Source: an uncultured Gammaproteobacteria bacterium (lineage in GTDB: Bacteria > Patescibacteriota > Patescibacteriia > UBA2591 > CAYTBZ01). Taken from it: a stretch of 64,000 nt of DNA. The notes beneath the pieces are model-generated. The model worked only from the letters and a program-made list of their open reading frames with translations. It was not told where the DNA came from and searched no databases. The DNA is taken from assembly GCA_964436275.1 (NCBI GenBank), contig CAYTBZ010000001.1:33980-97979 (forward strand), in the 5' to 3' direction. How positions within the stretch are numbered: the first letter of the stretch is position 1; each line of letters opens with the position of its first letter. Shown in pieces: positions 1 to 64,000 of this stretch. The translations under genes were made by a program, and so were the position numbers.

Positions 1-547
1 TGCGTCTAATGGCTATAAGCATAGATTCCTTTGGGGTCATCTTTTGAACAAAATTGACTGACTTTTTAATGAAAGGATTTTTCTTTTTTAGTTTAAATTC
101 AATTAAATCAACTTCTTGATGAAAAATAACTAAATCTAAAATATCCGGTTGAGTAATAATAGCTGTGACTTGGTCTGCGGTAAGCGTTTCTGGTGAAATA
201 ACTTCTCTAATCCCTACACGATAAAAAATCTTATAAAATTCTTTACTTCCGCTTCGGACAATCATTCTCAGGGTTGGCTTAATCTCTTTAGCGGCTAAAC
301 AAATCATTAAATTTGTCTCTTCTTTTCCGGTCACTGCTAGTAAAACATCGGCTTTCTTTATTTCTGCCTCTTGAAGGATTTTTCTTTCCTGACCGTTTCC
401 CCAAATAACTTTAGCATTTAATTCCTCGGCTAATTTATCAGCCCTTGCCCTATCTTTCTCAATAACTACTACATCATGCTTTTCTTGAGATAATTTTTTT
501 GCTAAATTTTCTCCAATTTTTCCTCCGCCAACAATGACAATATACAT
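1..547 (-). CDS. trkA: TrkA-like K+ transport NAD-binding protein, 5' part only (C-terminus runs off window)
   Basis: Reverse-strand translation from ATG at 545-547 gives MYIVIVGGGKIGENLAKKL... (Rossmann GxGxxG, TrkA-N). No stop before position 1. Immediately upstream of the TrkH gene. Confidence 0.7.
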   Translation of the reverse strand, partial: MYIVIVGGGKIGENLAKKLSQEKHDVVVIEKDRARADKLAEELNAKVIWGNGQERKILQEAEIKKADVLLAVTGKEETNLMICLAAKEIKPTLRMIVRSGSKEFYKIFYRVGIREVISPETLTADQVTAIITQPDILDLVIFHQEVDLIEFKLKKKNPFIKKSVNFVQKMTPKESMLIAIRR

Positions 548-551
548 AATT

Positions 552-1949
552 TTAATCCTCCTTTCTTTTAAAAATAGAAATTATTAATATTATTATTGCC
601 CAAATCTCTAATCTTCCTAAAAACATATCAAAAATAATAGTTAACTTAAGAATTGGGCTTCGGTAATTAGAAATAACAGAGAGTCCGGTAGTAGCCATAG
701 CTGAGGTTGTCTGAAAGAGTGAATTTATTGGAGGATAGCCGTAAGCAATAAAAACAAGAGTAGAAAAACCAAGAATTATTAAGAACAGAAGGACAAATTT
801 TAGAACAGCATTAACCTCATTATGTCGGTAAATTGTTCCTTCAACTTTTTGGACAATGACTAAATGCGGTTGAAATATTCTTCTTATTTCTGTAATAATC
901 GCTCTTGAAACAATAATCATTCTTGAAAGTTTTAAACCTCCGGCTGTGGATCCTGAAGCACCGCCAATTAACATCAAAAAAATTAAGATTGATTTGCTAA
1001 AATTATCCCAATAACTTATTTCAGCTGTATTAAAACCAGAAGTAGTTAAAGCAGAAACTACTTGAAATATATTTTTACGGAAAGGATATAATGGCAACAG
1101 ACCGGCTATTCCTATAATTAATAAAATAAAAAATAATCTAAATTGTTGGGAACGAAAAATTTTTTTGATTTTTCCTGAAAAGAAAAGATGATGGGTGTAA
1201 AATGATGTCGCTCCTAATATCATTAAAACTACTAAAATTATCTCTAAAGAAAGAGAATGAAAACCAATAATACCAAAACTATCTGTTGTAAAACCCGCCG
1301 TAGAAATTGCTACTGCTGCGTAATTAAAAGAACGAAATAAATCTATCTTAGCGATAAAAGTTAAAGCAAGGGTGCCCAACACAAGAAAGAAAAGATAGAT
1401 TTTCCAGATGACTTTCACTGAATTTAAAATATTTGGCCGAATTTTTTGTGAAAATCCTTCTGCCCGAGCCAAAGAGGTTGAACCAACTCTAATCAGCCCG
1501 CTAATGGCTAAACTAACAATGCCTATGCCACCAATAAAAGCCATTAAACTTCTCCAGAGAATTAGTGTCTTAGGCAAAACATCCGGATTAAAAAGAGAAA
1601 AGCCCGTTGTTGTCCAAGCGCTCATTGTTTCATACCAACTATCAAGATAACTTCCCTGACCAGTTAAGAAAAACGGTAAAGCACTAATTAAAGTCACTAT
1701 TAGCCATAAAAGAGCAACTACTACAAGTGATTCAGCAAAAGTTATCTCATCGTCCAAATTCTTTTTCTTTTTTCTGACAAAAATTAAAAACAACCGACTA
1801 ATTAAAAAAATTATCCCTCCAGATACAATAAAGACAAAAAAACATTTCTCTTCGTGAAAGATAATAGAAAAAGGAATAGGAATAAGAAAAATAAAGGAAG
1901 CAAATTTTAACAGATAAGCCAAACTTTTTAATATCCTCTTCTTAGACAT
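552..1949 (-). CDS. trkH: TrkH/KtrB family K+ transporter membrane subunit
   Basis: 465 aa polytopic membrane protein with repeated TTTGF/SGFNT selectivity-like motifs and GGASGSTAGGLK. Adjacent to trkA. Confidence 0.8.
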   Translation of the reverse strand: MSKKRILKSLAYLLKFASFIFLIPIPFSIIFHEEKCFFVFIVSGGIIFLISRLFLIFVRKKKKNLDDEITFAESLVVVALLWLIVTLISALPFFLTGQGSYLDSWYETMSAWTTTGFSLFNPDVLPKTLILWRSLMAFIGGIGIVSLAISGLIRVGSTSLARAEGFSQKIRPNILNSVKVIWKIYLFFLVLGTLALTFIAKIDLFRSFNYAAVAISTAGFTTDSFGIIGFHSLSLEIILVVLMILGATSFYTHHLFFSGKIKKIFRSQQFRLFFILLIIGIAGLLPLYPFRKNIFQVVSALTTSGFNTAEISYWDNFSKSILIFLMLIGGASGSTAGGLKLSRMIIVSRAIITEIRRIFQPHLVIVQKVEGTIYRHNEVNAVLKFVLLFLIILGFSTLVFIAYGYPPINSLFQTTSAMATTGLSVISNYRSPILKLTIIFDMFLGRLEIWAIIILIISIFKRKED

Positions 1950-3063
1950 TTTCTTTCTTCTTTTCTTTCAAAGTATTTTCCAAAGAATTTATTTCTGGAA
2001 ATCTCTCTAAGAAGAATTTTCTTAATTCTTCAATTTGGGTAGAAAATAATAATCCTTCTATTGCCCATTCTCTTTCTATTCCGGCGATTTCTTTTAACAA
2101 TTTCTGACATTTTTTTAAAAATTTAAATGTTTCAGAAATTGGAAAAGTAATTTTTTTCCTATACTCATCCCCTTCTTTCTGAAGAATTTTATTCTTAGAA
2201 AGATATTCAGCAACTTGATATAATTTTGCTTCACTTAGACGAGAATAATGAGCAATTTTTTCTATCTCTTCTTGGAGAAGGACAGCGCTTAGAGAACCCT
2301 TGTCTAACAAAAAGAAAATTTTATCCATAAAAATTTTTCTTGCATTACCAAATTGGACAATTTTTTGGAAAAGTTCAATGTCTCTCTCTTTTTTGATAAC
2401 AAAAATTCTCTCAATTTCCTCTCCTTTTTGTTTTTTTTCTTGAATCTTTTTGTTGATTTGTTTCTTTTCTTGTTTTTTTAAGGAAGAAAAGAGTTTTTTA
2501 AAAGATAAAAAACTTTGATAGGTCTGCCGGATGAAAGGATTTTTTGGTTCTATTTCTAATGCCTTTTTAAACCACTTCTCCGCTTCATCAAGATTGAAAT
2601 CAGAAGTAAAAATATAACTAGCCGCTAAATCATTATAAATTAAGGAATTTTTAGGATTTATTTTCAGTGCTTTTCTAAGTAATCTGCGTCCTTCACTCAC
2701 CTTTCCTGAAAGACAACTCACCCATCCCAAATTTCTTATTATTTCATCATCATTGGGCTTTAACTTATAAGCCCTTTTTAAATATTTTAACCCTTCTTTA
2801 AATTGTAAATTCTTGGCATAAGCTACACCTAAAAGAAAATTAGCAGTCACTCTTTTAGGAGCTAATTTAGTTGCCCAAATCAGAGGAGGAATTGCCTTAG
2901 TTATTTTTCCTAAAGTTAAATAAATATTTCCTAAAATTTCATAATTCCGAACATTTTTCGGTGACTCTTTAATTTCTTTCTCAATCAGTTTAATAGCTTT
3001 CTCTTTCTTTCCCTGAAAAAACAAGTCAAGAACTTCTTTATCTTTTTTATTCAATTTCATCAT
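1942..3063 (-). CDS. TPR-repeat protein
   Basis: Multiple 34-aa TPR-like repeats (..LG..Y...G....A...LKRAYKLKPND..). 8-bp overlap with trkH. Confidence 0.6.
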   Translation of the reverse strand: MMKLNKKDKEVLDLFFQGKKEKAIKLIEKEIKESPKNVRNYEILGNIYLTLGKITKAIPPLIWATKLAPKRVTANFLLGVAYAKNLQFKEGLKYLKRAYKLKPNDDEIIRNLGWVSCLSGKVSEGRRLLRKALKINPKNSLIYNDLAASYIFTSDFNLDEAEKWFKKALEIEPKNPFIRQTYQSFLSFKKLFSSLKKQEKKQINKKIQEKKQKGEEIERIFVIKKERDIELFQKIVQFGNARKIFMDKIFFLLDKGSLSAVLLQEEIEKIAHYSRLSEAKLYQVAEYLSKNKILQKEGDEYRKKITFPISETFKFLKKCQKLLKEIAGIEREWAIEGLLFSTQIEELRKFFLERFPEINSLENTLKEKKKENV

Positions 3064-3163
3064 AATTATTCTTCTTTATTCTTTTATTTTAGAAAAAAAA
3101 TTCTTAAAGGTAAAGAGAGCTTTAGAAAAATTTTTTTAGAATACTTCTTAATGTTTCTCAAAA

Positions 3164-4099
3164 TTACCTCTCTCGATAATATATTCTATCCTTATATCTC
3201 AAATCAATATAATCAAGATTTTTATCTTTAAGTTTTTTATTAATCACAAGAGAAAGGTGGTCTAACTGCATTTTTAAAGGAATTTCTTGGTCAAAATAGA
3301 GAGAATAGTTTTGAGAAGTAATCACTTGTAAATCAGAAAAATCTGGATCGAGAATGATAAAAGAAACTGCTTTTAATCCAGAAACTGACTTCGGAAGTTC
3401 CTTGTTAATTTGTTGAATAAACTTCGCTCTTTCTTTAGATATTTGAGGAGAAAGGATTTTCTTTTTGATTTCTTTTTTCTTAAGATTTTCCTCCTTTCCT
3501 TCTTCTCCTTCTTTCTTTTTATGCTTATCTTCTTCTAAAGAGGATTTAAATAAAATAAGAGGAAGGTTGTTTTCTATTCGTTTATCAAACGATTTTATTG
3601 GTTTTCCTTCCTTATCTAAATAATAAAATTTATTCTTCATCTCTAAAACAAGAACAGGAAGCTTATCTTTAATGACAATTTTTATCTCTTTTTTTATTAA
3701 TAATCTGCTAATATCTATTTCTTCAATTGGCAGTCTTTTCTCTATTTCTTCTTTAACTAAGTTTTTAGAAAAAAATAAAAGATTGTTTTGTGGAAAAATT
3801 AAAAAGCGTCTCTTTTTTAAAATTTTACCAACTATTTCTTCTATCTCTTTGTTGGATAGATGATGATAAGCATTCTCTTTTCTAACAATATTAACTTTCT
3901 TTATCTTAAAAAAACCTGACCAAAAAATGAAATAAATGGCTGCGGCGAAAAGAAAGATGAAAAATAGAAATAGTTTTATTTTCTTTCTTTTTTTTCTTTT
4001 TTCAAGAAAGAAATTTCTTTTTATTCTCTTAGGTTTGATTGACCTAGATGATTTACGATAAGGTGGTTTTATCTTCTTTTTAAAAGTAAATTTAAACAT
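3164..4099 (-). CDS. Membrane-anchored POTRA-domain protein, FtsQ/DivIB-like
   Basis: Basic N-terminus, single TM (LFLFFIFLFAAAIYFIFW), then a POTRA-like pattern (VNIVRKENAYHHLSNKEIEEIVG...LPVLVLEMKNKFYYLDKEGKPI). Confidence 0.45.
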   Translation of the reverse strand: MFKFTFKKKIKPPYRKSSRSIKPKRIKRNFFLEKRKKRKKIKLFLFFIFLFAAAIYFIFWSGFFKIKKVNIVRKENAYHHLSNKEIEEIVGKILKKRRFLIFPQNNLLFFSKNLVKEEIEKRLPIEEIDISRLLIKKEIKIVIKDKLPVLVLEMKNKFYYLDKEGKPIKSFDKRIENNLPLILFKSSLEEDKHKKKEGEEGKEENLKKKEIKKKILSPQISKERAKFIQQINKELPKSVSGLKAVSFIILDPDFSDLQVITSQNYSLYFDQEIPLKMQLDHLSLVINKKLKDKNLDYIDLRYKDRIYYRER

Positions 4100-5231
4100 A
4101 GAATCGCGGAATTAAAGGATTGATCCGAGTAACTATTTCGTAATTGATTGTTCCTATCATTTTTGCTAAATCATCTACACTGATTTTTTTACTTTCACTT
4201 TTACCAATAATTATTGCCCTATCTCCTATTTTTAAGTTTTTAACTTTACTCACATCAACTATTATCATATTCATACAAACCCGACCAAGAACAGGACAAA
4301 ATTTATCTTTTATAATAACTTTCCCTTTACGAGAAAAACCTCGGTCATATCCTTCCCAATAACCAACGGGTAAAACAGCTATTATGGTTGGTTTCCTAGT
4401 TTTATAGGTACAACCATAACCAACAAAACTATTTGCTGGTATCCTTTTTAATTGAACAATTTTTGTGTACATTGAAAGAATAGGATGAAGAGTAAAATTA
4501 GGATATTTAGAAAGAACAATTCTTTTTGTTTTAGAAGAAGGCCATAGCCCGTAAGCAGCGATTCCTAAACGGACTAAATTAAACCGGGAATTGGGCAAGA
4601 CCAAAGAAGCGGCACTACAAGCAAAGTGTTTTAAAGGAAAACTGACATTTTTTCTTTCTAATCCTTGGATTAACTCATTAAATCTATCTAATTGGAATTG
4701 AGAGAACATTAAATTTTCTTCTGATGCGGCAAAATGCGAAAAAATTCCTTCAAAAATCAGGTTTTTATATTTTTTGACAGATTTCAGAATAAAAGAATCT
4801 GCTTTATCGACTAAAATGCCTAAACGAGACAAACCAGTATCTATTTTCAGATGGACCTTTAATTTTTGCTTTTCTCTTTTGGATAAATTATCCAAAATTT
4901 TTAATTGTTCTTCTGAATAAACGACTAAACGAATATCATTTTTAATAGCAAAATTAATCTCTTCTTTGTTTAGTTGATAATAGCTTAATACTAAAATAGG
5001 AGTTTTTATACCACCCTCCCTTAATTTTCTTGCTTCTTCTAAATTTACTACCCCTAACCAATTTATCCTAAATTTTTCGGCTAATTTAGCCATTGGCAGC
5101 ATTCCATGGCCATAAGCATTACTTTTTACTACAAGCATTATTTTAGTTCCTGACAAAACATTTTTAAATTGTTCTAAATTTTGTTTAAAGGCCTTTTTAG
5201 AAATCTCTACCCAAGTAATTGGTCTTGACAT
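4092..5231 (-). CDS. alr: Alanine racemase
   Basis: PLP-lysine motif VVKSNAYGHG near N-terminus. Length and C-terminal beta domain typical of alanine racemase. Confidence 0.85.
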   Translation of the reverse strand: MSRPITWVEISKKAFKQNLEQFKNVLSGTKIMLVVKSNAYGHGMLPMAKLAEKFRINWLGVVNLEEARKLREGGIKTPILVLSYYQLNKEEINFAIKNDIRLVVYSEEQLKILDNLSKREKQKLKVHLKIDTGLSRLGILVDKADSFILKSVKKYKNLIFEGIFSHFAASEENLMFSQFQLDRFNELIQGLERKNVSFPLKHFACSAASLVLPNSRFNLVRLGIAAYGLWPSSKTKRIVLSKYPNFTLHPILSMYTKIVQLKRIPANSFVGYGCTYKTRKPTIIAVLPVGYWEGYDRGFSRKGKVIIKDKFCPVLGRVCMNMIIVDVSKVKNLKIGDRAIIIGKSESKKISVDDLAKMIGTINYEIVTRINPLIPRFYV

Positions 5232-5307
5232 TTTATCCTTTTTATATTATTCTTGGTTTATAAAAATAAAAAAGTTCTTTATATTAAGTATTAAAAGGAG
5301 GGAAAAA

Positions 5308-5517
5308 TTGGAAACAGGAGTAAAAATTATCTTAATAATTCTCCTTCTTACTCTAAGCTTCTTCCTTTTCCATAAAGGAAGGAAATTGGAAGAAATAGCC
5401 CGCTATGTCAGAAGTTATGATAAACAACATCTCTACCATGAAAATGCTGTAATAACTGTCCTTCTCTCTTTGATCGTTTTGCTCTCAGCGTTAATCCTGA
5501 TATTCTCTCTCTTTTAA
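5308..5517 (+). CDS. Small two-TM membrane protein (hypothetical), TTG start
   Basis: Strong SD AAGGAGGG 7 nt upstream of TTG. Two hydrophobic helices. Followed by hairpin terminator. Confidence 0.4.
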   Translation: METGVKIILIILLLTLSFFLFHKGRKLEEIARYVRSYDKQHLYHENAVITVLLSLIVLLSALILIFSLF

Positions 5518-5523
5518 GTTAAA

Positions 5524-5549
5524 TAGGTCCATTATGGACCTATTTTTTT
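5524..5549 (+). terminator. Rho-independent terminator (hairpin TAGGTCCA-TTA-TGGACCTA + T7), between convergent genes
   Basis: 8-bp perfect stem, 3-nt loop, TTTTTTT run on plus strand. Overlaps serS stop on minus strand. Confidence 0.5.
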
Positions 5550-6808
5550 CTTCTTATTATCTCCATTCCATTCATATATTTTCTTAAAACCTCAGGGACA
5601 ATAATATCTCCTTCTTTGGTTTGATAATTCTCCATTATAGCAATAATTGGGCGCTGAGAAAAGGCAGTTCCATTAACTGTATGAACAAATTCGGTTTCCT
5701 TTTTACCTTTTCTTTTAAAACGAATATTCAATCTTCTTGCCTGAAAGTCGGTGCAATTACTTGTAGAATGGGTTTCTCGGTACTCATGCTGGCCTGGCAG
5801 CCAAGTTTCAATATCATATTTATCTGCGGCTGGGTCGCCTAAATCAGCCGTACACATCCTTACCACCCGATAGGGCAATTTTAGGGCTTTCATCATCTTT
5901 TCTTCTAAGGAAAGGAAGAATAAATGTTCTTGACGGGAATTTTTAGGATGAACAAAAGAAAACATTTCTGCTTTATCAAACTGATGAACACGTAAAATAC
6001 CTCGAACATCTCTACCATAACTACCTGCTTCTCTACGGAAACAAGAAGAAAAGCCAAGATAACGAAGAGGCAAATCTTCTTCTTTTAAAATTTCATTCAT
6101 ATGCATTGGGCCGATTGCTTGTTCTGCTGTTCCAATAAGATATAAATCATCTTTTTCTAAATGAAATATTTCTTCCGCTCCTCGTGTATAATAGCCCATT
6201 GCCTCCATTATTTCTTTTTTTACCATTACTGGAGGAATAACCGGAATAAAACCTTCTTCTAAAAGAGTATCTAAAGCAAAGCGAAACAAAGCAAACTCTA
6301 AAAGAACGGCTTCATTTTTTAAATAGCCAAAACGTGACCCTGAAGTTCTACTAGCGCGTTTAGTATCAATTAGATCCAATGCCTCATTTAATTCTAAATA
6401 GTCCTTAGGAGGAAAATCAAATTTAGGTATTTCTCCTTCATGACGAATAATCTCATTATCTGCCTCAGTTAGACCAACTTTTACATCATCCAAGGGTGGA
6501 TTAGGAATTTCTAAAAGTATTTTTTTAAACAAAGGTTCAATTTCAGCTAATTTATCTTTGAATTTATCAATTTCTTTAACTATCTTTTTCATCTCTTCTA
6601 TTTTTTCTTTCTTCTCTTTTGGAGTTAACTCTTTAATTTTTCGAGAAAACTGGTTTTGAAGGGCTCGACGTTTTTCAATCTCTTTAATTAATTCCCTTCT
6701 TTGCTTATCCAATTTTAAAAGAAGGTCAATATCTACTTTAACCTGTTTTTTCTCACAGGCCCTTTTAACTTTTTCTGGATTTTCCCGAATAAATTTGATG
6801 TCTAACAT
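5540..6808 (-). CDS. serS: Seryl-tRNA synthetase
   Basis: N-terminal coiled-coil arm, class II motifs, 422 aa. Confidence 0.9.
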   Translation of the reverse strand: MLDIKFIRENPEKVKRACEKKQVKVDIDLLLKLDKQRRELIKEIEKRRALQNQFSRKIKELTPKEKKEKIEEMKKIVKEIDKFKDKLAEIEPLFKKILLEIPNPPLDDVKVGLTEADNEIIRHEGEIPKFDFPPKDYLELNEALDLIDTKRASRTSGSRFGYLKNEAVLLEFALFRFALDTLLEEGFIPVIPPVMVKKEIMEAMGYYTRGAEEIFHLEKDDLYLIGTAEQAIGPMHMNEILKEEDLPLRYLGFSSCFRREAGSYGRDVRGILRVHQFDKAEMFSFVHPKNSRQEHLFFLSLEEKMMKALKLPYRVVRMCTADLGDPAADKYDIETWLPGQHEYRETHSTSNCTDFQARRLNIRFKRKGKKETEFVHTVNGTAFSQRPIIAIMENYQTKEGDIIVPEVLRKYMNGMEIIRRKK

Positions 6809-6823
6809 ATATTTTTTATATTT

Positions 6824-7378
6824 TTATAGTTCTAAATCTTGACTAATTTTTTGCATTGCTTTTAAAGAAATATCAATAAACTTTTCTAAATCTAAATTTA
6901 ATAATTCCTTGCATTGAGCGATAATATCTCTATTAGCTCCAGCGGCAAAACGTGGTTCTTTAAAACGTTTAAGAACTGACCTAACCGTTAAATCCTTTAA
7001 TCTTTTACTGGGTAGGACTAAAGTAGCCGCGACAATTAAGCCGGTCAAAGGGTCAGCACAAAAAAGGGCTTTTGCCATCCTTGTCTTTGGCTTTATTCCA
7101 TGAATCTCATTATGAGATTTTACTGCTTCAACAATCTCCTTATCTAGTCCTTTCTCAGATAAAATTTCCGCGCCAATTAAACTATGTTCTCCTGGCTTAT
7201 CTTTTGTTTGTTCATAGTCAATATCATGTAATAATCCGGTTAGACCCCATTTTTCTTCATCCTCTTGAAAATACTTGGCTAATTCTCTCATTACTGCCTC
7301 AACAGCCAAACTATGCTTAATTAAATTCTTATTTTTTATATATTTTTCTAAAAATTTTTTAGCCTCTTCTCTAGTCAT
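6824..7378 (-). CDS. HD-domain phosphohydrolase
   Basis: H...LLHDIDY HD motif. 184 aa. Confidence 0.65.
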   Translation of the reverse strand: MTREEAKKFLEKYIKNKNLIKHSLAVEAVMRELAKYFQEDEEKWGLTGLLHDIDYEQTKDKPGEHSLIGAEILSEKGLDKEIVEAVKSHNEIHGIKPKTRMAKALFCADPLTGLIVAATLVLPSKRLKDLTVRSVLKRFKEPRFAAGANRDIIAQCKELLNLDLEKFIDISLKAMQKISQDLEL

Positions 7379-7388
7379 TATTTAATCG

Positions 7389-8846
7389 TTATTTTTCCGG
7401 TCTCATTGTTGGAAACAGAATGACTTCTTTAATATTATGAGAATTAGTTAATAAGGCAACTAATCGGTCTATTCCTATTCCCTCACCAGCGGTTGGAGGA
7501 AGACCGTGCTCTAAGGCCTCTAAAAAATCTTTATCAATCCTTTGGGCTTCTTCATCGCCGTTTTCTAATAATTTCTGCTGCTCTTGAAAGCGCTGGCCCT
7601 GGTCTAAAGGATCATTTAATTCAGAAAAAGCATTGACTATTTCCATTCCAGCAATAATCAGTTGAAACCTTTCTGCATAATTAGGACGTTGAGGAATCCT
7701 TTTTGCTAAAGGCGATAAATCTACTGGATGATTGATTAAAAAAATAGGATTAATCAGCTTGGGTCTTATCAATTCTTTAAAAATATTATCAATAATTTTA
7801 CCTCGACCGGCATTCTTATCAACCTCCACGCCTAATTCTCTTGCTTTTTTAAACAAAGATGTCTGGTCTGGGTAGTTATCTAAATCTAATTGAAGTTGTT
7901 TAATCATTAACTCACGATAATCTATTTTTGGGTAAGGAGGATTTAAATTGATTTTATTTCCGTCATAATCAATAATCCCCTTTTTAATATTTAATTCTTT
8001 AATCAAAAAAGAAATTAATTCTTCAGTCAAATTCATTAAATCATTATAGTCAGCATATGCTTGATAAAATTCTATTTGCGTAAATTCAGGATTATGCGCC
8101 CGGTCAATTCCTTCATTACGGAAACAACGCGCTACTTCATAAACCCGTTCAAAACCACCAACGATTAATTTTTTCAAATAAAGTTCAGGAGCAATTCTTA
8201 AATATAAATCTATATCTAAAGCATTATGATGAGTAATAAACGGTTTTGCCGCTGCTCCTCCGGGTATGGGCTGTAAAATAGGCGTTTCTACTTCTAAAAA
8301 GTTACGCTTATCTAAAAAGTCTCGAATTAATTTTATAATCAAACTTCTTTTGCGAAAAATCTCTCTTACTTCAGGATTACTTAAAAGATCAAGATACCTT
8401 TTGCGGAAACGGGTCTCTATATCTTTTAAACCATGCCATTTCTCTGGCAGAGGACGTAAGGACTTAGCAATCAACCTAAAATCATCAACTAAAAGGGTCT
8501 TTTCCCCTCTTTTAGTCAAATATAGTTTACCTTTTACTTGTAGAAAATCAGCCAAATCAATAAGTTCAGTGAAAAAATTATATTTTTCTTCACCTAGTTG
8601 GTCCTTCTTTAAATAAATTTGAATTTTAGCACTTCCATCTTCTATATCAGCAAAACAAGAACCGCCATGAAGTCGGATACTCTTAATTCTTCCTACTAAA
8701 ATAATCTCCTTTTTCTTTTTTAATAATTGATTAAATCTCTCTAAAACTTCTTTTATAAAAAATGTTCTCTCTGCTTTTGATGGATAAGGATCAATTCCCT
8801 TTTCCTTTATTTTCTTTAGTTTTTTAATTCTATCTTCTCTTTCCAT
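7389..8846 (-). CDS. lysS: Lysyl-tRNA synthetase (class II)
   Basis: N-terminal OB anticodon-binding domain plus class II catalytic core ([19 protein letters not shown]). Confidence 0.9.
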
Positions 8847-8853
8847 AACCTTA

Positions 8854-9321
8854 TTATTTAATTTTTAGTATCTTGACTTTTATCTGACCATTCTCAGGCA
8901 AAGGAACAATAACCTCATCTCCTACTTTTTTCCCTAATAATGCCTTACCTATGGGTGATTCATTAGAAATTTTATTATTAGCCAAATCTATATCTTCAGA
9001 ACCAACTATTGTATAAGTATAAATTTGACCCTTAATTTTTAACTCTAAAGTATCTCCAATACTAACTACTTTTTTATTTTTCGGCCCTTTACCCTCCTCT
9101 ATTATAATAGCATTTCTAATTAAATCCTCCAATTCTAAAATTTCTTTCTCATTAGAAGCGTATTCTTCTTTAGCTGCTGTAAATTCAGCGTTTTCAGAAA
9201 CATCACCATAATCTTTGGCTTCGCTAATTTTCTCAGCTATTTCTTCTCTTTTTACTGTTTTTAAATACTGAAGTTTCTTCTTAAGTTCCTCAAACTTCTC
9301 TTTAGATAAATAAGTAGGCAT
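8854..9321 (-). CDS. greA: Transcription elongation factor GreA
   Basis: 155 aa, N-terminal coiled coil with conserved acidic tip region, C-terminal FKBP-like domain. Confidence 0.85.
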
Positions 9322-9359
9322 AGGTTTAAAAATTAAAATTCTAAAATATACCCTTTATT

Positions 9360-11291
9360 TTATTGTTTTTTTCTTAAAAAATAATTCTCTAAAACCTCTT
9401 TTGCCACAGGTAAAGCGGCTTGATGTCCCTCCCCTCCGTTTTCAATCAAAACAGTAATAACAATTTCTGGATTATCATAAGGAGCATAACAAGTAAACCA
9501 AGCATCTGGTTTTTTTTTACCACCTACTTGGGCTGTTCCGGTCTTTCCGGCTACCTTTACTGGTAAATTTATAAGAGCCCGGGCGCTTCCATAAAGAACT
9601 GCATCTCTCATTCCCTGCTGAACAATTTTAATGTTTTCCTTTTTTGCTAAATTACTCTTTATTATTTTTGGTTGAACTATTTCTACTTTTCCACTCTCAT
9701 TATCAATAATCTTTTTTACTAGATAAGGATGAAAAAGAGTTCCACCATTAGCAATCATTGCTGTATAACTAGCTACTTGCAAAGGGGTAACTAAAATGTC
9801 TCCTTGTCCGATAGCCAAGTGATAAGTATCACCTATATACCATTTCTCTTTTTTAACTTTCTCTTTCCAAAGAGGAGATGGAAGAAATCCTTTTGCTTCA
9901 CCAAATAAATCTATGCCTGTTTCCTTGCCTAATCCGTATTTCTTAAGATAGGCAATTATTTTCTCTATTCCTAAACCTTTAAAATTTTTATATCCTCCGC
10001 CAATGTAGTAAAAAAAGGTATTAACTGATTGAGCAATGGCTTTTCTTACATTAGTCAATCCGTGTCCTCCGATTTTCCAATCTGGGAAGAACCATTTACC
10101 AATTCTTATCCCCCCCTGACTATTTATTGTTGTTTGAGAATTGATAATTCCTTCTTCTAAAGCAGCTAAAGCAATTAAAGGTTTGATTGTTGAACCAGGA
10201 GGATATTTTCCTGAAACGGGCCGAAAAAATAATGGATGAAGAGGATTATTAATTAACTCCTCAAATTTCTCTTGAGAAAGACCTTTAATAAACAGATTAT
10301 TATCATATCCTGGAAAAGAAACAAGGGCTAATAACTGACCATTCTGGGGGTTCAAAGCAACAGCTGCCCCTGCCTTTCCTTTAACTCTTTTTATATTTTT
10401 TTCTAAAGCGTTAGCAAGATCTTTTTGTAATTGGCTATCAATATTTAAAACTAAACTTTTTCCCGGTTTCGCTTTCTTTTTATTTAGAACTTCTTTTTCC
10501 CTGCCCAAAGAATCAACCTCTATTTGTTTTTTTCCTTTCTCTCCTTTTAATAAATTTTCATAATACGCTTCTAAACCAGACCTACCTAAATAGTCGTCAA
10601 AAGAATATCCCTCCTTTCTTTTTTTTAACCACTCTTCTCTAGTTATTTTGCCTAAATATCCTAAACAATGTGAGAAGGATTGTCCTGCTAAATAATGTCT
10701 CTGACCCCTTATTTTTAATTTTACTCCCGGTAACTGGTCTTCTATTGTTTTAAACAATATTGCCTTCTCTAAGCCAATTTCTTCAGTCAAAATTACTGGT
10801 TGATAGGAATAAGGGGAATTATTTTCTAAAATTTTTTTTGCTTTATCTTTAATTGAAGAGTCAAAAAGATTAGCCAGTTTATTTAGAACTTCCTCTCTTT
10901 TATTTTCTTCTTTAGGAAAATCACCCGGCACAATAGTTAAATAAAAATCAGGGATGTTTTCTACTAACTTTTTACCTTGTCGGTCATAAATTAATCCTCG
11001 ACTTGCTTTAATCTCAATTATTCTAATTCTATTTCCCTCGGCTATCTTTTGGTATGTTTTCCCTTTAACTATTTGAAGAAAAAATAGCCTTATAAACAAT
11101 AAAGAGGTCAACAAGAAAATAAAGAAGAAAACTCTTTTAATAGATGAATAATCAATAACTTTTTTTAAAGGTTTCTCTTGCTTATCTATTAACCATTCAT
11201 CTCCTTCGTGTTTTTTAAAAGAATATCTTTTTATCAAGGCCTTTTTCTTGTTAAAAAATTTATTTTCTGGAAACAAGGAAGGATTTCTCAT
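9360..11291 (-). CDS. mrdA: Penicillin-binding protein 2 (elongasome transpeptidase)
   Basis: N-terminal TM, PBP dimerisation domain, transpeptidase motifs STIKP / SxN / KTGT. Directly downstream of mreBCD. Confidence 0.8.
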   Translation of the reverse strand: MRNPSLFPENKFFNKKKALIKRYSFKKHEGDEWLIDKQEKPLKKVIDYSSIKRVFFFIFLLTSLLFIRLFFLQIVKGKTYQKIAEGNRIRIIEIKASRGLIYDRQGKKLVENIPDFYLTIVPGDFPKEENKREEVLNKLANLFDSSIKDKAKKILENNSPYSYQPVILTEEIGLEKAILFKTIEDQLPGVKLKIRGQRHYLAGQSFSHCLGYLGKITREEWLKKRKEGYSFDDYLGRSGLEAYYENLLKGEKGKKQIEVDSLGREKEVLNKKKAKPGKSLVLNIDSQLQKDLANALEKNIKRVKGKAGAAVALNPQNGQLLALVSFPGYDNNLFIKGLSQEKFEELINNPLHPLFFRPVSGKYPPGSTIKPLIALAALEEGIINSQTTINSQGGIRIGKWFFPDWKIGGHGLTNVRKAIAQSVNTFFYYIGGGYKNFKGLGIEKIIAYLKKYGLGKETGIDLFGEAKGFLPSPLWKEKVKKEKWYIGDTYHLAIGQGDILVTPLQVASYTAMIANGGTLFHPYLVKKIIDNESGKVEIVQPKIIKSNLAKKENIKIVQQGMRDAVLYGSARALINLPVKVAGKTGTAQVGGKKKPDAWFTCYAPYDNPEIVITVLIENGGEGHQAALPVAKEVLENYFLRKKQ

Positions 11292-11294
11292 AAG

Positions 11295-11798
11295 TTATTT
11301 CCTTTTTTCTAAAAGAGTAAAAAGAAAAGTAATAATAACTATTACTGCTGTATTTAAAATAAGGGTATTTAATAATGAAGTAAAGAATATTTTATTCAAA
11401 ACAACAGGTATTTGAATGATACCTAATTTATAAAATAAAAAACTTAAAAAAGTAAAAGATAATTGATAAATCAAAAGGGATAAAAAGGAAAAAATAGTTA
11501 AAGAAACTAAAGAATAACGAGGAAAAAACTTCTTGAAAAGATAGTGGGCAAAATAACTTACAAATAAGAAAAGAACGATATAAGTGCCGAAAGGATAAAA
11601 AGAATAAAAAGATAAAATAAATCCACCAAAGAGACTCCAGAAGAAACTTAAACGATAATCAAACAAAACAAAGAAAATAATAAAACATAAAATCAAGTTT
11701 AAAGAAGAAAGAAAGGAAAAATTTCTTAAAACAACTAATTGAAAAATTCCTAAAATAAAAATTATTAAAATATGAAATAAAATTTTATTTATCCTCAT
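11295..11798 (-). CDS. mreD: Rod shape-determining protein MreD (membrane)
   Basis: 167 aa polytopic membrane protein following mreC with overlap. Confidence 0.5.
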   Translation of the reverse strand: MRINKILFHILIIFILGIFQLVVLRNFSFLSSLNLILCFIIFFVLFDYRLSFFWSLFGGFILSFYSFYPFGTYIVLFLFVSYFAHYLFKKFFPRYSLVSLTIFSFLSLLIYQLSFTFLSFLFYKLGIIQIPVVLNKIFFTSLLNTLILNTAVIVIITFLFTLLEKRK

Positions 11799-12633
11799 TT
11801 TTTGGCTTAAGAACAGCTACCAAGTTTATCTCTTTAAACGGAATTAATGGTCTAGCCAAAACATCCTGAAATAGTTCTCCGGATTTGATCTCTACATCTT
11901 CTATTTCACCAATAATTAAACCTTTGGGAATATATCTTTCCTTTCCTGAAGTGACAACAATGTCCCCTCTTTTCACCTCTTTATCTACTGGAATTAAACT
12001 TAAAGATAAATAAAATCCATGAACCCCCTGAACCAGACAATCAACATTTTCTTTTTCATTAAGAACAGTGCCAGCAAAAACACTTTGGTAATCAGTAATC
12101 AAACGAACAAAAGAAGAATAAGGATTAACTTTGATTACTTTTCCTATTAAAAAACCTTGGGGCTCTTTTTCATCATTTTGGAGAATAGATTTAGAAAAAA
12201 CAACAGGATAACCAGGTTTTATCCCATCTTTTTCTCCTAAATCAATAATTAATCCAATTTGAGCACTAGGAGCCTCCTTAATTTGACCGATAACATTAGC
12301 TAAAACAAAATTATACCTTTGTTTAAGGAAAAAATTAAGCGCTTCTCTTAAACTTTTATTCTCTTCTCGATAAATTTTCAATTGACTGTTTTCAATTAAT
12401 AAGTCATTGACTTTCTCTCTTAGTCCTTTATTCTCTTTTAATAATTCATCTTTAGACCTAAAGAAACTCCTTAAATTATCAATTTTATGAGATAAAAAAG
12501 AAAATTTTTGGAGTAAAGGATTAGTTATTCTTTTTTGAATACCTTTAGAAAAAGACAGCAATTCAAAAAGTATAAAGAGAATAAAAAAAACGAGAATAAT
12601 CCAAAGTAAAAGACTAATTTTTTTCCTTTTCAT
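11785..12633 (-). CDS. mreC: Rod shape-determining protein MreC
   Basis: N-terminal TM, coiled coil, C-terminal beta-rich domain. Position between mreB and mreD. Confidence 0.65.
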   Translation of the reverse strand: MKRKKISLLLWIILVFFILFILFELLSFSKGIQKRITNPLLQKFSFLSHKIDNLRSFFRSKDELLKENKGLREKVNDLLIENSQLKIYREENKSLREALNFFLKQRYNFVLANVIGQIKEAPSAQIGLIIDLGEKDGIKPGYPVVFSKSILQNDEKEPQGFLIGKVIKVNPYSSFVRLITDYQSVFAGTVLNEKENVDCLVQGVHGFYLSLSLIPVDKEVKRGDIVVTSGKERYIPKGLIIGEIEDVEIKSGELFQDVLARPLIPFKEINLVAVLKPKNEDK

Positions 12634-12655
12634 AAGAAGTATTACAAGGAAATTA

Positions 12656-13711
12656 TCATTTAATCTTTGCTTCTTCTTCCTCAGGATAAACGGCTAACTC
12701 CTTAAGCTGTTCAAAGTTTTCTAAAATAAAACCAACTCCCCTAATAACTGCTGTTTGAGGGTCTTCAAGAATATGAACAGGAATTTTAATTTCTTTGGAG
12801 ATTAATTTATCAATATTTTTCAACAAAGCACCCCCACCACAAAGAACAATTCCTTTTTGATAAATTTCAGCGACCAATTCTGGAGGAGTCATTTCTAAAA
12901 TATCCTTGATATTATTCAAAATTATTTTTAAGGACTTTTGAATTGCTTCTCTTATCTGAGAATCATTAACTATTATTTCTTTAGGAAGTCCGGAAATTGC
13001 ATCTCTTCCCCTAACTTTTGTCTCTAAGGCCTCTTTAAGAGGGAAAGCCGAACCAATTCTCTTTTTCAATTCCTCAGCTGATTTCTCTCCTAAAAGAAGG
13101 TTCCATTCACTTTGCGCATATTGAATAATATTTTTGTTCAACTCTTCCCCAGCCACGGGAAAAGATTTTCCAATTACAATCCCCCCTAAAGAAATAACAG
13201 CAATTTGTGTGATTCCGCCTCCGATGTCAACAATCATTGAACCAGTCGCCTCTTGAACTGGCAACTTTGCACCTACAGCCGCAGCTAAGGGACTCTCCAC
13301 TAAAAGTACTTCACCTGCTCCTGCTTGTTTTGCTGCATCTTCTACAGCCTTCTTCTCAACGCCAGTAATATCTAAAGGAATTGAAGAAAGTATTCGTGGC
13401 CGACTAAAAAAGCCAAATTTCTCTTGAGATATCTTATCAATAAAAAAGCCCAACATTTTTTCAACTGCTTCAAAATCAGATATAATTCCTTGAGAAAGTG
13501 GACGGGTGGCTAGAATATGGGCTGGTGTCTTACCTACCATTTTCAAAGCATCTTCGCCCATAGCCAAAATTGAATCTGTTCGGGTATTAATAGCGATGAC
13601 CGAAGGCTCATTTATAACTATTCCTTTGCCCTTGACACAGACCAAGGTATTACTTGTTCCCATATCTATTCCTATATCTTTAGAAAATTTTCCTAAAAAA
13701 TTTTTAAACAT
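12656..13711 (-). CDS. mreB: Actin-like rod-shape protein MreB
   Basis: IGIDMGTSNTLV... actin/Hsp70 fold phosphate-1 motif, 351 aa. Confidence 0.9.
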   Translation of the reverse strand: MFKNFLGKFSKDIGIDMGTSNTLVCVKGKGIVINEPSVIAINTRTDSILAMGEDALKMVGKTPAHILATRPLSQGIISDFEAVEKMLGFFIDKISQEKFGFFSRPRILSSIPLDITGVEKKAVEDAAKQAGAGEVLLVESPLAAAVGAKLPVQEATGSMIVDIGGGITQIAVISLGGIVIGKSFPVAGEELNKNIIQYAQSEWNLLLGEKSAEELKKRIGSAFPLKEALETKVRGRDAISGLPKEIIVNDSQIREAIQKSLKIILNNIKDILEMTPPELVAEIYQKGIVLCGGGALLKNIDKLISKEIKIPVHILEDPQTAVIRGVGFILENFEQLKELAVYPEEEEAKIK

Positions 13712-14999
13712 TTTTTATTTTTATATAATTAAATAATTCTCTAAAATTAACTAATTTTACCTCTTTTTTATTTCTTTTTTTAATTTCTATTTTATTACCT
13801 GTTTTTTCACTAATCACTAAACGCCAAGGAATTCCTAATAGGTCAGCATCTTTAAGTTTTACTCCTCCTGACTCTTTACGTTGGTCATATAGTACTTCAA
13901 AATTCCTCTCTTGTAAAGATTGGTATATTTTCCTTGCTCTCTTCTCATCTTTAGCTAAATTAATTAAATGAATTTGGAATGGAGCTATTTCTTCTGGCCA
14001 GATAATTCCATCTTTATCATGATAAACTTCAACTACCGCTCCCATAATTCTTGAAGGTCCAATACCATAACATCCCATAAAAACTGGTTTATTTCTTCCA
14101 GTTTTATCAACATAAGTAAAATTAAAAGCTTGAGAGAATTTTGTTCCTAATTTGAAGATATTCCCTACTTCAATTGCTTGTTTTTTTACCAAATTTTTAC
14201 TGCCGCACTGTGGACACTTTTTCCCCTCTTTTTCTGCTAGTTCTTGATTAAGTCCAATTTTACATTTTTCACAAAGATAAATAGTATCCTCTCCAGTAGA
14301 AGCAATAGTTTGAAATTCATGGGAATATTCAGAAAACACCCCACCAGAAGCATAAGTTAAATAAGTAAAAGCACTCAATTTCAAACGGCGGAAAATTTTA
14401 AAATAAGCTTTCTTCACCTTTTCATAATATCTGTCTAAATCTTCTTTAGAGGTATGAAAAGAATATAAATCTTTCATACTGAATTCTCTTCCTCGTAAGA
14501 GCCCTGATTTTGCTCTTGGTTCGTTACGAAATTTATCTTGAATCTGAAAAACATAAACCGGTAAATCTCTATAAGATTGAACAAAATTTTTAACCAAAGG
14601 AGTAATTACTTCTTCATGGGTGGCTCCTAAAACATATTCTTTATCTCCTAAACCCTTAAATTTAAACAATGCCTTAAAATTATTATACCGTCCAGTTTTT
14701 ATCCACCAGTTTTTAGGAGTTAAAGCTGGCATTAAAATTTCCTGTCCTCCAATTGCTTCCATCTCTTGACGGATTATCTCTTTTATTTTATTTAAAACTC
14801 GTAAACCAAGAGGTAAATAAGCATAAACCCCAGCCATCACCTTAAAAATAAATCCGCCTTTTATTAAAAGCTGGGAATTTATACTCACTTCTTCTTTAGG
14901 AACTTCTTTGATTGTTTTAGTAAATAATTCTGATTGTAGCATAATAAATTTAGTAAGAGAGACCTTTCTTATACTATTCAAAATAGAAAAATTGGTCAA
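13704..14999 (-). CDS. proS: Prolyl-tRNA synthetase, short form without INS editing domain, with Cys4 insertion
   Basis: Class II core and C-terminal anticodon-binding domain. CEKC...CPQCGS zinc-ribbon-like insertion. 431 aa. Confidence 0.8.
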   Translation of the reverse strand: MTNFSILNSIRKVSLTKFIMLQSELFTKTIKEVPKEEVSINSQLLIKGGFIFKVMAGVYAYLPLGLRVLNKIKEIIRQEMEAIGGQEILMPALTPKNWWIKTGRYNNFKALFKFKGLGDKEYVLGATHEEVITPLVKNFVQSYRDLPVYVFQIQDKFRNEPRAKSGLLRGREFSMKDLYSFHTSKEDLDRYYEKVKKAYFKIFRRLKLSAFTYLTYASGGVFSEYSHEFQTIASTGEDTIYLCEKCKIGLNQELAEKEGKKCPQCGSKNLVKKQAIEVGNIFKLGTKFSQAFNFTYVDKTGRNKPVFMGCYGIGPSRIMGAVVEVYHDKDGIIWPEEIAPFQIHLINLAKDEKRARKIYQSLQERNFEVLYDQRKESGGVKLKDADLLGIPWRLVISEKTGNKIEIKKRNKKEVKLVNFRELFNYIKIKNV

Positions 15000-15310
15000 T
15001 ATTCCAAAGTTTTTAAAACACTTCTTATTCTTTCTGCCTCTTGCTTAACTAAAGGAGTATCATATTCTCCACTATGAGCCCGACTACCTGAGTAAACAGT
15101 CCTTTTTTGGTCTAAATGAAGAGATAGAACAAAACCTTCTTGGTTATTAAGTTTTTTAATAAATAGATGGAAACGTGGATAAGCGCTTCTTCCTATTCTT
15201 CTAATTCCACTTACTAAATTATCTTTTTGTCCTCCTCGCCACTGGTAGCCAAGACGTCTAATTAAATCATAGAGATTTTTTTTAATCTGTTTTTTCCAAT
15301 AAATCTTCAT
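14996..15310 (-). CDS. Small basic hypothetical protein (start more likely MKIYWKK at 15308-15310)
   Basis: ORF between rseP and proS. The longer ORF-track start would overlap rseP. Weak GSRAHSGEYDTP nucleotidyltransferase-like motif. Confidence 0.35.
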   Translation of the reverse strand: MKIYWKKQIKKNLYDLIRRLGYQWRGGQKDNLVSGIRRIGRSAYPRFHLFIKKLNNQEGFVLSLHLDQKRTVYSGSRAHSGEYDTPLVKQEAERIRSVLKTLEY

Positions 15311-15311
15311 T

Positions 15312-16517
15312 TTACCAACCAATCGTCCTTTTAAATACCCCAATAATTTTCCCTCCATACCTAGCAAGGTCGAAATAAGTTACTATTAAAACAATAATCA
15401 TTAAGGCAATAAAGCCAAAAGTATGAATAGCGTTCTCTATTTCAATTTTTATCTTTCTACCCCTGATTTTTTCAATCAAAAGAAAAACTAATCTTCCTCC
15501 ATCTAAGGCAGGTATAGGCAAAATATTAATAATACCCAAATTTAAAGAAAGAAGGGCAGTAAATTGTAAAAGATAAATGAATCCTAAGTGAACTACTTGA
15601 TTAGTCAAAACAGCTATACCGATTGGTCCAGTTACTCCTCCTTTTATGCCTTTTCCTAAAATAAGACCCTTAACCATCAAAAAGATAAACCATATAAATT
15701 TACCAATTAAAATAATAGTCGTTTTTATCCCCTTCCAAATGGCTAAATACCAGGGATAACTAATAGTGCCTACTTTAACTAAACCTACACCAATAAGGGC
15801 TTTGCTTCCTTCTAATTCCTCTGTTTGAAAAGATATATTTTTAAATTCAGTTAGGGGGCGAGGAATTACTTTTTTCTCTAAAATTTTATCAAATCTTTTA
15901 ATTTTTAAATTAAGGGGTTGGTTGACTGATTGATTTACCTTTTCTTTAAAATCCTCTATTTTATAAACTTTTTCCCCATTGACCTCTAAAATCTCGTCAC
16001 CTATTTTAAGTCCTGCTTTTTCTGCTGGTGAATCTTTAAGAAGAGAAATTATCTCTATCCTTTCATCTTTTATTTTAAAATTCTTATTGCTTTTATCAAT
16101 CACCTGAGGTGATCCCAGAGAAAAAACAATAGATAATAAAATCATACAAAGAACAAAATTCATTAAGACGCCACCTGAAATTATTAGTCCCCTTTCCCAA
16201 ATCTTTTTATGAGCAAAACTATCTTCATCCTCTGCTTTTTCACCGGCTTCACCTTTTATTTTTACAAAACCACCTATAGGCAACCAATTTAAAGAATAAA
16301 TAGTATCTTCCGACTTAATTTCTTCTGTTTTTTGATTCCCGAAAAATAATTTTCTTCGGCCATTAACTTTTTTCAACCCGAGTATCCGCGGCGGATAGCC
16401 AAAACCGAATTCTTCTACTTTGACTCCTCTTCTTTTAGCAAAAATAAAATGGCCAAATTCGTGAACAAAAATTGATACGCCTAAAATTAAAATAAAAACG
16501 ATAATGGTAATCAACAT
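15312..16517 (-). CDS. rseP: Site-2 protease RseP (M50 family) with PDZ domain
   Basis: HEFGHFIFAKRRG HExxH motif in TM1, PDZ in the middle, C-terminal LDGG motif. Confidence 0.8.
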   Translation of the reverse strand: MLITIIVFILILGVSIFVHEFGHFIFAKRRGVKVEEFGFGYPPRILGLKKVNGRRKLFFGNQKTEEIKSEDTIYSLNWLPIGGFVKIKGEAGEKAEDEDSFAHKKIWERGLIISGGVLMNFVLCMILLSIVFSLGSPQVIDKSNKNFKIKDERIEIISLLKDSPAEKAGLKIGDEILEVNGEKVYKIEDFKEKVNQSVNQPLNLKIKRFDKILEKKVIPRPLTEFKNISFQTEELEGSKALIGVGLVKVGTISYPWYLAIWKGIKTTIILIGKFIWFIFLMVKGLILGKGIKGGVTGPIGIAVLTNQVVHLGFIYLLQFTALLSLNLGIINILPIPALDGGRLVFLLIEKIRGRKIKIEIENAIHTFGFIALMIIVLIVTYFDLARYGGKIIGVFKRTIGW

Positions 16518-16521
16518 AAAT

Positions 16522-18309
16522 TTATTCTAAAATTGCTTTTATTCTTCTTACTCCAGCAGAAGATGACTGCTCTTTAATAATTTTAAACTTGCCTAAAACA
16601 CCTGTCCTTTTCACATGAGGACCAGCGCAAATTTCCTTAGAGAAATCTCCTATTGAATAGACCTTTACTTTTTCTCCATATTTATTCTCAAATAGTCCAA
16701 TAGCACCTTCCTTTTTTGCCTCCTCCAAACTCATCTCTTGACAAATAACTGGTAAATCTTTTTCTATTTGTTGATTGACTAAATCTTCTACCTTCTTTAT
16801 CTCTTCAGGGGTTAATTTACGCGGGAAAGAAAAATCAAAACGCAATCTTTCTGGGGTAATATTACTACCCATCTGTCTAACCTTATCTCCTAAAACTATT
16901 CTTAATGCTTGATGAAGTAAATGAGTGGCAGTATGATATTTTTTAGAAATCTCTGAGTGGTCAATCAAACCTCCTTTAAATCTTTTCTTTGCTCCTGCCC
17001 GTGAAATTTCTCTATGCTTTTCCATAAGTTTATTAAAATCTTCAATTGCTTTTGGGTCAACCTTTATTTTTTCTTCCTTAGCAATTTCTAATGACATTTC
17101 CAGCGGGAAACCATAAGTAGAAAAAAGAGAATATAAAATATCACCGTTCAATTTTGAATTAATACTGACTAACTTATTAAACATTTTTAATCCTTTTTCT
17201 AAAGTGCGGTTAAATTTTTCTTCTTCTCTAATCAACTGTTCCTGAATAAAATCTCTATTCTCTTTTAATTCTGGGTAGATATCCTGCATTTGGTTAATAA
17301 CTATTTCGCTGATTTTGAAAGTAAAGGAAGGTTCTTTAATGTCAATCATTCGACCATATCTAATCGCTCGACGGATAAGTCGACGCACAACATAACCCTG
17401 GTCCAAATTTGAAGGGGTAATTCCTCTCTTATCGCCTAAAATAAAAGTTGCGGCTCTTAAATGGTCAGCGATAATTCTCATCGCCTTTTTAATTTTCTCA
17501 TTATCATTGTATTTTTTAGAAGAAAGTTTTTCAATTTTCTGAATAATTGGCCAAAGAGAGTCAATATAATAAACATCAGGGAAACCATTTAAAACAGCAA
17601 CAACTCTTTCTAATCCCATTCCTGTATCAACATTTTTTTGTTTCAATTCGCTAATCTGTCCATTTTTATCTTTATAATAAAACATAAAGACATTATTCCA
17701 AATTTCTACCCACTTTTCTGGCTCATTTTTTGGATTACTTTGGAAAGAAGGCAAATTTTTATTAGAATAATAGAACATTTCTGTGTCCGGACCACACGGT
17801 CCAATCTCTCCTACCGGACCCCACCAATTATCTTCTTCTCCCATAAAAACTATTCTATTCTCAGGAATGCCTAATTTTTTCCAAAAGAGAAATGACTCCT
17901 CATCTCTTGGCAAATTTCCCTTACCTTCAAAAAGAGTGATGGCTAACTTATCTTTTGATAAATTAAGCCAACGAGGATGAGTTAAAAACTCAAAACTCCA
18001 CTCAATAGCTTCTTTTTTCCCATAATCTCCTAATGACCAGTTACCCAACATTTCAAAAAAAGTTAAATGCCAAGCGTCTCCTACCTTTTCAATATCACTT
18101 GTTCTAATACATTTTTGACAATTGGCTAATCTTCTACCCTGAGGATGTTTTTCTCCTAAAAGAAAAGGAATAAGTGGATGCATTCCCGCTGTAGTGAATA
18201 AAACTGTGGGGTCATTTTCAGGAATTAAAGAAGCAGAAGGGATAATTTGATGCCCCTTCTCTTTAAAAAAATCTAAAAATTTTTTTCGTAGTTCTTGGGA
18301 AGTTATCAT
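16522..18309 (-). CDS. alaS: Alanyl-tRNA synthetase, minimal form lacking C-Ala domain
   Basis: N-terminal AlaRS catalytic core (FTTAGMHPLIPF, WHLTFFEMLGNWS) and editing-domain motifs (HTATHLLHQAL, CAGPHV). 595 aa. Confidence 0.8.
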   Translation of the reverse strand: MITSQELRKKFLDFFKEKGHQIIPSASLIPENDPTVLFTTAGMHPLIPFLLGEKHPQGRRLANCQKCIRTSDIEKVGDAWHLTFFEMLGNWSLGDYGKKEAIEWSFEFLTHPRWLNLSKDKLAITLFEGKGNLPRDEESFLFWKKLGIPENRIVFMGEEDNWWGPVGEIGPCGPDTEMFYYSNKNLPSFQSNPKNEPEKWVEIWNNVFMFYYKDKNGQISELKQKNVDTGMGLERVVAVLNGFPDVYYIDSLWPIIQKIEKLSSKKYNDNEKIKKAMRIIADHLRAATFILGDKRGITPSNLDQGYVVRRLIRRAIRYGRMIDIKEPSFTFKISEIVINQMQDIYPELKENRDFIQEQLIREEEKFNRTLEKGLKMFNKLVSINSKLNGDILYSLFSTYGFPLEMSLEIAKEEKIKVDPKAIEDFNKLMEKHREISRAGAKKRFKGGLIDHSEISKKYHTATHLLHQALRIVLGDKVRQMGSNITPERLRFDFSFPRKLTPEEIKKVEDLVNQQIEKDLPVICQEMSLEEAKKEGAIGLFENKYGEKVKVYSIGDFSKEICAGPHVKRTGVLGKFKIIKEQSSSAGVRRIKAILE

Positions 18310-18310
18310 T

Positions 18311-19891
18311 TTAATGGAAGGAAACGGGCTTTTTATTTTTTATTTCCTCTAAACTTATAGGTTTTTCTTCAGGAGCAGTTGCCTTTTTTTCTCGGAGATG
18401 TTTTTTTATCACTGCGTCTTCATTGATAAGTCCTTTTCTCACCTTTTTTAAACATTCTTTGCAATAGACAGGTCTAACACCATCTGGTTTAAAAGAAACC
18501 TTTGTCTTCTTACCACAAGCCCAGCATTCAGCTTCATATTTTTTAACCTCTTTTTTCTCCTCTTCTGAAGAAATGTTTTTCTTTTCCTCCTTTCTTTCTT
18601 CTTCAATAACCCCACTCCAACGAGCAATTTTGTCTTCAATAACTTCTCTTTTTACCGCATATCTCTCTCGAGAAACTTTAATAATAGAATCACGATAAGA
18701 TTTTTGAGGTAAAGGACGAGGAGGAAGAGTTACTGCGCTAAACGGGTCACCAGCAATTCCGTCAACCATTAACTTTAAATAAATATGAAACTTAGGAAGG
18801 TTCACCATATCATTTGCTGTAAAAGTTGGAGCAAATTCCTTTTCTAAAAATTCTGCATCAGCAGCGCCTACTCGAAAAACAATTATTGTACCAACATTGC
18901 CGAAAACAGCGTCTCTAACAACTTCATCCATTTGAGAAATATATTGATGAGCCATAGTAATGGATAAACGATATTTTCTTGCTTCTGATAAGATATTAGC
19001 AAATGACTCTGTAGCAAAATTTTGAAACTCATCAACATAAAGATAAAAATCTCTTCTCTCCTCTTCTGGAGTATCAATTCTACTCATCGCCGCTAACTGA
19101 ATTTTAGTAATCATCATTGCGCCTAATAGATGACTAGCGTCTTCACCAATCGCTCCTTTAGATAAATTCATAATAAGGATCTTTCCTTCATCCATTACTG
19201 TACGTAAATCGATTTTTGATTTAGTTTGACCAACAATATTTCTAATCAACGGGCTTGATAAAAACTGTCCAACTTTATTTTGAATAGGAGCAACTGCTTC
19301 TGTGGCAAAACGATCAGGATAACGGGCGAATTCTTCTGTCCAGAATGACTTAACTACTGGATCTTTTATCTTGGAAACCACCTTTTTTCGATAGGTTTTA
19401 TCTACTAACATTCTCATAATTCCTAAAAGGGTGCTCCCCGGATATTCAAGAAGGGCTAAAATAGCGTTTCTTAGAACATATTCTAATCTTGGACCCCAAG
19501 AATCAGCCCAGATTTTTTTAAAAACGCCAATCAAACCAGAAGCAACAAGATGACGAAAAGCAGGATCTACCTTTTCCATAACATTAAAAGAAATAGGATA
19601 CTCAATATCAGCAGGATTAAAATAAATAACATCATTAACTCGATGAGAAGGAACAAAATCTAAAACTTTTTCTGCATATTCACCATGAGGGTCAATCACT
19701 GCTAAACCATTACCCGCTTCAATATCTGAAATAGTCATATTTTCTAAAAGAACTGTTTTACCCATTCCTGTCTTACCAACAATATAGATATGACGACGAC
19801 GATCATCTTTTTTAATACCAAAAATACGCCGTTGACCACGGAAATTTGTCTCAGCAAAAAAAGTTATTTCATTTTCTTGATTGTTAGTCAT
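18311..19891 (-). CDS. TrwB/TraD/VirD4-like (T4CP-type) P-loop ATPase with C-terminal Cys4 zinc ribbon
   Basis: Walker A IYIVGKTGMGKT, then VIDPHGEY (DPxGE motif of coupling proteins), Walker-B-like LYVDEFQNF. C-terminal CWACGKK-x15-CKEC. Confidence 0.55.
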   Translation of the reverse strand: MTNNQENEITFFAETNFRGQRRIFGIKKDDRRRHIYIVGKTGMGKTVLLENMTISDIEAGNGLAVIDPHGEYAEKVLDFVPSHRVNDVIYFNPADIEYPISFNVMEKVDPAFRHLVASGLIGVFKKIWADSWGPRLEYVLRNAILALLEYPGSTLLGIMRMLVDKTYRKKVVSKIKDPVVKSFWTEEFARYPDRFATEAVAPIQNKVGQFLSSPLIRNIVGQTKSKIDLRTVMDEGKILIMNLSKGAIGEDASHLLGAMMITKIQLAAMSRIDTPEEERRDFYLYVDEFQNFATESFANILSEARKYRLSITMAHQYISQMDEVVRDAVFGNVGTIIVFRVGAADAEFLEKEFAPTFTANDMVNLPKFHIYLKLMVDGIAGDPFSAVTLPPRPLPQKSYRDSIIKVSRERYAVKREVIEDKIARWSGVIEEERKEEKKNISSEEEKKEVKKYEAECWACGKKTKVSFKPDGVRPVYCKECLKKVRKGLINEDAVIKKHLREKKATAPEEKPISLEEIKNKKPVSFH

Positions 19892-19900
19892 AAGAATTTA

Positions 19901-21367
19901 TTAAGCAACAGGTAAATTAGGCGGCGGTTCTCCTCCTTTTTTATTCTCTTTTATTTCCGCCTCATTTTTTACTTTATTATTTTTTACTTTATTATTCTCC
20001 TTCTCCTCTTTATGATTTTTCTCCTTTGGCTCATAATTAGCAATGCGGATAACCGGCTGCCTTACTTCTTCAATAGTAGGCAGAATAACCGGGGCTTCTG
20101 CCTTTTTCACTTCTACCTTTTTAAGTAAAGGTACCTTTACCGTTTTTAAAGGAAAATGATAAATGGTGGCTAATTCTTCAGTATTAAGAATAAAATGACT
20201 GGCTACTGTATAATTGCTTCTTCGCCGATATTGATTAAGAATTTCTGTTTGTTTTTTTGCTAAAATTTTCTGGCCACGAAATCGAGGAGCAGATGTTTTT
20301 GCTTTAGAATGTGGTTTAAATCCGTTCATATCTAAAGTATTAAACTGTTGAATCGCACCTAAAACTGAGGCAACTCCTCGTGCAGCAGAGAAAACATCCT
20401 TTCTGGCTAAATAAATAACTCTAAATTTAGACTTAAAACCTAGTTTGGAAATTTTATTTTGAATTGCTTCAACTATCTTTCTTTCACCAGGAGAAAGAAA
20501 TTGCATTTGGGAAATTAAAGAACTTGACTCTTTTTTGGTTGGCGGAAATGGCCCAAAAATATGATTATGCAAAGATTCCATTAATTCAATAGGTAAATCA
20601 AAAATGCGGTCAAAAATACTTGGTTTTGATTTACTCTTTTTGCCAATCAATTTCTTTACTAATTCCTCTCCCTTCTTTTTCCATTCAGAACCAGTAGGTG
20701 TGATTAAAAGTTGCAACCAGATTTGTTCTCCTTCTCCTATCTTACTAAGCGCTTCCAATAAAGCAGCCATTGGATCTTTAAAACTTTCCTTATCTAAAGG
20801 GTCTTGAAATTGAGAATAAGTTCTAATAGGATAAGGATCTTTATTATAAAGAACTAACTCTGCTCCCCATAGATTATACTCTTCTGAAGGAAATTTTTCC
20901 GGTCCGGCATCAGTATAATCTTCTACCTCAGTAATTTCTGCTTCAGGATATTGGGCATAAATAGCTGATTCAACTAAATCACGAAGATTTCTTGGAGTTC
21001 TAATTAAAAATTGCACATATCCTTCAATACTTATCAATTCTAAACTAAAAGGAATAGGAAGAAATCCTTTGATGTTTCTCTCTATCCAGTCATAACTTTT
21101 TCTTGCCCCGGCTAATTGAGCAAACATCTGTTCTGCTGCTTTTGGACCTTGTTCATTGTCTCTTGGAACATCAATAGCAAGTAGGCAATAATCAATACTT
21201 GCTAAATATTTCTGTCTTTTATTACTTAGAATAATATTCCAAATTATTCCTAAAAGATAAAAAATAAAAATAACCCAGCCACCATGTTTAAAAATGCTCC
21301 ACATTATTACCCAAGGCGGCTGACCGCCCCATTCACTTAAAAAAGTCAAATCAATAGTTAAAGACAT
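19901..21367 (-). CDS. Membrane-anchored hypothetical protein partnered with the ATPase
   Basis: Two N-terminal TM helices, large soluble domain, K/E/N-rich low-complexity tail. 10-nt gap to downstream ATPase. Confidence 0.5.
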   Translation of the reverse strand: MSLTIDLTFLSEWGGQPPWVIMWSIFKHGGWVIFIFYLLGIIWNIILSNKRQKYLASIDYCLLAIDVPRDNEQGPKAAEQMFAQLAGARKSYDWIERNIKGFLPIPFSLELISIEGYVQFLIRTPRNLRDLVESAIYAQYPEAEITEVEDYTDAGPEKFPSEEYNLWGAELVLYNKDPYPIRTYSQFQDPLDKESFKDPMAALLEALSKIGEGEQIWLQLLITPTGSEWKKKGEELVKKLIGKKSKSKPSIFDRIFDLPIELMESLHNHIFGPFPPTKKESSSLISQMQFLSPGERKIVEAIQNKISKLGFKSKFRVIYLARKDVFSAARGVASVLGAIQQFNTLDMNGFKPHSKAKTSAPRFRGQKILAKKQTEILNQYRRRSNYTVASHFILNTEELATIYHFPLKTVKVPLLKKVEVKKAEAPVILPTIEEVRQPVIRIANYEPKEKNHKEEKENNKVKNNKVKNEAEIKENKKGGEPPPNLPVA

Positions 21368-21383
21368 AATATCTTAAAAACTT

Positions 21384-22490
21384 TTATATCTTTTTTAACC
21401 GATATTTTCCTCCGGGCAATTTCTCAAACTTTTCTTTATTACCCAAAGCGACTAAAATTGTTTGTTTTTTAACTAAGCGTTGCTTTAAAACTTCATTTAT
21501 AATCTCTTCTTTAGGCAACGGTTTTTGGGCTCGTTTTAATATCTTTTCAATCAATTCGCTTACTGTTCCCGGTTCTATACCCCATTCAGCCAGTGCATAA
21601 ATACCTCGGCCGACCAGAACATATCTTATATCAGCGGTTAGATTATTCCTTACGGTTGCTTCGTGTGCTGATTGAAGAGAATAATGTTTATTAATCAACT
21701 GTACTATCTCTGTAAAATGAAGGGGTCTTTTTTCCTTTTTAAGGACATAATAAATTTTATCGCTAATTTTTCTTAACTGAACTAATCCCCAAAAACTAAA
21801 CCCCCACTCATTAAAAAGATTTTTACCCATTCTATTAGTCAGATGCAATAACGACAAAATAAATAAATCAGTAAGTTTTTTCTTATTATTTAAATAAAAT
21901 CCCGTCTGTTTGAATTTTTTGATTAGGTCACTTTCAGAAATCGGTTCTCCTTCTTTCTCTACAATTCTTACCAATTCTCTAATAGCCTTTCTGACAAAAG
22001 TTAAAGAAGCGTCTTTAAATCTCCATCCCCTTTCAAACTCTTTATCTTTTTGGAACTCTTCAATAGAGTCGTTTAAAAATTTATTTATAATGAAAATAAA
22101 AAAGTTTTTAGCCAATTTTGCTTCTCTTTCATCTTTAATTCCGAATTTTTCTAAAAGTTTATTCAAAAAAAACTCTCTTTCGGCAATACCACCTAATTTT
22201 TTCAATAAAGAAAAGATAATCTCTTTTATCTCTACCAATTCCTTAGTAAAAAGAGAGTTTTTTTGTATCTTTTTTATAGCACCTGATTCTATTTGTCTAA
22301 CCCTTTCTCGACTAATTTGATAATAATTTCCTATCTCCTGCAAACTCATTTTTGGTTTTTCTTTTTTTATTAGATCATCAGAAAGCCCATAATGAAGAAT
22401 TAAAACATCTTTTTCTCGAGATGAAAGAGAATCAAGTAAACTTAAAAAATCTTTTTTAATTTTAGAAAAAGAAATTACTTTTTTCTTCAT
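21384..22490 (-). CDS. Sigma-70 region-4-like HTH protein with C-terminal HARE-HTH domain
   Basis: N-terminal LQEIGNYYQISRERVRQIESGAIKKI (region 4.2-like). C-terminal HFTEIVQLI...TVRNNLTADIRYVLVGRGIYALAEWG (HARE-HTH as in RNAP delta). Confidence 0.55.
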   Translation of the reverse strand: MKKKVISFSKIKKDFLSLLDSLSSREKDVLILHYGLSDDLIKKEKPKMSLQEIGNYYQISRERVRQIESGAIKKIQKNSLFTKELVEIKEIIFSLLKKLGGIAEREFFLNKLLEKFGIKDEREAKLAKNFFIFIINKFLNDSIEEFQKDKEFERGWRFKDASLTFVRKAIRELVRIVEKEGEPISESDLIKKFKQTGFYLNNKKKLTDLFILSLLHLTNRMGKNLFNEWGFSFWGLVQLRKISDKIYYVLKKEKRPLHFTEIVQLINKHYSLQSAHEATVRNNLTADIRYVLVGRGIYALAEWGIEPGTVSELIEKILKRAQKPLPKEEIINEVLKQRLVKKQTILVALGNKEKFEKLPGGKYRLKKI

Positions 22491-22556
22491 TTTTATAACA
22501 ATTATCTACTAATATTGCTTTTTAAATATATCATTCTTTTTAGATTGAGTCAAGGA

Positions 22557-23123
22557 TTATTCCTTCTCTTCTTTTTTCTTTCTTCCTCTAATTAGAGAAA
22601 GAAAAATAAGAGGAGAAATAGCCCAAAAAAACTTTCCTATCCCACTAAGAAACACCTTTTGGACCAGAGGGTAAAAATAAGAATATTTGTCTAAAGACAA
22701 AAAACTTAAATTTATGCTTACTAAAAAACCAACTAAGAAAAAATTAAGGATAATAATCTTTCCTAATTTTATTCTCCGAGAGAAACTATGTAAAAATTTA
22801 TAAATTACTGAGTTAAGAATGAGTAAATTTATTAAAAGAAAAAAGACCCAAAAAATAATAACTTTAACAAAAAAGGGGTGAGTAGTAAAAGAAAATTTTA
22901 GAATTTTATGACCACTTAAGGGAAGAAAATTGATAACTGCTAAAGTTAAATAAGTGCTTAAAGTCAAAATAATTATCCGACTCTTTCCTAAAATAAGAAA
23001 AAAGAAAAGAAAAATAAAAAATAGAACAAGAATAAAAAGGTTCCAATTAGGATTAGACCAATTCACCTTGGAACCTAACTCACCAAGTTTTTGACTAAAA
23101 TTCAAAGCCAATAAACCTAACAC
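22557..23123 (-). CDS. Hypothetical polytopic membrane protein
   Basis: 188 aa, 5-6 hydrophobic helices, KKKEEKE tail. Confidence 0.4.
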   Translation of the reverse strand: MLGLLALNFSQKLGELGSKVNWSNPNWNLFILVLFFIFLFFFLILGKSRIIILTLSTYLTLAVINFLPLSGHKILKFSFTTHPFFVKVIIFWVFFLLINLLILNSVIYKFLHSFSRRIKLGKIIILNFFLVGFLVSINLSFLSLDKYSYFYPLVQKVFLSGIGKFFWAISPLIFLSLIRGRKKKEEKE

Positions 23124-23139
23124 TTTGATAAATTTATTT

Positions 23140-24243
23140 TTATAATCCTTCGCTTCTTAATTTCTCTAAAAGTTTTTTCTGTTCTTTGGTTAATTTGCGT
23201 GGAACATCAATAAAAACTTGAATATACTCATCACCACGCCCATTTCTTTTAAGATGAGGGACCCCCTTTCCTCTTAAACGAAAAACCTTTCCATTCTCTG
23301 TATAAGGGGGAATCTTTAACCAAACTTCTCCTTCTAATGTTTTCACTTTTATTTTACCACCTAAAACAGCCAAGGAAAAGGGAATTTTTTCTTTAGCATA
23401 TAAATCATCTCCCCTTCTTTCAAAATAAGGATCTTTTTCCAGAGAAATTACCAAATATAAATTTCCATTAGGGGCGCCTACTTCCCCGGCATTGCCCTTA
23501 CCGACTATTCTAACTTTTTCACCCTCATTTATTCCTGCAGGAATTTTTACTTTTAATTCAGATAACTTTCTTACTCTTCCTTTTCCTTGACATTCTCTAC
23601 ATTTTTTTTCAGGAATCTTACCGCTTCCCTGACAACGGGGACAGGTTGTTTTTATTGAAAAATGCCCAAAAAGAGAACGATGAATCTGCTCTACCTCTCC
23701 ACGACCTCCACAAATAGGACAAATTATCATTTTACTTCCCGGTTCAACCCCGGTTCCCTGACAATGGGGACACTTCTCCCAACGCCTTAATCTAATTGAC
23801 TTCTCACATCCAAAAGCCGCTTCTTTAAGTTTTAATTTTAAAGGAAAATAAATGTCTTCTCCTCTTTTTGTCTTTCTTTCTCTAGATCGCCGGCCAAAGT
23901 TAAAAAACTCATCAAAAATATCGCCTAAACCTAAATCTTCAAAATCAAAAGAAAATCCCTCCCGACCCTCGCCAGAAGTTGCTGCCCTCATAAAATCATC
24001 CCAACTAAAACCTTTGCCAAAACCACCCATTTCTTCAAAAGTGGTTCCATAAGTATCATATTTTTTTCTTTTTTCTGGATTACCTAAAACCTGATAGGCC
24101 TCGTTTATCTCTTTAAACTTCTCTGCATCTCCTCCGGCTTTATCAGGATGATACTTGTGCGCTAAACGACGAAAAGCCCTTTTTATTTCTTCTTGGGAGG
24201 CATCTCGGGGAACACCTAAAATTTTATAATAATCTTTTGCCAT
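23140..24243 (-). CDS. dnaJ: Chaperone DnaJ
   Basis: J domain with HPD, G/F region, four CxxCxGxG zinc-finger repeats, C-terminal domains. Confidence 0.9.
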
Positions 24244-24263
24244 TTATTTTTATCATTCATTAC

Positions 24264-26159
<1,896 letters not shown>

Positions 26160-26280
26160 TTATATTAATGATAAATTGTGGTTAAGAAAAACCCTAGATA
26201 AGGGGAATTAACAGGGATAAACATAAATTGTTAAATCCCCTTGTCTAGGATCACCTCTGAAAAGAGGTGACCTAATTATG

Positions 26281-26751
26281 CTATTTCTTCTTCTTTGTTT
26301 TTTTCTTTCCTTCTAATGATTTCACTTTTATAGAAATTTTCTTTCCTTTTTCCTCCGGCGCTTTAGGAATTTCAATCTTTAGCAAGCCATTCTTGCAAGT
26401 AGCCACCGCCTTATTTCCAAGAACGTGGGCTGGCAAAGAAACAGAGCGATAAAAACTACCAGAACGAATTTCTTTCCGATAATAATCCTTTTCTTCCTGC
26501 TCTACCTTCTCCTCGCTTTTTCCTTTGATTGTCAGAACATCATTATCAATGGAGATATCAATATCCTCGGGCTTAACACCTGGTAAAGATGTTTCCACCA
26601 CTACCTTGTCCTTTGTCTGATAAATATTCATTGCCGGAATAAACCCAGAAACTTTTTCTGGAAATAAAGAAGACCAATCCTCAAAAAAGCGTTCCAAATC
26701 CTTTTCCCAGTCAAATGGTCTTAAAAATGGTTCCCACTTTATAATTGCCAT
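26281..26751 (-). CDS. Small heat-shock protein (Hsp20/alpha-crystallin)
   Basis: Alpha-crystallin domain with typical strand pattern. 156 aa. Embedded in the dnaK operon. Confidence 0.8.
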   Translation of the reverse strand: MAIIKWEPFLRPFDWEKDLERFFEDWSSLFPEKVSGFIPAMNIYQTKDKVVVETSLPGVKPEDIDISIDNDVLTIKGKSEEKVEQEEKDYYRKEIRSGSFYRSVSLPAHVLGNKAVATCKNGLLKIEIPKAPEEKGKKISIKVKSLEGKKKTKKKK

Positions 26752-26768
26752 ATTTTTACCCTCCTTTA

Positions 26769-26791
26769 TCCAGCAGATATATTGCTGGATA
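26769..26791 (-). promoter_or_regulatory. Inverted repeat ATCCAGCA-N7-TGCTGGAT abutting the hsp20 SD (candidate operator or RNA structure)
   Basis: 8-bp perfect arms. Lies 3 nt upstream of the AAGGAGGG RBS of hsp20 on the coding strand. Between grpE stop and hsp20 start. Confidence 0.3.
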
Positions 26792-26824
26792 TATTAATTA
26801 TTTATTTCAAATTCGACCTTTAAT

Positions 26825-27331
26825 TTAATGATAACTAATAATCACCTTAGCCGGCTTAATTACTTTCCCTTCCATAAGATAACCTGTCTCTACTTCCTTA
26901 ATAATTGTATCCTCCTCTAAATTATCTCTTTTTTCTTTACCTACTGCTTCATGCCTTTCTGGGTTAAATTTTTCGCCAACTGTTTTTATTTCTTCAATAT
27001 GAAATTTTTTAAATAACTCATCGAGCTGGTTTTTAATATGTTTTATTCCGATAACCCAATCATTTTCTTCTAATTCCTTAGGTAAATGATTAAATGCCTT
27101 TTTAAAATTCTCTCTCAAGGGCAAAAGTTCTAAAATAAGAGATAGATTAGCAAATTTAACAAATTCGCTTTTTCTCCTCTCTTCTTCTTTTTTAAAATTT
27201 AAGTAATCCGCTTTGGCCCTTTTCCATCCATTTAAATATTCTTCAGCCTTTTTCTTATACTCATTAAGTTTCTTCTCGCACTCACTTAACTTTTTTTTCA
27301 AATTTTCTTTGTCTTTTTTTTCTTCACTCAT
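26825..27331 (-). CDS. grpE: Nucleotide exchange factor GrpE
   Basis: Coiled-coil N-terminus, C-terminal beta domain. Position between hrcA and dnaK. Confidence 0.85.
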   Translation of the reverse strand: MSEEKKDKENLKKKLSECEKKLNEYKKKAEEYLNGWKRAKADYLNFKKEEERRKSEFVKFANLSLILELLPLRENFKKAFNHLPKELEENDWVIGIKHIKNQLDELFKKFHIEEIKTVGEKFNPERHEAVGKEKRDNLEEDTIIKEVETGYLMEGKVIKPAKVIISYH

Positions 27332-27346
27332 TTTAATTTAATTATT

Positions 27347-28045
27347 TTATAATAAATTGCTTATATATTCTATTAAAGCAACATTATTATCATAATCCAT
27401 TCTCATTGGCCCGACCAGAGAAAATAAACTCTTTTCTTCTGGGAATATACGGCAGGGGGTAAAAATTATGCTGCACTCTTTACCTAAGGGATTCTCTTGA
27501 CCAATTAATATCTTTATCTTCTCTCCTTCTTCTAATCTTTGGAAAAGGAGAGAACTTTTTTCTTCTATATAATCAAGGGAAGAAAAGAGTTGACAAGGAA
27601 AATTAGAGTATTTAAATTCTGGCTTATTAGCTAAATTAGTCAAACCAGTAATATAAGCATATTCCTGATTGAAAAGAACAATAACTGCTTCTTGGGAAAT
27701 CTCAGCAACCTTTTTAGCAATTTCCTTAATTTTCTTTTCTTTTCTGTTTTTAAATTTATTTTTTATTTTCTTTAAAATCCCAAACTTATTCTCAGAAAAT
27801 TTTATTTTTTTAAGAAAATTCTTCACATAGAAATTATACCCTTTTTCTGTAGGAATACCACCAGCAGAAATGTGAGGACGATAAATATAATGGTCTTTCT
27901 CTAAAACAGCCATCTGATAGCGAACAGTTGCCGGACTTATATTTAAATGAAATTTCTTGACTAAAAGACCAGAAGAAACTGGATGAAATGTTTTGACATA
28001 TTCTGGGACAATATAAGCAAGTAGATTTTTCTTTTTATCTATCAT
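27347..28045 (-). CDS. hrcA: Heat-inducible repressor HrcA (short form)
   Basis: N-terminal winged helix (VSSGLLVKKFHLNISPATVRYQMAVLEKDHYI). First gene of the grpE-dnaK-dnaJ operon. CIRCE upstream. Confidence 0.7.
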   Translation of the reverse strand: MIDKKKNLLAYIVPEYVKTFHPVSSGLLVKKFHLNISPATVRYQMAVLEKDHYIYRPHISAGGIPTEKGYNFYVKNFLKKIKFSENKFGILKKIKNKFKNRKEKKIKEIAKKVAEISQEAVIVLFNQEYAYITGLTNLANKPEFKYSNFPCQLFSSLDYIEEKSSLLFQRLEEGEKIKILIGQENPLGKECSIIFTPCRIFPEEKSLFSLVGPMRMDYDNNVALIEYISNLL

Positions 28046-28073
28046 AATTTTAATTATAAACCTTTTAGCAAAT

Positions 28074-28100
28074 TTAGCAATCTAAGATTGTGAGTGCCAA
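28074..28100 (-). promoter_or_regulatory. CIRCE operator (TTAGCAATC-N9-GAGTGCCAA; consensus TTAGCACTC-N9-GAGTGCTAA)
   Basis: 9+9 inverted repeat with exact 9-nt spacer, one mismatch per half-site. Immediately downstream of TTGACA-18-TATAAT promoter (28105-28134) of hrcA. Confidence 0.6.
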
Positions 28101-28104
28101 TTAA

Positions 28105-28134
28105 ATTATATAGGTATTCTTATTACTTTGTCAA
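28105..28134 (-). promoter_or_regulatory. Sigma70-type promoter of hrcA operon (TTGACA-N18-TATAAT)
   Basis: Read on minus strand: TTGACAaagtaataagaatacctaTATAAT, followed by CIRCE. Confidence 0.5.
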
Positions 28135-28149
28135 TAGATTTCTAACTTC

Positions 28150-28178
28150 TTGACTTTTTTAAAAAAATGTGATACACT
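28150..28178 (+). promoter_or_regulatory. Divergent promoter for plus-strand small ORF (TTGACT-N17-TACACT)
   Basis: Seen on plus strand 25 nt upstream of AAGGAGGG RBS. Confidence 0.35.
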
Positions 28179-28202
28179 TAAACAAATTATAAGGAGGGAA
28201 AA

Positions 28203-28652
28203 ATGAAGGGATTTAAAACTTTGTTCTTTGTCATCTTTGTCGTATTAATAATTGTTAATCTCATCAGTTTTTCTGAAAAAATAAAAACAGAACAGAAACT
28301 AAAATTGTTAAAAACGGAAATTGAAATAGAAGTTGAAGAAAGGCAAATTCTAAGCGATTCCTTGTTTATTCTCAACAATTCTTTTCTTTCTCTTTCTGAC
28401 TCTTTACGGTTTGTTTCTTCTGTTCTAAAAGAAACGCAAAACTCATTAAGGATAACGAAGACAACTATTGACTCTTTATCAGAAGTAAATTTCGGACTCC
28501 TCCTCAACTTATTTGCAACAGAAAGACTTATTTCTAAACAGAAAAAGACGATATCTTTTCTTGAATCTCTTTTGGTTATTGGAATGAAAATGGATTCTGT
28601 AGAACTAAACAGGAAACTAGACAGTTTTATCAAACCTAAAACCCCAAAATAA
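28203..28652 (+). CDS. Membrane-anchored coiled-coil protein (hypothetical)
   Basis: Strong SD AAGGAGGG 7 nt before ATG, N-terminal TM, heptad-rich remainder, hairpin terminator after stop. The overlapping minus ORF is a shadow. Confidence 0.5.
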   Translation: MKGFKTLFFVIFVVLIIVNLISFSEKIKTEQKLKLLKTEIEIEVEERQILSDSLFILNNSFLSLSDSLRFVSSVLKETQNSLRITKTTIDSLSEVNFGLLLNLFATERLISKQKKTISFLESLLVIGMKMDSVELNRKLDSFIKPKTPK

Positions 28653-28657
28653 AAAAG

Positions 28658-28685
28658 GGCCCGAGTTTATCGGGTCTCTTTTATT
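28658..28685 (+). terminator. Rho-independent terminator (GGCCCGA-GTTTA-TCGGGTC + T-rich)
   Basis: Stem-loop directly after stop of 28203..28652, followed by TCTCTTTTATT. Confidence 0.4.
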
Positions 28686-28695
28686 ATATCAAACT

Positions 28696-29979
28696 TTATC
28701 TCCAACCTTTACCCTGACGAACTAATAACTCCCTTGCCTTCTCCGGATAAGCCATTAATTCTTTAACTATCTTTTCCATTCTCATACGTTGAGAGCCCTT
28801 GACTAAAATAACATCTCCGGACTGAATGATATTTTTTAAAAATTTAGCCGCATCATCACTTTGAAAAAAATGAAAAATTTTTTCTAAAGGCATCCCCTGC
28901 TTTCTTGCTCCTTCAATAATATTTTTAGCATTTTCTCCTACTGCTACTAAATAATCCGGGTCTAAAGAAGCAACCTTTTCTCCAACTTCAAAATGGGCTT
29001 TTGTAGAATAACTTCCTAATTCTAACATATCACCCAGAACAACGAATTTTCTTCCTTTTGAAGGTATCTTTTTCAACACATCCAAAGCCATTATCACGGC
29101 TAAAGGAGAAGCATTATAAGAATCATCAATGATAAGAGTCCTCTTTACTCCAGCAATTAATCTCATTCTTCCCGGTGGCGGATTATATTCTTTCAAGGAT
29201 TCAACAATTTCTATTAAATTCATTTTTAAAGACAAACCTACGCCAATAGCAGCTAAGGCTGCATAGGTCTGCTGTTTGCCTAAAACATATGGTAAAAATA
29301 CAGGAATAATTTTACCTTTATAGTTGATTTTAAAACGTACGCCAATTAACTCTTTACTCTCTAAAACCCCAAAGTCATTCTCCCAATCAAAAGCCATGAT
29401 ATCTGCTCGAGAAGAAAAACCATAAGTTAAAACCTTAGCATCTGTTTTATCTTTCATCTGATAAACCTTTTCATCATCAGCATTTAAAACAGCCTGACCT
29501 GAGGAAGGCAAACATTTAACTAAAACGCTCTTTTCTTGAGCAATATTCTCTAATGATTTAAAAAATTCCAAATGGACTGGCGCCACAGCAGTAACTACAC
29601 TAATTCTAGGAGGAGCAAAAGAAACCAAATATTCTAAATCACCTGGTCGATCAGCGGCCATTTCTAAAATCAAAATTTGCGGATAATTTTTTAGAGGAAA
29701 TAAAATTAATTTTTTTGCTTGCCATAAAATTTTTAACCAGCCAAAAAGAGATTTCCCGGCTGATTCAACACCTATTATCGTCAAGGGTAAACCAATTTCG
29801 TTATTATAATTCTTTTCGCTCTTTCTTACAGAAAATCTGTTTTTTAGAACAGAAAAAATTGCTTCTTTAGTTGACGTCTTTCCAACACTCCCAGTAATTC
29901 CAATAATCAATGGTTTATATTTTTTTACAATTAATTTTGCTAAAACTTTTAAAAATTTTTGGATAATTTTTTTCATCAT
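28696..29979 (-). CDS. murF: Mur ligase, UDP-MurNAc-tripeptide--D-Ala-D-Ala ligase-like
   Basis: IGITGSVGKTSTKE Mur-ligase P-loop, central and C-terminal Mur domains. Last gene of the dcw cluster. Confidence 0.7.
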   Translation of the reverse strand: MMKKIIQKFLKVLAKLIVKKYKPLIIGITGSVGKTSTKEAIFSVLKNRFSVRKSEKNYNNEIGLPLTIIGVESAGKSLFGWLKILWQAKKLILFPLKNYPQILILEMAADRPGDLEYLVSFAPPRISVVTAVAPVHLEFFKSLENIAQEKSVLVKCLPSSGQAVLNADDEKVYQMKDKTDAKVLTYGFSSRADIMAFDWENDFGVLESKELIGVRFKINYKGKIIPVFLPYVLGKQQTYAALAAIGVGLSLKMNLIEIVESLKEYNPPPGRMRLIAGVKRTLIIDDSYNASPLAVIMALDVLKKIPSKGRKFVVLGDMLELGSYSTKAHFEVGEKVASLDPDYLVAVGENAKNIIEGARKQGMPLEKIFHFFQSDDAAKFLKNIIQSGDVILVKGSQRMRMEKIVKELMAYPEKARELLVRQGKGWR

Positions 29980-29986
29980 TTAAAAG

Positions 29987-31831
29987 TTATCTTTCTGGAG
30001 GAATTTTTTTATAATCTAAAATAAACTTGGCTATCCTACTAAAAATCGGCGTGGCTGAATCAGCAGCAAATCTTACTGCCCGAGGGTAATCTAATTTTAC
30101 CAAAATAGTAAATTGAGGATTATCTATTGGTCCAAAGCCACAAAAAGAATGAATCGTCTTATTGGGTAAATATCCCCTTCTTTCAGGATTAGAAACTAAA
30201 GCCGTTCCTGTCTTACCAGCAAGATAATACCCCTTTACTCTGGCTTTTTTCCCATATCCATTCTCTACCACAGAAACGAGCATTGCTCCTAAGGTTGAAG
30301 CAGTTTGAGAGGAGATAACCTGAGAAAGAACCTTAGGTTTGTTTTCTTCAATAATCTTTTGCTTATTTTTATCAATAATTTTTTCGACTAAATAAGGCCT
30401 CATCATTTTGCCCTGATTAGCAATGGCAGAAAAGGCAACTATTAATTGAAGAGGGGTAACACTAATTCCCTGACCAAAAGAGGCGGTAGCTGTATAAATA
30501 TCCCCTCTTTTCTTTAAAGAACTGATATCCCCCCTTGCTTCTCCCGGTAATTCAATCCCCGTTTTTTTGCCAAAACCAAATTTTTCTACGTATTTTTTAA
30601 AAATTTTTTTCCCCGTCTTTTGCACAGCAAAGATGGCTCCAGTATTTAGAGATTCCTCTAAAACTTGGGTCATTGTCTTTTTACCGTGGGCTTTTAAATC
30701 AGCATTCTTGATTGTATACTTGCCAATCTTTACCTCTCCTTTATCTTCATAAGTAGTAGTTGGAGTTAGTTTATTAGTGTCTAAAGCGGCAGCAAAGGTA
30801 ATTGCTTTAAAGACCGAACCAGGCTCGTAAGTATAAGAGACAGCTGGATTAAGAAATAAATTAATATTCTCTACTTTATTATATTCATTAGGATCAAAGT
30901 CAGGATAATTGCAAAGAGCCAAAATGGCTCCGGTCTGGGGATTCATCACAATAACTGTTCCGCTATCAGCACCGTATTTTTTTATCCCCTTTTTTAATTC
31001 TGAACAAGCAAAAAATTGAATAGGATAATCTAAGGTAAGAATAATGTCCTTGCCATCTTCCGCTTTTCTTTTAATTTCAGTAGAAATGGGTATAAACCTT
31101 CCTAAAGCATCTCTTTCCCCAACAATTAATCCTTCTTGCCCACGAAGAATTTCATCAAAATACTCTTCTATTCCATACTGCCCCACTTTTTTATCTCCTT
31201 TATAGCCAGTAAAACCTAAGATATGGCTAAATAAATCTTTATCTGGATAATAACGCGCTGGCTCAGGAAGGAAACCAATTGCTTTTTCTTTCTCTGATGA
31301 ATTCTTTCCTTTTTTAACCTTAATATCAAGTTTTTTAATCTCTTCAACCTTTTTAGATTCAACAAAGTGTTTTATTGGTTCATAAGGATCATTCTCTTTA
31401 GATAATCGCTGTAAAAGAGTATCATAAGGGACATCTAAAAGTTCGGAAAGTTTTTTTGCTGTCTCTTCAGGATCAACAATAAGTTTGGGAACAGCATAGA
31501 CCAAATATAAATCTCGATTAGTGGCTATTAAATGAAGACCGTTAGGACTTTCTGGGTCTTGAACGAAAATCTCCCCTCTTTTTGGTTCTATCGTCTTTGT
31601 AGCCCTTCTTATTTTTAATGCTTGGAGGTGATAGGTTTTATAATTCAAGACCTGAAGCTGAAAAAGCCGACCAGCAATTAAGACCCCTAAAAGAAAAAAG
31701 AAAACCGCTAAAAAAGTAATTCTTCCGGTTTTCTTTTCTCTCTTTCTTGTCCTTTTTATTCTAAACATAATGGAAGGACAAATTATCTTTAAATCATCTC
31801 TGAGCAACAGTAGAAGGAATAGGCGAAACAA
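29987..31831 (-). CDS. ftsI: Penicillin-binding protein, FtsI-like transpeptidase
   Basis: N-terminal TM, PBP dimer domain, SVFK / SxN / KTGT motifs. Follows ftsL. Confidence 0.8.
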   Translation of the reverse strand: MFRLFLLLLLRDDLKIICPSIMFRIKRTRKREKKTGRITFLAVFFFLLGVLIAGRLFQLQVLNYKTYHLQALKIRRATKTIEPKRGEIFVQDPESPNGLHLIATNRDLYLVYAVPKLIVDPEETAKKLSELLDVPYDTLLQRLSKENDPYEPIKHFVESKKVEEIKKLDIKVKKGKNSSEKEKAIGFLPEPARYYPDKDLFSHILGFTGYKGDKKVGQYGIEEYFDEILRGQEGLIVGERDALGRFIPISTEIKRKAEDGKDIILTLDYPIQFFACSELKKGIKKYGADSGTVIVMNPQTGAILALCNYPDFDPNEYNKVENINLFLNPAVSYTYEPGSVFKAITFAAALDTNKLTPTTTYEDKGEVKIGKYTIKNADLKAHGKKTMTQVLEESLNTGAIFAVQKTGKKIFKKYVEKFGFGKKTGIELPGEARGDISSLKKRGDIYTATASFGQGISVTPLQLIVAFSAIANQGKMMRPYLVEKIIDKNKQKIIEENKPKVLSQVISSQTASTLGAMLVSVVENGYGKKARVKGYYLAGKTGTALVSNPERRGYLPNKTIHSFCGFGPIDNPQFTILVKLDYPRAVRFAADSATPIFSRIAKFILDYKKIPPER

Positions 31832-32192
31832 AATCTTTTTGGCTAATTTTAACTAAATTTAATCTTTGGGAAACTCTTTTTAAATTCTCAATTGATTGAA
31901 GTTGGGTTACTTTTAATTCTAATTCTTTATTAATATCCGCCAACTTACTAATCTGTTTATCTAATTCTTTTGACTTAAAAGTCAAAATAGTAAGATTGTT
32001 TATTGAAAAAAGATAAAAGAAGAGAGCTAATATCACAAAAATAAAGAGACAGTATTTTATCTTCTTAGCTTCACTTAAATACTTTATAAACGATTTTAAA
32101 GATCCTCTTTTCCTTCGAGCGAAAAAGTGATAATGGTAACGACGAGATAAAATGTTTGAATAAGCCATATTTTTAAAATTAATTATATTCAT
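31794..32192 (-). CDS. ftsL: FtsL-like small bitopic cell-division protein
   Basis: 132 aa, single TM then coiled coil. Position between rsmH and ftsI. Confidence 0.5.
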   Translation of the reverse strand: MNIINFKNMAYSNILSRRYHYHFFARRKRGSLKSFIKYLSEAKKIKYCLFIFVILALFFYLFSINNLTILTFKSKELDKQISKLADINKELELKVTQLQSIENLKRVSQRLNLVKISQKDFVSPIPSTVAQR

Positions 32193-33076
32193 ATTTTTTC
32201 AGCTACTCTCATTTTTGCGCTTCGAGCCCGAATATTTATTTCTATTTCTTCCTCAGAAGGACGTACTGGTTTTTTGGTAATTATTTTTAATTTATCCTGA
32301 TTGTCTAGAAAAAAATTCTTCACTATTCTATCCTCTAAAGAATGAAAAGAAATGACGATTATTCTTCCTTTTGGTTTTAAAAGTTCTACTGCCTGAGGAA
32401 TGGCTTTTTTTAAATTCTCTAATTCTTGATTAACTACAATACGTAATGCCTGAAACACCTTAGTTGCTGGATGAATTTTCCCTCTCCTCTTACCCTTCTT
32501 TTGATAGACCTTAACAATCAAATTAGCCAATTCTTTTGTGCTTTTTATTTTTTTCCTTTTTCTTTGTTGACAAATTTCTTGAGCAATTTCCCTGCTTAAT
32601 TTCTCTTCGCCATATCGCCTAAAGATGCTGGACAATTCATTTTCTGACCATTGGTTTATTATTTCTTCTGCTTTTAAGCCCTTTCCAGAAAGACGCATAT
32701 CTAACTCTGCTTCTTGAGAGAAAGAAAACCCTAACCACCCAGTTTTAATTTGGTCCAATGATAAACCCAGGTCAAATAAAATACCACTAATTGGAAGATT
32801 TGGAATTTGCTCATTGACTATTTTTTTTAAATTTACAAAATTATCTTGAACTAAAATAATTCTATCGCTAAATTCTTTTAACCTCTCCCGGCTTAGTTGA
32901 AGCGCCTTTTTATCAAGGTCAATAGCCAACAACTTTCCTTGGGGAGAAGTCCTCTTAAGAATTTCATAGGCATGTCCGCCTCCTCCTAAAGTACAATCTA
33001 TGAAATTTTCATTGCTCTTCGGTCTAAAAAATTTAATAACCTCTTTTAAAAGAACTGGCCGATGTAAAATTCCCAT
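32189..33076 (-). CDS. rsmH: 16S rRNA m4C1402 methyltransferase RsmH (MraW)
   Basis: HRPVLLKEV...FIDCTLGGGGHA SAM-binding motif. Confidence 0.9.
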   Translation of the reverse strand: MGILHRPVLLKEVIKFFRPKSNENFIDCTLGGGGHAYEILKRTSPQGKLLAIDLDKKALQLSRERLKEFSDRIILVQDNFVNLKKIVNEQIPNLPISGILFDLGLSLDQIKTGWLGFSFSQEAELDMRLSGKGLKAEEIINQWSENELSSIFRRYGEEKLSREIAQEICQQRKRKKIKSTKELANLIVKVYQKKGKRRGKIHPATKVFQALRIVVNQELENLKKAIPQAVELLKPKGRIIVISFHSLEDRIVKNFFLDNQDKLKIITKKPVRPSEEEIEINIRARSAKMRVAEKI

Positions 33077-33081
33077 ATTTT

Positions 33082-33513
33082 TTATACTCCTAACTCCCCT
33101 AATGCTTCAGCAATATCACTGCTGCTTTTTTCTGTATTTGATTTATATTTCTCCCAACTTTCTTCATCCCAAATTTCTAATCGGTTAAAAAGTCCGGCAA
33201 TCACTACTTTTTTCTTCAAACTAGCATATTTTCTTAAATAATCAGGTAGGATTATCCGACCCTGCTTATCTATTTGGACATTCATTGCTCCAGCGAGCAT
33301 CAGACGAGAAAATGCCCGAGTATTGGCCTTACTAATTGGAAGTTTAACTAATTTATCAGCCAGTTTTTTCCATTCTTCAACTGGGTATAAAAACAAACAA
33401 TTATCCAGTCCCCGAGTTACTACTGCTCCCCTGCTTAATTTCTGACGAAATTTAACTGGAATAAAGAGACGTCCTTTTTGATCAATGGTATGATGGAATT
33501 CTCCAATAAACAT
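33082..33513 (-). CDS. mraZ: Transcriptional regulator MraZ (start likely ATG at 33511-33513; ORF track extends to GTG at 33531)
   Basis: MFIGEFHHTIDQKGRLFIPVKFR... duplicated DxxxR MraZ/SpoVT-AbrB motifs. Confidence 0.85.
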   Translation of the reverse strand: MFIGEFHHTIDQKGRLFIPVKFRQKLSRGAVVTRGLDNCLFLYPVEEWKKLADKLVKLPISKANTRAFSRLMLAGAMNVQIDKQGRIILPDYLRKYASLKKKVVIAGLFNRLEIWDEESWEKYKSNTEKSSSDIAEALGELGV

Positions 33514-33523
33514 ATTAATAAAG

Positions 33524-33630
33524 TTATCCACAATTCTTTTGACTTATCCCCACATTTATCCACAATTATCCACAACTAATATAAGTATACACCATTTTCC
33601 CCCACCAAACAACTATCAAGCTGTGGATAA
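33524..33630 (-). promoter_or_regulatory. Cluster of perfect TTATCCACA 9-mers (DnaA-box identical), likely MraZ operator
   Basis: Plus-strand TTATCCACA at 33524-33532, 33556-33564, 33566-33574, inverted at 33622-33630, degenerate TTATCCCCACA at 33545-33555. On the coding strand three GTGGA/GTGGG direct repeats fall at exact 10-bp phase. Confidence 0.6.
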
Positions 33631-33713
33631 CTTTTTAGAGAAATTTAATAATAAAAAAAGACGGATTTTCACCCTCTTTTTTACTTCTAAATCCGTCCCT
33701 TTAATAAATTCTT

Positions 33714-34145
33714 TTATCTTTCATAATAAGCCAACTCTCCGTAAAAGGGAAAAACGAATTTTGGTTGTTTTTTATTTTTAATTTTTTGATATTTTTTAAA
33801 AGCAATTTTGGCTAATTCCTGAAAATCATTAAACTCTTTTTGTCTAAATCCTAAAGCAGGAATTTTTAAGACAAAAGCAAAGGCATTCGCTACAGCACAG
33901 CCAGTTTTTAGAGAAGTATAAGAACCAGGTCCTTTCACAACAAAAAGCCCGGCTAATTCTGCCGGCTTAATTTTATTTTTTTCCAATAATTCATCAATGG
34001 CAAAAAGTAATTTCTCTGAATGCTTTTTTACACCTTTTCTAAAAACTGAATGGGAAATTAAACAATCGTTCTTAGCTAATCCGATAATTATTTTATCTCG
34101 TTGGGTTGTCTGAATTATTAGAAAAACATCTTTCTTTTTCTTCAT
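33714..34145 (-). CDS. tsaB: tRNA t6A biosynthesis protein TsaB-like (short)
   Basis: IIGLAKNDCL..., VVKGPGSYTSLKTGCAVANAFA (YeaZ/TsaB signature). 143 aa. Confidence 0.6.
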   Translation of the reverse strand: MKKKKDVFLIIQTTQRDKIIIGLAKNDCLISHSVFRKGVKKHSEKLLFAIDELLEKNKIKPAELAGLFVVKGPGSYTSLKTGCAVANAFAFVLKIPALGFRQKEFNDFQELAKIAFKKYQKIKNKKQPKFVFPFYGELAYYER

Positions 34146-34756
34146 CTTATTTTTGACTTCAATTTAGAATTATTAAGGAGAATAATTTTTCTGTTTTCTA
34201 GGATATTAAAGATAAAACGGTCAGTCAGTTCTCGACGGTTAATAAACTCTCTTTGAGTCATTATCGTATAAAAAATTGGTCTTTCTAATTCTCTTTCGAA
34301 TTTTCTGATGATTCTCTTAATTTTCTTTCTGTTTATTCGACCAACAATTAAAATATCTGTCTGGGTGTTAGGAACCCCGGTAAATATTCCGGTTAAAATT
34401 ATCAAATGAACTTTCCCTGCTTTTTGAATCTTCTTAACTAAAGAGTTTCTTAATAAAAGTTGAGATTTGGTAACCAATGCTTTTAATTCCGGATAAAGAA
34501 CAAAATTTTTATTAACTTGATAATATTTCTTCTTAATCTTTCCCTTTCTTTCAATTCCTAATTCCTTTAACTCTTTATTACTTAACTCTTTCAAAAAACC
34601 AATTTTTTTTAAATTTTCTATTTCCCGACGTAAAGCATTTAAATGAATCCCTAATTGTCGAGACATTTCTCGTAAATAAAATGTTGAGTCAATTTCCGTT
34701 AAGAAAAATCTCAATAATTTTGCTCTTGTTTTGGAGCCAAATAATTTTTCTAACAT
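34142..34756 (-). CDS. Winged-HTH transcriptional regulator family protein
   Basis: N-terminal HTH (TRAKLLRFFL...LREMSRQLGIHLNALRREIENLKKIGFL). Translationally coupled to tsaB. Confidence 0.45.
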   Translation of the reverse strand: MLEKLFGSKTRAKLLRFFLTEIDSTFYLREMSRQLGIHLNALRREIENLKKIGFLKELSNKELKELGIERKGKIKKKYYQVNKNFVLYPELKALVTKSQLLLRNSLVKKIQKAGKVHLIILTGIFTGVPNTQTDILIVGRINRKKIKRIIRKFERELERPIFYTIMTQREFINRRELTDRFIFNILENRKIILLNNSKLKSKIR

Positions 34757-34831
34757 ATAGAAAATAGAGATAAAACTTGTTTTTTCCTTATCATTATTAT
34801 AATATTTAAGAAGGGAAAGGTAAAGAAAAGT

Positions 34832-37030
34832 ATGTTCAAATATAAAATACAGCTGGAAAAACTAATTGTCTCTCCCAAAGAAAAAGAAGGAAAAACCATT
34901 CCTTTTTCTTTTATTTCTGAAGAAGATAATCTTTTGGGCAGTTTGTTTATTATAGGCGAAATAAACGCTTTCCCCAAGAAAAAAGAAAAACCGCAACAAG
35001 CCCTTAATGAATTAATTAATTTTTTAATTGAATCCATAAGAAAAAATTATTTTGACCAGCCATCTTGTCCAACACCCGAAGAACCCTTAGAAAAAACATT
35101 GGAAAAAGTAAATGAAGAATGGCAAGAAAATTTAACAAAAAATTCAGAGATATTAGAAGAGATAGATTTTAAAAGAATTCTTCAAACCCTTCATCTTGTT
35201 GTTGGCGCAGTTAAAGAAAACAATATCTCTTTTTCCCGTTTGGGTATAGCCCACGCTCTTTTAATTAGAGAAAATAAAATAGTGGATATTTTTTCGTCCT
35301 CAGAAGAAAATAATAAAATAAACATTTTTAAGCCATTCTCTAATATTGTCTCAGGTAAACTCAAAAATAACGAAATTATTTTTTTCTGCTTTGATAATTT
35401 TTTGGATTATTTTTCCTTAGAAAAAATAAAAAGAATTCTCCAAGAATACCAACCGGACAAGGCAGCCTCTTATTTACAAAGTTTAATCCAGCCCATTGAG
35501 TCATCAAGAAGTTTCTCGGCTATCATTCTAAAAATAACTCCCCAAAAGAAAACTATTCCTAAAACCATTCATCTTCCTGTGCAGGCAGAAGATTCCTTAA
35601 GTCAATTAATTCTTAAACAAAAAGAAACAGAAAAATTTATTCATCCCTCACCTATTCCTTCATTCCGTTTTCCATTTAAAAAAATAGTCAATCAAATAAA
35701 ATCTCTAAAAGAGAAAAAAGAATCTAAAAAAATTAAAAAGGAAATAAAAAAAGTAAAAAGTCAACTTCTATCTTTAATAAACTCAATAAAGAGAAAAAAA
35801 ATTACCTCTTTTATTGGAGAACAAGTAATTTCTTTGAATAATAAGATAGTCAGTAGATTTCCTCGAATAAAAAAAATAAATATCAAATTGCCTCAATGGA
35901 AAATTAAGGCAAAACTAGTTAAAATCCCTCGGCACAATCGCACTTATTTTGTCGGTGCTGTCACCATTGCTATAATTCTCATTTTAGGAATTTCTATTTC
36001 CTTGCTTTACCAATCTCATCAGAAAAAAATTAGATATTATCATCAAGTAATCAATGAAATTAAAGAAAAACAAACTTTGATTAGTTCAGCCCTAATTTAC
36101 CGTAATGAAAAAAAAGCAAAAGCCCTTCTCTCAGAAGTGAACAAACTTCTCCAAGAAATACCTTCCAACAAATCTCGCTGGCAAAGTATATATGAAGAAT
36201 TATCAGAAAAGAATGAGCAGCAACTTAATCAAGTACGTCATTTAGTCAAATTGGAAAACCCCTTTCTTCTTGTAAATTTAGAAACAAAAGAAACAAACTT
36301 TCAACCGAACCACCTTCTTGTTTTTAAGGATAACCTTTATTTTTGGCAAGGATATAATCTTTATCAAATTAATTTAAGAGATAAAAAAATAAAAAAAATT
36401 GCTCACTCACCATCAGACCAAGGCAACTTAAAACTGGCTGATGTCTTTGATGAAAATTCTCTCATCTTCTTTACAGATAAGCAAAATTTTCTCAAATATG
36501 ACTTAAAAGAAAAGTCATTCTCTCCGTTAAATGTAGAAACAAAACACCATTTAGGAGAAGTCAAAGATATTGAAATCTACGCTAATCGCCTTTATCTTTT
36601 AGATAAAACTAACAATCAAATTTATAAATACCTCCAACTAAAAAATGGTCTGGGCAAAGAAACTACTTGGCTAAAAGACAAAATAAACCTTCAAGAAACA
36701 GTCAATTTAGCTATTGACAGCAATATCTGGCTAGCTAAAAGTAATGGTGAAATTGTTAAACTTTATTTAGGTAAAAAACAAAACTGGCAAGCAAAAATTG
36801 ATCCTCCTCTAAATTCAATAAATAAAATTTATACTAAATTAGATTATAACTATCTTTATATTATTGACGCTAAAAGTAAAAGGGTGATTATTCTAGATAA
36901 GAATGGTAAATTATATCAGCAGTTTGAATCAGATAAATTTGATGATTTAAAAGATATAATTGTTGATGAACCAGCAGGAAAAATTTATCTGCTAAATAAA
37001 GCAAAAATCTATTTAATCCAATTTAAATAA
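34832..37030 (+). CDS. Large hypothetical membrane protein (N-terminal cytoplasmic domain, one TM, C-terminal repeat/beta-rich domain)
   Basis: 732 aa. TM at TYFVGAVTIAIILILGISISLLY. The only large plus-strand gene. Bidirectional terminator follows. Confidence 0.55.
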   Translation: MFKYKIQLEKLIVSPKEKEGKTIPFSFISEEDNLLGSLFIIGEINAFPKKKEKPQQALNELINFLIESIRKNYFDQPSCPTPEEPLEKTLEKVNEEWQENLTKNSEILEEIDFKRILQTLHLVVGAVKENNISFSRLGIAHALLIRENKIVDIFSSSEENNKINIFKPFSNIVSGKLKNNEIIFFCFDNFLDYFSLEKIKRILQEYQPDKAASYLQSLIQPIESSRSFSAIILKITPQKKTIPKTIHLPVQAEDSLSQLILKQKETEKFIHPSPIPSFRFPFKKIVNQIKSLKEKKESKKIKKEIKKVKSQLLSLINSIKRKKITSFIGEQVISLNNKIVSRFPRIKKINIKLPQWKIKAKLVKIPRHNRTYFVGAVTIAIILILGISISLLYQSHQKKIRYYHQVINEIKEKQTLISSALIYRNEKKAKALLSEVNKLLQEIPSNKSRWQSIYEELSEKNEQQLNQVRHLVKLENPFLLVNLETKETNFQPNHLLVFKDNLYFWQGYNLYQINLRDKKIKKIAHSPSDQGNLKLADVFDENSLIFFTDKQNFLKYDLKEKSFSPLNVETKHHLGEVKDIEIYANRLYLLDKTNNQIYKYLQLKNGLGKETTWLKDKINLQETVNLAIDSNIWLAKSNGEIVKLYLGKKQNWQAKIDPPLNSINKIYTKLDYNYLYIIDAKSKRVIILDKNGKLYQQFESDKFDDLKDIIVDEPAGKIYLLNKAKIYLIQFK

Positions 37031-37077
37031 TTTATTGTCAGTCAAATTATTTTTTGGTTATAAAAATAAATAATAAA

Positions 37078-37102
37078 AGCGCTAGAAAACAGCGCTTTTA
37101 TT
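37078..37102. terminator. Bidirectional rho-independent terminator (AAAAGCGCT-AGAAAAC-AGCGCTTTT)
   Basis: 9-bp stem flanked by A-run and T-run. Lies between convergent 732-aa gene and rplL. Confidence 0.55.
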
Positions 37103-37133
37103 AAATCTAAATCACTTACTGATGTCTCTAAAA

Positions 37134-37613
37134 TTATTTCAAGGTTACTTTAGCGCCCGCACTTTCCAGTTTCTTTTTTAATTCTTCTGCTTCCTCTTTT
37201 TTAATTCCTGATTTAATTACCTGAGGAACATTATCAACTATGTCTTTACATTCCTTAAGCCCCTTTTGGGTAATTTCTCTTAAAATTTTAATCACTTCAA
37301 TTCGGTTATCTCCTGCTTCAGAAAGTTCTAAGTCAAAAGTAGATTTTTCTTCTTCTCCTGCTCCAGAAGCTCCTTGACCCGGAGAACCAGCTGGAGCAGA
37401 AGCCATAGAGACAATCGGGCTAACACCAAATTTATCTTCTAAGATTTTCACCAATTCAGCCAAATCTAAAACAGACATTTTTTCAATTTCTTCAACTATT
37501 TTCTTAAACTTCTCAGGAACTTTTACTTCCTCTTTTTCTTTTTCCTCTGTTTTTTTCTCTTCTTGTTTTTTCTCTTCTTGTTTTTTTTCTTCTTGTTTTT
37601 TTTCTTCACTCAT
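37134..37613 (-). CDS. rplL: Ribosomal protein L7/L12 with K/E-rich N-terminal extension
   Basis: Canonical NTD ([19 protein letters not shown]), hinge, CTD ([22 protein letters not shown]...[11 protein letters not shown]). Preceded by EEKKQ x3. Confidence 0.9.
37545..37608 (-). repeat. Tandem 15-bp repeats encoding (EEKKQ)n at the rplL 5' end
   Basis: ttcttgtttttt(tt)ctc units repeated about four times on plus strand. Confidence 0.7.
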
Positions 37614-37634
37614 AGTTTTATGATTAATTTTAAA

Positions 37635-38159
37635 TTATTCTTTAGCCTGTTGAATTGCTTTTAAAATATAAGTAAAACTGCGCAAAGGACTAGACAAAAC
37701 ATTTATCAAACCAAAAATAGGACCTCTAATTGAAGCAATAAGTTGGTTAATTAATTCATTCTTTGTGGGTAATTTAGCCAATGAGATTATCTCTTCTTTT
37801 TCAAGAAATTTATTCCCTAAAAATCCTCCAAAAATTTCCAATGCCTCGTGTTTTTTCCTAAACTCATAAAGAATCTTTGCCGGCAAAATTTCATCTTCAA
37901 AACCAAAAGCCAAAGCAATTCCACCTTCAAACTTTTTTAAATCAACCCCATTAATTCCTGTCTCTTCTAAAGCAATCTTCAATAATGTTTTCTTAACAAC
38001 TAAATACTCTCCTCCCTCCTTTTTTAATTTGCTTCTCAATTCATCAACTTCATTAACCTTTAAACCAAAATAATTGGCTAAAACAACACTTTTCATTGCT
38101 TTTAACTTCTCAACTAAATTTTTAACAATCTTCTCTTTTTCTTGTCTTGTTTTAGTCAT
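37635..38159 (-). CDS. rplJ: Ribosomal protein L10
   Basis: MTKTRQEKEKIVKNLVEKLKAMKSVVLANYFGLKVNEVDELR... typical L10. Followed by rplL. Confidence 0.9.
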   Translation of the reverse strand: MTKTRQEKEKIVKNLVEKLKAMKSVVLANYFGLKVNEVDELRSKLKKEGGEYLVVKKTLLKIALEETGINGVDLKKFEGGIALAFGFEDEILPAKILYEFRKKHEALEIFGGFLGNKFLEKEEIISLAKLPTKNELINQLIASIRGPIFGLINVLSSPLRSFTYILKAIQQAKE

Positions 38160-38273
38160 AAAAATAAATTAAAAATGGTCTGTATTCCCAGACCGCTAAA
38201 ATTCATCAATCTTCGGTCGCCTCGGCAGGATTTATCTGCAAAAGCAGACCTGCGGTCTTGGGCAACTAAGATA
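38160..38273 (-). ncRNA. Structured 5'UTR, L10-leader-like autoregulatory element
   Basis: GC-richer than surroundings with nested hairpins (GGUCUG..CAGACC, GCAGACCUGCGGUCU). Sits between a strong promoter and rplJ. Confidence 0.4.
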
Positions 38274-38301
38274 AGTATATCAAACAAGAAGAAAGTGTCA
38301 A
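38274..38301 (-). promoter_or_regulatory. Sigma70-type promoter of rplJL (TTGACA-N16-TATACT)
   Basis: Read on minus strand: TTGACActttcttcttgtttgaTATACT. Confidence 0.5.
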
Positions 38302-38311
38302 TAGGTTATAC

Positions 38312-39973
38312 TCAATGCACCTCCTCTTGTTTCTCTTTTAAGAAATAGCGCCAACGCTCCAAAAACTCAACAAATAAAACAAATGGGCTATCTATTAAAA
38401 TAGTAAAGAAAATACCAACAACATTATACTTTCTCCAACGAGCAGCTAACCATTTACCAAAATGAATTATCGGCAGAATAAGAGGATAAATTAAAAACGT
38501 CCATAAACCTTCTTTCGCCTTGGTCATATGAAGCTCGCGCGCTCTTTTTCTGATTAACGAACCAGTAAAGAAAATTAAAGAAGTAAAGATGACGAAAATA
38601 GCATAAGAAAGAACGGTTGGAAAATGGATAAAATATAAAAAGCCAATAATTATTGCTAAAGAAATAACAGCCCCTAAAGCATAAATAAAACCAAAGATAG
38701 TTTTAGTTATTGGACCTTTTGGAGGATAATATTCTATATCAATTGGTTTAATATTTTCTTTTTGATAAATACTATTCTCTAATTCTTCCATTACTAAATC
38801 AAAATTATTTTTTGGAGGCAATCTAATAGTAGAAACCAGAAAGAACATCAAACCTGTTGGAACAAAAATATCGCATAAGGCGGAAACTAAATTAAATTTT
38901 CCGGTAACCAACTTTGTAAAAGGAATTTCAACTAAATAAAGAGAAAAGACATTAGTTAAAAAAACAGAAAGAGTAGTATAAAAAGCAGAGCGAAAAAGTC
39001 GTTTTCTTAAAGTAGATAATCTTTTTTTATAAGCAGCAAAAATTTCTTTTCTCATCACATTTGGATCAAGAATATCATCAGGGAGTTCTTCCTCCTCGTT
39101 AAAAAAGACATCTCCTAATAGGAGAAAAGGGGTATCATATAATTCAAAAACATCGTAAAAACGATCGGCTAAAAGATGAGAAAAATAACTTTCTATTTTT
39201 CCTAAAAGACGGTGGATATTTTCAGTGATTTCTTTAATGGATTCCTCTTCCCAACTAAACCATTTTGGGTAATATCTTTTGATTAAATTATAAGTGATAA
39301 TTGGCTTATCTAATTTAAAAAGCGATTGACAGACAGCAATATAGATTAATATCTTTTTATCTCCTTCAGTTAAATTACTTATTCTCTTAGCGGTTTCACT
39401 TACTCTCACTCGCCGGCTCATTACTCCTTCCATCAATTCTATTAAGATATCGGCTTTACGATAACTTAAAGGGTCAAGTATTTCTTCAGTTTCACAAGCA
39501 GCAATTTTTAAAATATCATCCTGAAATTGCGGCTTGGTCACTCCTTCCGGTGGCTCAGGAGCATTTTCTAATATATATTTATACTTTTCCAATAATCTTT
39601 GGACTCGAGGAATAATTGATTTTTTAATAGAATCATTGGGAAAATAGCCACCCCGGATTAAATTGAGGACTGTTTCTTCTCCAACATTGCTAAAAGAATT
39701 TCTTTTTAAAAATAATGCTCTTTTTAACACACGCTCAATAGCAATCCTTCTCATTAAATGTTCCTCTTTCCAATCAACAACTTTTCTGATTTTTTCATAA
39801 AAGACAGCAACTTTACTGCTAACCTCATCAACATGGATAGTTGGGGCTAAAACTGGTTCTTTTTTTCTTTTTAGATAATCAGCCCTTTCTCTAAGAAAAT
39901 TTTCCATTTCCCGAGAAATCATCAGTGGTTTATTTACTTTATTTTTTTCTTTATTAATCTTTCGCAAATACAT
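38312..39973 (-). CDS. Hypothetical protein with soluble N-terminal half and C-terminal multi-TM region
   Basis: 553 aa. Hydrophobic helices from about residue 330 onward. Confidence 0.45.
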   Translation of the reverse strand: MYLRKINKEKNKVNKPLMISREMENFLRERADYLKRKKEPVLAPTIHVDEVSSKVAVFYEKIRKVVDWKEEHLMRRIAIERVLKRALFLKRNSFSNVGEETVLNLIRGGYFPNDSIKKSIIPRVQRLLEKYKYILENAPEPPEGVTKPQFQDDILKIAACETEEILDPLSYRKADILIELMEGVMSRRVRVSETAKRISNLTEGDKKILIYIAVCQSLFKLDKPIITYNLIKRYYPKWFSWEEESIKEITENIHRLLGKIESYFSHLLADRFYDVFELYDTPFLLLGDVFFNEEEELPDDILDPNVMRKEIFAAYKKRLSTLRKRLFRSAFYTTLSVFLTNVFSLYLVEIPFTKLVTGKFNLVSALCDIFVPTGLMFFLVSTIRLPPKNNFDLVMEELENSIYQKENIKPIDIEYYPPKGPITKTIFGFIYALGAVISLAIIIGFLYFIHFPTVLSYAIFVIFTSLIFFTGSLIRKRARELHMTKAKEGLWTFLIYPLILPIIHFGKWLAARWRKYNVVGIFFTILIDSPFVLFVEFLERWRYFLKEKQEEVH

Positions 39974-39978
39974 ATCTT

Positions 39979-41010
39979 TTATTTTAAATATTTTTCTTTT
40001 GCTGAGATATGACCTGCATAATCCTTTCTAAAAATAACCTTACCCTCAGGTGTGGTTAGAAAATACCAATAATCTGTTTTTTGAGGGTAAATAGCCGCTA
40101 AAATAGAAGACATACCCGGATTACAGATTGGTCCTGGCGGTAAACCTCTATATTTATAAGTATTATAAGGAGAATCTATTTTGGTATCCCTGATAGAACT
40201 TCTTAATTTATTTTTCTTGGTAATATAATTTATAGTAGAATCAGCTTGAAGAGGCAAGTTGTTTTCTAATCTTTTATAAAAAATATCAGCAACAATTCTT
40301 CTATCATTATCTTTAGCCACTTCTTTTTCAATAATAGAAGCTAAAGTAACAATCTGATGAATGGTTCTCCCCTTCTCTTTTATTACTTCTCTTAAGTGGG
40401 GATTCATTTTCTTATCAAAATTATCTAAAAATTTTTTTATCAATGCTTCGGCTGAGGTCTGTTTATAAACACGATAAGTATCAGGAAAAAGATATCCCTC
40501 TAAACCAGTACCCTTCGGTTTATCTTTTAAAAAATCATAAGATAAAGAAAATTTATTCTCATCTATTTCCCTTTGGATTTTATCTAAAGCAGTAAAAAAA
40601 TCTTCTTCTTTTCTTATTAAACCCTGACTAACTAAATATTGAGCAATTTTTTCTTTGGTCCAGCCCTCTTTAATAGTTATCTTCTTTTCTAAAACTATCC
40701 CCTCGCCTGAAGTAAGAATATCTCCTATTTGTTTAATATTTTTTTTACCTCCTATTTTATACTCTCCAGCCAAAACTTTTTTACCACACGCCTTTTTAAA
40801 ATTTAAATAAAGGGTAAAGGTAAACTTGCTTTTTATCAAATTTTGCTCAAGAAGGTCGTCGGCAATTTCTTCAACCTTTTCACCCCTTTTTATTTCAATT
40901 CGCTTTTCTCCGTTTATTTCTACCGGAGAATAAAGATTAGTAAGAAATATCAAAAAAATACCAATAATAACAATAATGACATCTAAAATCAATTTTTTAG
41001 AAACTGACAT
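39979..41010 (-). CDS. mltG: Endolytic murein transglycosylase MltG (YceG family)
   Basis: N-terminal TM, YceG domain with GLEGYLFPDTY motif. Confidence 0.85.
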   Translation of the reverse strand: MSVSKKLILDVIIVIIGIFLIFLTNLYSPVEINGEKRIEIKRGEKVEEIADDLLEQNLIKSKFTFTLYLNFKKACGKKVLAGEYKIGGKKNIKQIGDILTSGEGIVLEKKITIKEGWTKEKIAQYLVSQGLIRKEEDFFTALDKIQREIDENKFSLSYDFLKDKPKGTGLEGYLFPDTYRVYKQTSAEALIKKFLDNFDKKMNPHLREVIKEKGRTIHQIVTLASIIEKEVAKDNDRRIVADIFYKRLENNLPLQADSTINYITKKNKLRSSIRDTKIDSPYNTYKYRGLPPGPICNPGMSSILAAIYPQKTDYWYFLTTPEGKVIFRKDYAGHISAKEKYLK

Positions 41011-41019
41011 AAAAAGATT

Positions 41020-41655
41020 TTAACTTTTGTCTTTGCTAATTAGAGGGACAAAAACAAAACCGGGATGCTTTTCCCTTTCGTATTGGTCCTCGTCAATTTT
41101 TCTGACCAGAACCATATCTTGCGTGTAGACACCGACAGGAATAACCAAACGACCGCCGATCCTTAATTGTTCTAAAAGTGGACGAGGAATTTCTGAAGCA
41201 GCAGCGGCAACATGAATCCGGTCAAAAGGAGCATACTCTTCTAACCCCTTAGAACCGTCCGCACAAATAAATTTAGCAATTCCCCTACTAACAAAGCCGT
41301 ATTTCTCAGCATTCTTTTCGCCGAATTCTTTTAATTCCTCAATGATTTCTACAGCATAAACTTTTCCTGTCTCTCCAACTATTTCTGAAAGAAGAGCCGT
41401 TGTCCAACCTGAACCTGAGCCAATATCCAAAATTATCTGCCCCTTTTTTGGCTGAAGCAACTCTAACATAAAAGCAACAGTTGAAGGTTGGGAAATGGTC
41501 TGGTTAAAACCAATAGGAAAGGGCTCATTAACCTCGGCTTTGTCTTTAGCCGCTTCAACCATAAAATCTCGCCGGTTTATCTTACGGAAAGCAGCAATAA
41601 TCTCCGGAGTTTTTAAAATCCCTTGGTCAATTAATTGGTCTACTAGTTTGCTCAT
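41020..41655 (-). CDS. pcm: Protein-L-isoaspartate O-methyltransferase
   Basis: ILDIGSGSGWTTALL SAM motif, 211 aa. Confidence 0.85.
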   Translation of the reverse strand: MSKLVDQLIDQGILKTPEIIAAFRKINRRDFMVEAAKDKAEVNEPFPIGFNQTISQPSTVAFMLELLQPKKGQIILDIGSGSGWTTALLSEIVGETGKVYAVEIIEELKEFGEKNAEKYGFVSRGIAKFICADGSKGLEEYAPFDRIHVAAAASEIPRPLLEQLRIGGRLVIPVGVYTQDMVLVRKIDEDQYEREKHPGFVFVPLISKDKS

Positions 41656-42211
41656 CGCTCTTATTTAAAACTTTTTTAGCTATAATTTGAGAAATAAAAG
41701 CACTTAAAAATCCTACCATTAAACCAGCCAAAATATCAAGAGGATAATGTAATCCACAGAAAATACGAGCTAAACTAACCAATAAAGCAATAATAAAGGC
41801 AATAATGCCTAATTTCTTGTTAAAAAAGTAAATAGAAAAAGCTAAAGCAAAAGATAAAGCAGCATGGTCAGAAGGAAAAGATTTATCTAAAGAAGATTTC
41901 TCTATTAGTTGATTTACCTGATAAGAAACAAAAGGACGGGGACGAAAATAAAACAAAGAAATAAAATAATTGATAAACATTGCTAAGCATACTGAACCAG
42001 CCCCAGTTAAAATCATTAGTTTTGCTTTAACTTTTTTTGAATGAAAGTAATAAATTATCAAAATCGCCAAAGGTAAAATAAGAATCAAAAGTTGAGCGCA
42101 AAATATGCCTATTTTATCTAAAAAGCCATACTTCCCGGCTAAATTGTTTATAATTTTAAACAAAAGATAATCTAAGTCCATTCTTTTATTTATTTCTGAC
42201 AATTTGGGCAA
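41627..42211 (-). CDS. PAP2-family phosphatase (membrane)
   Basis: KSFPSDHAALSF and later H...D PAP2 motifs in polytopic membrane protein. Confidence 0.7.
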   Translation of the reverse strand: MPKLSEINKRMDLDYLLFKIINNLAGKYGFLDKIGIFCAQLLILILPLAILIIYYFHSKKVKAKLMILTGAGSVCLAMFINYFISLFYFRPRPFVSYQVNQLIEKSSLDKSFPSDHAALSFALAFSIYFFNKKLGIIAFIIALLVSLARIFCGLHYPLDILAGLMVGFLSAFISQIIAKKVLNKSDEQTSRPIN

Positions 42212-43011
42212 AAATAAGTCCCTCTTCCAGCTAAAACTATTTTTTTAATTTTTGCTCCACAACGATAACATTTCTCCCCCTCCCGACGATAAACCTTTAA
42301 AAAAGGAAGATATTTACCCTCTTCTCCATAAATATCTAAATAATCATCAACTGAACTTCCTTTCTTATCAATAGCCGCCCGCAAAATTTTAATCAAACAA
42401 TTATATAAATTTTTACTTTCTTGATTGGTTAAACTTCCAGCCAAACGATAGGGTAAAATTTTGGCACAAAAACAAGATTCTTGAGAATAAACATTGCCAA
42501 TTCCAGCAATAACTGACTGGTCCATCAACAAGGGCTTGATTTTTGACTTGGACCTTTCTTTTAAAATTTGCCTAAATTTCTCCAAAGTAAACTCTTTACT
42601 TAAAGGTTCTAAGCCAAACCCCATTTTCTGCCAAAAAGAAGTCAATTCTTGACTATCGAAAAGTTTAACATAGCCAAATTTCCGAACATCATTGAAATAA
42701 AGCAAACTTTTATCACTAAAATAAATTATTAAAGATGTATACTTTTCTTTTGTTTTTTGCTTTCGAAAAATTAATTGACCAGAAAGTTTTAGGTGAATAA
42801 CTAAATTTAAATTATTACTAAGTTTCAATAGTAGAACTTTAGCGCGACGCTTAATTTCCTCAATCTTTTTTCCCTTTATTCTTTTTCTAAATTCTTCAGG
42901 AGGTAAATTAATCGCTTTTGGATAAAGAATCTCTACATCAACAATTGTCTTACTAATGATTTCCTTGTTTAATTCTCTTTTAATTGTTTCCACTTCCGGT
43001 AGTTCGGGCAT
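42190..43011 (-). CDS. mutM: Formamidopyrimidine-DNA glycosylase (Fpg/Nei family)
   Basis: N-terminal MPELPEVE, H2TH, C-terminal zinc finger CYRCG...CPNCQ. Confidence 0.85.
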   Translation of the reverse strand: MPELPEVETIKRELNKEIISKTIVDVEILYPKAINLPPEEFRKRIKGKKIEEIKRRAKVLLLKLSNNLNLVIHLKLSGQLIFRKQKTKEKYTSLIIYFSDKSLLYFNDVRKFGYVKLFDSQELTSFWQKMGFGLEPLSKEFTLEKFRQILKERSKSKIKPLLMDQSVIAGIGNVYSQESCFCAKILPYRLAGSLTNQESKNLYNCLIKILRAAIDKKGSSVDDYLDIYGEEGKYLPFLKVYRREGEKCYRCGAKIKKIVLAGRGTYFCPNCQK

Positions 43012-43071
43012 ATATTAAAAAGTTAGAATCTTATTCTCTTTTTAATATTTATAAATAAAAATAGGTAGTTT

Positions 43072-43482
43072 TTAATTCAAGTGCTTTCTCAAAACCCTAA
43101 CCACTCGCTCAATAATCTCTTCAGGATCACATTCAGATTTAACTAAATAATCATCTACACCTAATTGAAATGCTTTTCTTTTGTCTTCTCCATGGGTAAG
43201 GTTGGTCATTATAATAATTGGAATATCTTTTGTTTTTTCGTTGTTTCTAATGATTTCTAAAAATTCAAAGCCATCCATCCTAGGTAAAATTAAATCCAGA
43301 AGAATCAAATCTGGTTTCTTCTTTTTAATCTTTTCTAATGCTTCTTTACCGTAAACTGCTGTTTCTACACTAGAAATCCCTGCCTCCTGAAGTTCATCTT
43401 TAAGAAATTTTACTAACATTTCATCGTCCTCAATTACTAAAACCTTTGCTTTTTTGATTTTTTCTTCTAATTCTTGCGCCAT
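43072..43482 (-). CDS. Stand-alone response-regulator receiver domain (CheY-like)
   Basis: DD...D...K receiver residues. 136 aa, no output domain. Downstream of histidine kinase. Confidence 0.85.
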   Translation of the reverse strand: MAQELEEKIKKAKVLVIEDDEMLVKFLKDELQEAGISSVETAVYGKEALEKIKKKKPDLILLDLILPRMDGFEFLEIIRNNEKTKDIPIIIMTNLTHGEDKRKAFQLGVDDYLVKSECDPEEIIERVVRVLRKHLN

Positions 43483-43491
43483 ATTTTTAAG

Positions 43492-45666
43492 TTAATTATC
43501 CTTAACTGGTAAAGTAAAATAAAAAGTTGAACCCTTACCTTTCCCTGGGGACTCAGCCCAGATTTTTCCGCCTTGCACCTCAATCAATCTTTTACAAATA
43601 TAAAGGCCTAAACCAGAGCCCCAAGGATTAACTTTATTATTTCTTAGACGAGAAAATTTCATAAATAATTTCTTCTTCTCTTCTGGACTAAAACCAATAC
43701 CTGTGTCTTTGACATAGACAAGAACCTCTTTTTTCTTTTCATCATACTTAAAGCCAACTGTTGCCCCTCCTTTTTCAATATATTTAATTGCATTGTCAAC
43801 AATATTTCTTAAAACTTCCCTTGTTTTCTCATAATCAAAATAAAATTCAGGAACTTCCTTTTTAGGTTTTTCAACCTTTAAATAAATACCCATTTTTTCA
43901 GCCAAAACTTTTAATTCGGATACCACATCATTGACTAACTCTTCTATATTCCCCTTCTCTTTCCGCACAGTAATTTTACCTGCTTCAATATGGGCAACAT
44001 CTAAAAAACTACCGATTAATTTTATTTGCCTTAAAGTCGCTTGATAGATATCATTAGCCACTTCTAATTGTTTTTTGTTTAATTTTCCATAATCGCCCCT
44101 TAAAAGTGCTTTAGCGTACCAACGTAAGATAGTCATTGGGGTTCTTAACTGATGCGAGACGATTCTTAAAAATTCTGACTTTGCCTGGTCTAATCTTTTT
44201 AATTCAGCATTAGCCGCTCTTAAATCTTTGGTTGCCTGGGCTACTTTTATTTTTAATTCTTCAGCAAAACGTTGTGTTTTTCTGAAGAGAAGGGCATTCT
44301 CAATAGAAATAGACGCCTGAAGAGCCAAGTTTTCCAAAAGACGAATATCTTGAACAGTAAAAGCATCACCAGATGCTTTTTCTCCTAAAAGAATCATCCC
44401 ATAAATTTCCCCTTTACTTACCAAAGGTAAAACCATGCTAATTTTTGACTTTGATAATATCTTTTTTAATTTTTCTTTCTCTTCTGGTGATAAAAGAATG
44501 ATTTCAATTTCCTGTAAAAGAATTGTCTGCTTTAACTTTTTTAAAAAGTAAAAAAGGGATTCTTTAAATGGAGAAATTACTAAACTGTCAGGTTTTTTCT
44601 TTAAAACTATTAAGTTTTCCTCACCCGGTTCTTTAACAATAACGCCAAACCTCTCAATATGTAGAGTTTCGTTAATTGTCTTATAAATTAAATTGACAAT
44701 ATCATCTAAATAAAATATCTTCGGCAGGGCTTGGGTTAATTCTTCAATCTTTCGACGGGTATCATATAAACTGGCAAAAAGATATTTATTGGCTAATTTT
44801 TCAAAAAATGATTTTATGGGAAAGAACACACTTATTGAAAGCAAAATTGCTACTGAATCAACTAAAAGCAAAAGCCCGGTTATCTTTTCACCCAAATATC
44901 GACTTACTAGCCAGACCAGTAAAACTCCCAATCCTCCAGCAACACCAAGCGAAAGCCCATAAACCGTTCCTCTTCTAACAACCACTCGAATATCAAAAAG
45001 CCGATAACGAGTAATGGCGTAGGCTAAGATGGTAACAAAAAACAATCCCGATAAAAAAGGAAAAGGAAGAATAGGGATTTCATAAGCAGGTAAATATCCT
45101 AAAGGGCCTATTAAAATTAGAATAAAGAAAGCCAAAAAGATATAATAAGATTGATTTTTCTTTATTGGCCCTGCTGATTTTTTATAATATCTGTATAAGT
45201 TAATAATAAATAGAATGAGATAGATAGAAAAGTAAATTAAAAATACATGATGAAACAATCTAGCCTTAGTATGTACCCCCCACTTATATCTGAATAATCC
45301 GCTTACAAAATAGTCAGTTCTACTAAGTATCAAAAAAAAGATAGACAATAAATATCCTAAAACTACACAAGATCTTTGTAGTTTCTCTCTGATTTTCTGA
45401 GTAAAAACTACTCCAAAGTGATAAAATAATGCGGGGATAAAAACAACGCTTCCGTAAATAAAACGGTCCCAAAAAATCGCGGATTCTCCAGCTGTGCTTC
45501 TAAACATTTTAAATGTGCCAAATAACCAATTACCTACCGCAATTGTTATGAAAAAGAAAATTAAATTGAGGGTCGTAACCTTCTTTCTGAAAAATACAAT
45601 AATACCAAGTGCAAAGACAAAAAGAGCACTTATTAAAGGAATAAGAGAGATTAAATATGTATTCAT
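43492..45666 (-). CDS. Sensor histidine kinase with N-terminal multi-TM sensor region, GAF-like domain, HisKA and HATPase_c
   Basis: H-box RIVSHQLRTPMTIL, and N, G1 (DTGIG), G2 (GSGLGL) boxes. 724 aa. Confidence 0.85.
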   Translation of the reverse strand: MNTYLISLIPLISALFVFALGIIVFFRKKVTTLNLIFFFITIAVGNWLFGTFKMFRSTAGESAIFWDRFIYGSVVFIPALFYHFGVVFTQKIREKLQRSCVVLGYLLSIFFLILSRTDYFVSGLFRYKWGVHTKARLFHHVFLIYFSIYLILFIINLYRYYKKSAGPIKKNQSYYIFLAFFILILIGPLGYLPAYEIPILPFPFLSGLFFVTILAYAITRYRLFDIRVVVRRGTVYGLSLGVAGGLGVLLVWLVSRYLGEKITGLLLLVDSVAILLSISVFFPIKSFFEKLANKYLFASLYDTRRKIEELTQALPKIFYLDDIVNLIYKTINETLHIERFGVIVKEPGEENLIVLKKKPDSLVISPFKESLFYFLKKLKQTILLQEIEIILLSPEEKEKLKKILSKSKISMVLPLVSKGEIYGMILLGEKASGDAFTVQDIRLLENLALQASISIENALLFRKTQRFAEELKIKVAQATKDLRAANAELKRLDQAKSEFLRIVSHQLRTPMTILRWYAKALLRGDYGKLNKKQLEVANDIYQATLRQIKLIGSFLDVAHIEAGKITVRKEKGNIEELVNDVVSELKVLAEKMGIYLKVEKPKKEVPEFYFDYEKTREVLRNIVDNAIKYIEKGGATVGFKYDEKKKEVLVYVKDTGIGFSPEEKKKLFMKFSRLRNNKVNPWGSGLGLYICKRLIEVQGGKIWAESPGKGKGSTFYFTLPVKDN

Positions 45667-45720
45667 AGAAATAAAATAATAACAATTTGTTTACATTATC
45701 TAGTATATCAATAGTAAACA

Positions 45721-45753
45721 AAAAATAAAAGAGGGGATTAATCAATCCCCTCT
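45721..45753 (-). terminator. Rho-independent terminator of the oxidoreductase gene (AGAGGGGATTGATTAATCCCCTCT + TTTATTTTTT on minus strand)
   Basis: 10-bp GC-containing stem followed by T-run when read on minus strand. Confidence 0.6.
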
Positions 45754-45762
45754 GCCTATGTT

Positions 45763-46809
45763 CTATCTTTTCGTTATAGTAACTTTTTTGAAAAAGTCCA
45801 TATCAACTAACTTTCCAAAAGAGGTAAAAGGAGCATGAAGAAAACCATATTTCCTTCCTAGAACAAGAATCCTTTCCATATAAGAAATATCTATTTCTCC
45901 GATATGATCAGAATGATCATTTTCTAAACACTGAATTATTGCTTCCGCCCAACAAGAAAACGTTGTCCCTGACCGGACACCAGGTACTCTTACTCCTAAT
46001 TCTATATTGGGGATATTTACCATGGCTCCGTCAATTTTAAGTAAATTCGGTCTAATCTGACGAATTATTTCATAGCTAGCTTTTGAAAGATTAGGAGGCA
46101 CAGAAACTTCATAGACCACTACTCGTTTATCTTTGTTAATATAATCTGCTTTTATAAGTGAATCGGGGTGACTTGTTGCTGTTACAATAATATCTGCTGG
46201 ATATATATCGCTTAAAGAAACAGAGGCTTTTATTTTCGCTGCTCGAGGATAAGGTAAATTACTTATAAATCTCTGGAGTCGTGTTGGATTGTGCCCTATT
46301 AAAATTAAAGACACGTCTCTCTTACATAAAGACAAGGTCAGGGCTTTACCTATCAACCCATATGCTCCGACAATAGCTATGGTAAACTCTTCTAAAGAGG
46401 TGCCCATAGCTTCTGCAATTAAATCTAAACCCTCCAGGGAAACTCCGGCCGCATAACTATCTCCGTGGGTGATAGCAGCAGTAACGCCTTCTTGAATAAC
46501 AAGCCAACGTCCTTTATCAGTAATAGAAGAAGTTAATGAGGTTAAAGCAACAAACTCTACCCCTAAATAATTTTGGGCCCAGATTACAGCATCCAAAATA
46601 TCTTTTCTGACTTTCCTTATATTACCCGGTGACATCATATCTTTTCCGGTCACACCTAGTGTAATCACATAACCCTTAGCTCTATCAAAAATATTAAATT
46701 CACCCCATACTTTATATGCGGGAAGATTTCTTTTACTTTCGCACTCCGGAAATACGGCTGGTATATCTGATTTGTCTCTTAAATTTGTAATTATAGCTAC
46801 CTTTCTCAC
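45763..46809 (-). CDS. NAD(P)-binding Rossmann-fold oxidoreductase, shikimate-DH/glutamyl-tRNA-reductase-like C-terminal half, novel N-terminal half (GTG start)
   Basis: IAIVGAYGLIGKAL dinucleotide motif, ADIIVTATSHPDSLI...VVVYEVSVPPN resembling AroE/HemA NAD domains. Confidence 0.45.
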   Translation of the reverse strand: MRKVAIITNLRDKSDIPAVFPECESKRNLPAYKVWGEFNIFDRAKGYVITLGVTGKDMMSPGNIRKVRKDILDAVIWAQNYLGVEFVALTSLTSSITDKGRWLVIQEGVTAAITHGDSYAAGVSLEGLDLIAEAMGTSLEEFTIAIVGAYGLIGKALTLSLCKRDVSLILIGHNPTRLQRFISNLPYPRAAKIKASVSLSDIYPADIIVTATSHPDSLIKADYINKDKRVVVYEVSVPPNLSKASYEIIRQIRPNLLKIDGAMVNIPNIELGVRVPGVRSGTTFSCWAEAIIQCLENDHSDHIGEIDISYMERILVLGRKYGFLHAPFTSFGKLVDMDFFKKVTITKR

Positions 46810-46930
46810 CTTTTCCTCCTTTTCTTATTTTCTCTTTCCTTAACTTAAAAAACTTAAAAAATAAAATACGCCCTCCTTTCTTTTTCCTCCTAACTTTCAA
46901 AGAACAAAATTGTAAGGTTTCTTTTCTTTT

Positions 46931-46960
46931 AAAAATAGCATAATTTTTGTGTTTTGTCAA
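46931..46960 (-). promoter_or_regulatory. Promoter TTGACA-N17-TATTTT with long leader for oxidoreductase gene; paralogous to 48169-48197
   Basis: Minus-strand reading TTGACAaaacacaaaaattatgcTATTTT. Shared downstream TTTGTTCTTTGAA motif. Confidence 0.4.
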
Positions 46961-47009
46961 TTTCCTGTACTAGAAGGGTACATAGGTAACACTTTTAGGT
47001 ATTAGGATT

Positions 47010-47067
47010 GATGGGTCGCACCCGTCAAGCTTGATGGGTGCGACCCATCAAAACAGTGCGACCCATC
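47010..47067. repeat. REP doublet (near-palindrome GATGGGTCGCACCCGTCAAGCTTGATGGGTGCGACCCATC) plus extra GTGCGACCCATC copy
   Basis: Near-identical to the 40-bp palindrome at 48797-48836. Confidence 0.7.
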
Positions 47068-47145
47068 AAAACATGTAAACCTTTAAATAATAAAGAAAAA
47101 CTTTATAATCTTGTTCATCTAAGAAAATTTTTCTCTTCTCTAAAT
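47068..47145 (-). pseudogene. Fragment of RAYT/IS200-like transposase gene (codons ~23-45, frameshifted)
   Basis: Reverse strand translates to LEKRKIFLDEQDYKVFLYYLKVYMF*, about 95% identical in DNA to 48855-48922. 11-nt deletion relative to the intact copy. Confidence 0.55.
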
Positions 47146-47146
47146 G

Positions 47147-47190
47147 ATGGGTCGCACCCATCAAAAAAGACCGGGAAAATCCCGGTCTAA
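47147..47190 (-). terminator. REP unit GGTCGCACCCATC + intrinsic terminator hairpin GACCGGGAAAATCCCGGTC (TTTTTTG on minus strand)
   Basis: Lies 38 nt downstream of stop of 47228..48109. 42-nt identical to 49102-49143. Confidence 0.6.
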
Positions 47191-47227
47191 AAAGAACTTA
47201 TTTCAGCCTCTCAACTTTGAGAAATTT

Positions 47228-48109
47228 TTATTCCTCCTCTATTCCACTGTCAAACTCAATTTTATACTTACTCATTTGGCTCAAGTCGTAATCAGTATAA
47301 ATATAACCTTCAAATGTCTTCGTCTGACCATTACTGAAATTAGAAATAATAATAAGTTCAGATTCAAGAAGATTATCATCCTCATCATAGACACTGATTC
47401 TGAAATGCGCTAAAAGATAATCCTTACCAGAGTTATTAGTCATTTCACCTATTACTTTAATATACCCTACTCCAGAGTCCTTAAAATGCACATTTTTATA
47501 AAAAAATCCTCCGGCTATACCCGTAGCTTCTTCCTCTGTGATCCCTCTTTTAAATCCTTTTGTCTTCTTCTGGATATCCCGAAACGTCTCTTCAGTTTTA
47601 TTAATCGTCTTCTTAAACTCTTCCCATCTATCCTTATCAAGTACTATGGTAACCTTTTGGGCATCTATTTTATTAACACTAACTATAGTTATGTAAGGAC
47701 CTTTGACTCCGACCTTCTTCTCAAATTCCTTTTCAAACCAAATACCAATAACCAAAAAAACATTTTCTCCTCTTATTCTATCTTCTACCGAACCAATGAT
47801 AAGAACTGAATCAGCGAGTTCCTGATAGTTCTCTTGAGTTTCCTGAAACGACTTATCTGTCTTACTAACTATCGTCTTAAGCTCTTCCCAACTATCCTTA
47901 TCCAAAAGTACAACAACTTTCTGGGAGTCAATATTATCAACATTAACTATACTTATAAAAGGACCAATCTTTTGTGCAAGGCCAGCAACCATACCTAAAT
48001 AATTCTCCTTTAGAACCATATCTTTCACTACTCCAGTAACGATAAGAGAATCAGGTTCAGCAATTAATGAGATAAATAAAAAGAGGAGAACTAATAAAAC
48101 CTTCTTCAC
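47228..48109 (-). CDS. Secreted hypothetical protein with two tandem ~90-aa repeat domains (GTG start)
   Basis: Signal-peptide-like MKKVLLVLLFLFISLIA, SD AAGGAGG. Internal DNA tandem duplication (about 47560-47700 vs 47830-47960). Confidence 0.55.
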   Translation of the reverse strand: MKKVLLVLLFLFISLIAEPDSLIVTGVVKDMVLKENYLGMVAGLAQKIGPFISIVNVDNIDSQKVVVLLDKDSWEELKTIVSKTDKSFQETQENYQELADSVLIIGSVEDRIRGENVFLVIGIWFEKEFEKKVGVKGPYITIVSVNKIDAQKVTIVLDKDRWEEFKKTINKTEETFRDIQKKTKGFKRGITEEEATGIAGGFFYKNVHFKDSGVGYIKVIGEMTNNSGKDYLLAHFRISVYDEDDNLLESELIIISNFSNGQTKTFEGYIYTDYDLSQMSKYKIEFDSGIEEE

Positions 48110-48168
48110 TTTTTACCTCCTTTGTTTTTATTGTTTTTCATCCTTTTCAAAGAACAAATTTTTCCTTA

Positions 48169-48197
48169 AAACTAGCACATCTTAAGTATCTTGTCAA
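48169..48197 (-). promoter_or_regulatory. Promoter TTGACA-N17-TAGTTT for 47228..48109, abutting REP flank
   Basis: Minus-strand reading TTGACAagatacttaagatgtgcTAGTTT, then TTTGTTCTTTGAA motif at 48146-48158. Confidence 0.4.
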
Positions 48198-48201
48198 ATT
48201 C

Positions 48202-48275
48202 TTCGTCAGGGTTTCGTCAGGGTCGCACCCTAAAAAACCAGGTCGCACCCTAAAAAACCGCGCCCTAAAACACCT
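48202..48275. repeat. Flanking repeat array: (C/T)TTCGTCAGGG x2 then 20-bp units CAGGTCGCACCCTAAAAAAC x2 plus degenerate third
   Basis: Direct tandem repeats immediately downstream of the RAYT gene. Confidence 0.7.
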
Positions 48276-48281
48276 TAAAAG

Positions 48282-48989
48282 TCATTCTAAAGTCATTTCT
48301 TTTAAAATCTCTTTAGAATCAATAATATAGTTCTCAACAAACTCTTGATAAGAAGCAAAAGCTTTTATGTCTTTATCTCCGGTTGTTTTAAAATATTGGA
48401 GAATTTCTTCTGGATGAACCCAGGAAGTTTTTCGTTCGCCTATATAATCTGGATAACTTGAATAAGAATACTCAATTAGTTTCTTGGGATCTGATCCTTT
48501 TATTAACTCCAATGGGTTACAGTGGATATATCGGGAAAGATGAAGAAGATAACTTTCTTTATCAATCAAAACTGCTTTATAACGCCCTTGGAAAAGAGAA
48601 CTAACCCTTTCATATTTTTCATTAAAATATCTAACATAAGCATTTGCCAACCGTTTCATAAATTCTCTCATTGCTCTTTCATCAATCTGTTTTAACATAA
48701 AATGAAAATGGTTTGGCATTAAACAATACGCTAAAAGTTTAACCCTTTTATAAAGATCATAATCATTACCCAGTCGAAGTATATTAAATGGTATTTGATG
48801 GGTCGCACCCGTCAAGCTTGACGGGTGCGACCCATCAAAACATGGCTCACTAAGATAAACCTTTAAATAATAAAGAAAAACTTTATAATCCTGTTCGTCT
48901 AGGAAAATTTTTCTCTTCTCTACTCCACGATTATAAACGTGATAAATTCCTCCGCTTACATATTTTTTGACTGTATTTTTAGAAGGCAT
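48282..48989 (-). CDS. REP-associated tyrosine transposase (RAYT, IS200/IS605-like HUH Y1 family)
   Basis: YHVYNRG...IFLDEQDY..FL N-terminal motif, HUH motif LMPNHFHFML, catalytic Y region (GRYKAV). 235 aa. Confidence 0.75.
   Translation of the reverse strand: MPSKNTVKKYVSGGIYHVYNRGVEKRKIFLDEQDYKVFLYYLKVYLSEPCFDGSHPSSLTGATHQIPFNILRLGNDYDLYKRVKLLAYCLMPNHFHFMLKQIDERAMREFMKRLANAYVRYFNEKYERVSSLFQGRYKAVLIDKESYLLHLSRYIHCNPLELIKGSDPKKLIEYSYSSYPDYIGERKTSWVHPEEILQYFKTTGDKDIKAFASYQEFVENYIIDSKEILKEMTLE
48797..48836. repeat. Perfect 40-bp palindrome (REP inverted doublet) inside the RAYT ORF, encoding DGSHPSSLTGATH
   Basis: GATGGGTCGCACCCGTCAAG|CTTGACGGGTGCGACCCATC, exact reverse-complement halves around AAGCTT. 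Confidence 0.8.
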
Positions 48990-49048
48990 AAATAAATAAA
49001 AACAATAAAATAAAAATAGTTTACTTTATTATACCACAAAAAGTGTGC

Positions 49049-49143
49049 TTTCGTCAGGGTTTCGTCAGGGTGCGACCTAAAACCAGGTCGCACTAAAACC
49101 AGGTCGCACCCATCAAAAAAGACCGGGAAAATCCCGGTCTAAA
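49049..49143. repeat. Flanking repeat array: TTTCGTCAGGG x2, GGGTGCGACC (inverted), GGTCGCAC, GGTCGCACCCATC, then terminator hairpin GACCGGGAAAATCCCGGTC
   Basis: Upstream of RAYT. Doubles as terminator of the AMP-binding gene (stop at 49153). Confidence 0.7.
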
Positions 49144-49152
49144 GGGGCCTAT

Positions 49153-50706
49153 TTAGCCCATTATTGTTTTCTTCATTATTTTTACTATGCTTTTCCTCCC
49201 TCCTTTTGAATATAAATTTAATATCTCTATTCTAGAAGGAACCTCTTCTGGTTTAAGCAAAGAGCGGCAGTAATTTATCAGATCCTTCTCGGTTAGTTCA
49301 GATTCCCTCCTCAAAATAACCAAAGCAATAACCTCTTCTTCAATCTGCTTCTTCTTTGTCCTCTTACCCACTACTATTGCCTGCTTCACTCCTGGATGCG
49401 ATTCCAAAACCATCTCTACCTCTTGCGGAGAAACCTCACCACCAAAAGAAGAATAAATAAGTTCATTCCTTATCTGGTCAGTAATAATTATACTTCCCCC
49501 GTTCTTTTTACCTGCTAAACCGCTTCGCCAAAATCCATTTTCCCTTTCTGCTTCTGTTCGCACTTTATCTCTCCAATATCCTCTAAACACTTGAGGTCCG
49601 GCAACCAAAAATTCTCCCATTTTTACTCTTACTTCCATGCCCTCTACTTCTGAAAAAGCGCCTCCGCTCAGACCTATAAACATAGGAAAGGCCTCTGGAA
49701 AGCCAAGAATACGGATAATTTCTACTTCTCCGGCTAATTTCTCATAGAGATTCTTCTCCAGGAATGGATTAAAACTCTGCTCCAACACGCCGATGAACCG
49801 CAGGAAAGACAGATCTGGTCTTTGGAAATCCTTTATTAATTCATTAAGAAGCCCTGGCGTTGTCCAAAGAAAAGAGTGATTTTTCCAGCGAACCAGTCCT
49901 CTCTTCAATTCATCCGAATAAAGTTTGGGGAAAACTACTGAGGAACATCCGGCTGTCAAGGAGAAAAGTAAACTAACCAACCCAGGATATTCAAAAGGAG
50001 CAAAAACGAATGCCCTTTCTTCAGGAGAAGAAAAAATCTCTGGCCGATGCTGAAGGAACCATTTACCCAATTGATAAATTGCTGCCGTGACATTGCTATG
50101 ACTTATCCCTACTAGTTCTTTACCTCTTGTTTTATAAATTATCACTGCGGCATCTTCTTCTGGAACAATATTTACTGGCGAGAAATCAGGGCTATTCTCT
50201 GCTACTAGAAGAGGAAAATGGAAAGAAGAGGAAGATTTGAATGGTCCAGGAGAGAGATGAACATTCACAATGTGCTCTAAAGAACTTCTCCTGCTCTTTC
50301 TTAGAAAGTCAAAGTCATCAACCTTATCATCTGAACAAATAGCTACTTTTGCCTGAGATTTAGAAACTACTTCTTTAATCTTCCAGGTTCTCTCACGAGG
50401 ACCAAGTAAAATAGCCACCGCACCTATCCTATTCAATGCCAAAAAAGAGATAACAAACTGGAAGCAATTAGGCAAACAGATAATCACCCGGTCACCCTTT
50501 TTCACCCCAATCTTTTGCAAAGCATTGGCAAAGCGCTGACTCTTTTCCTGTAATTCTTGATAACTCATTTTCTTTCTATCTACTCCAGAAATAAGGGCTG
50601 GCTTTTCCGGATTATACTTAACCATATCATCGAAAACAGCATAAGGAGGGATAAAATGAAGATAAATCTCATCAAATAATCTGTGTACATCTCTCGCCTC
50701 GGCCAT
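49153..50706 (-). CDS. AMP-dependent synthetase/ligase (acyl-CoA synthetase / adenylation-domain family)
   Basis: AMP-binding superfamily layout. 517 aa. Confidence 0.75.
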   Translation of the reverse strand: MAEARDVHRLFDEIYLHFIPPYAVFDDMVKYNPEKPALISGVDRKKMSYQELQEKSQRFANALQKIGVKKGDRVIICLPNCFQFVISFLALNRIGAVAILLGPRERTWKIKEVVSKSQAKVAICSDDKVDDFDFLRKSRRSSLEHIVNVHLSPGPFKSSSSFHFPLLVAENSPDFSPVNIVPEEDAAVIIYKTRGKELVGISHSNVTAAIYQLGKWFLQHRPEIFSSPEERAFVFAPFEYPGLVSLLFSLTAGCSSVVFPKLYSDELKRGLVRWKNHSFLWTTPGLLNELIKDFQRPDLSFLRFIGVLEQSFNPFLEKNLYEKLAGEVEIIRILGFPEAFPMFIGLSGGAFSEVEGMEVRVKMGEFLVAGPQVFRGYWRDKVRTEAERENGFWRSGLAGKKNGGSIIITDQIRNELIYSSFGGEVSPQEVEMVLESHPGVKQAIVVGKRTKKKQIEEEVIALVILRRESELTEKDLINYCRSLLKPEEVPSRIEILNLYSKGGRKSIVKIMKKTIMG

Positions 50707-50771
50707 TTCAGACCTCCTTTCTTGTTTTTTTCAGGTTTTCAAGGTGCTTTTTCTGCTTTTCTATTAAAAAA

Positions 50772-50800
50772 ATTGTAAAAAGAAATTCCCTTGTTGTCAA
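50772..50800 (-). promoter_or_regulatory. Promoter TTGACA-N17-TACAAT for AMP-binding gene, overlapped by hairpin CCCTTGTTGTCAAGGG and inverted TTGTCAA/TTGACAA
   Basis: Minus-strand reading TTGACAacaagggaatttcttttTACAAT. Confidence 0.45.
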
Positions 50801-50832
50801 GGGTAGAGAATTTGACAATGAAGTGTAACCCT

Positions 50833-51981
50833 TCAAATCCCAGATAAAACTTCTAAAGTTTTTCGAGCGGTTTGTTGCCAATCAAACTTTCTCGCCTGAA
50901 TCAACCCCTCTTCACTCAACTTTTCTCTTAACTCTTTTTCTAACAATAACTTTTTCATTGCCTCTTTTAAAGAAATTAAATTATCTGGGTCAACTAAAAT
51001 TCCGGCTGAGTTAACTAACTCTGGCAAAGAAGAGGAAAAACTTGTAATTACTGGACAGCCGCAACCCATTGCTTCTAAAACAGGAAAGCCAAAACCTTCA
51101 TAAAAAGAAGGGTAAACAAATAAGGTGGCTAAGTGATAAAAAGCGAATTTATCTTTCTCTGGAAGATATCCAATAAAACGAATATTATTTTTATGCTTAA
51201 CTTTTTTTATGGCCTTCTGGACTGTTCTCCAAAGCCAACCCGGAGAACCAGCAATAAGTAACTGTCTTAAAGAATTATCATCCCCTCTTTCCCCTATCTC
51301 TTCAATCAATTTATCAAAAGCCAAGATAAGTCCAGAAATATTTTTCCGCGGCTCCAACCTTCCTAAACAAAAAATAAATTCTTTAGGTAGGTTGTATTTT
51401 ATTTTGACTCTATTTATTGTATCCTCATCAATCTTGTCTTTAAACAAACCAGAATGAATAACAACAATCTTATCCCTTTTTAAACCATATAAATTAACTA
51501 AATCGTCTGCTGTACTTTGGGAAACACTAATAATTTTATCAAATTCTTGGGTCAACTTTTTTAGATTAACCAGTTTGTGCCAAAGACAACGCTTAAAGGT
51601 AAAAAATTCAGGAAATTGCTCAAAAGTTAAATCATGAACTGTAATTACTTTATAGCAATCTGAGGAAAGAGAAATAAAATGCTGATTAGGAAGAAAAAAA
51701 ACATCTACCCCGCCTTTGATTAACTTATCAACTTTGGGTAGATGAAAAAATTTTTGAGATAAATTAAAAAATTTATTTGGCCAACGAAAACCAATAAATT
51801 TAACTTGAGGATAATCCCATTTAGGTAAATTTTCAGTAACCGATTTCAGAGAATTATAAAACAAAAAATACTCATTTTTTTGGTCAATCTTAAAAAGATT
51901 ATCCAAAAGATGAAAAGTATATTCCCCTACTCCAAAGTAAGGTTTTTCCATTAAAGGCCGAATATCAATCCCGATTTTCAT
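50833..51981 (-). CDS. Glycosyltransferase family 4 (GT-B)
   Basis: EGFGFPVLEAMGCGCPVITS motif. 382 aa. Confidence 0.8.
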   Translation of the reverse strand: MKIGIDIRPLMEKPYFGVGEYTFHLLDNLFKIDQKNEYFLFYNSLKSVTENLPKWDYPQVKFIGFRWPNKFFNLSQKFFHLPKVDKLIKGGVDVFFLPNQHFISLSSDCYKVITVHDLTFEQFPEFFTFKRCLWHKLVNLKKLTQEFDKIISVSQSTADDLVNLYGLKRDKIVVIHSGLFKDKIDEDTINRVKIKYNLPKEFIFCLGRLEPRKNISGLILAFDKLIEEIGERGDDNSLRQLLIAGSPGWLWRTVQKAIKKVKHKNNIRFIGYLPEKDKFAFYHLATLFVYPSFYEGFGFPVLEAMGCGCPVITSFSSSLPELVNSAGILVDPDNLISLKEAMKKLLLEKELREKLSEEGLIQARKFDWQQTARKTLEVLSGI

Positions 51982-51999
51982 TGATTATTCAAAAATTTT

Positions 52000-52461
52000 T
52001 TATAATTTGTAATAAAGAGGGGTATCTTCTTTTCCTTTATTCTTTTCTTTTGGAGAAATCATCGTTTCTAAACGTTTCTTTTTCTCTCTTAAAGTTTCAA
52101 TCTCATTCATAATTTCTTGAAGCGGCGGGGTTAAATTCTCCCAATCAATGTCCTTTCCTTGAGCAATAATTTTAAATTTACCCTCAAGAACTTCAATTGC
52201 TGCTTCTAATTTCTTTACAAAGTGCTTTTGCTCTTCAGGAAGAAAATTTTTAACATCCTCAATCGGCGTTTCTATTAATTCTTTAACTGTCTGATACTCT
52301 GGCCAACTTTCTACCATCGCCTTTTCTATCTCTTCCTCCTTCTTGCTGGACTCGCCTAAAAACTGGTCTAATTCCTTGTTAGATTCTTTTTGCATTTTTT
52401 GTTTATTAATTGTTAAAATATATCTAATTATTTTGATGTTCTTGCAAACTTTTAACAACAA
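52000..52461 (-). CDS. Hypothetical coiled-coil protein (true start probably MQKESNKE at 52393-52395)
   Basis: Long ORF start overlaps upstream gene by 38 nt. Internal ATG gives non-overlapping 131-aa product. Confidence 0.35.
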   Translation of the reverse strand: MLLKVCKNIKIIRYILTINKQKMQKESNKELDQFLGESSKKEEEIEKAMVESWPEYQTVKELIETPIEDVKNFLPEEQKHFVKKLEAAIEVLEGKFKIIAQGKDIDWENLTPPLQEIMNEIETLREKKKRLETMISPKEKNKGKEDTPLYYKL

Positions 52462-53560
52462 ACTCTCTTATTTCTTTTTTAAATCGCTCAGGATTAAATT
52501 TTTGAGCATGTTCTTTAATTTCATAAGGATTAAAATCTTTGCTATTAAACTTGATTACTTCATTGGCTAAATCCTCCCAAGTTTGTTCTTCAAAAAACAG
52601 ACCTGTTTTTCCTTCAATTATTGTTTCTAAAGCCCCACCGCTTTTATAGGCAATAACTGGCCGACCAGAAGCCATTGCTTCCACAGCGGTAATTCCAAAA
52701 TCTTCTTCTTGAGGATAAATCAATGCCTGACAATGACTTAGATATTTTACTTTTTCTTCTTCACTTACCGCTCCTAAAAACTCTATATTCTCTTTAGCCA
52801 TTTTCCTTAATTTTTTTTCTTCTTCACCCTTGCCAATAATTTTTAGAGGAATCCTTAAGCGATTAAATGCTTTAATGGCTAAATCTACTTTTTTATAAGG
52901 TCGTAAGCGGGCAATAATTAAAAAATAATTTCTAATATCTGAACTGATTTTATATTTATCTGTCTCTACCGGCGGATAAATAACCTTACTAGAACGATGA
53001 TAATACTTTTTTATTCTTTGAGCAACAAAGTAGGAATTAGCAATAAATTTATCCACCCTTTGAGCAGCTTGATAGTCCCAAGAACGCAAACGGTTAAGAA
53101 TAATAAGAAGAATTTTTTTAAGAAGCCGGCTATAATTTAAATTTTGCACATAAGAATGGGTATCACTCCAAAGATAACGCGTAGGAGTATGGCAATAACA
53201 AATATGAAGAGCCGAAGGTTTAGGAATCACTCCCTTAGCAAAAGCTGAAGCGTCAGAGATAATTAAATCATAATCCGTCAAATCTAACCCTTCTATTGCT
53301 GCAGGCATTAAAGGTAAATAAAATTTAAAAAATTTATGAGAGAAAGGTAATTTTTTAATAAACGATTCTTTTATTTCAAAATTTTTAAACAATCCTCTTG
53401 TCTTTTGGGGATAATATAACAAAGTATAAATCGGCGCTTTAGGCCAAATTTCTTTAAAAACCAAAAGAACTTTTTCTGCGCCGCCAATTTGATTAAGATG
53501 ATCATGAACTAAAGCAACTTTCATATTTTTAAACCGCTCCCTTTCTTGATAAGACAACAA
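52424..53560 (-). CDS. Glycosyltransferase family 4 (GT-B)
   Basis: EEDFGITAVEAMASGRPVIAYKSGG motif. 378 aa. Confidence 0.8.
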   Translation of the reverse strand: MLSYQERERFKNMKVALVHDHLNQIGGAEKVLLVFKEIWPKAPIYTLLYYPQKTRGLFKNFEIKESFIKKLPFSHKFFKFYLPLMPAAIEGLDLTDYDLIISDASAFAKGVIPKPSALHICYCHTPTRYLWSDTHSYVQNLNYSRLLKKILLIILNRLRSWDYQAAQRVDKFIANSYFVAQRIKKYYHRSSKVIYPPVETDKYKISSDIRNYFLIIARLRPYKKVDLAIKAFNRLRIPLKIIGKGEEEKKLRKMAKENIEFLGAVSEEEKVKYLSHCQALIYPQEEDFGITAVEAMASGRPVIAYKSGGALETIIEGKTGLFFEEQTWEDLANEVIKFNSKDFNPYEIKEHAQKFNPERFKKEIREFVVKSLQEHQNN

Positions 53561-54920
53561 AAGGGGTCTTTAAAATTATTTGTAAATCAAGTTGTGGAGA
53601 CCAATTCTCTATATAATAACTATCTAACTTTGCCTCGTCTTCAAAACTTAACTCAGCCCTGCCGGAAACCTGAGCCATACCAGTTATCCCCGGCTTAATA
53701 GATAAAAGCTTTTTATATCCCCTTTCATAAAGAGCAACTTCTTCTGGCTCATGAGGACGAGGACCAACTAAACTCATCTCACCTTTTAAAACATTCCAAA
53801 GTTGGGGTATTTCATCAATACTCGTTTTTCTAATAAATCTTCCTACTCGGGTAATTCGCGGGTCATTTTTTATTTTAAATAAAGGACCTTTCCTCTCATT
53901 GTATTTCATTAACTCTTTTTTAAGTAATTCAGCATTTTTAACCATTGAACGGAATTTATAAAGTTTAAATATCTTTCCTTTCTCCCCTACTCTTTTTAAG
54001 GCAACAATAGCCGGTCCCTCTGAATCAAGTTTAATAATAAGAGGCATAATCAAAAATAATGGCGAAAAAAGGACTAACCCAATCAGAGAACCAATAATAT
54101 CAACAACTCTTTTAAAAATTCTTCCCCATCCATCAAGTGGCGTTCTCCTTATTTCCACAATAGGTACGCCGGAAAGCGTATCTGTCTTTATATTACTGGC
54201 TTTAGCATCAAAAAGATCGGCTGCATAACGAAAAACCAAATGATGCTCATTACAAAAATCTAAAATAATTAAATTTTTCTTTCTTTCAATATTCGGATCA
54301 GCTGAGATAACCTCGTCAATCTCCTTATTATGCTTTTGAAAAATTTTTTCTAAAAGACCAGCATTAATTTCTTCTAAATTTTTTATTCGCTCAACGACGC
54401 GATAGCCAAAAGCAAGATTTTTAGACAAAAACCTATCTATTTCTTCAGCGATATTATTATTGCCAATTAAAATAATCCGATGAATCCCTATTCCCTTCTT
54501 AAATAAAGAACGCCTAATTAGACGGACAATTAGGCGGCCAAAACTGACGAAAATAATGGTTAATACCCAACCAGCTAAGACAATAAAACGAGAAGAAAAA
54601 AGTTCTCTCTTCAAAAAAACAGCAATAATAATGAGCATTATTCCTGTAGAACAGGCGAGAAAAATTTTAGAAAACTCCTCTGTCCATTTCCGACGAGGTT
54701 TAATAGAGTAAAGACCGGCTAAGGCAAAAATTATTAACCAAATTATTCCAATAACTACCAAATTGAATAAAAATTGTTTTAGAGGTATTTCATAAATAAC
54801 CGGCCTTAACTCAACTAAAGTCCTAAATCTTAAAAAATAAGCAATTAAACCAGAAAGGACAATCATTAAAAAATCAACAGGGACGAGAATGAAAGAAAAT
54901 AATAAATCTGATTTCCTCAT
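53529..54920 (-). CDS. Undecaprenyl-phosphate sugar phosphotransferase (WbaP/'bacterial sugar transferase' family)
   Basis: N-terminal TMs, C-terminal [14 protein letters not shown]...[12 protein letters not shown] catalytic domain. Confidence 0.85.
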
Positions 54921-54936
54921 AAAAATTATTAAAGAT

Positions 54937-55300
54937 GGTTAAGCAGACCTATAAGCCGAGTTCTGTACTCCAAAAAGGAGCGACGGCTATTTATCTGGAC
55001 CGGTTATTACTAACCGGCTCTAACGACCTACCAAAATTTGGTCTTTCACCCGGGTAAGGATTTAGCCGTTTCACCTCGGTTTTTTGACCTCTTTTATAAC
55101 CGAGCTCAGCCTGATTAATAAGAAGAGGTCCAGGCTGCCCTTAGATTACTCCTTGGGCGTCTCTGTTCGCACCTCTATCCCGCTAAAAGCGGGACGACGG
55201 GTGTTACCCGCTACCCTTTTTCTCTTCTTAAAGAAGAGAGAGTGCTCGGACTTTCCTCTCTGTCTGATTAAGACAGAGCAGCCGTCCGGTCTGCTTAACC
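54937..55300 (-). ncRNA. rnpB: RNase P RNA (bacterial type A)
   Basis: Minus strand reads 5'-GGUUAAGCAGACC...GAGAGGAAAGUCCGAGCACUCUC (P4 5' strand)...ACAGAACUCGGCUUAUAGGUCUGCUUAACC-3' (P4 3' strand, P1 closing). GC-rich island. The overlapping plus ORF is spurious. Confidence 0.8.
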
Positions 55301-55332
55301 TTACTATTTTATATCAGAAAATCGGCAAAAAG

Positions 55333-55746
55333 TCAACTTTTAAAATGAGCGTTGATTGCCTGATTAACTAATTTATCGGCTATTTTATTCTTATTTCGGG
55401 GTAAATAATGGAATTTAATTTTTTTAAAACCCAAAGAGAGATTCCAAACCTTGATAAACAAAGAACCGAGTTGATGGTCTTTTATTTTATATTTCCGATT
55501 TAATTGATTAACTATTAACTGACTATCTAAAAAACAATCAACCTCTTCAGCACCTAATTTTTTGGCTAACTCTAATGCTAAAATCAATGCTTTATACTCT
55601 GCCTGATTATTCGTCGCTTTACCTAAATATTTTTTGGCTGTTTTAATTAAATTCTCTTTCTCATCAAAAATAGCCACTCCGACACCAGCCGGGCCAGGAT
55701 TACCCCGCGCCCCTCCATCAGTATATATCTTCAACTTTTTAGCCAT
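55333..55746 (-). CDS. rnhA: Ribonuclease HI
   Basis: IYTDGGARGNPGPAGVG..., QAEYKALILALE, acidic DEDD residues. 137 aa. Confidence 0.85.
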   Translation of the reverse strand: MAKKLKIYTDGGARGNPGPAGVGVAIFDEKENLIKTAKKYLGKATNNQAEYKALILALELAKKLGAEEVDCFLDSQLIVNQLNRKYKIKDHQLGSLFIKVWNLSLGFKKIKFHYLPRNKNKIADKLVNQAINAHFKS

Positions 55747-55749
55747 AAA

Positions 55750-57471
55750 TTATTGATTAATTTTTAAGTCAATTATTTTCAATTGCAATTCTTGAGAGCC
55801 ATTCCATTGATTAACTGAAAGTTCAAAAACTACATCAATTCTATCGCCTATTTTTAATTTTTCTGCCCAATTCTCACTCAAATTAAAACCTATCATTTTT
55901 TTAGTTATAAATTCATCATCACGAACAAAAATTCTTAAATGATGACCATTACTACCAACCCTCTCTAAACCAATTACTTCTACATTTTCAACCAGAAATC
56001 TCGGGCGATTATTATCTTGACCAAAAGGTTCAAATTTCTCTAAATCCTCGTAAAATTGCCAAGTAATTTCTCTCAAAGAGACCTGACTTTCAATAAACAA
56101 TTCGCCTTCAAAATCTACTCCTTTTAATTTCTCTTCAATTAATTCCTCTAAATCTTTTTGAAAACTCTCAAGTAATTTTTTATCTTTTAAGGTAAAACCA
56201 CAGGCACGGGAATGTCCTCCATAATTAAGAAAATAATCATCTAATTCTTTGAGAACCTCCATAATATCTAACTCCTTAATGCTTCTTCCTGAAGCAACCA
56301 TCGTTCTTTCCTTTTCTGTTAAAACAATGCTCGGACGATACCATTTATCTGTTAAACGGCCAGCAATTAAGCCAATAATGCCAACTGGCCAATCTTTCCC
56401 CCAAATTAAAATTGACTTTTTTTGAAAATCTTCTTTTTCTAATTTTTGATTAATCTCATTGACTATTTTTTCAATCAATTTTTGCCTTTGCTGGTTTATC
56501 TGATTCAATTCCAAGGCAATTTTTTCTGCCTCTTCTAAGGACTCAGTGGTTAATAATTTGAAAGAAACATTAGCGTGATCCATTCGGCCAGCAGCGTTTA
56601 AACGAGGAGCAATTTGAAAAGCAATATTATCCGTACTTAGATTGTTTTTAGATAGACCGGCTTTTTCTATAAGAGCATTTAAACCTATTCGCGGTGTCTT
56701 ATTGAGAACAATCAAACCATATTTTACTAAAGTCCGATTTTCTCCTAAAAGAGGCATTAGGTCGGCTACTGTGCCAACAGCAACTAAATCTAAAAGCCAT
56801 TTTTCCCAACCGCTTTTAATTACTTCTTCTCCTAAAAATTCTTTTTGTTTTGCTATCAATGCCTGAATTAGTTTATAAGAAACACCTACCCCGGCTAAAA
56901 ATTTAAAAGGATAATGTTCTCGCGATAATTTGGGGTTTATTAAAGCATAAGCCCTTTTTGGCAATTGATTTGGCTCATTGTGGTGGTCAGTAATAATAAT
57001 CTCAATCCCTGATTTACTGGCTAAATCAACTTCAGATGAATTGCTAATTCCGCAATCAACAGTAATAATTAAATCTATTTTTTGTTGAACAAAATTTTTA
57101 ATCGCTTCTTTGTTTAATCCATAGCCCTCTCTTTCTCTATCAGGCAAATAAACATCTACCTTTACTCCTAATTTTCTAAAAAATTCAAATAAAATAACAG
57201 CGGCAGAAATACCGTCAGCATCATAATCACCATAGATAAGTATCCTTTCCTTTTTCTTGATGGCTAGAAAAATTCTCTTAACCGCCCTTTCCATATCTAC
57301 AAAAAGAAAGGGGTCGTAAAGGTCTTGAGAATAATCAGGAAGTAAGAATGCATCAATTTCTTCCTGAGTTCTTAATCCCCGATTATAAAGAAGTTGAAGA
57401 ATAATCGGGTTAATTTCTGGAAATTGACTTTTGAAATCAGGAGATATTTTTTTAGCAATTTTCCACTTCAT
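55750..57471 (-). CDS. recJ: Single-stranded-DNA-specific exonuclease RecJ
   Basis: DHH motifs (IYGDYDADGISAAVIL, ITDHH), DHHA1, C-terminal OB-like domain. 573 aa. Confidence 0.85.
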   Translation of the reverse strand: MKWKIAKKISPDFKSQFPEINPIILQLLYNRGLRTQEEIDAFLLPDYSQDLYDPFLFVDMERAVKRIFLAIKKKERILIYGDYDADGISAAVILFEFFRKLGVKVDVYLPDREREGYGLNKEAIKNFVQQKIDLIITVDCGISNSSEVDLASKSGIEIIITDHHNEPNQLPKRAYALINPKLSREHYPFKFLAGVGVSYKLIQALIAKQKEFLGEEVIKSGWEKWLLDLVAVGTVADLMPLLGENRTLVKYGLIVLNKTPRIGLNALIEKAGLSKNNLSTDNIAFQIAPRLNAAGRMDHANVSFKLLTTESLEEAEKIALELNQINQQRQKLIEKIVNEINQKLEKEDFQKKSILIWGKDWPVGIIGLIAGRLTDKWYRPSIVLTEKERTMVASGRSIKELDIMEVLKELDDYFLNYGGHSRACGFTLKDKKLLESFQKDLEELIEEKLKGVDFEGELFIESQVSLREITWQFYEDLEKFEPFGQDNNRPRFLVENVEVIGLERVGSNGHHLRIFVRDDEFITKKMIGFNLSENWAEKLKIGDRIDVVFELSVNQWNGSQELQLKIIDLKINQ

Positions 57472-58523
57472 TCTTTCCTCTCTAATAAAAACTTTTTAAC
57501 CTCACGAGCAATTTGTAATTCTTCATTTGGGGGAATAGAGAAAATTTTTACCCCTTTAAGAAGAGAAAAATCTTGACAAATTTTCTCTCTTGTTTCCGGT
57601 TTGCCCGCTCCAATCTCTCCAGTGAAAACTAAAGCATCGCAACCGTTAAGAACAGCATAATAAGCACCAATATATTTCTTTATTCGGTAGATAAAAATTT
57701 CTAAAGCAAGCTTTGCTCTTTGATTACCAAAAGTAACCTCTCTTAAAAGTTCTAAAAAATTATTGCAGCCAGAAATTCCCTTAATCCCTGACTGAAAGTT
57801 TAACAGGTCTTCTACTTCTTTTAGTCCTGAACCAAGGGGGAGAAGTTCAAAAATTTTCAGAATAACGCCAGGATCTAAATCGCCCGGCCGAGTCATCATC
57901 ATCAAACCCTCCAAGGGAGTAAAACCCATACTTGTATCTATGGGTTGACCATTCTTAATGGCTGTAATACTCGCCCCTCCTCCTAAATGACAAGTAATTA
58001 GTTTTAATCGTTTAATATCTTTTTTTAATTTTTTCGCCGCTTCCTCAGCAGCGTATTGATGAGAAATACCATGAAAACCAAATTTTTGAATTCCATACTT
58101 TTGATAATACTCATAGGGTAAAGGATAAACCAACACTCTTTGTGGAAGGTCCTTAAAAAAGGCAGTATCAAAAACAGCAATGTTAGGAACATTGGGAAGA
58201 AACTCTAAACAGGCCTTGATTGCTTCTAAACTGAAAGGATTATGAAGGGGGGCCAACTCATTATAATTCGCTAATTTTCTAATAATATCCTCATTGATTA
58301 AAGTTGTTTCTCGGAAGTCCTTTCCTCCGTGCACCACTCGATGACCAATGACTGTTATATTGACTATTTCTTCTATCTCTCGTAAGGCGTTTTTAATAGC
58401 CTGACGATGGTTATCAATAGAAGAAAATTTATTTTCTTGAATGAGTTTCAAACTTTCAAAATCAAAAACTTTATATTTTAAGGAAGTGCTACCTGAATTG
58501 ATAACTAAAATCCTTTTGCTCAT
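57468..58523 (-). CDS. ackA: Acetate kinase (short form)
   Basis: ILVINSGSTSLKYKV, HRVVHGG, HLGGGASITAI...DTSMGFTPLEGLMMMTRPGDLDP. Confidence 0.8.
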   Translation of the reverse strand: MSKRILVINSGSTSLKYKVFDFESLKLIQENKFSSIDNHRQAIKNALREIEEIVNITVIGHRVVHGGKDFRETTLINEDIIRKLANYNELAPLHNPFSLEAIKACLEFLPNVPNIAVFDTAFFKDLPQRVLVYPLPYEYYQKYGIQKFGFHGISHQYAAEEAAKKLKKDIKRLKLITCHLGGGASITAIKNGQPIDTSMGFTPLEGLMMMTRPGDLDPGVILKIFELLPLGSGLKEVEDLLNFQSGIKGISGCNNFLELLREVTFGNQRAKLALEIFIYRIKKYIGAYYAVLNGCDALVFTGEIGAGKPETREKICQDFSLLKGVKIFSIPPNEELQIAREVKKFLLERKE

Positions 58524-59671
58524 ATTAAAAGATAAATAATTTGATAAATAATTCCTAAGGAAAAAATAAAGTATAAAAGATAGAGAAAAAAGTGAGGAAG
58601 TTTTAATTCATACTCAGGCCGACGGTTACCCAATTGCTTCGCCCGCTGATAAGTCATTAGTAAAAGTATGCCCTGAAAACCGCTTAAAATCGCTCCTGAG
58701 ATTCCCAAAACCTGGACAAAACTACGTAAACCAAGAAGAAAAATTATCAAAGGAAGAGAACAGGTTAAAAAAGAGGCAATAAAAGGAGAAAGATGATAAT
58801 CTCGCTGATAAACCCCTTTTAAAACATAAGATAGCGCCAAAAAAGAAGTAGCCATTGTTAAAATACCTAAAATTCCGGCTAAATAGACAATTTTTCTTCC
58901 TAAAACCGGAGAAAGTCCACTTACAACTTGCTCGCTAGTAGCAGGACCATTTACGCCAACAACAGCAAAGGAAAAAACTAAATAAATAATTACTGGAATC
59001 ACCATTCCTAAAATTATTGCTTTCTTTAAAGAAGAAAGCTGTTTTCCTTTTTCTAATACCTCTTTCATTGCTGGTATAGCTGAAGCGCCACCTAAAGCAA
59101 AAAGCATTACTCCAAAGGGAAGAAATAAATAATGAAAGCTAATATAAGTTAAATTACTTAATCTAATTTCCGGCAAACTAATCCCAAAAATAAAGAAGAT
59201 TACAAAGACCAGTAATCCAACCATAAATAATTCTAAAGGAGCAATAATGTCCAATCCATAAAAAACAGCCGAACTTGCGACTAACCAAAAAATTAAAGAA
59301 TAAATAAGAGGAGTTCCACCTAAAAATGGGTGTAAAATAGCAAAAAGAAAATTGCCCACGCCTATGGTATAAGCCAATAAACCGCCGTAAATGCCTAAAA
59401 TTAAAGAAAGGGTAATAAAAAATTTTCCCTTATTACCTAAATATCTTCCCACATACCCACTCATTTGATAATTACCTTTGGTGCGGAGAACCACCTCGCC
59501 ATAGCCTAGGGTTACTATTAAAACGGCTGCTGCTAAGATAATAAGATAAACCATACCCGGAATAAAACCGATTTTTGCTACTACATAAGGCAGACCAAAA
59601 ACACCAGCGCCAACGACTGTTCCCACCAGAATAGATACGGATTTGTAAAAATTTCCTTCCTTATTTTTCAT
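58520..59671 (-). CDS. Amino-acid-transporter-like polytopic membrane protein
   Basis: 11-12 TM helices, N-terminal GTVVGAGVFGLP motif typical of amino-acid permease families. Confidence 0.5.
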   Translation of the reverse strand: MKNKEGNFYKSVSILVGTVVGAGVFGLPYVVAKIGFIPGMVYLIILAAAVLIVTLGYGEVVLRTKGNYQMSGYVGRYLGNKGKFFITLSLILGIYGGLLAYTIGVGNFLFAILHPFLGGTPLIYSLIFWLVASSAVFYGLDIIAPLELFMVGLLVFVIFFIFGISLPEIRLSNLTYISFHYLFLPFGVMLFALGGASAIPAMKEVLEKGKQLSSLKKAIILGMVIPVIIYLVFSFAVVGVNGPATSEQVVSGLSPVLGRKIVYLAGILGILTMATSFLALSYVLKGVYQRDYHLSPFIASFLTCSLPLIIFLLGLRSFVQVLGISGAILSGFQGILLLMTYQRAKQLGNRRPEYELKLPHFFLYLLYFIFSLGIIYQIIYLLI

Positions 59672-59882
59672 TAACTTTCTTTTCTTTTACTCCTTTCTTC
59701 TTAGAAAAATAAAAAATGTAAATAATTTCTAAAATTGCCAAGGTATTAAGAATGAGCAAGGCAATAAACCAATTCAGCTGTTTATTACGAGCGGCTCGCC
59801 ATAAGGCAATTCCTTTCCAAGGAAGAACCCAAATAACTATTAAGAGAAGAAGCCATTGGGGCAGAGAAAAAATCTGATTCAT
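59661..59882 (-). CDS. Small two-TM hypothetical protein
   Basis: 73 aa, overlaps permease start by 11 nt. Confidence 0.35.
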   Translation of the reverse strand: MNQIFSLPQWLLLLIVIWVLPWKGIALWRAARNKQLNWFIALLILNTLAILEIIYIFYFSKKKGVKEKKVNEK

Positions 59883-59903
59883 AAGTTTTTAATTAATTTT
59901 TTA

Positions 59904-60926
59904 TTATTCTCCTGATGGCTTATCTAATTCTAATGGTTTAATATTCTCTTCTTCCTTTCGGCCAGAAATTTTTAATATATCTTTATCAATTTTAGCAAAT
60001 TCTTTATAAGCAAGATTGTAGGTATTAACTACTGTAGAAAGATGAGAACCTAATTTTCTTAAATATTCATCATAAACTTTAATATGTTTACCTAACATCT
60101 CTACCCTTTTTCTGATTTCCCGGGCGCTTTCTTCAATTTTCAACGCGCGAAACCCTTGAAGCACGGTCTGAAGATAAGCAAAAAATGTTGTTGGTGAAAC
60201 AATAATAACCCTTTTCTCTCGAAAAGCATACTCTAAGAGATCGCGTGTATTTGCTTTAACTGCTCCAACCTTATTAACCAATAAATCATAATAGATTGCT
60301 TCACTAGGAATAAACATAAAAGCAAAATCTGTAGTTTTTTCTTGGGGGCGGATATATTTACTTGTCTCGTCAATTCTGTTTTTCAGGTCTTGCTTGAATT
60401 GTCTTTCTAACTCTTTACGCTTGCTTTCATCTCTTTCTTCTAGAAGTCGGTTATAGTTTTCTAAAGAAAATTTTGAATCAACAGGAATCAATCCTGCTTT
60501 AGTAATAATAACTGCATCTACTATTTCTCCATCCTTAAATTTATATTGCATTTGATAATATTCTGGCGGTAAAACATTTTTAAGAACGGTCTCTAAAAAA
60601 TACTCACCTAAAACTCCTCTTTGTTTAGGATTTTTAAGAACATCCTCTAAATTTTGAAGTTGCTTGGCAAAACTAATCACCTGTTTGTTAGTATCATCTA
60701 AACGGGCTAACTTTTCACTGACATTTTCTATTATCTTAAAACTTTCAGAAATTTGCTTTTGGATATTTCCTTGATGGATAGCCAAAAGTTGGCGGATTTC
60801 TTTCAACTGGTCTTGAAGCATAGATACTTCACTACTTGTCTTTTCTTTTCTTCTCTTCAATAGTAAAAAAATTATTATCAACCCAATGATAACTAAGAAT
60901 AAAATAATAATAAATTCTTTTCCCAT
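59904..60926 (-). CDS. rmuC: DNA recombination protein RmuC family
   Basis: N-terminal TM, long coiled coil, C-terminal domain with VDAVIITKAGLIPVDSKFSLENY. Confidence 0.7.
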   Translation of the reverse strand: MGKEFIIILFLVIIGLIIIFLLLKRRKEKTSSEVSMLQDQLKEIRQLLAIHQGNIQKQISESFKIIENVSEKLARLDDTNKQVISFAKQLQNLEDVLKNPKQRGVLGEYFLETVLKNVLPPEYYQMQYKFKDGEIVDAVIITKAGLIPVDSKFSLENYNRLLEERDESKRKELERQFKQDLKNRIDETSKYIRPQEKTTDFAFMFIPSEAIYYDLLVNKVGAVKANTRDLLEYAFREKRVIIVSPTTFFAYLQTVLQGFRALKIEESAREIRKRVEMLGKHIKVYDEYLRKLGSHLSTVVNTYNLAYKEFAKIDKDILKISGRKEEENIKPLELDKPSGE

Positions 60927-60952
60927 ATAATTTAATTAAATATTCAGATATT

Positions 60953-62245
60953 TTACTCTTTTATTTTATCTAAGACAACCTTTATCTTTTTTGTTTCGCC
61001 TCTTCTTGAAATAGTTAGTTCTAAAGTACTCCCTGGTTCATATTGCCAAATTAACTCAGAAAGATTATTGCCTTGACTCAAGTTGTCTTGATTAACCTTT
61101 AAAATCACATCACCGCTACGCAAGCCGCTTTTTTGAGCCGGGCTATTCTTTTTAGGACTTCCATAAACTAAAGCGCCTTCTTTTAAGTCCTTAAATCTTT
61201 TATCAGCAATACCAAAACATTTGGCTAAATCAAGATAATTTACTCCTAAACTTGGTCGTTGAAGATACGTTCTGTCAGGTAACTTATCTCCTTTTTTCAA
61301 GACCTGAGTAATTAAATTTCTTAAATAAAAAGTAGGCACAATCAAATTTTCTTTTGTCTTTAAGCCAACAAGAGCGCTGGATAAATTTACTAAGGGAGTT
61401 GCTTGAGGAAAATTATTCAAGTTATTATCACTAAGTTTCAAAAAATCAGAAAACTTCTCTATTGACTTAATTCTACTCCTCTCATCTTTGTAAGGAAAAT
61501 AATTCATCTGACTAATCTCGGTTCTTTTCATTTCTGTTGAAGAAAGAAGTAAAACTTCCTGTCCAATTTTTATTTCTTCTTTTTGGGCTAATTTTACCAC
61601 TGGTAAATCTTTTGCTTTGATTTTCAAGAAAATAATATCAGTCAATGGATCAAAGATAATTTTTTTAATAGGATAAACATTCCCTTCGCTGTCAATTGCT
61701 ACATATTCGGCTTTTTCATCTTCTAAATTGATAACCTCTTTAAGAGAAATAAGCCAACCGTCACTGGTTAAAATAAGTCCTTCGCCTAAAATTTCATCAG
61801 GCTGATAAATTTGCTTCAAAATATCTTTATTCTCTTCTTTTTTCTTTTGATAGATAGTAACAATCTGGGGCCGAACTTCTTTTACCACTTCACTAACTCT
61901 AACATCAGGAGTAACAGTGACATTTTTAATCGTCTCTACAGTCATTTCTCGCTTAGGCAAATACTGGTCTAAATTGATTTCCCCCTTGAAAGGAAGGACA
62001 ACTCTTCGGCTAACTAAAATTAAAAAACCGCCAATTAAACCAGAAATAATTCCTAATATAATAGCTAAAACTATGACAATTAAAATAATTTTTTTACTCA
62101 TTGAAGGCGGTTTTTGAAAAGTAACATTTTCCCTCTTTTGGTAAATTCGTTTTATAACCTCTCCGCTTTTTAAACCTCGCTGGATAAAATCTTTTGACAA
62201 ATTTTCTCCCTTTTTAATGTTTTGCTTTATTTTTTTCTGCTTCAT
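60953..62245 (-). CDS. HtrA-like trypsin-fold + PDZ protein, probably lacking catalytic His
   Basis: N-terminal TM, DegP-like segment GEGLILTSDGWLIS (no His), TDIIFLKI (Asp retained), C-terminal PDZ (GSPKKNSPAQKSGLRSGDVILKVN). Confidence 0.5.
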   Translation of the reverse strand: MKQKKIKQNIKKGENLSKDFIQRGLKSGEVIKRIYQKRENVTFQKPPSMSKKIILIVIVLAIILGIISGLIGGFLILVSRRVVLPFKGEINLDQYLPKREMTVETIKNVTVTPDVRVSEVVKEVRPQIVTIYQKKKEENKDILKQIYQPDEILGEGLILTSDGWLISLKEVINLEDEKAEYVAIDSEGNVYPIKKIIFDPLTDIIFLKIKAKDLPVVKLAQKEEIKIGQEVLLLSSTEMKRTEISQMNYFPYKDERSRIKSIEKFSDFLKLSDNNLNNFPQATPLVNLSSALVGLKTKENLIVPTFYLRNLITQVLKKGDKLPDRTYLQRPSLGVNYLDLAKCFGIADKRFKDLKEGALVYGSPKKNSPAQKSGLRSGDVILKVNQDNLSQGNNLSELIWQYEPGSTLELTISRRGETKKIKVVLDKIKE

Positions 62246-62271
62246 AGTTTAATAATTTAATTTTTTTATAT

Positions 62272-63039
62272 TTAACCCCAGTGCATGGTCAAAATTATAA
62301 CTAAAAGAATAAAGAAAATAATCAAAAAATGACTTCTTATAATTTTACTATTTAATTTACCCAAAAGAAAGAAATAACTAATATCTATGAGTAAATAGTA
62401 AAAAATAGTCAAGAATAAAGCATTAACATAAAAACTGGTCGGCAAAAAATAAATAGCAAGGAAAAGTTCGGCTAAAACTAAAGTAATAACTAAAATAAAT
62501 AAAACATTTTTTGGGGTCAAAAAACCATAAATCCAAAATATTTGATAAACGATAGCGCTGATAATAATGATAATAGCAAGTTCTATTAGCCAAAAAGTAA
62601 GATAAGGGAAAATAGCCAAACTATAAAAAGAAGAGAAAAAAAGAAAGACACTTAATAAATTAAAAAAGAAAATAATATTAACTAGAGAAGTAGGTAAAGA
62701 CGCTTCTCCTTTTATTAAATATAAAGATAGATTCTTCAAAAGGAAATAAAGAAGGCAAGAAGCAAAAAGAATATAAATCTGAACTAAAAAAAGATGTTGA
62801 GGCGTTAAGACAACAAAGAAAAAAAGCAAAGCAAGGATAAAGAAAAAAGGACAGATAGCCAAAGAAAGAAATTTTTTATCAATTTTTCTTTGAGAGAAAA
62901 ACCAAAGAAAGAAAAAGAGAGACAAAAATAAAAGAGGAACAAGCCAATAAATCAAAAACGGATAAAACTTAATCAGTTCTAAAATAATTAAAAAGATAAG
63001 GGTAACTAATAATGGAAGATATTTTTTAAGAAAAGACAT
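62272..63039 (-). CDS. Hypothetical polytopic membrane protein
   Basis: 255 aa, about 8 TM helices. Confidence 0.4.
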   Translation of the reverse strand: MSFLKKYLPLLVTLIFLIILELIKFYPFLIYWLVPLLFLSLFFFLWFFSQRKIDKKFLSLAICPFFFILALLFFFVVLTPQHLFLVQIYILFASCLLYFLLKNLSLYLIKGEASLPTSLVNIIFFFNLLSVFLFFSSFYSLAIFPYLTFWLIELAIIIIISAIVYQIFWIYGFLTPKNVLFILVITLVLAELFLAIYFLPTSFYVNALFLTIFYYLLIDISYFFLLGKLNSKIIRSHFLIIFFILLVIILTMHWG

Positions 63040-63043
63040 AAAA

Positions 63044-63397
63044 TTAAGATTCTTCTAAAAAATCTGGCTTTATTTCTTCCCATTCTCCCTTTTCCTCTTG
63101 CCAACGATATGCTTTAAATGTTTTTATCATCTCTTCCTGAGAATAAATATAAACTATATTCTTCTCTGCCCCTATTCTTCTTGAAGACAAAACTTTTTTG
63201 TCAATGATTGCCGGTTTGGTTGTCCTTTCCAGTTTAAATTTTCCCTGCGGAGTTTTAAATTCAACTATTTCCACCACCCCTTCAACTGGCTTTCCCTTTT
63301 CGTCCTCTCCGACAACTATCTTCTCTTCCCGCAAATCTAAAAAGCCAAACCTTTCTTCAATAAGACCTTTAATGTCTTCCCATCTTTTATCTGTCAT
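63044..63397 (-). CDS. Hypothetical acidic protein
   Basis: 117 aa, coupled (ATGA overlap) to queH. Confidence 0.4.
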   Translation of the reverse strand: MTDKRWEDIKGLIEERFGFLDLREEKIVVGEDEKGKPVEGVVEIVEFKTPQGKFKLERTTKPAIIDKKVLSSRRIGAEKNIVYIYSQEEMIKTFKAYRWQEEKGEWEEIKPDFLEES

Positions 63398-63936
63398 ATT
63401 TTTAAATTATTATTTTCACGACGGCTAAAAATACAGCCGCAATAATTTTGACGATAGAATCCCCACTTTTTACTTAAAATAACACTTTTCTTAAAACCCT
63501 CTTTTTTCTTAAAATCTGCTTCGTAGAATATTATACCATACTTTTGAGCAACTTGACGACCAATTTGATTAATAACAGAAGCATTCTTTTGAGGACCAAC
63601 AGTTAAACTCGTAGCCAAATAAGAACAATTTAATTTTTTAGCCAATTGTGCTGACTTTTCTAATCTTATTCTAAAACAAATAGAACAACGCTCGCCTCCT
63701 TCTGGTTCTTCTTCCAATCCTTTTATTTGTTTAAACCACTCTTCTACTTCATATTCTCCGATAATTAGAGGTAAATTCATTCCTTGAGCTAATTTTTTTA
63801 CATCCTTTAATCTTCTTTTATATTCCTCTTCTGGATGAATATTGGGATTATAAAAATAAAGAATTAATCTGAATTTTTCTTTAAGCAAATTGGCTACATA
63901 AACCCCACAAGAAGCGCAACAAAGGTGAAGAAGCAT
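63394..63936 (-). CDS. queH: Epoxyqueuosine reductase QueH (DUF208)
   Basis: MLLHLCCASCG N-terminal Cys cluster, YFYNPNIHPEEEY, later C..C and CGC motifs. 180 aa. Confidence 0.7.
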   Translation of the reverse strand: MLLHLCCASCGVYVANLLKEKFRLILYFYNPNIHPEEEYKRRLKDVKKLAQGMNLPLIIGEYEVEEWFKQIKGLEEEPEGGERCSICFRIRLEKSAQLAKKLNCSYLATSLTVGPQKNASVINQIGRQVAQKYGIIFYEADFKKKEGFKKSVILSKKWGFYRQNYCGCIFSRRENNNLKI

Positions 63937-64000
63937 CTTTGGCTTTTTAGATTCAGAAGATGTTTTTAGAAAAATAAGAATACCAGCAGAAATTCCTAAA

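Follow-up and report, generated by a model that had tools for sequence, protein, structure and literature searches.

A coupling-protein-like ATPase and a DUF8128 membrane protein with a VirB4-N-terminal-domain-like fold form a conserved split-gene pair in Patescibacteria

Why does an ATPase resembling type IV coupling proteins (T4CPs) lie next to a membrane-protein gene among core genes of a Patescibacteria chromosome, and what might the two proteins do together? Much of bacterial diversity belongs to the Patescibacteria, whose life on their hosts depends on surface machines. Their type IV secretion system (T4SS) is essential, and to our knowledge neither its substrates nor its coupling protein is known. 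The first-pass annotation of the 64-kb stretch of DNA analysed here (the window) had read the pair as a split coupling-protein-like module with a chromosomal, non-conjugative role.

Both open reading frames were recovered on the minus strand at the positions and sizes first annotated (526 and 488 aa; Table 1). Searches matched more than 8000 90%-identity clusters for the ATPase and 2603 for the DUF8128 protein, and we therefore regard both as real genes rather than chance ORFs. Nine nucleotides separate them, and their place between alaS and a Sigma70_r4/HARE-HTH gene was borne out, with alaS starting 1 nt downstream of the ATPase gene and the Sigma70_r4/HARE-HTH gene ending 16 nt upstream of the DUF8128 gene. 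A promoter/terminator scan gave no signal better than shuffled sequence. Pfam labels of nearly all window genes denote housekeeping functions, and neither these labels nor tblastn revealed a relaxase, VirB4 or other T4SS gene in the 64 kb. Searches by tblastn of the window and of 1.41 Mb of flanking Patescibacteria sequence, in which TrwK, the TrwC relaxase, Replic_Relax and three further VirB4-like proteins served as queries, gave no match beyond the ATPase gene; as negative evidence this is weak, because the search has limited sensitivity for divergent Patescibacteria VirB4. Within that sensitivity, the earlier observation that the window holds no other conjugation genes agrees with the data.

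Table 1 Features of the gene pair and its upstream neighbour (positions in the window)
Feature	Positions	Strand	Basis
Sigma-70 region 4 + HARE-HTH + winged-helix protein, 368 aa	21384-22490	-	Pfam
Membrane subunit, DUF8128 (PF26449), 488 aa	19901-21367	-	Precomputed Pfam label
N-terminal hydrophobic helix, membrane anchor, residues ~19-49, then basic NKRQK	21221-21313	-	Kyte-Doolittle, AF2
Cytoplasmic alpha/beta domain, VirB4-N-terminal-domain-like fold, residues 58-405	20153-21196	-	
Disordered C-terminal tail with two conserved proline motifs	19904-20101	-	pLDDT <50
Soluble T4CP-type (TrwB/VirD4/TraD-like) ATPase subunit, 526 aa	18311-19891	-	ORF
Walker A VGKTGMGKT, residues 38-46	19754-19780	-	G39, K40, T41, G42, G44, K45 invariant (n=33 homologues)
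Walker B YLYVDEFQNF, residues 283-292	19016-19045	-	D287, E288, F289, Q290, N291, F292 invariant in 33/33 homologues
CxxC-x17-CxxC treble-clef zinc ribbon, residues 451-484	18440-18541	-	zf_Tbcl_2 PF23477, TIGR04272
C-terminal linear motif ISLxEAxxKEPxxF, residues 512-525	18317-18358	-	Kept across otherwise unalignable tails (alignment)

Profile searches, the check proposed in the first-pass annotation, took the ATPase above the Pfam gathering scores of TrwB_AAD_bind (46.8 bits, cut-off 20.5), T4SS-DNA_transf (27.8, 20.1), TraG-D_C (29.9, 22), DUF87 (38, 23.2) and zf_Tbcl_2 (48.6, 27), and TrwB was its closest solved relative by sequence (E 1.8e-8). A TrwB query also found the ATPase orthologue in 55 loci by tblastn, whereas VirB4 queries did not. 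Scores against the NCBIfam equivalogs TraD, VirD4-like CD1115 and CedD (51, 48 and 35 bits) stayed below the cut-offs of 366, 250 and 600, as did that against the VirB4 model TIGR00929 (17.4 bits, cut-off 643); the FtsK_SpoIIIE motor domain was not matched, nor was the architecture of HerA-NurA, in which a HAS barrel is joined to a RecA-like domain and the nuclease NurA is the partner. The T4CP-model scores and the proximity to TrwB support the proposed assignment: within the FtsK/HerA superfamily, the ATPase belongs to the T4CP branch (TrwB/VirD4/TraD). The motifs on which that proposal had relied, IVGKTGMGKT (residues 37-46), VIDPHGEY (65-72) and a DEF-type Walker B, are all present and invariant or nearly so in an alignment of 33 homologues. 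In the AF2 model a helical block at residues 110-234 forms an all-alpha domain inserted in the NBD, the same arrangement as in the classical T4CPs TrwB of R388, VirD4, TraD and DotL. Hydropathy analysis revealed no hydrophobic segment, in line with the reported lack of an N-terminal TM anchor. Whereas classical T4CPs have their own two-helix anchor and no VirB4-like N-terminal domain, here anchor and domain are both on the DUF8128 protein, and we infer that this gene product supplies the anchor in trans. The C-terminal zinc ribbon stood, with a spacing of x17 (the TIGR04272 pattern) rather than x15: C456-x2-C459-x17-C477-x2-C480 (zf_Tbcl_2 E 6.3e-13; TIGR04272 E 9e-13), with all four Cys invariant in the 33 homologues and the exact CxxC-x17-CxxC motif in 44 of 56 paired orthologues. 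TraD and DotL likewise carry a C-terminal extension at this place, which binds adaptors.

The partner protein bears the Pfam label DUF8128, as do nearly all its homologues, and a search of a 1.84-billion-protein library returned 3398 representatives at E<=1e-3, the best 150 of which are all stand-alone proteins of 370-690 aa. The membrane anchor and large soluble domain first described were retained, but the two TM helices are probably one: the hydrophobic stretch is continuous over ~31 residues (Kyte-Doolittle peak 24-50) and the AF2 model has a single helix at 18-57; one TM helix with a preceding interfacial segment is more likely than two. A conserved GGW and basic residues on the C-terminal side of the helix suggest that the large domain is cytoplasmic. 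The two proline motifs of the tail are (E/A)PPxxLP (residues 423-430), in which P426, L429 and P430 are invariant, and a terminal PPxNLP (480-488), which recurs in most DUF8128 homologues; the proline motif occurs in no other protein of the window. What had been missed is that its soluble domain resembles the N-terminal domain of VirB4. Its structural matches include neither 4ag5, a VirB4 structure of the C-terminal domain only, nor TrwB, and the match is therefore to the VirB4 N-terminal domain. Taken together, the pair has both folds by which VirB4 is recognised, an N-terminal domain fold and a RecA-like C-terminal domain fold. This link is structural only, because hhalign of the DUF8128 profile gave no significant similarity to TrwK of R388 (from NC_028464; E 0.35) or to the VirB4-like protein of plasmid pBM69; the curated VirB4 models TIGR00929 and CagE_TrbE_VirB did not match DUF8128, and PDB sequences returned only noise. 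Compared with VirB4 itself (TrwK of R388; T. pseudethanolicus VirB4), the pair differs in having no sequence-level match, an ATPase that is T4CP-like by sequence, and no VirB3, VirB6 or VirB8 neighbours; moreover, a separate VirB4 coexists with fused relatives of the pair. EccE/EccC of ESX type VII secretion also count among the closest known systems.

These fused relatives bear out the earlier view of a split coupling-protein module. On the pBM69 protein WP_003349917, hhalign mapped DUF8128 to residues 53-307 (E 4.5e-10) and the ATPase to 329-762 (E 6e-32); on phrog_5156 the corresponding positions were 79-372 (E 1.4e-19) and 406-821 (E 5.9e-65), and both genes also mapped collinearly on phage G gp156 and a Priestia plasmid protein. 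Because the two genes map in N- to C-terminal order on single proteins of ~830 aa, the pair is a true split gene; by these sequence alignments, DUF8128 and the ATPase correspond to the halves of a protein that elsewhere, on conjugative plasmids of Gram-positive bacteria and in phages of Bacillus, is one chain. Such single-chain DUF87/TraM-recognition coupling proteins (Bacillus methanolicus pBM69, phage G gp156, phrog_5156) share the domain order of the window pair but consist of one polypeptide instead of two, lack the zinc-ribbon tail, and reside on mobile elements beside Replic_Relax and VirB4-like genes rather than on a chromosome among core genes. An N-terminal TM helix is present in the Priestia and Embleya proteins and absent in those of pBM69 and gp156. 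The fused genes of pBM69 and Embleya adjoin genes for Replic_Relax, PrgI (VirB3-like) and VirB4-like proteins, and the ancestral context of the fused protein is conjugative. The plasmid and phage relatives were detectable with profiles only: tblastn with DUF8128 gave no match in PLSDB plasmids or INPHARED phages, and an IMG/VR scan gave one marginal match of 39 residues. The closest ATPase relative outside Patescibacteria is a stand-alone 395-aa protein of a Sulfitobacter plasmid (43% identity), which gives no functional clue because no DUF8128 or defence partner lies nearby.

A home on conjugative plasmids and in phages could mean that the pair is all that is left of a decaying prophage or integrated conjugative element, without current function. 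The distribution of the pair makes this highly improbable. Of 68 Patescibacteria loci, 56 have the ATPase gene directly downstream of DUF8128, and the median gap is 3.5 nt. The pair always sits among housekeeping genes, and none of 82 Patescibacteria loci showed it inside a conjugative element, the finding that would have spoken against the first-pass reading; no T4SS gene was found within 10 kb and no Pfam label of a VirB3, VirB6 or VirB8 channel gene in the neighbourhoods. The two genes are translationally coupled, and vertical descent has conserved them in a housekeeping context across the Patescibacteria. Identity is 56-73% over at least 590 species-level genomes; median identity is 65% for the ATPase and 54% for AlaRS, and the ATPase value was the higher one in 22 of 22 paired loci. 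Proteins derived from conjugation are not usually so well conserved, which hints at an interaction network of a housekeeping kind. Conservation at this level, with invariant catalytic motifs, effectively refutes a remnant; core-gene synteny is kept, no integrase, relaxase or repeats were found around the pair, its base composition equals that of the rest of the window, and tblastn with DUF8128 found nothing in the plasmid and phage collections apart from the marginal IMG/VR match. The Sigma70_r4/HARE-HTH gene, first taken as a mere boundary, proved to be a conserved member of the module: tblastn placed it immediately before DUF8128 in 38 of 73 loci and the profile search did so in 45, and this trio is kept while its flanks differ between loci.

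The remark that this architecture had not been characterised was too strong. Quinonero-Coronel et al. catalogued 5,713 orphan VirD4-like homologues in 2,918 of 3,035 Patescibacteria genomes (96%) in 2025, compared with VirB4 in 2,417 of 3,035 (~80%), mostly without relaxase; they found the T4CP genes usually distant from virB4, and raised exaptation (PMC12102498). In Southlakia epibionticum, SEML1_0293 is a fused 921-aa T4CP with its ATPase domain at 402-719, and it directly follows SEML1_0294, which has the same Sigma70_r4 + HARE-HTH architecture as in the window (Wang et al. 2023, PMC10633639). SEML1_0293 is likely the orthologue of the window pair, and from length and synteny its N-terminal 400 residues would be DUF8128-like. 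Tn-seq called SEML1_0294 essential and SEML1_0293 non-essential, although normalised reads for the latter fell (5817, 2940, 1372) and those for its neighbours stayed flat; the Southlakia T4SS is essential, as is a second T4CP-like gene, SEML1_0142, whose domain was assigned as FtsK-like (PMC10633639). The orphan T4CPs and SEML1_0293 share with the window ATPase its family, a chromosomal site far from virB4 and the lack of a relaxase, and differ in that Southlakia has one fusion where the window lineage has two genes. Both studies give the ATPase only; the DUF8128 partner with its VirB4-like fold, the split/fused relation and the conserved trio are new relative to PMC12102498 and PMC10633639.

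Our main reading, to which we assign a probability of about 0.5, is that the two proteins are subunits of one split T4CP-type translocation ATPase that docks on a chromosomal T4SS in an accessory role. DUF8128 would be held in the membrane by its single N-terminal helix, and its cytoplasmic domain would hold a hexamer of the soluble ATPase much as the VirB4 N-terminal domain holds its motor domain at the inner-membrane complex of the T4SS. By analogy with the substrate and adaptor tails of TraD and DotL, which occupy the same position, the zinc-ribbon tail and terminal motif may select cargo, most likely nucleic acid. The motor would most probably dock on the relaxase-less T4SS encoded elsewhere on the chromosome in most Patescibacteria, giving an accessory rather than the essential DNA or protein delivery or uptake function, and the sigma-region-4/HARE-HTH protein would be co-expressed and may supply DNA targeting. 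Genes for classical T4CPs go together with those for a relaxase and a T4SS; beside the pair, Pfam labels and BLAST of limited sensitivity showed neither, in the window or within 10 kb in 82 loci. Because most Patescibacteria are reported to carry T4SS genes elsewhere on the chromosome and T4CP genes are often far from virB4, however, an empty 64-kb window is no argument against a T4SS partnership. Of the chromosomal, non-conjugative role first suggested, the chromosomal part accordingly holds (82 loci), whereas independence from a T4SS does not follow, since ~80% of genomes encode one elsewhere. Several observations nevertheless count against docking: T4CP homologues outnumber VirB4 across genomes (PMC12102498), no T4SS gene lies near the pair, the T4SS is essential in Southlakia and SEML1_0293 is not, so that SEML1_0142 could be the true partner, conservation of the ATPase exceeds that of a tRNA synthetase, and the likeness to VirB4 is one of structure only.

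Some of these observations lend weight to a less probable, tentative alternative, in which the pair and the HARE-HTH protein are an exapted membrane-anchored DNA (or RNA) translocase working without a T4SS on a Patescibacteria-specific task, such as taking up or exporting nucleic acid to scavenge nucleotides, handling the chromosome at the membrane or clearing DNA-bound complexes. The constant core-gene setting, the trio that persists as flanks change, the 22/22 conservation result, the 96% versus 80% gap with the authors' own suggestion of exaptation (PMC12102498), a partner with DNA/RNAP-type domains that is essential in Southlakia (PMC10633639), and the nucleic-acid-style zinc ribbon as a Patescibacteria-specific addition all fit it. 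The VirB4-like fold and the conjugative surroundings in which the fused relatives occur point instead to a T4SS interface. A core housekeeping task is also hard to reconcile with the Southlakia orthologue, which co-cultured cells can do without, and the essential T4CP-like gene is the second one, with the FtsK-like domain. Incomplete MAGs could also explain the gap, because T4CP genes average about two per genome. Broader still, and doubtful, is the idea that the trio is a Patescibacteria-wide T4SS-independent nucleic-acid translocation machine, made up of the essential sigma-region-4/HARE-HTH protein as DNA/RNAP binder, DUF8128 as membrane subunit and the zinc-ribbon T4CP as motor. A conjugation coupling protein would then have been domesticated at an early stage of the radiation and its VirB4-like N-terminal domain reused as a stand-alone membrane platform; since these epibionts are nucleotide auxotrophs, one possible role would be moving host-derived or own DNA or RNA along their membrane or across it.

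If the split-motor reading holds, the near-universal orphan T4CP of Patescibacteria would be a two-subunit machine with DUF8128 as its membrane half. The VirB4-N-terminal-domain-like fold gives DUF8128 a structural identity, and gene fission or fusion links it to coupling proteins of Gram-positive plasmids and of jumbo or SPO1-like phages. A shared ancestor of VirB4 and T4CPs has long been proposed, and a coupling protein whose N-terminal domain is of the VirB4 type bears on that proposal. The pair is a testable candidate for how cargo couples, or does not couple, to the Patescibacteria T4SS, and Southlakia offers an existing genetic system in which all three genes are open to manipulation.

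Linkage to the essential sigma-region-4/HARE-HTH protein is a further lead. HARE-HTH domains occur in restriction enzymes according to Pfam, and the ATPase matches PADLOC mad8 (E 9.3e-18) and HerA models, raising the question of an anti-phage or anti-plasmid defence module built on a T4CP/HerA-like ATPase (cf. DndH of Dnd, mad8 of MADS), with the HARE-HTH protein sensing foreign or modified DNA; SEML1_0293 also adjoins a CRISPR-Cas9 locus (PMC10633639). We consider this improbable. Only the ATPase domain matches: DUF8128 has no PADLOC match, the HARE-HTH protein matches only over its sigma-r4 stretch, and no methyltransferase, nuclease, DndFG or other defence gene lies beside the pair in the window or the labelled loci. 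Near-universal, vertical and highly conserved occurrence is the opposite of patchy, fast-evolving defence islands, and the HARE-HTH partner is essential in Southlakia (PMC10633639). A cryptic relaxase was likewise rejected for this gene, because hhalign against the pBM69 Replic_Relax protein aligned nothing. Its product matches Pfam Sigma70_r4 (E 3e-14) and HARE-HTH (E 2.4e-10), with a profile match to region 4 of RpoD/SigA at about E 1e-19; it is not a complete sigma factor, and its annotation as RpoS is erroneous.

The window had a GC content of about 32%, GC skew was negative in every 2-kb bin (positions 1–64,000) and almost all genes lay on the minus strand; the whole stretch suggests one replichore with a strong gene-strand bias. 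Its proteins matched metagenome-derived genomes of Patescibacteria (CPR). The two open reading frames described in the first-pass annotation were both found, tightly packed on the same strand, and all of the motifs quoted for them were present in the sequence. The 488-aa membrane protein corresponds to Pfam DUF8128 (PF26449) by precomputed database label, a family of which we found no mention in the searchable literature. Together with the ATPase gene it forms a co-oriented, tightly coupled and catalytically intact pair that sits among core chromosomal genes and is subject to strong purifying selection.

Coordinates of the trio and alaS in the window, and extents of the DUF8128-like and ATPase regions in fused relatives (residues or alignment positions)
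Feature	Position	Strand	Length	DUF8128-like region	ATPase region	Remarks
Sigma70_r4/HARE-HTH gene	21384-22490	-				upstream of DUF8128 gene, 16-nt gap
DUF8128 membrane protein	19901-21367	-	488 aa			
T4CP-type ATPase	18311-19891	-	526 aa			starts 9 nt downstream of DUF8128 ORF
alaS	16522-18309	-				downstream of ATPase gene, 1-nt gap
B. methanolicus pBM69 protein			833 aa	53-307, prob. 96.7%, E 4.5e-10	329-762, E 6e-32	hhalign
Bacillus phage G gp156				45-324, E 2e-17	380-784	HMM
Priestia megaplasmid gene				22-387, E 1.5e-20	414-524, E 1.5e-25	HMM; N-terminal TM helix
phrog_5156			824 positions	79-372, E 1.4e-19	406-821, E 5.9e-65	

The ATPase scored above the gathering cut-offs of four Pfam models (TrwB_AAD_bind, T4SS-DNA_transf, TraG-D_C and DUF87), and its best solved relatives by sequence were TrwB and then DotL, which upholds its earlier assignment to the TrwB/VirD4-like family. 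In its AlphaFold model (mean pLDDT 81), structure alone did not separate a type IV coupling protein (T4CP) from a VirB4 motor domain; sequence did, since TrwB as a tblastn query recovered the orthologue in 55 related loci and four VirB4 queries did not, and we therefore regard the protein as a T4CP. Both Walker motifs (A and B) and others besides were invariant across 33 homologues, and the ATPase is therefore predicted to be an active enzyme; its N-terminal hairpin (residues 9-27) is likewise invariant. No transmembrane segment was found in it. The C-terminal zinc ribbon, first read as CxxC-x15-CxxC, has in fact the spacing CxxC-x17-CxxC (TIGR04272, PF23477), and exactly this form occurred in 44 of 56 paired ATPases. 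The nearest relative outside Patescibacteria (43% identity, E 5e-98) was a stand-alone 395-aa protein on an alphaproteobacterial plasmid of Sulfitobacter mediterraneus (NZ_CP081110; L085:6935-8122), located amid transposases and a recombinase and having no DUF8128 partner; horizontal transfer may account for it.

The DUF8128 protein had been credited with two N-terminal transmembrane helices, but its only hydrophobic stretch, some 31 residues long, was modelled as one helix and probably crosses the membrane once. Its AlphaFold model (pLDDT 80, pTM 0.72) begins with this helix, continues as a well-predicted alpha/beta domain up to about residue 405, and ends in a disordered tail in which two proline motifs are conserved: (E/A)PPxxLP and, at the terminus, PPxNLP. 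The top 13 matches in a Foldseek search of the PDB were all TrwK chains. A structure of the VirB4 C-terminal domain only and TrwB, both at the top of the ATPase's Foldseek list, were missing from that of DUF8128; the modelled likeness therefore appears to be to the VirB4 N-terminal domain. This is a fold-level relationship only, and hhalign of DUF8128 against the TrwK sequence gave no significant similarity.

When plasmids and phages were searched by tblastn with the ATPase, 497 plasmid records and 34 phage records matched, none reaching 60% identity; in those examined from Bacillus, Embleya, Haladaptatus and phage G, the homologous region formed the C-terminal half of proteins of 812–1193 aa. 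Tblastn with DUF8128 found nothing in the plasmid and phage collections, and a search of IMG/VR gave a single marginal match. Profile comparisons placed a DUF8128-like region in the N-terminal half of the fused proteins (Table), with a weaker HMM match in the Haladaptatus plasmid protein; in the Priestia megaplasmid, the remainder of the ATPase half lay in a separate ORF. On pBM69 and the Embleya plasmid, the fused gene has as neighbours a Replic_Relax (PF13814) gene, PrgI/VirB3-like genes and a gene for a further, VirB4-like ATPase, and in phage G it comes after the VirB4-like gp155. These neighbours, together with the collinear halves, show that the fused protein stands where Gram-positive conjugation systems have their coupling protein, and that the pair in the window represents the two halves of such a coupling-protein-type ATPase, encoded by separate genes in the same order. 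In the jumbo Bacillus phage G (L088:2196-6338), gp155 carries P-loop_TraG/AAA_10 and is directly followed by gp156; members of the fused family phrog_5156, which has no assigned function, are also found in other lytic phages of Bacillus, SPO1-like and CP-51.

Conservation of the pair in related genomes, raised as a check in the first-pass annotation, was borne out by the wider searches. With the DUF8128 alignment as query and each GTDB species represented by one genome, a scan detected the family in at least 590 species, and the 80 loci kept from it all look like Patescibacteria MAGs, many of them titled 'uncultured Gammaproteobacteria', presumably as a placeholder; an all-against-all HMMER search yielded 3,398 representatives at 50% clustering, of which the best 150 were all stand-alone proteins of 370–690 aa. 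Of the 68 loci with enough sequence, 56 had the ATPase gene immediately after that for DUF8128, in the same orientation (median intergenic distance 3.5 nt); the two genes were unlinked in about a dozen loci. In one sub-lineage (loci L029, L032, L049, L069, L071 and L075, at about 11400-12700 in each), the HARE-HTH gene is kept upstream of DUF8128 and a glycosyltransferase-like gene replaces the ATPase, so the pair can be unlinked. Median identity to the window protein was 65% for the ATPase versus 54% for AlaRS, and the ATPase was the more similar in 22 of 22 loci with both. Tblastn placed the Sigma70_r4/HARE-HTH gene immediately upstream of DUF8128 in 38 of 73 loci, and a profile search did so in 45 loci. 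The trio stayed together while its surroundings varied, with SecDF or DnaKJ on the upstream side and L21, UDP-glucose dehydrogenase or alaS on the downstream side. Neither in the window nor in the related loci searched was the pair found beside a T4SS, relaxase, integrase or defence gene, and the earlier observation that the 64 kb hold no other conjugation genes stood, with no T4SS or relaxase gene seen. A role in defence, to which a mad8 match (E 9.3e-18) and a likeness to DndH would point, is unlikely because of the distribution of the pair, and a mobile-element remnant is less likely still.

A profile of the HARE-HTH protein matched primary sigma factors in their region 4 (about E 1e-19), and no sigma region 2 was found in the protein. 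It was therefore rejected as a sigma factor and, being unrelated to Replic_Relax, also as a relaxase; its domains predict a multi-winged-helix DNA- or RNAP-binding protein. Its linkage to the motor genes is conserved. In Southlakia epibionticum, SEML1_0294 (349 aa; Sigma70_r4 27-72, HARE-HTH 225-283) is annotated 'RpoS', essential, and flagged as core and Patescibacteria-enriched (Wang et al. 2023, PMC10633639), yet it is without sigma region 2. This protein and its window counterpart may be an undescribed RNAP-associated factor. Directly after it lies SEML1_0293, a 921-aa T4CP (TrwB domain 402-719) that carries the same flags and was called non-essential, although its normalised reads fell over passages (5817, 2940, 1372) with neighbouring genes flat (PMC10633639). 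The identical upstream gene and an N-terminal region of about 400 residues make SEML1_0293 a likely fused orthologue of the pair. Beside gyrB/gyrA lies another T4CP-like gene, SEML1_0142, which is essential and encodes a protein of 1019 aa with a 'TraM recognition domain' and an FtsK-like domain assignment (PMC10633639); its product may act as the true coupling protein of the T4SS or stand in for FtsK.

Quinonero-Coronel et al. (2025, PMC12102498) counted 5,713 VirD4-like T4CP homologues, only 148 of them near virB4, in 2,918 of 3,035 Patescibacteria genomes, with VirB4 in 2,417 and relaxases in 103; they raised possible exaptation of the T4CP and described no partner protein. In our preferred reading (probability about 0.5), the motor docks on a chromosomal, relaxase-less T4SS encoded elsewhere, using the VirB4-like domain as interface, in an accessory transfer or uptake function. 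DUF8128 would be anchored by its one helix, with the VirB4-NTD-like domain in the cytoplasm, as judged from the basic residues after the helix, and would bring a ring of ATPase to the membrane. Substrate selection would fall to the ATPase's zinc-ribbon tail and terminal motif, since they sit where TraD and DotL carry adaptor-binding tails. The main rival, a T4SS-independent nucleic-acid translocase acting with the HARE-HTH protein, we hold to be possible but rather doubtful; in its favour are the constant absence of linked T4SS genes, the reported prevalence of 96% for T4CP versus 80% for VirB4, the extreme sequence conservation and the essential second T4CP in Southlakia.

Patescibacteria were already known to carry orphan T4CP homologues, and for one of these a Tn-seq phenotype was on record. 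In the searchable literature we found no account of this T4CP as a two-subunit protein, of a putative fold in DUF8128 resembling the VirB4 N-terminal domain, of the relationship by fission or fusion with proteins of Gram-positive plasmids and of phages (phrog_5156), of a zinc-ribbon tail added specifically in this lineage, or of the conserved trio with its essential sigma-r4/HARE-HTH protein.

AlaRS is only 595 aa long (tRNA-synt_2c and tRNA_SAD), presumably without the C-terminal domain of canonical AlaRS enzymes; its orthologue in a related locus (L093) has 640 aa. An IS200/IS605-type Y1 transposase (PF01797; 48282-48989, minus strand) was the sole mobile-element gene seen in the window. Pfam gave no confident assignment for the two ORFs after it: 47228-48109 had no match and 45763-46809 only a faint Shikimate_DH match. 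Two large ORFs had no Pfam match, one of 553 aa (38312-39973, minus strand) and one of 732 aa (34832-37030), the latter being the only large plus-strand gene in the 64 kb.

Follow-up and report, generated by a model that had tools for sequence, protein, structure and literature searches.

A predicted MraZ autorepression operator made of DnaA-box-like repeats at the division operon promoter of a Patescibacteria genome

The window, a 64-kb stretch of DNA in which nearly all genes lie on the minus strand and for which the closest proteins come exclusively from Patescibacteria, carries a dcw-type cluster, mraZ-rsmH-ftsL-PBP-mur, assigned from Pfam domains and gene order. Its first gene is mraZ (33082..33513, minus strand, 143 aa; Pfam PF02381 MraZ, E 1.7e-44), the product of which is also a member of the NCBIfam equivalog TIGR00242 (159.8 bits vs a cutoff of 98.35). 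The ATG at 33513 was taken as the start codon on the ground that almost every homologue is, like this protein (MFIGEF...), 143 aa long and begins with MFIGE. An earlier note on this DNA had described repeats directly upstream of mraZ, which is where they lie, but the start is not the GTG at 33531. The genes that follow on the same strand encode RsmH (MraW; 32189..33076), an FtsL/DivIC-like protein (31794-32192), a class B PBP transpeptidase (29987-31831) and a Mur ligase (28696-29979), all assigned by Pfam, and together with mraZ they make up the operon that the candidate operator would control. The upstream neighbour is a short tsaB-like gene (33714..34145, minus strand) with a Pfam TsaD-family domain and a score of 71.2 bits against the NCBIfam TsaB equivalog cutoff of 69.3. 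On its 3′ side, a terminator-like hairpin (33647..33702, minus strand; 14-bp stem, -13.9 kcal/mol, z = -2.1) with a UUUUUUU run behind it marks the boundary of the mraZ promoter region. No phage similarity of the region was found, and Rfam searches gave no RNA family in the operator region or in the leaders of relatives. The only Rfam family reaching its gathering score in the window is RNase P RNA class A, at 54936-55297 on the minus strand (125 bits).

Upstream of mraZ, the 9-mer TTATCCACA occurs in four perfect copies, at 33524-33532, 33556-33564 and 33566-33574 on the plus strand and at 33622-33630 on the minus strand, with a degenerate copy, TTATCCCCACA, at 33544-33554. All four perfect copies match the DnaA-box consensus TTWTNCACA, as used in PMC7561715. 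They are the only ones in the 64 kb, where 0.29 would be expected, and none of 100 shuffles reached four. When up to one mismatch to TTATCCACA is allowed, the window contains 29 sites vs 15 expected, and their sole cluster is the mraZ upstream region. The description in the earlier note, of three same-orientation and one inverted perfect 9-mers with a degenerate copy within ~110 bp, is accurate, as is its statement that this is not chance.

Read on the mraZ strand, the region has the form TTATCCACA (33630-33622)...TTGTGGATAA TTGTGGATAA ATGTGGGGATAA G-N11-TGTGGATAA-N10-ATG. The GTGG motifs begin at 33573, 33563 and 33553 and so keep an exact period of 10 bp, which agrees with the GTGGA/GTGGA/GTGGG series noted earlier, and a fourth starts at 33531, 22 bp on. 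Tandem box 1 (33566..33574), TGTGGATAA (GTGGATAATT), and tandem box 2 (33556..33564), TGTGGATAA (GTGGATAAAT), are both perfect 9-mers and form identical 10-mers (TTGTGGATAA). Tandem box 3 (33544..33554) reads TGTGGGGATAA (GTGGGGATAA). The array occupies the region 31-62 nt upstream of the mraZ ATG, and the distal box (33524..33532), again a perfect 9-mer, TGTGGATAA(C), lies 11-19 nt upstream and ends 10 nt before the ATG. A further isolated box, at 33622..33630 on the minus strand, is a perfect 9-mer inverted with respect to the tandem array; with its flanks (33620-33630) it reads GTTATCCACAG.

A promoter, TTGTTT-17-TATACT, is predicted between this inverted box and the array, because it is located at conserved -35 and -10 blocks of related loci. 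The predicted -35 (TTGTTT, 33607..33612, minus strand) aligns with a conserved GGTTGAC, and the predicted -10 (TATACT, 33584..33589, minus strand, within ATGGTGTATACT), 17 nt downstream, aligns with a (G)TGGTGTA(T/A)AAT block that has invariant G and A columns. After the hairpin, the mraZ strand can be written as AAAAGTTATCCACAGC-TTGATAG-TTGTTT-(17 nt)-TATACT-TATATTAGT-TGTGGATAAT-TGTGGATAAA-TGTGGGGATAAG-TCAAAAGAAT-TGTGGATAAC-TTTATTAAT-ATG. Box 1 starts ~10 nt after the -10 and should cover the transcription start, which is predicted to lie near 33577. The four GTGG boxes thus lie downstream of the predicted promoter and 11-62 nt upstream of the ATG, and we consider positions 33520-33635 to be most likely the promoter-operator of the mraZ-rsmH-ftsL-PBP (dcw/mra) operon.

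Known MraZ operators comprise three or four GTG(G/T) boxes with 6-nt spacers, with the transcription start inside box 1, and mutation of the boxes causes a stepwise loss of MraZ binding and repression (PMC12957436). In the window we see at least three GTG(G/T) direct repeats with a 10-bp period and 6-nt spacers, which is the same arrangement. The pattern GTGG-N6-GTGG gives two overlapping matches in the 64 kb, all at the operator, where 0.12 would be expected, and shuffled sequences never reached the observed count. Base contacts are made by MraZ residues K13, R15 and R86, which are positioned by D11 and D82, and in the structures the base-specific contacts are essentially confined to GTG(G/T) (PMC12957436). 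An alignment made here with M. genitalium MraZ, gapless over this part, shows D11, K13, R15, D82 and R86 all present in the window protein, and both DXXXR motifs (D11-Q-K13-G-R15 and D82-K-Q-G-R86) correspond residue for residue, 1:1, with the solved M. genitalium protein. MraZ is unusually conserved across Patescibacteria classes (Kerfeldbacteria, Nomurabacteria, Kuenenbacteria; window 33082-33513, proteins P0004-P0120), with 73-82% identity, whereas Patescibacteria DnaA is only ~50-65% identical between lineages.

The M. genitalium operator, for which cryo-EM structures are available (PMC12957436), resembles that of the window in having four boxes and an MraZ with the contact residues K13, R15 and R86. 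Its transcription start lies in or at box 1, and the same position is predicted in the window. The M. genitalium MraZ ring oligomer binds cooperatively and tolerates a longer spacer between boxes (PMC12957436), which would be a further likeness. The two differ in that Mycoplasma boxes read AAAGTGT-N3 in an uninterrupted 10-bp array, whereas the window has three tandem boxes, a 12-nt gap and then the fourth box.

For E. coli K-12, the sequence upstream of mraZ, read here, is TTGACA-17-TAAACT-TCCTTTCA-GTGGGAAATT-GTGGGGCAAA-GTGGGAATAA-14 nt-ATG. This Pmra operator is said to be bound by MraZ, as Eraso et al. reportedly found in 2014. Pmra and, by prediction, the window share a sigma-70 promoter, three GTGG(G) boxes that begin within ~10 nt of it and lie exactly 10 bp apart, A/T-rich spacers (GTGGGAATAA in Pmra, GTGGGGATAA in the window) and a gene for an autoregulatory repressor immediately downstream of the operator. 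The equivalence to the E. coli MraZ operator that the earlier note had drawn is borne out by this common promoter-then-phased-GTGG layout. In the window, however, ATAA is the fixed spacer, giving boxes of the form (T)GTGGATAA, and there is a fourth box at +22 together with an inverted box upstream of the -35. The E. coli cra-mraZ intergenic region also contains a TTTTCCACA, which fits TTWTNCACA, at NC_000913.3 89390-89398 (L084 41-49), 236 nt upstream of the mraZ start. This may be a chance occurrence, for which the estimated expectation is ~2%.

To place the operator in its phylum, 80 mraZ loci from different Patescibacteria genomes were compared with the window, giving 81 loci. At least one GTGG-N6-GTGG is present on the coding strand within 450 nt upstream of mraZ in 66/81. 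We count 93 matches in the 35 kb upstream of mraZ vs 10 in 854 kb elsewhere in the 81 loci, or 2.66 vs 0.012 per kb, a ~220-fold enrichment. The operator is conserved at orthologous loci and is the sole one in the 64-kb window. The earlier note had looked to related genomes for phased repeats upstream of mraZ, and these 66 loci have them. Relatives were aligned by anchoring on the last GTGG-N6-GTGG pair upstream of mraZ. The promoter half of this alignment reads GGTTGAC (-35), ~17 nt, (G)TGGTGTAWAAT (-10), and is followed by ~18 nt with a degenerate GGGTGAAAA or GTGGTnAAAA in the place of box 1, GTGGATAAAA, GTGGGGATAA, a 12-nt gap and (T)GTGGATAA(C/G). Relatives have AAGTGGATAAAA in the place of box 2, and box 3 is the box most conserved among them. 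In the 66 anchored loci, box B (the second box of the pair) is mostly GTGGGG, with G at position 4 in 51 and at position 5 in 56. Other clades (Magasanikbacteria-like loci and others) have GTGGGGAAAA GTGGGGAAAA or GTGGTGAAAA GTGGGGAATT at the position of these boxes. An unbiased 8-mer enrichment gave AAAAGTGG (52 loci), AGTGGGGA (51) and GTGGATAA (49) as the top words.

These data leave a negligible probability that the repeats arose by chance or by a recent local duplication without function. The identity of boxes 1 and 2 would in principle fit a recent tandem duplication, but the observed counts of both the 9-mer and GTGG-N6-GTGG were never reached in shuffle tests, and an identical architecture is found in distantly related Patescibacteria classes, a conservation that already contradicts the chance reading.

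Some relatives have leaders with features of their own. Loci L050, L055, L056, L058, L065, L067 and L073 have no GTGG operator near mraZ (160 nt upstream) and share a long hairpin-like element, TTAAGGCAAAGAAGGGGTCTGAT...ATCAGACTTCTCC...GTCTTAA, in which a purine-rich arm pairs with a CUCC-rich arm; no Rfam family matches this element. In L055, L078 and L079 the operator is found another 235-377 nt upstream, and some lineages therefore have a long structured leader. The closest related locus, L001 (~2840-2990), with an MraZ 80% identical to that of the window, has its operator 184 nt from the ATG and several CACAGATAA-like repeats (AATCACAGATAG, TTTACAGATAAAC, CTCACAGATAAAT) in its leader. A conserved element of ~35 nt, ATAGCCGAATAAAAACCGAARGTCAAT, occurs at L003 2598-2619, L005 2632-2653 and L022 2666-2687, with similar sequences in L004 and L014 (~260-295). 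It lies 275-360 nt upstream of mraZ, but 2.7 kb upstream in L014, and 8-9 nt from an isolated perfect TTATCCACA(G) of variable orientation. Its reverse complement resembles TTGAC-17-TATA; it is absent from the window and has no match in Rfam. In L022, tsaB and mraZ are separated by an inserted lexA-like gene (1958-2575, minus strand), and a second perfect TTATCCACAG (1047-1055), followed by GTGGGG, abuts a promoter-like TTGACA-17-TATAGAAT directly after tsaB. L012 and L027 have a perfect box ~13 nt after TTGATA/TTGTCA-17-TATAAT, roughly 1.9 kb upstream of mraZ. The sites in L022, L012 and L027 hint at further promoters with a box.

We consider it probable that the repeats are an MraZ autorepression operator at the dcw promoter of a Patescibacteria (CPR) genome. 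This reading is well supported because the layout is E. coli-like, the operator is conserved in the 66 loci and the MraZ contact residues are intact. The sequence anatomy, its uniqueness in the window, the phylum-wide conservation, the match with the E. coli arrangement and the presence of the contact residues were all computed here, and from them we infer the transcription start, the binding of MraZ and the sign of regulation. The three phased GTGG boxes that begin ~10 nt after the sigma-70-type promoter, with the fourth 22 bp further, would act as MraZ-binding repeats, each taking one subunit of the MraZ ring oligomer via the K13/R15/R86 cradle. Cooperative occupancy of boxes 1-3 and the distal box would extend over the transcription start and the early transcribed region and would block RNA polymerase, so that MraZ would repress its own operon by negative autoregulation. 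In B. subtilis, the triple GTGG repeat occurs at Pmra only and is needed for repression (bioRxiv 10.1101/2022.02.09.479790). The sign of regulation in the window is uncertain because MraZ of M. gallisepticum, when overexpressed, was reported to be an activator (PMC12957436). The operator type is already well known; what we describe is its apparent occurrence in a phylum about which little is known, where it has an extended box specific to the lineage, GTGGATAA, along with isolated accessory boxes.

Two points speak against an MraZ operator as the full account. The conserved ATAA, and the T and C flanks of the isolated boxes, are not explained by contacts to GTG(G/T) only. In addition, the isolated boxes upstream of the promoter can face either way, and some variants (TGTTGATAA) have no GTG core. 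The two isolated boxes that flank the array in the window (33524-33532 and 33622-33630) belong to a conserved class, and could be either auxiliary MraZ sites of high affinity or genuine DnaA boxes.

That the sites are also DnaA boxes, and that DnaA co-regulates the operon, was the further suggestion of the earlier note. Under this reading at least some of the perfect 9-mers, and most of all the isolated pair that flanks the array, would be real DnaA boxes. By binding them, DnaA would adjust dcw expression to the state of replication, either on its own or in competition with MraZ. It is compatible with an MraZ operator, and we regard it as possible, though with distinctly less than even probability. 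For the tandem boxes the comparison with relatives is unfavourable. GTGG is preceded by A in 47 and 52 of the 66 loci and by T in just 10 and 11, and relatives mostly have AGTGGATAA and GTGGGGATAA/TGGGGATAA, in which the invariant A9 or A7 of TTATCCACA is broken. Mismatches in the tandem boxes are confined to A9 and A7, with four single exceptions at positions 7 and 8. This is the variation that a GTGG-reading protein, not DnaA, would conserve. Perfect 9-mers within 300 nt upstream of mraZ are found in no copy in 49/81 loci and in one copy in 26, and the four in the window are the maximum. The full DnaA-box identity of the tandem array is therefore particular to the window genome, and it is local because a T precedes GTGG here while relatives mostly have A. 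As a result, every GTGGATAA-type box of the window genome doubles as a complete DnaA 9-mer. The window does have its four perfect 9-mers, as the earlier note stated, but the DnaA-box identity does not extend to the tandem boxes of relatives.

The isolated boxes behave differently. In the zone -300 to -60 upstream of the operator, we count 26 perfect 9-mers vs 0.17 expected, a ~150-fold enrichment. In ten relatives one lies immediately before the -35, direct in five and inverted in the other five, and the window box at 33622-33630 belongs to this group; a further 16, mostly inverted, lie 90-300 nt further upstream. One-mismatch variants concentrate at W and N of TTWTNCACA (13 and 8, vs ~0.6 expected each) and include TTATCAACA, which has no GTG core, six times vs 0.5 expected. 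None of these variants has its mismatch at T4 or C8, and a single copy has it at T2. This spectrum resembles that of the boxes beside Patescibacteria dnaA and differs from that of the tandem boxes. Most Magasanikbacteria-type loci, with tandem GTGGGGAAAA and no ATAA, nevertheless have a TGTGGATAAC-type box upstream of the -35 that is perfect or nearly so. The window upstream box with its flanks, GTTATCCACAG, is an identical 11-mer to E. coli oriC R1 and R4. On the other side, most isolated-box variants (GTGT, GTGGAAAA) would also be acceptable as MraZ boxes, and isolated sites would need a near-optimal sequence to bind MraZ without cooperativity. The place of the distal box, at +20/+21 from the anchor box, is filled in 31/66 relatives, by 13 perfect and 18 one-mismatch copies, all direct; its rigid +22 spacing to the MraZ boxes, and an A for the critical T in 10/26 copies, fit a fourth MraZ box. 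In short, the DnaA-critical positions are not kept at the tandem boxes of relatives and are largely kept at the isolated flanking boxes, mostly as MraZ-compatible variants. The isolated-box pattern is compatible with a second reader of the 9-10-mer, for which DnaA is the obvious candidate. An extra G flank on isolated boxes (TTATCCACAG), tried as a DnaA signature, was too weak at 8/26 by hand count. A few relatives (L003, L007) have trio-like TAGTAG runs in the stretch from the -10 to the boxes; these were judged a coincidence, being neither general nor present in the window.

Patescibacteria dnaA genes provide a direct comparison for these boxes. Low-GC dnaA genes were retrieved from metagenomes by a degenerate Walker-A pattern. 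Exact look-ups of the DnaA proteins identified L188 as a Harrisonbacteria locus and L173 and L181 as Patescibacteria, while similarity of neighbouring proteins to Patescibacteria loci was uninformative for classifying the metagenomic dnaA loci. Five more loci on long contigs (L205-L209) were found via homologues of the Harrisonbacteria DnaA. All eight have canonical TTnTCCACA boxes upstream of dnaA and in the dnaA-dnaN spacer; these loci are from other Patescibacteria classes than the window organism, which weakens the comparison. Tandem pairs or triples with 11-bp spacing lie just upstream of the dnaA -35, for example TTATCCACAG-GTAATCAACAG, and another such array upstream of dnaA reads TAGTCCACA-AG-TAATCCACA-AC-TTATACACA. 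In L205-L209 (5/5), jag-yidC-rnpA(-rpmH) diverges from dnaA-dnaN, and the dnaA-dnaN spacer of these five of the eight loci has one or two boxes, then a patch rich in C, then CTACTAC(CAC) runs that resemble DnaA-trios. This spacer is the probable oriC of L205-L209. The spacers of L173, L181 and L188 contain boxes and no CTACTAC runs. From the canonical boxes at dnaA it follows that the TTATCCACA family is in use in Patescibacteria, and DnaA could therefore in principle recognise the boxes at mraZ. In the reverse direction, no MraZ-type tandem repeats were found near Patescibacteria dnaA.

The same comparison bears on whether the cluster might be a replication origin, or a datA-like reservoir that mainly titrates DnaA. 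Like the box clusters of oriC and dnaA promoters, it has perfect TTATCCACA copies head-to-tail, and its four perfect boxes in 107 bp are about the chance total for a 1-Mb genome of the same composition, a sizeable sink if DnaA binds. Against this, GC skew is negative throughout the window with no switch, and neither dnaA nor dnaN is present across the window (tblastn for dnaA) or over the next 10 kb past its right end; dnaA is likewise absent from all 80 related mraZ loci. Origins in Patescibacteria differ from this locus, with rpmH-rnpA-yidC-jag / dnaA-dnaN synteny and with boxes and CTACTAC trio-like runs in the dnaA-dnaN spacer, and boxes in their dnaA promoters are 11 bp apart, compared with 10 in the window array. 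The cluster sits inside a promoter, has no DUE element and varies in its number of perfect boxes among relatives. An oriC was rejected, there being no skew switch, no nearby dnaA and no trio run beside the boxes, and a main role as origin or reservoir is altogether improbable.

DnaA control of the mraZ-ftsL promoter is not a new idea. According to PMC2533591 and PMC8203912, which cite Goranov 2005, DnaA binds and represses the yllB(mraZ)-ftsL promoter of B. subtilis; PMC8203912 also reports DnaA at the ftsL promoter by ChIP. The proposal of DnaA acting on the mra promoter is mentioned in the B. subtilis MraZ paper (bioRxiv 10.1101/2022.02.09.479790). B. subtilis Pmra (yllB/mraZ-ftsL) combines GTGG-repeat control with reported DnaA binding and negative regulation, which is the dual control proposed for the window. 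The B. subtilis repeats, GTGG[A/T]G-N4, are not DnaA boxes themselves, whereas tandem boxes 1 and 2 of the window also read as perfect DnaA 9-mers. A precedent for shared base pairs is the E. coli mioC promoter, where, according to PMC4446571 citing Eraso 2014, MraZ is said to bind a site that overlaps a DnaA box; that site adjoins oriC and not mraZ, and the cross-talk runs from MraZ to a DnaA target. In the literature searched, we found no paper joining MraZ and Patescibacteria, and none linking DnaA boxes to mraZ beyond this mioC remark.

Overall, the MraZ operator put forward in the earlier note is strongly supported, and the DnaA co-regulation that it raised is only partly supported, with the 49 loci that have no perfect 9-mer on one side and the conserved isolated boxes on the other. 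We judge a DnaA link to be plausible, with precedent, and unsupported for the tandem boxes. A stronger version, in which the Patescibacteria dcw promoter is a shared MraZ/DnaA switch where initiator and repressor compete or cooperate on the same base pairs, seems unlikely, and clearly more so than DnaA co-regulation as such. In that case the MraZ box may have converged on the DnaA box (GTGGATAA lies inside TGTGGATAA), with perfect boxes kept upstream of the -35 and at +22. With its four perfect boxes, close to the chance total of a 1-Mb genome, the operator of the window genome could also act as a DnaA sink.

Patescibacteria are mostly uncultured, and their gene regulation is almost unstudied. 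With the predicted MraZ operator, their division operon gains a specific promoter-operator model that spans the phylum and, following the Mycoplasma example, can be put to the test in vitro or with E. coli reporters. Should the flanking boxes not be DnaA sites, Patescibacteria MraZ would read a longer motif (GTGGATAA) than the GTG(G/T) core of the structures. If they are DnaA sites, DnaA control of the mraZ-ftsL promoter as in B. subtilis would extend to a very distant lineage, which would point to an old and direct link between replication initiation and division. A shared switch, if true, would couple replication initiation to the expression of division genes.

Follow-up and report, generated by a model that had tools for sequence, protein, structure and literature searches.

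The locus described here raises the question of what ties a cluster of GC-rich repeats in a Patescibacteria genome to the transposase-like gene in their midst, and whether the two make up a REP/RAYT system. Almost all that is known of RAYT/REP biology comes from Proteobacteria, and to our knowledge neither a DNA partner nor a function is known for the largest related subclass, designated 2.1, Group 1 or TIRYT. The window, i.e. the whole stretch of DNA analysed, comprises 64,000 nt; with ~18 kb of flanks, ~82 kb of contiguous DNA were examined. An ENA contig that belongs to another assembly record carries the island with every base identical. Comparisons covered six near-identical strains, one more distant relative (L091) and a family set made up of 80 homologous loci in MAGs of Patescibacteria (GTDB loci), individual loci or strains being given L-numbers (L004, L092, etc.). 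Alignment A1 contains 23 sequences of the Y1 HUH protein family, and alignment A2 the promoter/5'UTR regions of the 293-aa gene and the oxidoreductase gene. The features are compiled in Table 1.

Table 1. Features of the island and its borders (window coordinates)
Feature	Position	Strand	Description and basis
Predicted promoter, 348-aa Shikimate_DH-like oxidoreductase gene	46932..46960	-	Promoter scan, A2; paralogous to 293-aa gene promoter
GGTCGCACCC/GGGTGCGACC copies	47014, 47036, 47150, 48221, 48241, 48801, 48823, 49068, 49102		
Second copy of in1 palindrome	47008..47052		95% self-complementary; repeats D5, I1, I4
RAYT-like gene fragment (HMM positions 23-46)	47056..47142	-	hmmsearch E 1.1e-10; repeats D2, D3
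Complete hairpin TGATGGGTCGCACCCATCAA + second terminator copy	47145..47191	-	Repeat search, terminator scan
293-aa gene	47228..48109	-	ORF list; repeat D1; bracketed by hairpin clusters
Promoter/5'UTR of 293-aa gene	48110..48201	-	A2
D (downstream) array	48202..48275		2x TTCGTCAGGGT + three ACCCTAAAA(A)ACC units, CGC/GCG loops between; D4, D7
235-aa Y1 HUH (RAYT/TIRYT-like) gene	48282..48989	-	Pfam, A1, AF2/Foldseek
in2	48487..48497		Small palindrome GGATCTGATCC; gene strand GGATCAGATCC; KGSDPK, residues 163-168; read from sequence
in1	48794..48839		Perfect 46-bp palindrome, two inverted hairpins TTTGATGGGTCGCACCCGTCAAG / CTTGACGGGTGCGACCCATCAAA; repeat I3, 100% complementary
U (upstream) array	49050..49116		2x TTTCGTCAGGG, then three 16-17-nt units, GTGCGAC/GTCGCAC cores; repeats D4, D7
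Half hairpin + intrinsic-terminator-like hairpin (AGACCGGGATTTTCCCGGTCT+T6), 42 nt	49102..49143	-	Terminator scan

The exact 10-mer GGTCGCACCC/GGGTGCGACC occurs nine times in the window, always within 47014-49111, against a shuffle expectation of 0.01 (nine copies were reached in 0/100 shuffles); a one-mismatch search of the window brought no further copies. Its 7-mer core, GTCGCAC, occurs 11 times (0.38 expected), all within 47015-49109. Neither is found in the other ~62 kb of the window or in the ~18 kb of flanks. The count of 'at least ten' given in an earlier note on this DNA is thus true for the core only, because the exact 10-mer has nine copies and the core 11. The unit that recurs is a hairpin of ~21 nt, TTGAYGGGT-SSS-ACCCRTCAA. 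Tandem units, also reported before, recur with 20-nt spacing at 48221/48241 and 16-17-nt spacing at 49070/49087/49103, and both inverted doublets (47008-47052 and 48794-48839) are confirmed; the doublets were said to surround the gene, but that at 48794-48839 lies inside the ORF, in frame, over codons 51-65. The D array repeats the U array in direct orientation, and the motif is present in the window at the U, in1 and D sites, in1 being a double, REPIN-like copy. The terminators are indeed duplicated, as a 42-nt hairpin+terminator module with 100% identity between 47150-47191 and 49102-49143; the latter sits downstream of an AMP-ligase gene and is 97.7% identical to the L091 module.

The Y1/HUH assignment of the 235-aa protein, for which the earlier note had called for a profile search, was upheld by Pfam Y1_Tnp (PF01797; E 7.6e-10, residues 81-156, 39.4 bits, cut-off 23). 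The HUH motif is H94-F95-H96 and the putative catalytic tyrosine is Y154 in RYIHCNP, both invariant in the 23 sequences of A1. Invariance of these residues across the family argues for retained catalysis, and we infer that the protein is catalytic. In the AF2 model (pLDDT 79), Y154 stands on a predicted helix (145-161) and the C-terminal tail (YSYSSY) is helical. The predicted ferredoxin-like HUH fold has 4er8_A, E. coli TnpA-REP, as its top Foldseek match in the PDB (E 9.1e-6), followed by the IS608/ISDra2 TnpA proteins (2a6o and 2xma, prob 1.00). Judged from profile and model, the ORF encodes a Y1 HUH protein, and among solved structures the REP-associated transposase of E. coli comes closest to it. 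The TnpB model gave only a negligible 13.5 bits, far below its cut-off of 425.

The in1 palindrome is read in frame as residues 51-65 (FDGSHPSSLTGATHQ) and falls in a variable-length loop of A1; residues 53-64 have pLDDT<50 and form a disordered loop in the AF2 model. The L004 homologue lacks the hairpin and has PDNKKK at that place. The in2 palindrome probably represents what is left of a second hairpin in the ORF: its position agrees with the family in2 cluster, and the GSDPK peptide also stands at in2 in L020, L024, L044 and L052, where it is coded by GGGTCCGACCC. The promoter scan places the predicted promoter of the gene at 49057-49028 (CTGACG-18-TATAAT), where it is overlapped by the U array, the repeats of which supply the -35; with a -10 that ends 39 nt before the ATG, it departs from the family norm.

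Relatives of the 235-aa protein number at least 7,936 at E<=0.001 and come mostly from Patescibacteria; the locus is thus no rarity of one reduced genome. The family spans deep divergence (~45-55% aa identity), its genomes carry 2-3 divergent paralogues each, and many homologues are located on short contigs. A locus-specific GC-rich 9-mer with at least three copies within the gene +-400 bp was found at 69/80 loci; close to the genes such motifs number 273 in ~101 kb, vs 32 in 958 kb elsewhere. Repeat blocks delimited by repetition alone prove self-complementary, with a stem at or above the maximum of 200 shuffles in 40/69 loci; the family consensus hairpin is TGACARGGTC-N-GACCYTGTCA. Paralogues of one genome bear different motifs (L034, L043, L070), and the 20-mer hairpin of the window also flanks the L004 and L005 homologues, from other organisms. 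On these sequence patterns, the GC-rich repeats are probably the cognate hairpins of the Y1 HUH protein.

Hairpins occupy four fixed places (69/80 loci): before the ATG (U, median 36 nt upstream, at the promoter or overlapping it), in two surface loops of the protein around the catalytic core, and after the stop (D, median 17 nt downstream). The in-ORF copies cluster at HMM 46-66 (in1) and 150-163 (in2), with none between these clusters and a few scattered elsewhere. Each of the three reading frames is used (11/14/11 and 16/16/15), as are both orientations, and what is conserved in them is DNA, not peptide. Hairpin orientation is not fixed at the four sites, which sits badly with a scheme of strict strand specificity. 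At 30/80 loci, a sigma70-like, leaderless-type promoter has its 17-nt spacer occupied by the U hairpin and its -10 stops 3-10 nt short of the ATG; the same layout appeared at 0.3% of random positions and 5.6% of other ORFs. Such a hairpin layout is typical of a large Patescibacteria family and is not that of a classical genome-wide REP system.

The 293-aa protein has a signal-peptide-like N-terminus and a C-terminal FxLYD domain (NCBIfam FxLYD_dom, 1.7e-7), and its ORF contains an internal 137-nt duplication (repeat D1). It may be cargo, as was proposed from the sequence. In L088, L013 and L029, cognate hairpins stand on both sides of a RAYT-adjacent gene, the case of L053 being less clean. 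The proposal of duplicated promoters found support in A2, where the promoter/5'UTR regions of the 293-aa and oxidoreductase genes are alike; that of the 293-aa gene also resembles the region upstream of a 394-aa gene in L092 (L092 8517-8560 vs window 48197-48153, 86.7% match). What had been called a second degenerate transposase copy is a fragment (HMM 23-46) rather than a full degenerate copy. This fragment joins straight onto the hairpin at 47145. The duplicated piece at 47008-47142 is 135 nt long and unites the 5' part of the gene (HMM 23-46) with the palindrome; in the window, in1' and the hairpin at 47145 form the borders of copy B, and the region also contains a half hairpin duplicated in tandem over 18 nt (47038-47055 / 47056-47073).

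Close strains differ by whole genes at the hairpin clusters, and the island is in this respect the site of plasticity that it was suspected to be. L092, L099 and L101 carry a 1,473-bp promoter+gene module that the window and L100 lack; the indel junction lies in the D array at 48270/48271, with the left break within a loop (GGTG/CGAC). L102 represents a third haplotype, which makes three structural haplotypes at the D cluster. Strains at 97-99% identity are polymorphic for the number of 16-18-nt units in U and in copy B: five other strains have one 16-nt unit fewer in the U array than the window, and the 18-nt half-hairpin duplication is shared by the window and L099 and absent from L092 and L101. 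In L091, terminator and hairpin are fused exactly at in1 with deletion of the N-terminus, a hairpin-to-hairpin deletion. The P0122 junction is the one expected of a circle or tandem. The strain differences suggest, indirectly, that the island is active, as had been supposed, and the enzyme may be the cause of the rearrangements.

By motif signatures from a published table, and not by phylogeny, the window protein fits TnpA-Y1 subclass 2.1 (TIRYT-like). This subclass (Quentin et al. 2018) is equated here with RAYT Group 1 (Bertels et al. 2017) and TIRYT/TIRtron (Di Nocera et al. 2013); Patescibacteria lie outside the sampling of the three studies. Its signature combines NH[YF]H, FQ, Y[IV]HxNP, an SS tail and a median of 238 aa (PMC6006769), to be compared with NHFH, FQ, YIHCNP, YSYSSY and 235 aa in the window protein, where YIHCNP also represents the class-2 tyrosine motif Y---NP (criterion of PMC6006769). 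Low-copy flanking repeats and several divergent copies per genome are further points in common, Group 1 having about 12 genome-wide 16-mer occurrences (PMC5581495). Subclass 2.1 was reported without REPs (PMC6006769), and for subclass 2.1/TIRYT genes the reports describe either an absence of REP-like structures close by or long TIRs of consensus GGGGWSAS, whereas here the gene is flanked by short hairpins, self-complementary around an RGGTC-N-GACCY core, that are loosely similar to these TIRs and not the same. The C-terminal HTH-like domain of the subclass (Bac_DnaA_C/HTH_23/HTH_28) was not found in a Pfam scan at E<=0.01, which gave Y1_Tnp only. In-gene copies have a precedent in subclass 2.4 of Cyanobacteria/Bacteroidetes, where REPs lie inside the tnpA-REP gene and leave its reading frame unbroken (PMC6006769). 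Cognate copies within the enzyme's own ORF, with the frame kept, are common to both, but the subclass 2.4 REP lies between HuH and Y, an interval that excludes HMM 46-66 and 150-163, the two fixed sites here being ahead of HuH and behind Y, and the subclass 2.4 signature is WQ, YIxNNP instead of FQ, YIHxNP.

It appears reasonably probable that the locus represents a REPtron/TIRtron-like unit whose class-2 Y1 HUH protein (RAYT/TIRYT-like) belongs to a large branch specific to Patescibacteria. The observations behind this reading are the fold and catalytic motifs, cognate hairpins that covary with the paralogue, and breakpoints that fall at hairpins. On the model of TnpA-REP and IS608 TnpA, the enzyme would bind the hairpin on single-stranded DNA, cut beside or within it by means of Y154 and the HUH metal site, and rejoin the cut end to another nearby hairpin, acting mostly in cis and locally. 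Products would be arrays of half-hairpin units, hairpin-to-hairpin deletions and duplications, and the gain or loss of hairpin-bounded promoter+gene modules. Hairpins and direct repeats could also give the same indels without an enzyme, by replication slippage or homologous recombination, which counts against this reading. Taken to its end, that argument would make the repeats passive: unstable DNA rearranged by slippage, cruciform processing or RecA-type recombination, with the Y1 protein otherwise employed or uninvolved. The indel junctions do lie within direct-repeat arrays, pseudogenised gene copies retain their hairpins (L091, L099, L100), and a nonsense allele of the RAYT-like gene (L099, L100) occurs on module-present and module-absent haplotypes alike, so that indel or spread is not obviously dependent on a functional local copy. 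Passivity nevertheless seems unlikely, as it leaves unexplained the paralogue-specific hairpin variants, the identity of in-ORF and flanking copies, and four fixed positions, two of them in protein loops, kept at 69/80 loci across ~45-55% aa identity.

A classical REP/RAYT system, in which a domesticated single-copy RAYT spreads REPs/REPINs extragenically genome-wide and the island is its REPtron, was the reading of the earlier note and is now improbable. The E. coli TnpA-REP system (RayT/YafM, subclass 2.2, PDB 4ER8) is the top structural match and shares with the locus the Y1 HUH fold, Y---NP, short GC-rich cognate hairpins that flank the gene (some as inverted pairs, as in the REPIN-like doublet here) and covariation of hairpin sequence with protein paralogue. 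Other low-GC organisms also have solo 20-mers between their genes (L002, L003, L006-L010), and a few distant copies exist at family loci (the 32 in 958 kb). However, the 7-mer core is absent outside the 2.1-kb island within ~82 kb, so that high-copy dispersal is not seen there, and the 20-mer was found in only nine stretches of the whole JGI metagenome collection. The hairpin foot is TTGA/TGAC, with no GT[AG]G foot (GTAG in E. coli); the NCBIfam equivalog REP_Tyr_transpos (NF047646), the RAYT profile check called for earlier, scored 42.3 bits against a cut-off of 80; and sequence identity to TnpA-REP is 14%, with an extra C-terminal tail of ~70 aa and in-ORF hairpins in the window. The signature of subclass 2.1, not REP-associated 2.2 or 2.5 (PMC6006769), and the 2-3 divergent paralogues per family genome also disagree with this model. 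An equally improbable account makes the protein a domesticated DNA (or RNA) binder specific for both sequence and structure, with the four sites as operators, terminator and roadblocks for tight autoregulation and the rearrangements as side effects. The frequent U hairpin in the promoter spacer, the D hairpin shortly past the stop and the -35 supplied by U repeats in the window favour it; family-invariant HUH and Tyr catalytic residues do not, and solo intergenic copies, hairpin-bracketed neighbour genes and half-hairpin arrays go unexplained by autoregulation alone. A regulatory role is compatible with the REPtron/TIRtron-like unit as an added function and not as its replacement; autoregulation is a likely additional role of the upstream hairpin, because this hairpin usually fills the leaderless-type promoter spacer in the family. 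Transposition of the whole U-to-D unit as an autonomous IS200-like insertion sequence is very unlikely. A Y1 transposase fold with subterminal hairpins, the many homologues on short contigs, and a RAYT 82% identical to the L091 copy where the neighbouring HisK is 59% identical would suit it. IS200/IS608 TnpA (subclass 1.1) has the same fold and HUH/Tyr chemistry, and its recognition of subterminal hairpins on ssDNA is a mechanistic template. Yet its ~150 aa, multicopy near-identical ISs and frequent tnpB do not apply here, nor does its Y---Q, replaced by Y---NP (PMC6006769). In addition, no NCBIfam IS200 TnpA match was obtained, a second full copy was not found in ~82 kb, paralogues of one genome are divergent, not near-identical, and the gene keeps the same chromosomal neighbourhood in the six close strains and L091.

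It is tempting, if quite unlikely, to go beyond the REPtron/TIRtron-like unit and see in the hairpins the recombination sites of a Y1 HUH-run cassette system, a single-strand analogue of integrons, by which hairpin-bounded promoter+gene modules would be captured, excised and swapped beside the enzyme gene. The modules would be the genes of the 293-aa FxLYD protein and of the 394-aa beta-helix/Por_Secre_tail protein, with giant surface proteins at other loci. The three D-cluster haplotypes, the in1 deletion of L091, the P0122 junction and the hairpin-bracketed neighbours can be cited for this. Integron attC cassettes offer an analogy only: there, short ssDNA-foldable palindromes bound genes beside a recombinase gene and strains differ by cassettes, but IntI tyrosine recombinase, attI and a common Pc promoter are lacking here, and the modules, only one or two, have their own promoters. 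As the two in-ORF hairpins bracket the catalytic core, the core could be excised or exchanged between paralogues, which, if true, would amount to a self-limiting switch or to module shuffling.

For a Patescibacteria branch with the subclass 2.1 signature, several features are new: a clear cognate hairpin (roughly 70 related loci), four fixed hairpin positions, two of them within the coding sequence in any frame, an upstream copy built into a leaderless-type promoter, and whole-gene and repeat-unit differences between close strains exactly at the hairpins. The 21-nt hairpin oligonucleotide TTGATGGGTCGCACCCATCAA is a concrete candidate ssDNA substrate for biochemistry. The locus provides a handle on the variation of surface and secreted proteins in tiny, recombination-poor CPR genomes, and a case from nature in which selection for DNA structure prevails over peptide sequence in an enzyme's own loops.

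The 10-mer GGTCGCACCC or its complement has nine exact copies in the 64-kb window, all at 47014-49111, against 0.01 expected from shuffles, and a search allowing one mismatch adds none. Its 7-mer core, GTCGCAC, occurs 11 times, only within 47015-49109, against 0.38 expected. With the contig flanks added (contig L094 adding ~9.4 kb on the left, L097 ~9 kb on the right), the span searched reaches ~82 kb and the flanks hold no further core copies. Thus, the repeat family is real, far beyond chance and, over ~82 kb, strictly local, and the REP-like repeats that the earlier note described around a transposase-type gene are confirmed. The island is base-identical in an ENA contig belonging to a different assembly record. 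The repeat unit, TTGATGGGT-CGC-ACCCATCAA, is a hairpin in which a 9-bp stem closes a 3-nt loop. Copies do not merely surround the gene, as had been stated: a perfect 46-bp palindrome (48794-48839) lies in frame inside the 235-aa ORF, a position missed at first reading, and encodes residues 51-65.

Features of the island in minus-strand reading order, followed by the repeat types
Feature	Coordinates	Strand	Remarks
AMP-binding enzyme gene	49153-50706	-	
42-nt module	49143-49102	-	terminator and half hairpin
Upstream hairpin array (U)	49116-49050		16-17-nt units and two TTTCGTCAGGG copies; gives the -35 of the predicted promoter
235-aa ORF	48989-48282	-	
Downstream hairpin array (D)	48275-48202		same construction as U
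Promoter/5'UTR		-	between D array and 293-aa ORF
293-aa ORF		-	signal-peptide-like start, internal duplication, FxLYD domain
Terminator, second copy (100% identical)	47191-47145	-	with complete hairpin
Fragment of 235-aa gene, 135 nt	47142-47008	-	profile (HMM) positions 23-46 and palindrome (in1')
Promoter before oxidoreductase gene		-	similar to promoter of 293-aa gene
Shikimate_DH-like oxidoreductase gene		-	last in order
Hairpin motif of island			TTGAYGGGTSSSACCCRTCAA; core RGGTCGCACCY
Type A hairpin			TTGATGGGTCGCACCCATCAA
Type B unit			CAGGGTCGCACCCTAAAA

Every gene of the island is on the minus strand. GC skew is below zero in all 2-kb bins of the window (1-64000; -0.11 to -0.30), which, with the minus-strand genes around the island, is consistent with a single replichore and strongly co-oriented genes. 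An imperfect palindrome, CCTGTAC-N7-GTACATAGG, is situated between in1' and the promoter of the oxidoreductase gene (46961-47007). It is similar to the GTACAGGT-NNN-ACCTGTAC hairpins of a paralogue (L029) and may have been left by a hairpin of a different type. Rfam scans of the window and of loci with solo hairpins returned RNase P and tRNAs only, and the hairpins thus fall under no known RNA family. The sole gathering-level match in the window is a bacterial class A RNase P RNA (54936-55297, minus strand, 125 bits).

Profile searches uphold the enzyme type proposed for the 235-aa protein and not its class: it passes the Pfam Y1_Tnp threshold, but its score with the NCBIfam equivalog model for REP-associated transposases is just 42 bits, where 80 are required. 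H94-F-H96 and the Y154 of YIHCNP do not vary across 23 relatives. When the AlphaFold model (pLDDT 79) is compared with the PDB, the best fold match is 4ER8, the complex of E. coli TnpA-REP with a REP hairpin (E 9e-6), followed by the TnpA proteins of IS608 and ISDra2. A PDB sequence search with the family profile gave weak ISDra2 matches only (E ~2e-3), and the TnpA-REP link therefore rests on fold comparison. Residues 53-64, encoded by the palindrome, form a low-confidence loop in the model.

The locus lacks the GTAG foot, the high-copy dispersal (in the ~82 kb searched) and the curated equivalog score of a classical REP-associated tyrosine transposase (RAYT), nor does it conform to IS200. 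As read from motifs, the protein carries the signature of TnpA-Y1 subclass 2.1 (NHFH, FQ, YIHxNP, an SS tail and a length of 235 aa). This subclass, the counterpart of Bertels Group 1 and probably of the TIRYTs described by Di Nocera et al., is reported without REP-like structures (PMC6006769), or with long TIRs carrying GGGGWSAS. The RAYT/REP reading of the earlier note thus holds for a Y1 HUH enzyme, its cognate palindromes and a plasticity hot spot, and is wrong in class, since the locus is no REP/RAYT system of the classical, genome-wide kind. Nor is such a gene rare in reduced genomes. The family numbers at least 7,936 proteins (E<=0.001), a relative is encoded in 569 of 599 candidate stretches from GTDB genomes, and the overwhelming majority of these relatives belong to Patescibacteria MAGs of the Microgenomates type, where a genome often has two or three divergent paralogues. 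Many carrier MAGs (L012, L024, L034, L036 and others) are TPA assemblies titled ‘uncultured Gammaproteobacteria/Pseudomonadales bacterium’, and two (L038 and L055) bear the titles of a Bathyarchaeia or Nanoarchaeia archaeon despite a Patescibacteria-type gene; the bins have probably been mislabelled or contaminated, the alternative being transfer. Among the papers searched for RAYT or TnpA-REP in Patescibacteria/CPR, none was found to describe this Patescibacteria branch or the four-site layout described below.

Hairpins accompany the gene well beyond the window. A scan of JGI metagenomes found the 20-mer TGATGGGTCGCACCCRTCAA in nine stretches from several low-GC organisms; two (L004 and L005) encode a homologue flanked by the same hairpin as in the window, and the remaining seven carry solo or paired hairpins, mostly between ORFs. 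One solo hairpin (L002, 230-330) is preceded by a second GC hairpin (GGGACGTCCGACGTCCC) and directly followed by the T-arm-like GGTTCGAGTCC. The idea that it adjoins a tRNA or tmRNA was dropped, as neither ARAGORN nor Rfam calls one there; the stretch may represent a remnant resembling a tRNA, or an RNA not yet recognised. Among 80 homologous loci (L011-L090), 69 have a locus-specific GC-rich 9-mer (e.g. AGGTCGGAC, AGGTGGCAC, AGGTCTCAC, AGGACAGTC and GGAGAATCC) in three or more copies no further than 400 bp from the gene; the ~101 kb around the genes hold 273 copies, versus 32 in 958 kb of flanks. Repeat blocks, defined by repetition alone, are self-complementary, with a median stem of 5 versus 2.6 in shuffles, and in 40 of the 69 loci the stem equals or exceeds the maximum of 200 shuffles. 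Stems vary between paralogues in a compensatory manner within a common frame, TGACARGGTC-N-GACCYTGTCA.

Four sites recur across the family loci. The upstream hairpin lies a median 36 nt 5' of the ATG and the downstream one a median 17 nt past the stop codon. Hairpins inside the ORF fall into two narrow clusters, at HMM positions 46-66 (in1) and 150-163 (in2), which correspond to two loops bracketing the HUH-Tyr core; none occurs between the clusters, and a few scattered matches occur elsewhere. The in-ORF copies are spread evenly over all frames (11/14/11 and 16/16/15) and both orientations, and the encoded peptides are unrelated. Therefore, the conserved entity is the nucleic-acid hairpin and not the protein. 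The 46-bp palindrome of the window occupies in1 in double form, and at in2 a small palindrome, GGATCAGATCC, encoding KGSDPK, would be the relic of a hairpin. The metagenome homologue L004 has no in1 hairpin, although it is flanked by the same hairpin as the window gene. Simple insertion as the origin of the in-ORF hairpins was rejected, motif-bearing loops being only 2-4 residues longer than motif-free ones; the latter probably contain decayed hairpin copies. In 30 of the 80 loci the upstream hairpin is embedded in a promoter, where it fills the 16-18-nt spacer of TTGnnA...TAnnnT (-35 TTGACA/TTGCAA), and the -10 ends 3-10 nt before the ATG (e.g. in the 40 nt 5' of the ATG in L034, L064, L069 and L070). 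The layout occurs at 0.3% of random positions and 5.6% of other ORFs. So short a gap would imply leaderless mRNAs, and the embedded copy suggests possible autoregulation; the leader in the window itself is longer.

Comparison of the island site among relatives, as the earlier note proposed, revealed differences located at hairpins. Five contigs are 97-99% identical to the window, and the six close strains, the window included, show three haplotypes 3' of the gene. In the first (window and L100), the 293-aa gene follows directly. The second (L092, i.e. GCA_053996735.1, L099 and L101) contains an additional 1,473-bp module, made of a hairpin cluster, a similar promoter, a 394-aa gene (8652-9836 in L092) and a terminator, and inserted in the D array (48270/48271) with its left break within a loop (GGTG|CGAC). 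The product of the 394-aa gene combines a beta-helix with Por_Secre_tail, a type IX secretion sorting domain. This secretion system is regarded as specific to Bacteroidota, and the domain is therefore unexpected in a Patescibacteria-like genome. In the third (L102), and likewise in L091, a single hairpin is followed by a second AMP-binding gene. The window has one 16-nt unit more in its U array than five other strains. In the fragment copy, the window and L099 share an 18-nt duplication of a half hairpin that L092 and L101 lack. The nearest distinct relative, L091, has a terminator and hairpin joined exactly at in1 with the N-terminus deleted, a premature stop and a different surrounding gene order. 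The stretch from the glycosyltransferase cluster to the HisKA_7TM kinase (43492-50706 in the window) is hypervariable among relatives (L091 and L102 against the window): AMP-binding and Shikimate_DH-like genes are paralogues only 31-34% identical, with 59% for the adjoining HisK and 82% for the RAYT-like protein of L091. In the wider family, a gene next to the RAYT-like gene is bracketed by cognate hairpins in L088, L029 and L013, where it encodes 2,713 aa; the case of L053 is less clear-cut, its distal hairpin lying inside the end of the neighbour gene. Two members of the window protein's cluster have unusual junctions. P0122 (219 aa) starts in a hairpin joined to the gene at HMM position 23 and runs on to the intact C-terminal end. 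Its junction could come from a circle that was excised, from a tandem copy or from a k-mer chimera of the two 135-nt copies made in assembly, and P0122 was left out of the evidence. P0124 (69 aa), rejected as a variant allele, reads through the perfect palindrome and returns on the opposite strand; this fold-back is probably an assembly artefact.

The Y1 HUH mechanism of TnpA-REP and IS608 TnpA is established (PMC6006769, PMC3479197), and by analogy the 235-aa protein probably acts in the same way. It would bind its cognate hairpin on single-stranded DNA, cleave via Y154 with the HUH metal site and rejoin the ends at hairpins close by. This would yield arrays of half-hairpin units, hairpin-to-hairpin deletions and duplications, and gain or loss of modules; copies would also land in the enzyme's own gene, where only loop-located, stop-free ones would survive. 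The data show the fold and motifs of the protein, its covarying cognate hairpins, their fixed sites and the location of breakpoints at hairpins; from these we infer catalysis, a single-stranded substrate and the enzyme, rather than slippage or recombination, as the maker of the rearrangements. One allele calls for caution here. L099 (2356-2361) and L100 have a common nonsense mutation, GGA to TGA at codon 164, inside the putative in2 relic, and the 1,473-bp module is present in the former and absent from the latter. This indicates recombination between strains or recurrent indel. As the nonsense allele occurs on both haplotypes, the module indel, or its spread by inter-strain recombination, shows no obvious dependence on a working copy at the site. 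The main interest of the enzyme and its hairpins lies, at the family level, in fixed in-ORF hairpins and a promoter-embedded hairpin and, at the strain level, in cassette-like variation.

Follow-up and report, generated by a model that had tools for sequence, protein, structure and literature searches.

The segment at positions 47008-47191 of the analysed DNA stretch (64 kb; hereafter the window) is a 184-bp relic of a tnpA locus. It was derived from a locus whose intact copy is located 1.8 kb away, at about 48200-49143. Three relic blocks are collinear with this intact locus and 96-100% identical to it. The relic is probably a second copy of a hairpin-bounded Y1 transposase element resembling a REPtron, which was moved or duplicated as a unit and trimmed at its REP hairpins.

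Structure of the relic

Block 1 (47008-47055, corresponding to 48795-48842; MAFFT and repeat finder) comprises 48 nt with 98% identity. Block 2 (47076-47142, corresponding to 48856-48922; repeat finder) comprises 67 nt with 96% identity and three mismatches. Block 3 (47150-47191, corresponding to 49102-49143; repeat finder) is identical at 42 of 42 positions and contains a REP hairpin as well as a second, G+C-rich hairpin of 9 bp, which on the minus strand precedes a T6 tract. Since this third collinear block is present, the relic extends over the entire segment 47008-47191. A preceding sequence-only reading had proposed a second copy of the transposase locus including the intragenic REP doublet, and the 48-nt and 67-nt blocks bear this out. 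Identity in the pairwise alignment reaches far past the palindrome; it is neither low nor confined to it. The region 47010-47145 considered in that reading is indeed homologous. The true copy is larger, however, as it includes the REP-plus-terminator module at 47150-47191, which the reading had overlooked.

In gene sense, the relic is composed of the terminator, a complete REP, 3 nt, codons 23-45, a duplicated unit and the doublet (Table 1). The terminator hairpin has 9 pairs, among them 6 G-C, and a T-tail (terminator scan). It is identical to 49120-49140 and located 39 nt past the stop codon of a 293-aa gene. The single REP adjoining the gene fragment forms a hairpin in the DNA fold. At the other end, homology to the intact gene extends to the outer foot of the doublet and ceases no more than 2 nt from the palindrome. 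About 50 nt 3' of the doublet, the promoter of a dehydrogenase-like gene follows (46960-46932, promoter scan). The near-palindrome consists of two inverted 17-nt REP hairpin units that flank AAGCTT and folds as ssDNA with -24.3 kcal/mol (z = -7.7). Its sequence is GATGGGTCGCACCCGTCAAGCTTGA[C/T]GGGTGCGACCCATC, and the one C/T difference from the intact palindrome, already noticed in the sequence-only reading, could be assigned to position 47034 (T for C).

The translated gene fragment, EKRKIFLDEQDYKVFLYYLKV, is identical to E24-V44 of the intact protein. It had been labelled a 5' fragment, which has to be corrected: the fragment starts at codon 23 and has no start codon, so that it is an internal gene piece. 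Altogether 179 bp (48923-49101 in the intact copy) are missing here; this stretch holds the upstream REP array with the promoter as well as codons 1-22. The whole region 3' of the doublet is absent, too, i.e. 513 bp of the gene and the second array. As the reading had stated, 11 nt of the gene (TCTTAGTGAGC in sense) are absent between blocks 1 and 2. Their loss causes a frameshift and brings a TGA in frame, which closes a 32-aa ORF (47066-47164, minus strand). This ORF and a 50-aa ORF on the plus strand (47038-47190) were treated as spurious. The relic is non-coding and incapable of making protein. The extra GTGCGACCCATC unit, also reported before, is present and is one copy of an 18-nt perfect tandem duplication (TRF: period 18, 2.0 copies, 100% match). 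All three differences between relic and gene are synonymous transitions (p about 0.05). This was rejected as a source of information on the relic, since purifying selection on the intact copy alone would suffice.

Table 1. Features of the relic, the intact element and the gene between them (positions in the window; strand given where assigned)
Feature	Position	Strand	Remarks
Relic REP doublet	47008..47055		40-bp near-palindrome 47010-47049; right-hand (gene-sense 3') relic boundary
18-nt tandem duplication, GTGCGACCCATCAAAACA x2	47038..47073		gives the extra unit at 47056-47067
Transposase gene fragment	47076..47142	-	second base of codon 23 to second base of codon 45
Single REP hairpin GATGGGTCGCACCCATC	47146..47162		7-bp stem, 3-nt loop; exact match to the REP consensus
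Intrinsic-terminator hairpin AGACCGGGATTTTCCCGGTCT, then T6	47168..47188	-	left-hand (gene-sense 5') relic boundary
293-aa lineage-specific gene	47228..48109	-	between relic and intact copy; context, not part of the repeat
Downstream REP-arm array	48202..48262		TTCGTCAGGGT x2, then GGTCGCACCCTAAAAAACCA x2
Intact Y1/HUH (RAYT-type) transposase gene	48282..48989	-	235 aa; HuH N93-H-F-H96, catalytic Tyr motif Y154-I-H-C-N-P
In-frame REP doublet, perfect 40 bp	48797..48836		D52 to first base of Q65; peptide DGSHPSSLTGATH
Gene segment matching the relic	48856..48922	-	codons 23-45
Predicted tnpA promoter	49028..49057	-	CTGACG, 18-nt spacer, TG-n-TATAAT; overlaps the upstream array; missing from the relic
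Upstream REP-arm array	49049..49115		TTCGTCAGGG(T) x2, then CTAAAACCAGGTCGCA x2, then REP
REP + terminator-hairpin module	49102..49143	-	counterpart of 47150-47191; 42/42; 9 nt past the AMP-ligase stop codon

The intact element and its transposase

The gene-sense order of the intact element after the AMP-ligase gene is as follows: the terminator (49140-49120), one REP, and an array and ACCCTGACGAA x2 with the promoter. They are followed by tnpA, which contains the internal doublet, by another array that resembles the first and is oriented likewise (48262-48202), and by the promoter of the 293-aa gene. The tnpA promoter scored 10/12 in the promoter scan with an extended -10 box, a match to the consensus only. 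The core 9-mer GGTCGCACC occurs nine times in the 64-kb window (0.02 expected), always within 47014-49110. Two units are located downstream of tnpA (48221 and 48241) and two upstream (49069 and 49102). Perfect tandem microduplications of REP arms were detected at all three sites, i.e. in both arrays and in the relic (TRF). An Rfam scan of 46700-49300 yielded nothing near the gathering scores, and hence no known RNA family accounts for the hairpins. An identical 22-nt direct repeat was observed on both sides of tnpA, at 48202-48223 (TTCGTCAGGGT x2) and at 49050-49071 (ACCCTGACGAA x2 in gene sense). Each copy adjoins or overlaps the -35 box of a predicted promoter, and the repeat could be a candidate operator or binding site.

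The 235-aa protein matches Pfam family Y1_Tnp (PF01797) above the cutoff (E = 7.6e-10), with the match covering residues 81-156 only and a linker splitting the domain. With the NCBIfam equivalog REP_Tyr_transpos (RAYT, NF047646) it scores 42.3 bits and remains under the curated cutoff of 80. The transposase has 7919 homologues of about 220-235 aa, most if not nearly all of them from MAGs of Patescibacteria. Both N93-H-F-H96 (HUH) and Y154-I-H-x-N are invariant in the homologue alignment. A phmmer search against PDB sequences yielded no match, and only the fold comparison was successful: the AF2 model (mean pLDDT 77, pTM 0.80) has its best Foldseek match in the PDB with E. coli TnpA-REP bound to a REP hairpin (4ER8, E = 1.8e-5), followed by the TnpA proteins of ISDra2 and IS608. 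By domain match, motifs and predicted fold, the intact gene encodes a member of the Y1/HUH superfamily of RAYT type. In front of the start codon (48990-49027), no recognizable Shine-Dalgarno sequence is present; neighbouring genes have GGAGG upstream. This would be consistent with low translation of the transposase.

The intact doublet folds as ssDNA with -27.8 kcal/mol (z = -11). Residues 55-64 encoded by it have a pLDDT below 50, and the model indicates that the doublet codes for a disordered surface loop between helix 32-46 and the HUH strand. A homologous locus, L087, has the same REP in its flanks and 55% protein identity. At the position of the doublet it encodes TPPDNKKK and has no hairpin. 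Because the hairpin is absent there, the doublet is an in-frame insertion particular to this lineage, which adds a net 11 residues.

Related contigs and strain variants

An independent ENA assembly is 100% identical to the window over 45282-51989 (6.7 kb). The relic junction was found in three further assemblies, among them a strain variant with 96.8% identity and another one with 99.9% identity. An assembly artefact, or a chance resemblance due to REP sequences alone, had to be considered because REPs interrupt short-read contigs of further samples (L099 terminates at 47162 and 48823), so that the repeats evidently disturb assembly. The match, however, includes 67 nt of unique coding sequence, so that chance has next to no probability. 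Since the junction recurs across assemblies, an artefact is excluded. The 18-nt duplication is absent from the 99.9%-identical assembly of another sample (L101, 1100-1291). It is a recent duplication at a REP arm that is polymorphic in the population.

The closest relative is a JGI metagenome contig (L001). It contains the 3' part of tnpA with 82% protein identity (about 80% by tblastn) and a flanking histidine kinase gene whose product is 59% identical to that of the window. Its terminator-plus-REP module (hairpin, T-tract and REP) is identical at 42 of 43 positions and is located behind a different dehydrogenase-like gene. Here, terminator and REP are fused directly to arm 2 of the doublet, and the 3' part of tnpA with a premature stop codon follows. 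L001 is thus the complement of the relic, with the 5' part of tnpA removed between two REPs. We also considered GAAGAGTCAGAAAAT after the REP arm of L001 as a remnant of the codon-24 junction of the relic. This was rejected, since L087 shows ordinary linker codons at this place (KSQK / NKKK).

In the window (43492-51981), the order is AMP ligase, tnpA, 293-aa gene, relic, dehydrogenase-like gene and histidine kinase. In L001 (1-5325), it is dehydrogenase-like gene, tnpA remnant, AMP ligase and histidine kinase. The ligases and the dehydrogenase-like proteins of both are 31-34% identical, the kinases 59% and the tnpA 3' parts about 80%. Gene order and identities together suggest either cassette exchange or element transfer. 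Passage of the element between lineages is suggested because the element is far more similar than the flanking kinase.

Origin of the relic

The left boundary, the foot of the terminator hairpin, is shared by the relic, the intact copy and L001. Each of them lies behind a different gene: the 293-aa gene, the AMP-ligase gene and the different dehydrogenase-like gene, respectively. This boundary shared in three contexts speaks for a discrete unit bounded by hairpins and against duplication of an arbitrary segment. The downstream ends differ: the intact copy ends with the array, the relic with the doublet followed by AATCCTA. The same 7 nt are found after the downstream REP of L001. Among the rearrangement endpoints in the relic, in L001 and in the 18-nt duplication, all but one are at REP units. 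The exception counts against the explanation preferred here. It is the junction of REP, ATT and codon 23, for which the intact copy has no REP partner at 48922. This means that at least one deletion endpoint was not defined by a hairpin.

According to the preferred explanation, a second copy of the hairpin-bounded unit would have arrived behind the 293-aa gene, and deletions anchored at REPs would then have trimmed it down to the relic. Trimming might be due to the Y1 transposase cutting and rejoining at the hairpin feet, or to replication slippage or recombination between hairpins. Both the order of these events and the enzyme responsible are what we infer from the present-day arrangement. 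An empty site was sought with a 96%-identical dehydrogenase-like protein (P0121), but upstream of its gene the 1.5-kb contig comprises 47 nt, not enough for this purpose; the 293-aa protein has no informative homologues. Neither an empty site nor an excised circle nor a target-site signature was found. This counts against the preferred explanation, as do the differing downstream ends and the absence of REPs from the rest of the 64-kb window and 9.4 kb beyond.

The earlier proposal of a past duplication or transposition of the element with its internal hairpin holds insofar as a non-functional copy is present. As to the kind of event, the boundaries argue for a hairpin-bounded unit rather than a plain segmental duplication. 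In the latter case, a segment of 1.8-1.95 kb from the terminator through the 293-aa gene would have been duplicated in tandem and then have suffered random deletions in which hairpins played no role. The two copies are in fact direct repeats 1787-1952 bp apart around a unique segment, an X-Y-X layout that a tandem duplication with subsequent loss can produce. Yet this requires a breakpoint that falls on the foot of the terminator hairpin, and this foot is the unit boundary in the unrelated context of L001, too. A later 1.6-kb deletion ending exactly at the doublet would be needed in addition, and the microduplications centred on REPs would be left unexplained. Such a duplication is quite improbable.

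A deletion of the 3' two-thirds of the gene, as assumed in the sequence-only reading, is one option for the right-hand side of the relic. The stop of homology exactly at the outer foot of the doublet fits a deletion from REP to REP and an alternative element end equally well. In the case of an alternative end, the intragenic doublet would have served as surrogate right end, and a mini-element of about 350 bp composed of terminator, REP, array, 5' part of tnpA and doublet would have moved behind the 293-aa gene. The 3' two-thirds would never have been deleted there, and the only later changes would be the 179-bp internal deletion, the 11-nt deletion and the 18-nt duplication. The exact stop of the relic homology at the doublet speaks for such a transposition. 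L001 with terminator and REP joined to arm 2 of the doublet and the 3' part of tnpA resembles a resealed donor, and the family frequently has intragenic hairpins with the same sequence as the flanking ones. On the other hand, the relic is not the clean reciprocal of L001, since array, promoter and codons 1-22 are missing from it. Furthermore, AATCCTA common to relic and L001 weakly suggests that a true right end had once been present and that the 3' part of tnpA was deleted between REPs. Alternative-end transposition is a close rival, yet rather unlikely compared with arrival and trimming of a complete hairpin-bounded unit.

REP hairpins in relatives

The REP hairpin of this system has the sequence GATGGGTCGCACCCRTC. 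Its foot, GATG/GACG...CATC/CGTC, differs from the canonical GT[AG]G of RAYT systems. The sequence-only reading had proposed a search for further partial copies as a means to reconstruct the element boundaries. In the 64-kb window and 9.4 kb beyond, no REP was found outside 47.0-49.15 kb, and tblastn with the transposase detected one intact copy and one relic in the window. A search for the exact 40-mer in the GTDB representative genomes, which do not include the source species, yielded no match.

A metagenome scan for GATGGGTCGCACCCRTCAA yielded 12 contigs, of which 10 have a low G+C content. A RAYT homologue with three flanking REP copies is encoded on one of the 12. Several others have REPs 15-25 nt past the 3' ends of genes and lack a transposase in the vicinity; one WGS set accounts for two of them. 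Low-GC contigs of this kind (among L083, L084, L086 and L090-L094) carry the 17-nt REP GATGGGTCGCACCCATC as single unit or doublet and no transposase in the fetched stretch. In L087 and L090, a REP directly follows a terminator-like hairpin. The hairpin family is thus dispersed in relatives, probably at low copy number.

To assess the family, 80 homologous loci (L003-L082) were taken from GTDB genomes, 78 of which were used in a shuffling control. At 68 of the 80 loci, the two 120-nt stretches on either side of the gene have G+C-rich 9-mers in common. At 27 of the 78 Patescibacteria loci, the gene itself matches its own flanking hairpin over 12 nt or more, with the ORF intact. Codon-shuffled genes yielded 0.25 such loci on average, and the flanks of another locus yielded one. 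The internal copies cluster at residues 50-68 and 139-169. By these comparisons, in-frame hairpins within the transposase gene are a family-wide property in Patescibacteria.

Relation to known systems

REPtrons consist of a RAYT gene (TnpA-REP) with flanking REPs (Nunvar, 2010, PMC2817692; Ton-Hoang, 2012; Messing, 2012, 4ER8, PMC3479197). The system described here shares the class-2 motifs (NHFH, YIHxNP), the best structural match 4ER8 and one short GC-rich hairpin on both flanks of the gene. In related genomes, the same hairpin is found in short intergenic gaps past gene 3' ends. In contrast to REPtrons, the flanking units are direct tandem arrays instead of inverted pairs, the hairpin foot is GATG/GACG, the protein has 235 aa with a long C-terminal tail and an NCBIfam score below the cutoff, and 74 kb of this genome revealed no dispersed copies. 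E. coli TnpA-REP cuts and rejoins REP ssDNA (cited in PMC6006769). The present system is a variant of the known REPtron-like kind, and the relic is an ordinary one.

In-frame REPs inside the tnpA-REP gene have been described for TnpA-Y1 subclass 2.4, corresponding to Bertels group 4 (Quentin et al., 2018, PMC6006769), and were called unique to this subclass (PMC6006769). Likewise, the intra-ORF REPs found here are identical to the flanking ones, maintain the frame and are located in a peripheral variable region. The motifs are not those of subclass 2.4, however: by-eye comparison with Table 1 of PMC6006769 revealed FQ for WQ and YIHCNP for YIxNNP. In addition, the protein has 235 aa, and the hot spots precede HuH (aa 50-68) and follow the Y motif (aa 139-169).

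Subclass 2.1, also designated TIRYT, is characterized by NH[YF]H, FQ and Y[IV]HLNP, by an SS motif in the tail and by a median length of 238 aa, and it was reported to be without associated REP-like sequences (Quentin, 2018; De Nocera, 2013, PMC3733652). NHFH, LFQGRYK, YIHCNP, YSYSSY and the length of 235 aa resemble this subclass by eye. Since the motifs were compared by eye only, the placement of the family in subclass 2.1 by motifs and length is provisional. Unlike in subclass 2.1, 68/80 loci share a GC-rich hairpin sequence between their flanks.

A general precedent for in-frame insertion exists as well: REPs in coding regions are known (PMC3733652), and Rickettsia palindromic elements (RPE) are reported as in-frame palindromic repeats in coding regions (Ogata, 2000, as cited in PMC3733652). 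By analogy, the doublet would be an in-frame palindrome accommodated by a tolerant loop, with the protein probably remaining functional. In contrast to RPE, the host gene is the presumed transposase gene of the element itself, and the 40-bp doublet is shorter than RPE-1 insertions.

IS200-like elements (subclass 1.1; IS200/IS605 family) resemble the system as hairpin-bounded Y1 elements with a terminator-like left end, no obvious ribosome-binding site and frequent decayed partial copies. The left end of IS200 reportedly bears a terminator-like hairpin ahead of the transposase gene. However, IS200 TnpA has about 150 aa with Y[IV]ENQ and is present in many near-identical copies. The protein described here has 235 aa with YIHCNP and occurs as one intact copy and one relic in 64 kb, which does not correspond to IS200.

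Neighbouring genes

The 293-aa protein has a C-terminal FxLYD domain (NCBIfam FxLYD_dom), and its gene contains an internal duplication (47611-47638 versus 47875-47902, 93%). In the databases, only the protein itself and one partial match with 52% identity were found. By this search, the gene is an ORFan. A gene for a dehydrogenase-like protein ('Shikimate_DH-like', 348 aa; 45763-46809) and the AMP-ligase gene (49153-50706), both on the minus strand, are located near the element. Homologues of the 348-aa protein are labelled fatty aldehyde-generating acyl-ACP reductase by JGI. In both the window and L001, the dehydrogenase-like gene is found near an AMP-binding ligase gene. Both genes possibly form a small lipid or acyl-activation module.

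Biological meaning

The relic itself is a dead fragment of small importance, an ordinary remnant of a mobile element, and its context is more useful. It may still affect its surroundings. Its terminator plausibly serves now as terminator of the 293-aa gene, and its strong ssDNA hairpin (-24 kcal/mol), which precedes the next promoter, is another plausible influence. As relic and intact copy are direct repeats, they could mediate a 1.8-kb deletion.

It is a doubtful idea that the in-frame intragenic hairpins are functional alternative ends, with the enzyme cutting at hairpins within its own gene in addition to those in the flanks. If so, partial-gene mini-elements like the relic, truncated donors like L001 and shuffled neighbour cassettes would be expected. 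Around the element, the genome of the window and L001 have the AMP-ligase and dehydrogenase-like genes in permuted order. The result would be a REP system that limits and fragments itself, in a subclass believed so far to be without REPs.

The natural products found here, i.e. the relic, the truncation in L001 and the polymorphic 18-nt duplication, could guide biochemical tests of the cut sites of the enzyme. The published phenomenon of REPs inside tnpA-REP genes is extended here to a family with different motifs and insertion sites. The reduced genomes of Patescibacteria thus have a RAYT-type system whose cognate hairpin lies in frame within the transposase gene and whose observed rearrangements are anchored at these hairpins, with the one exception named above.
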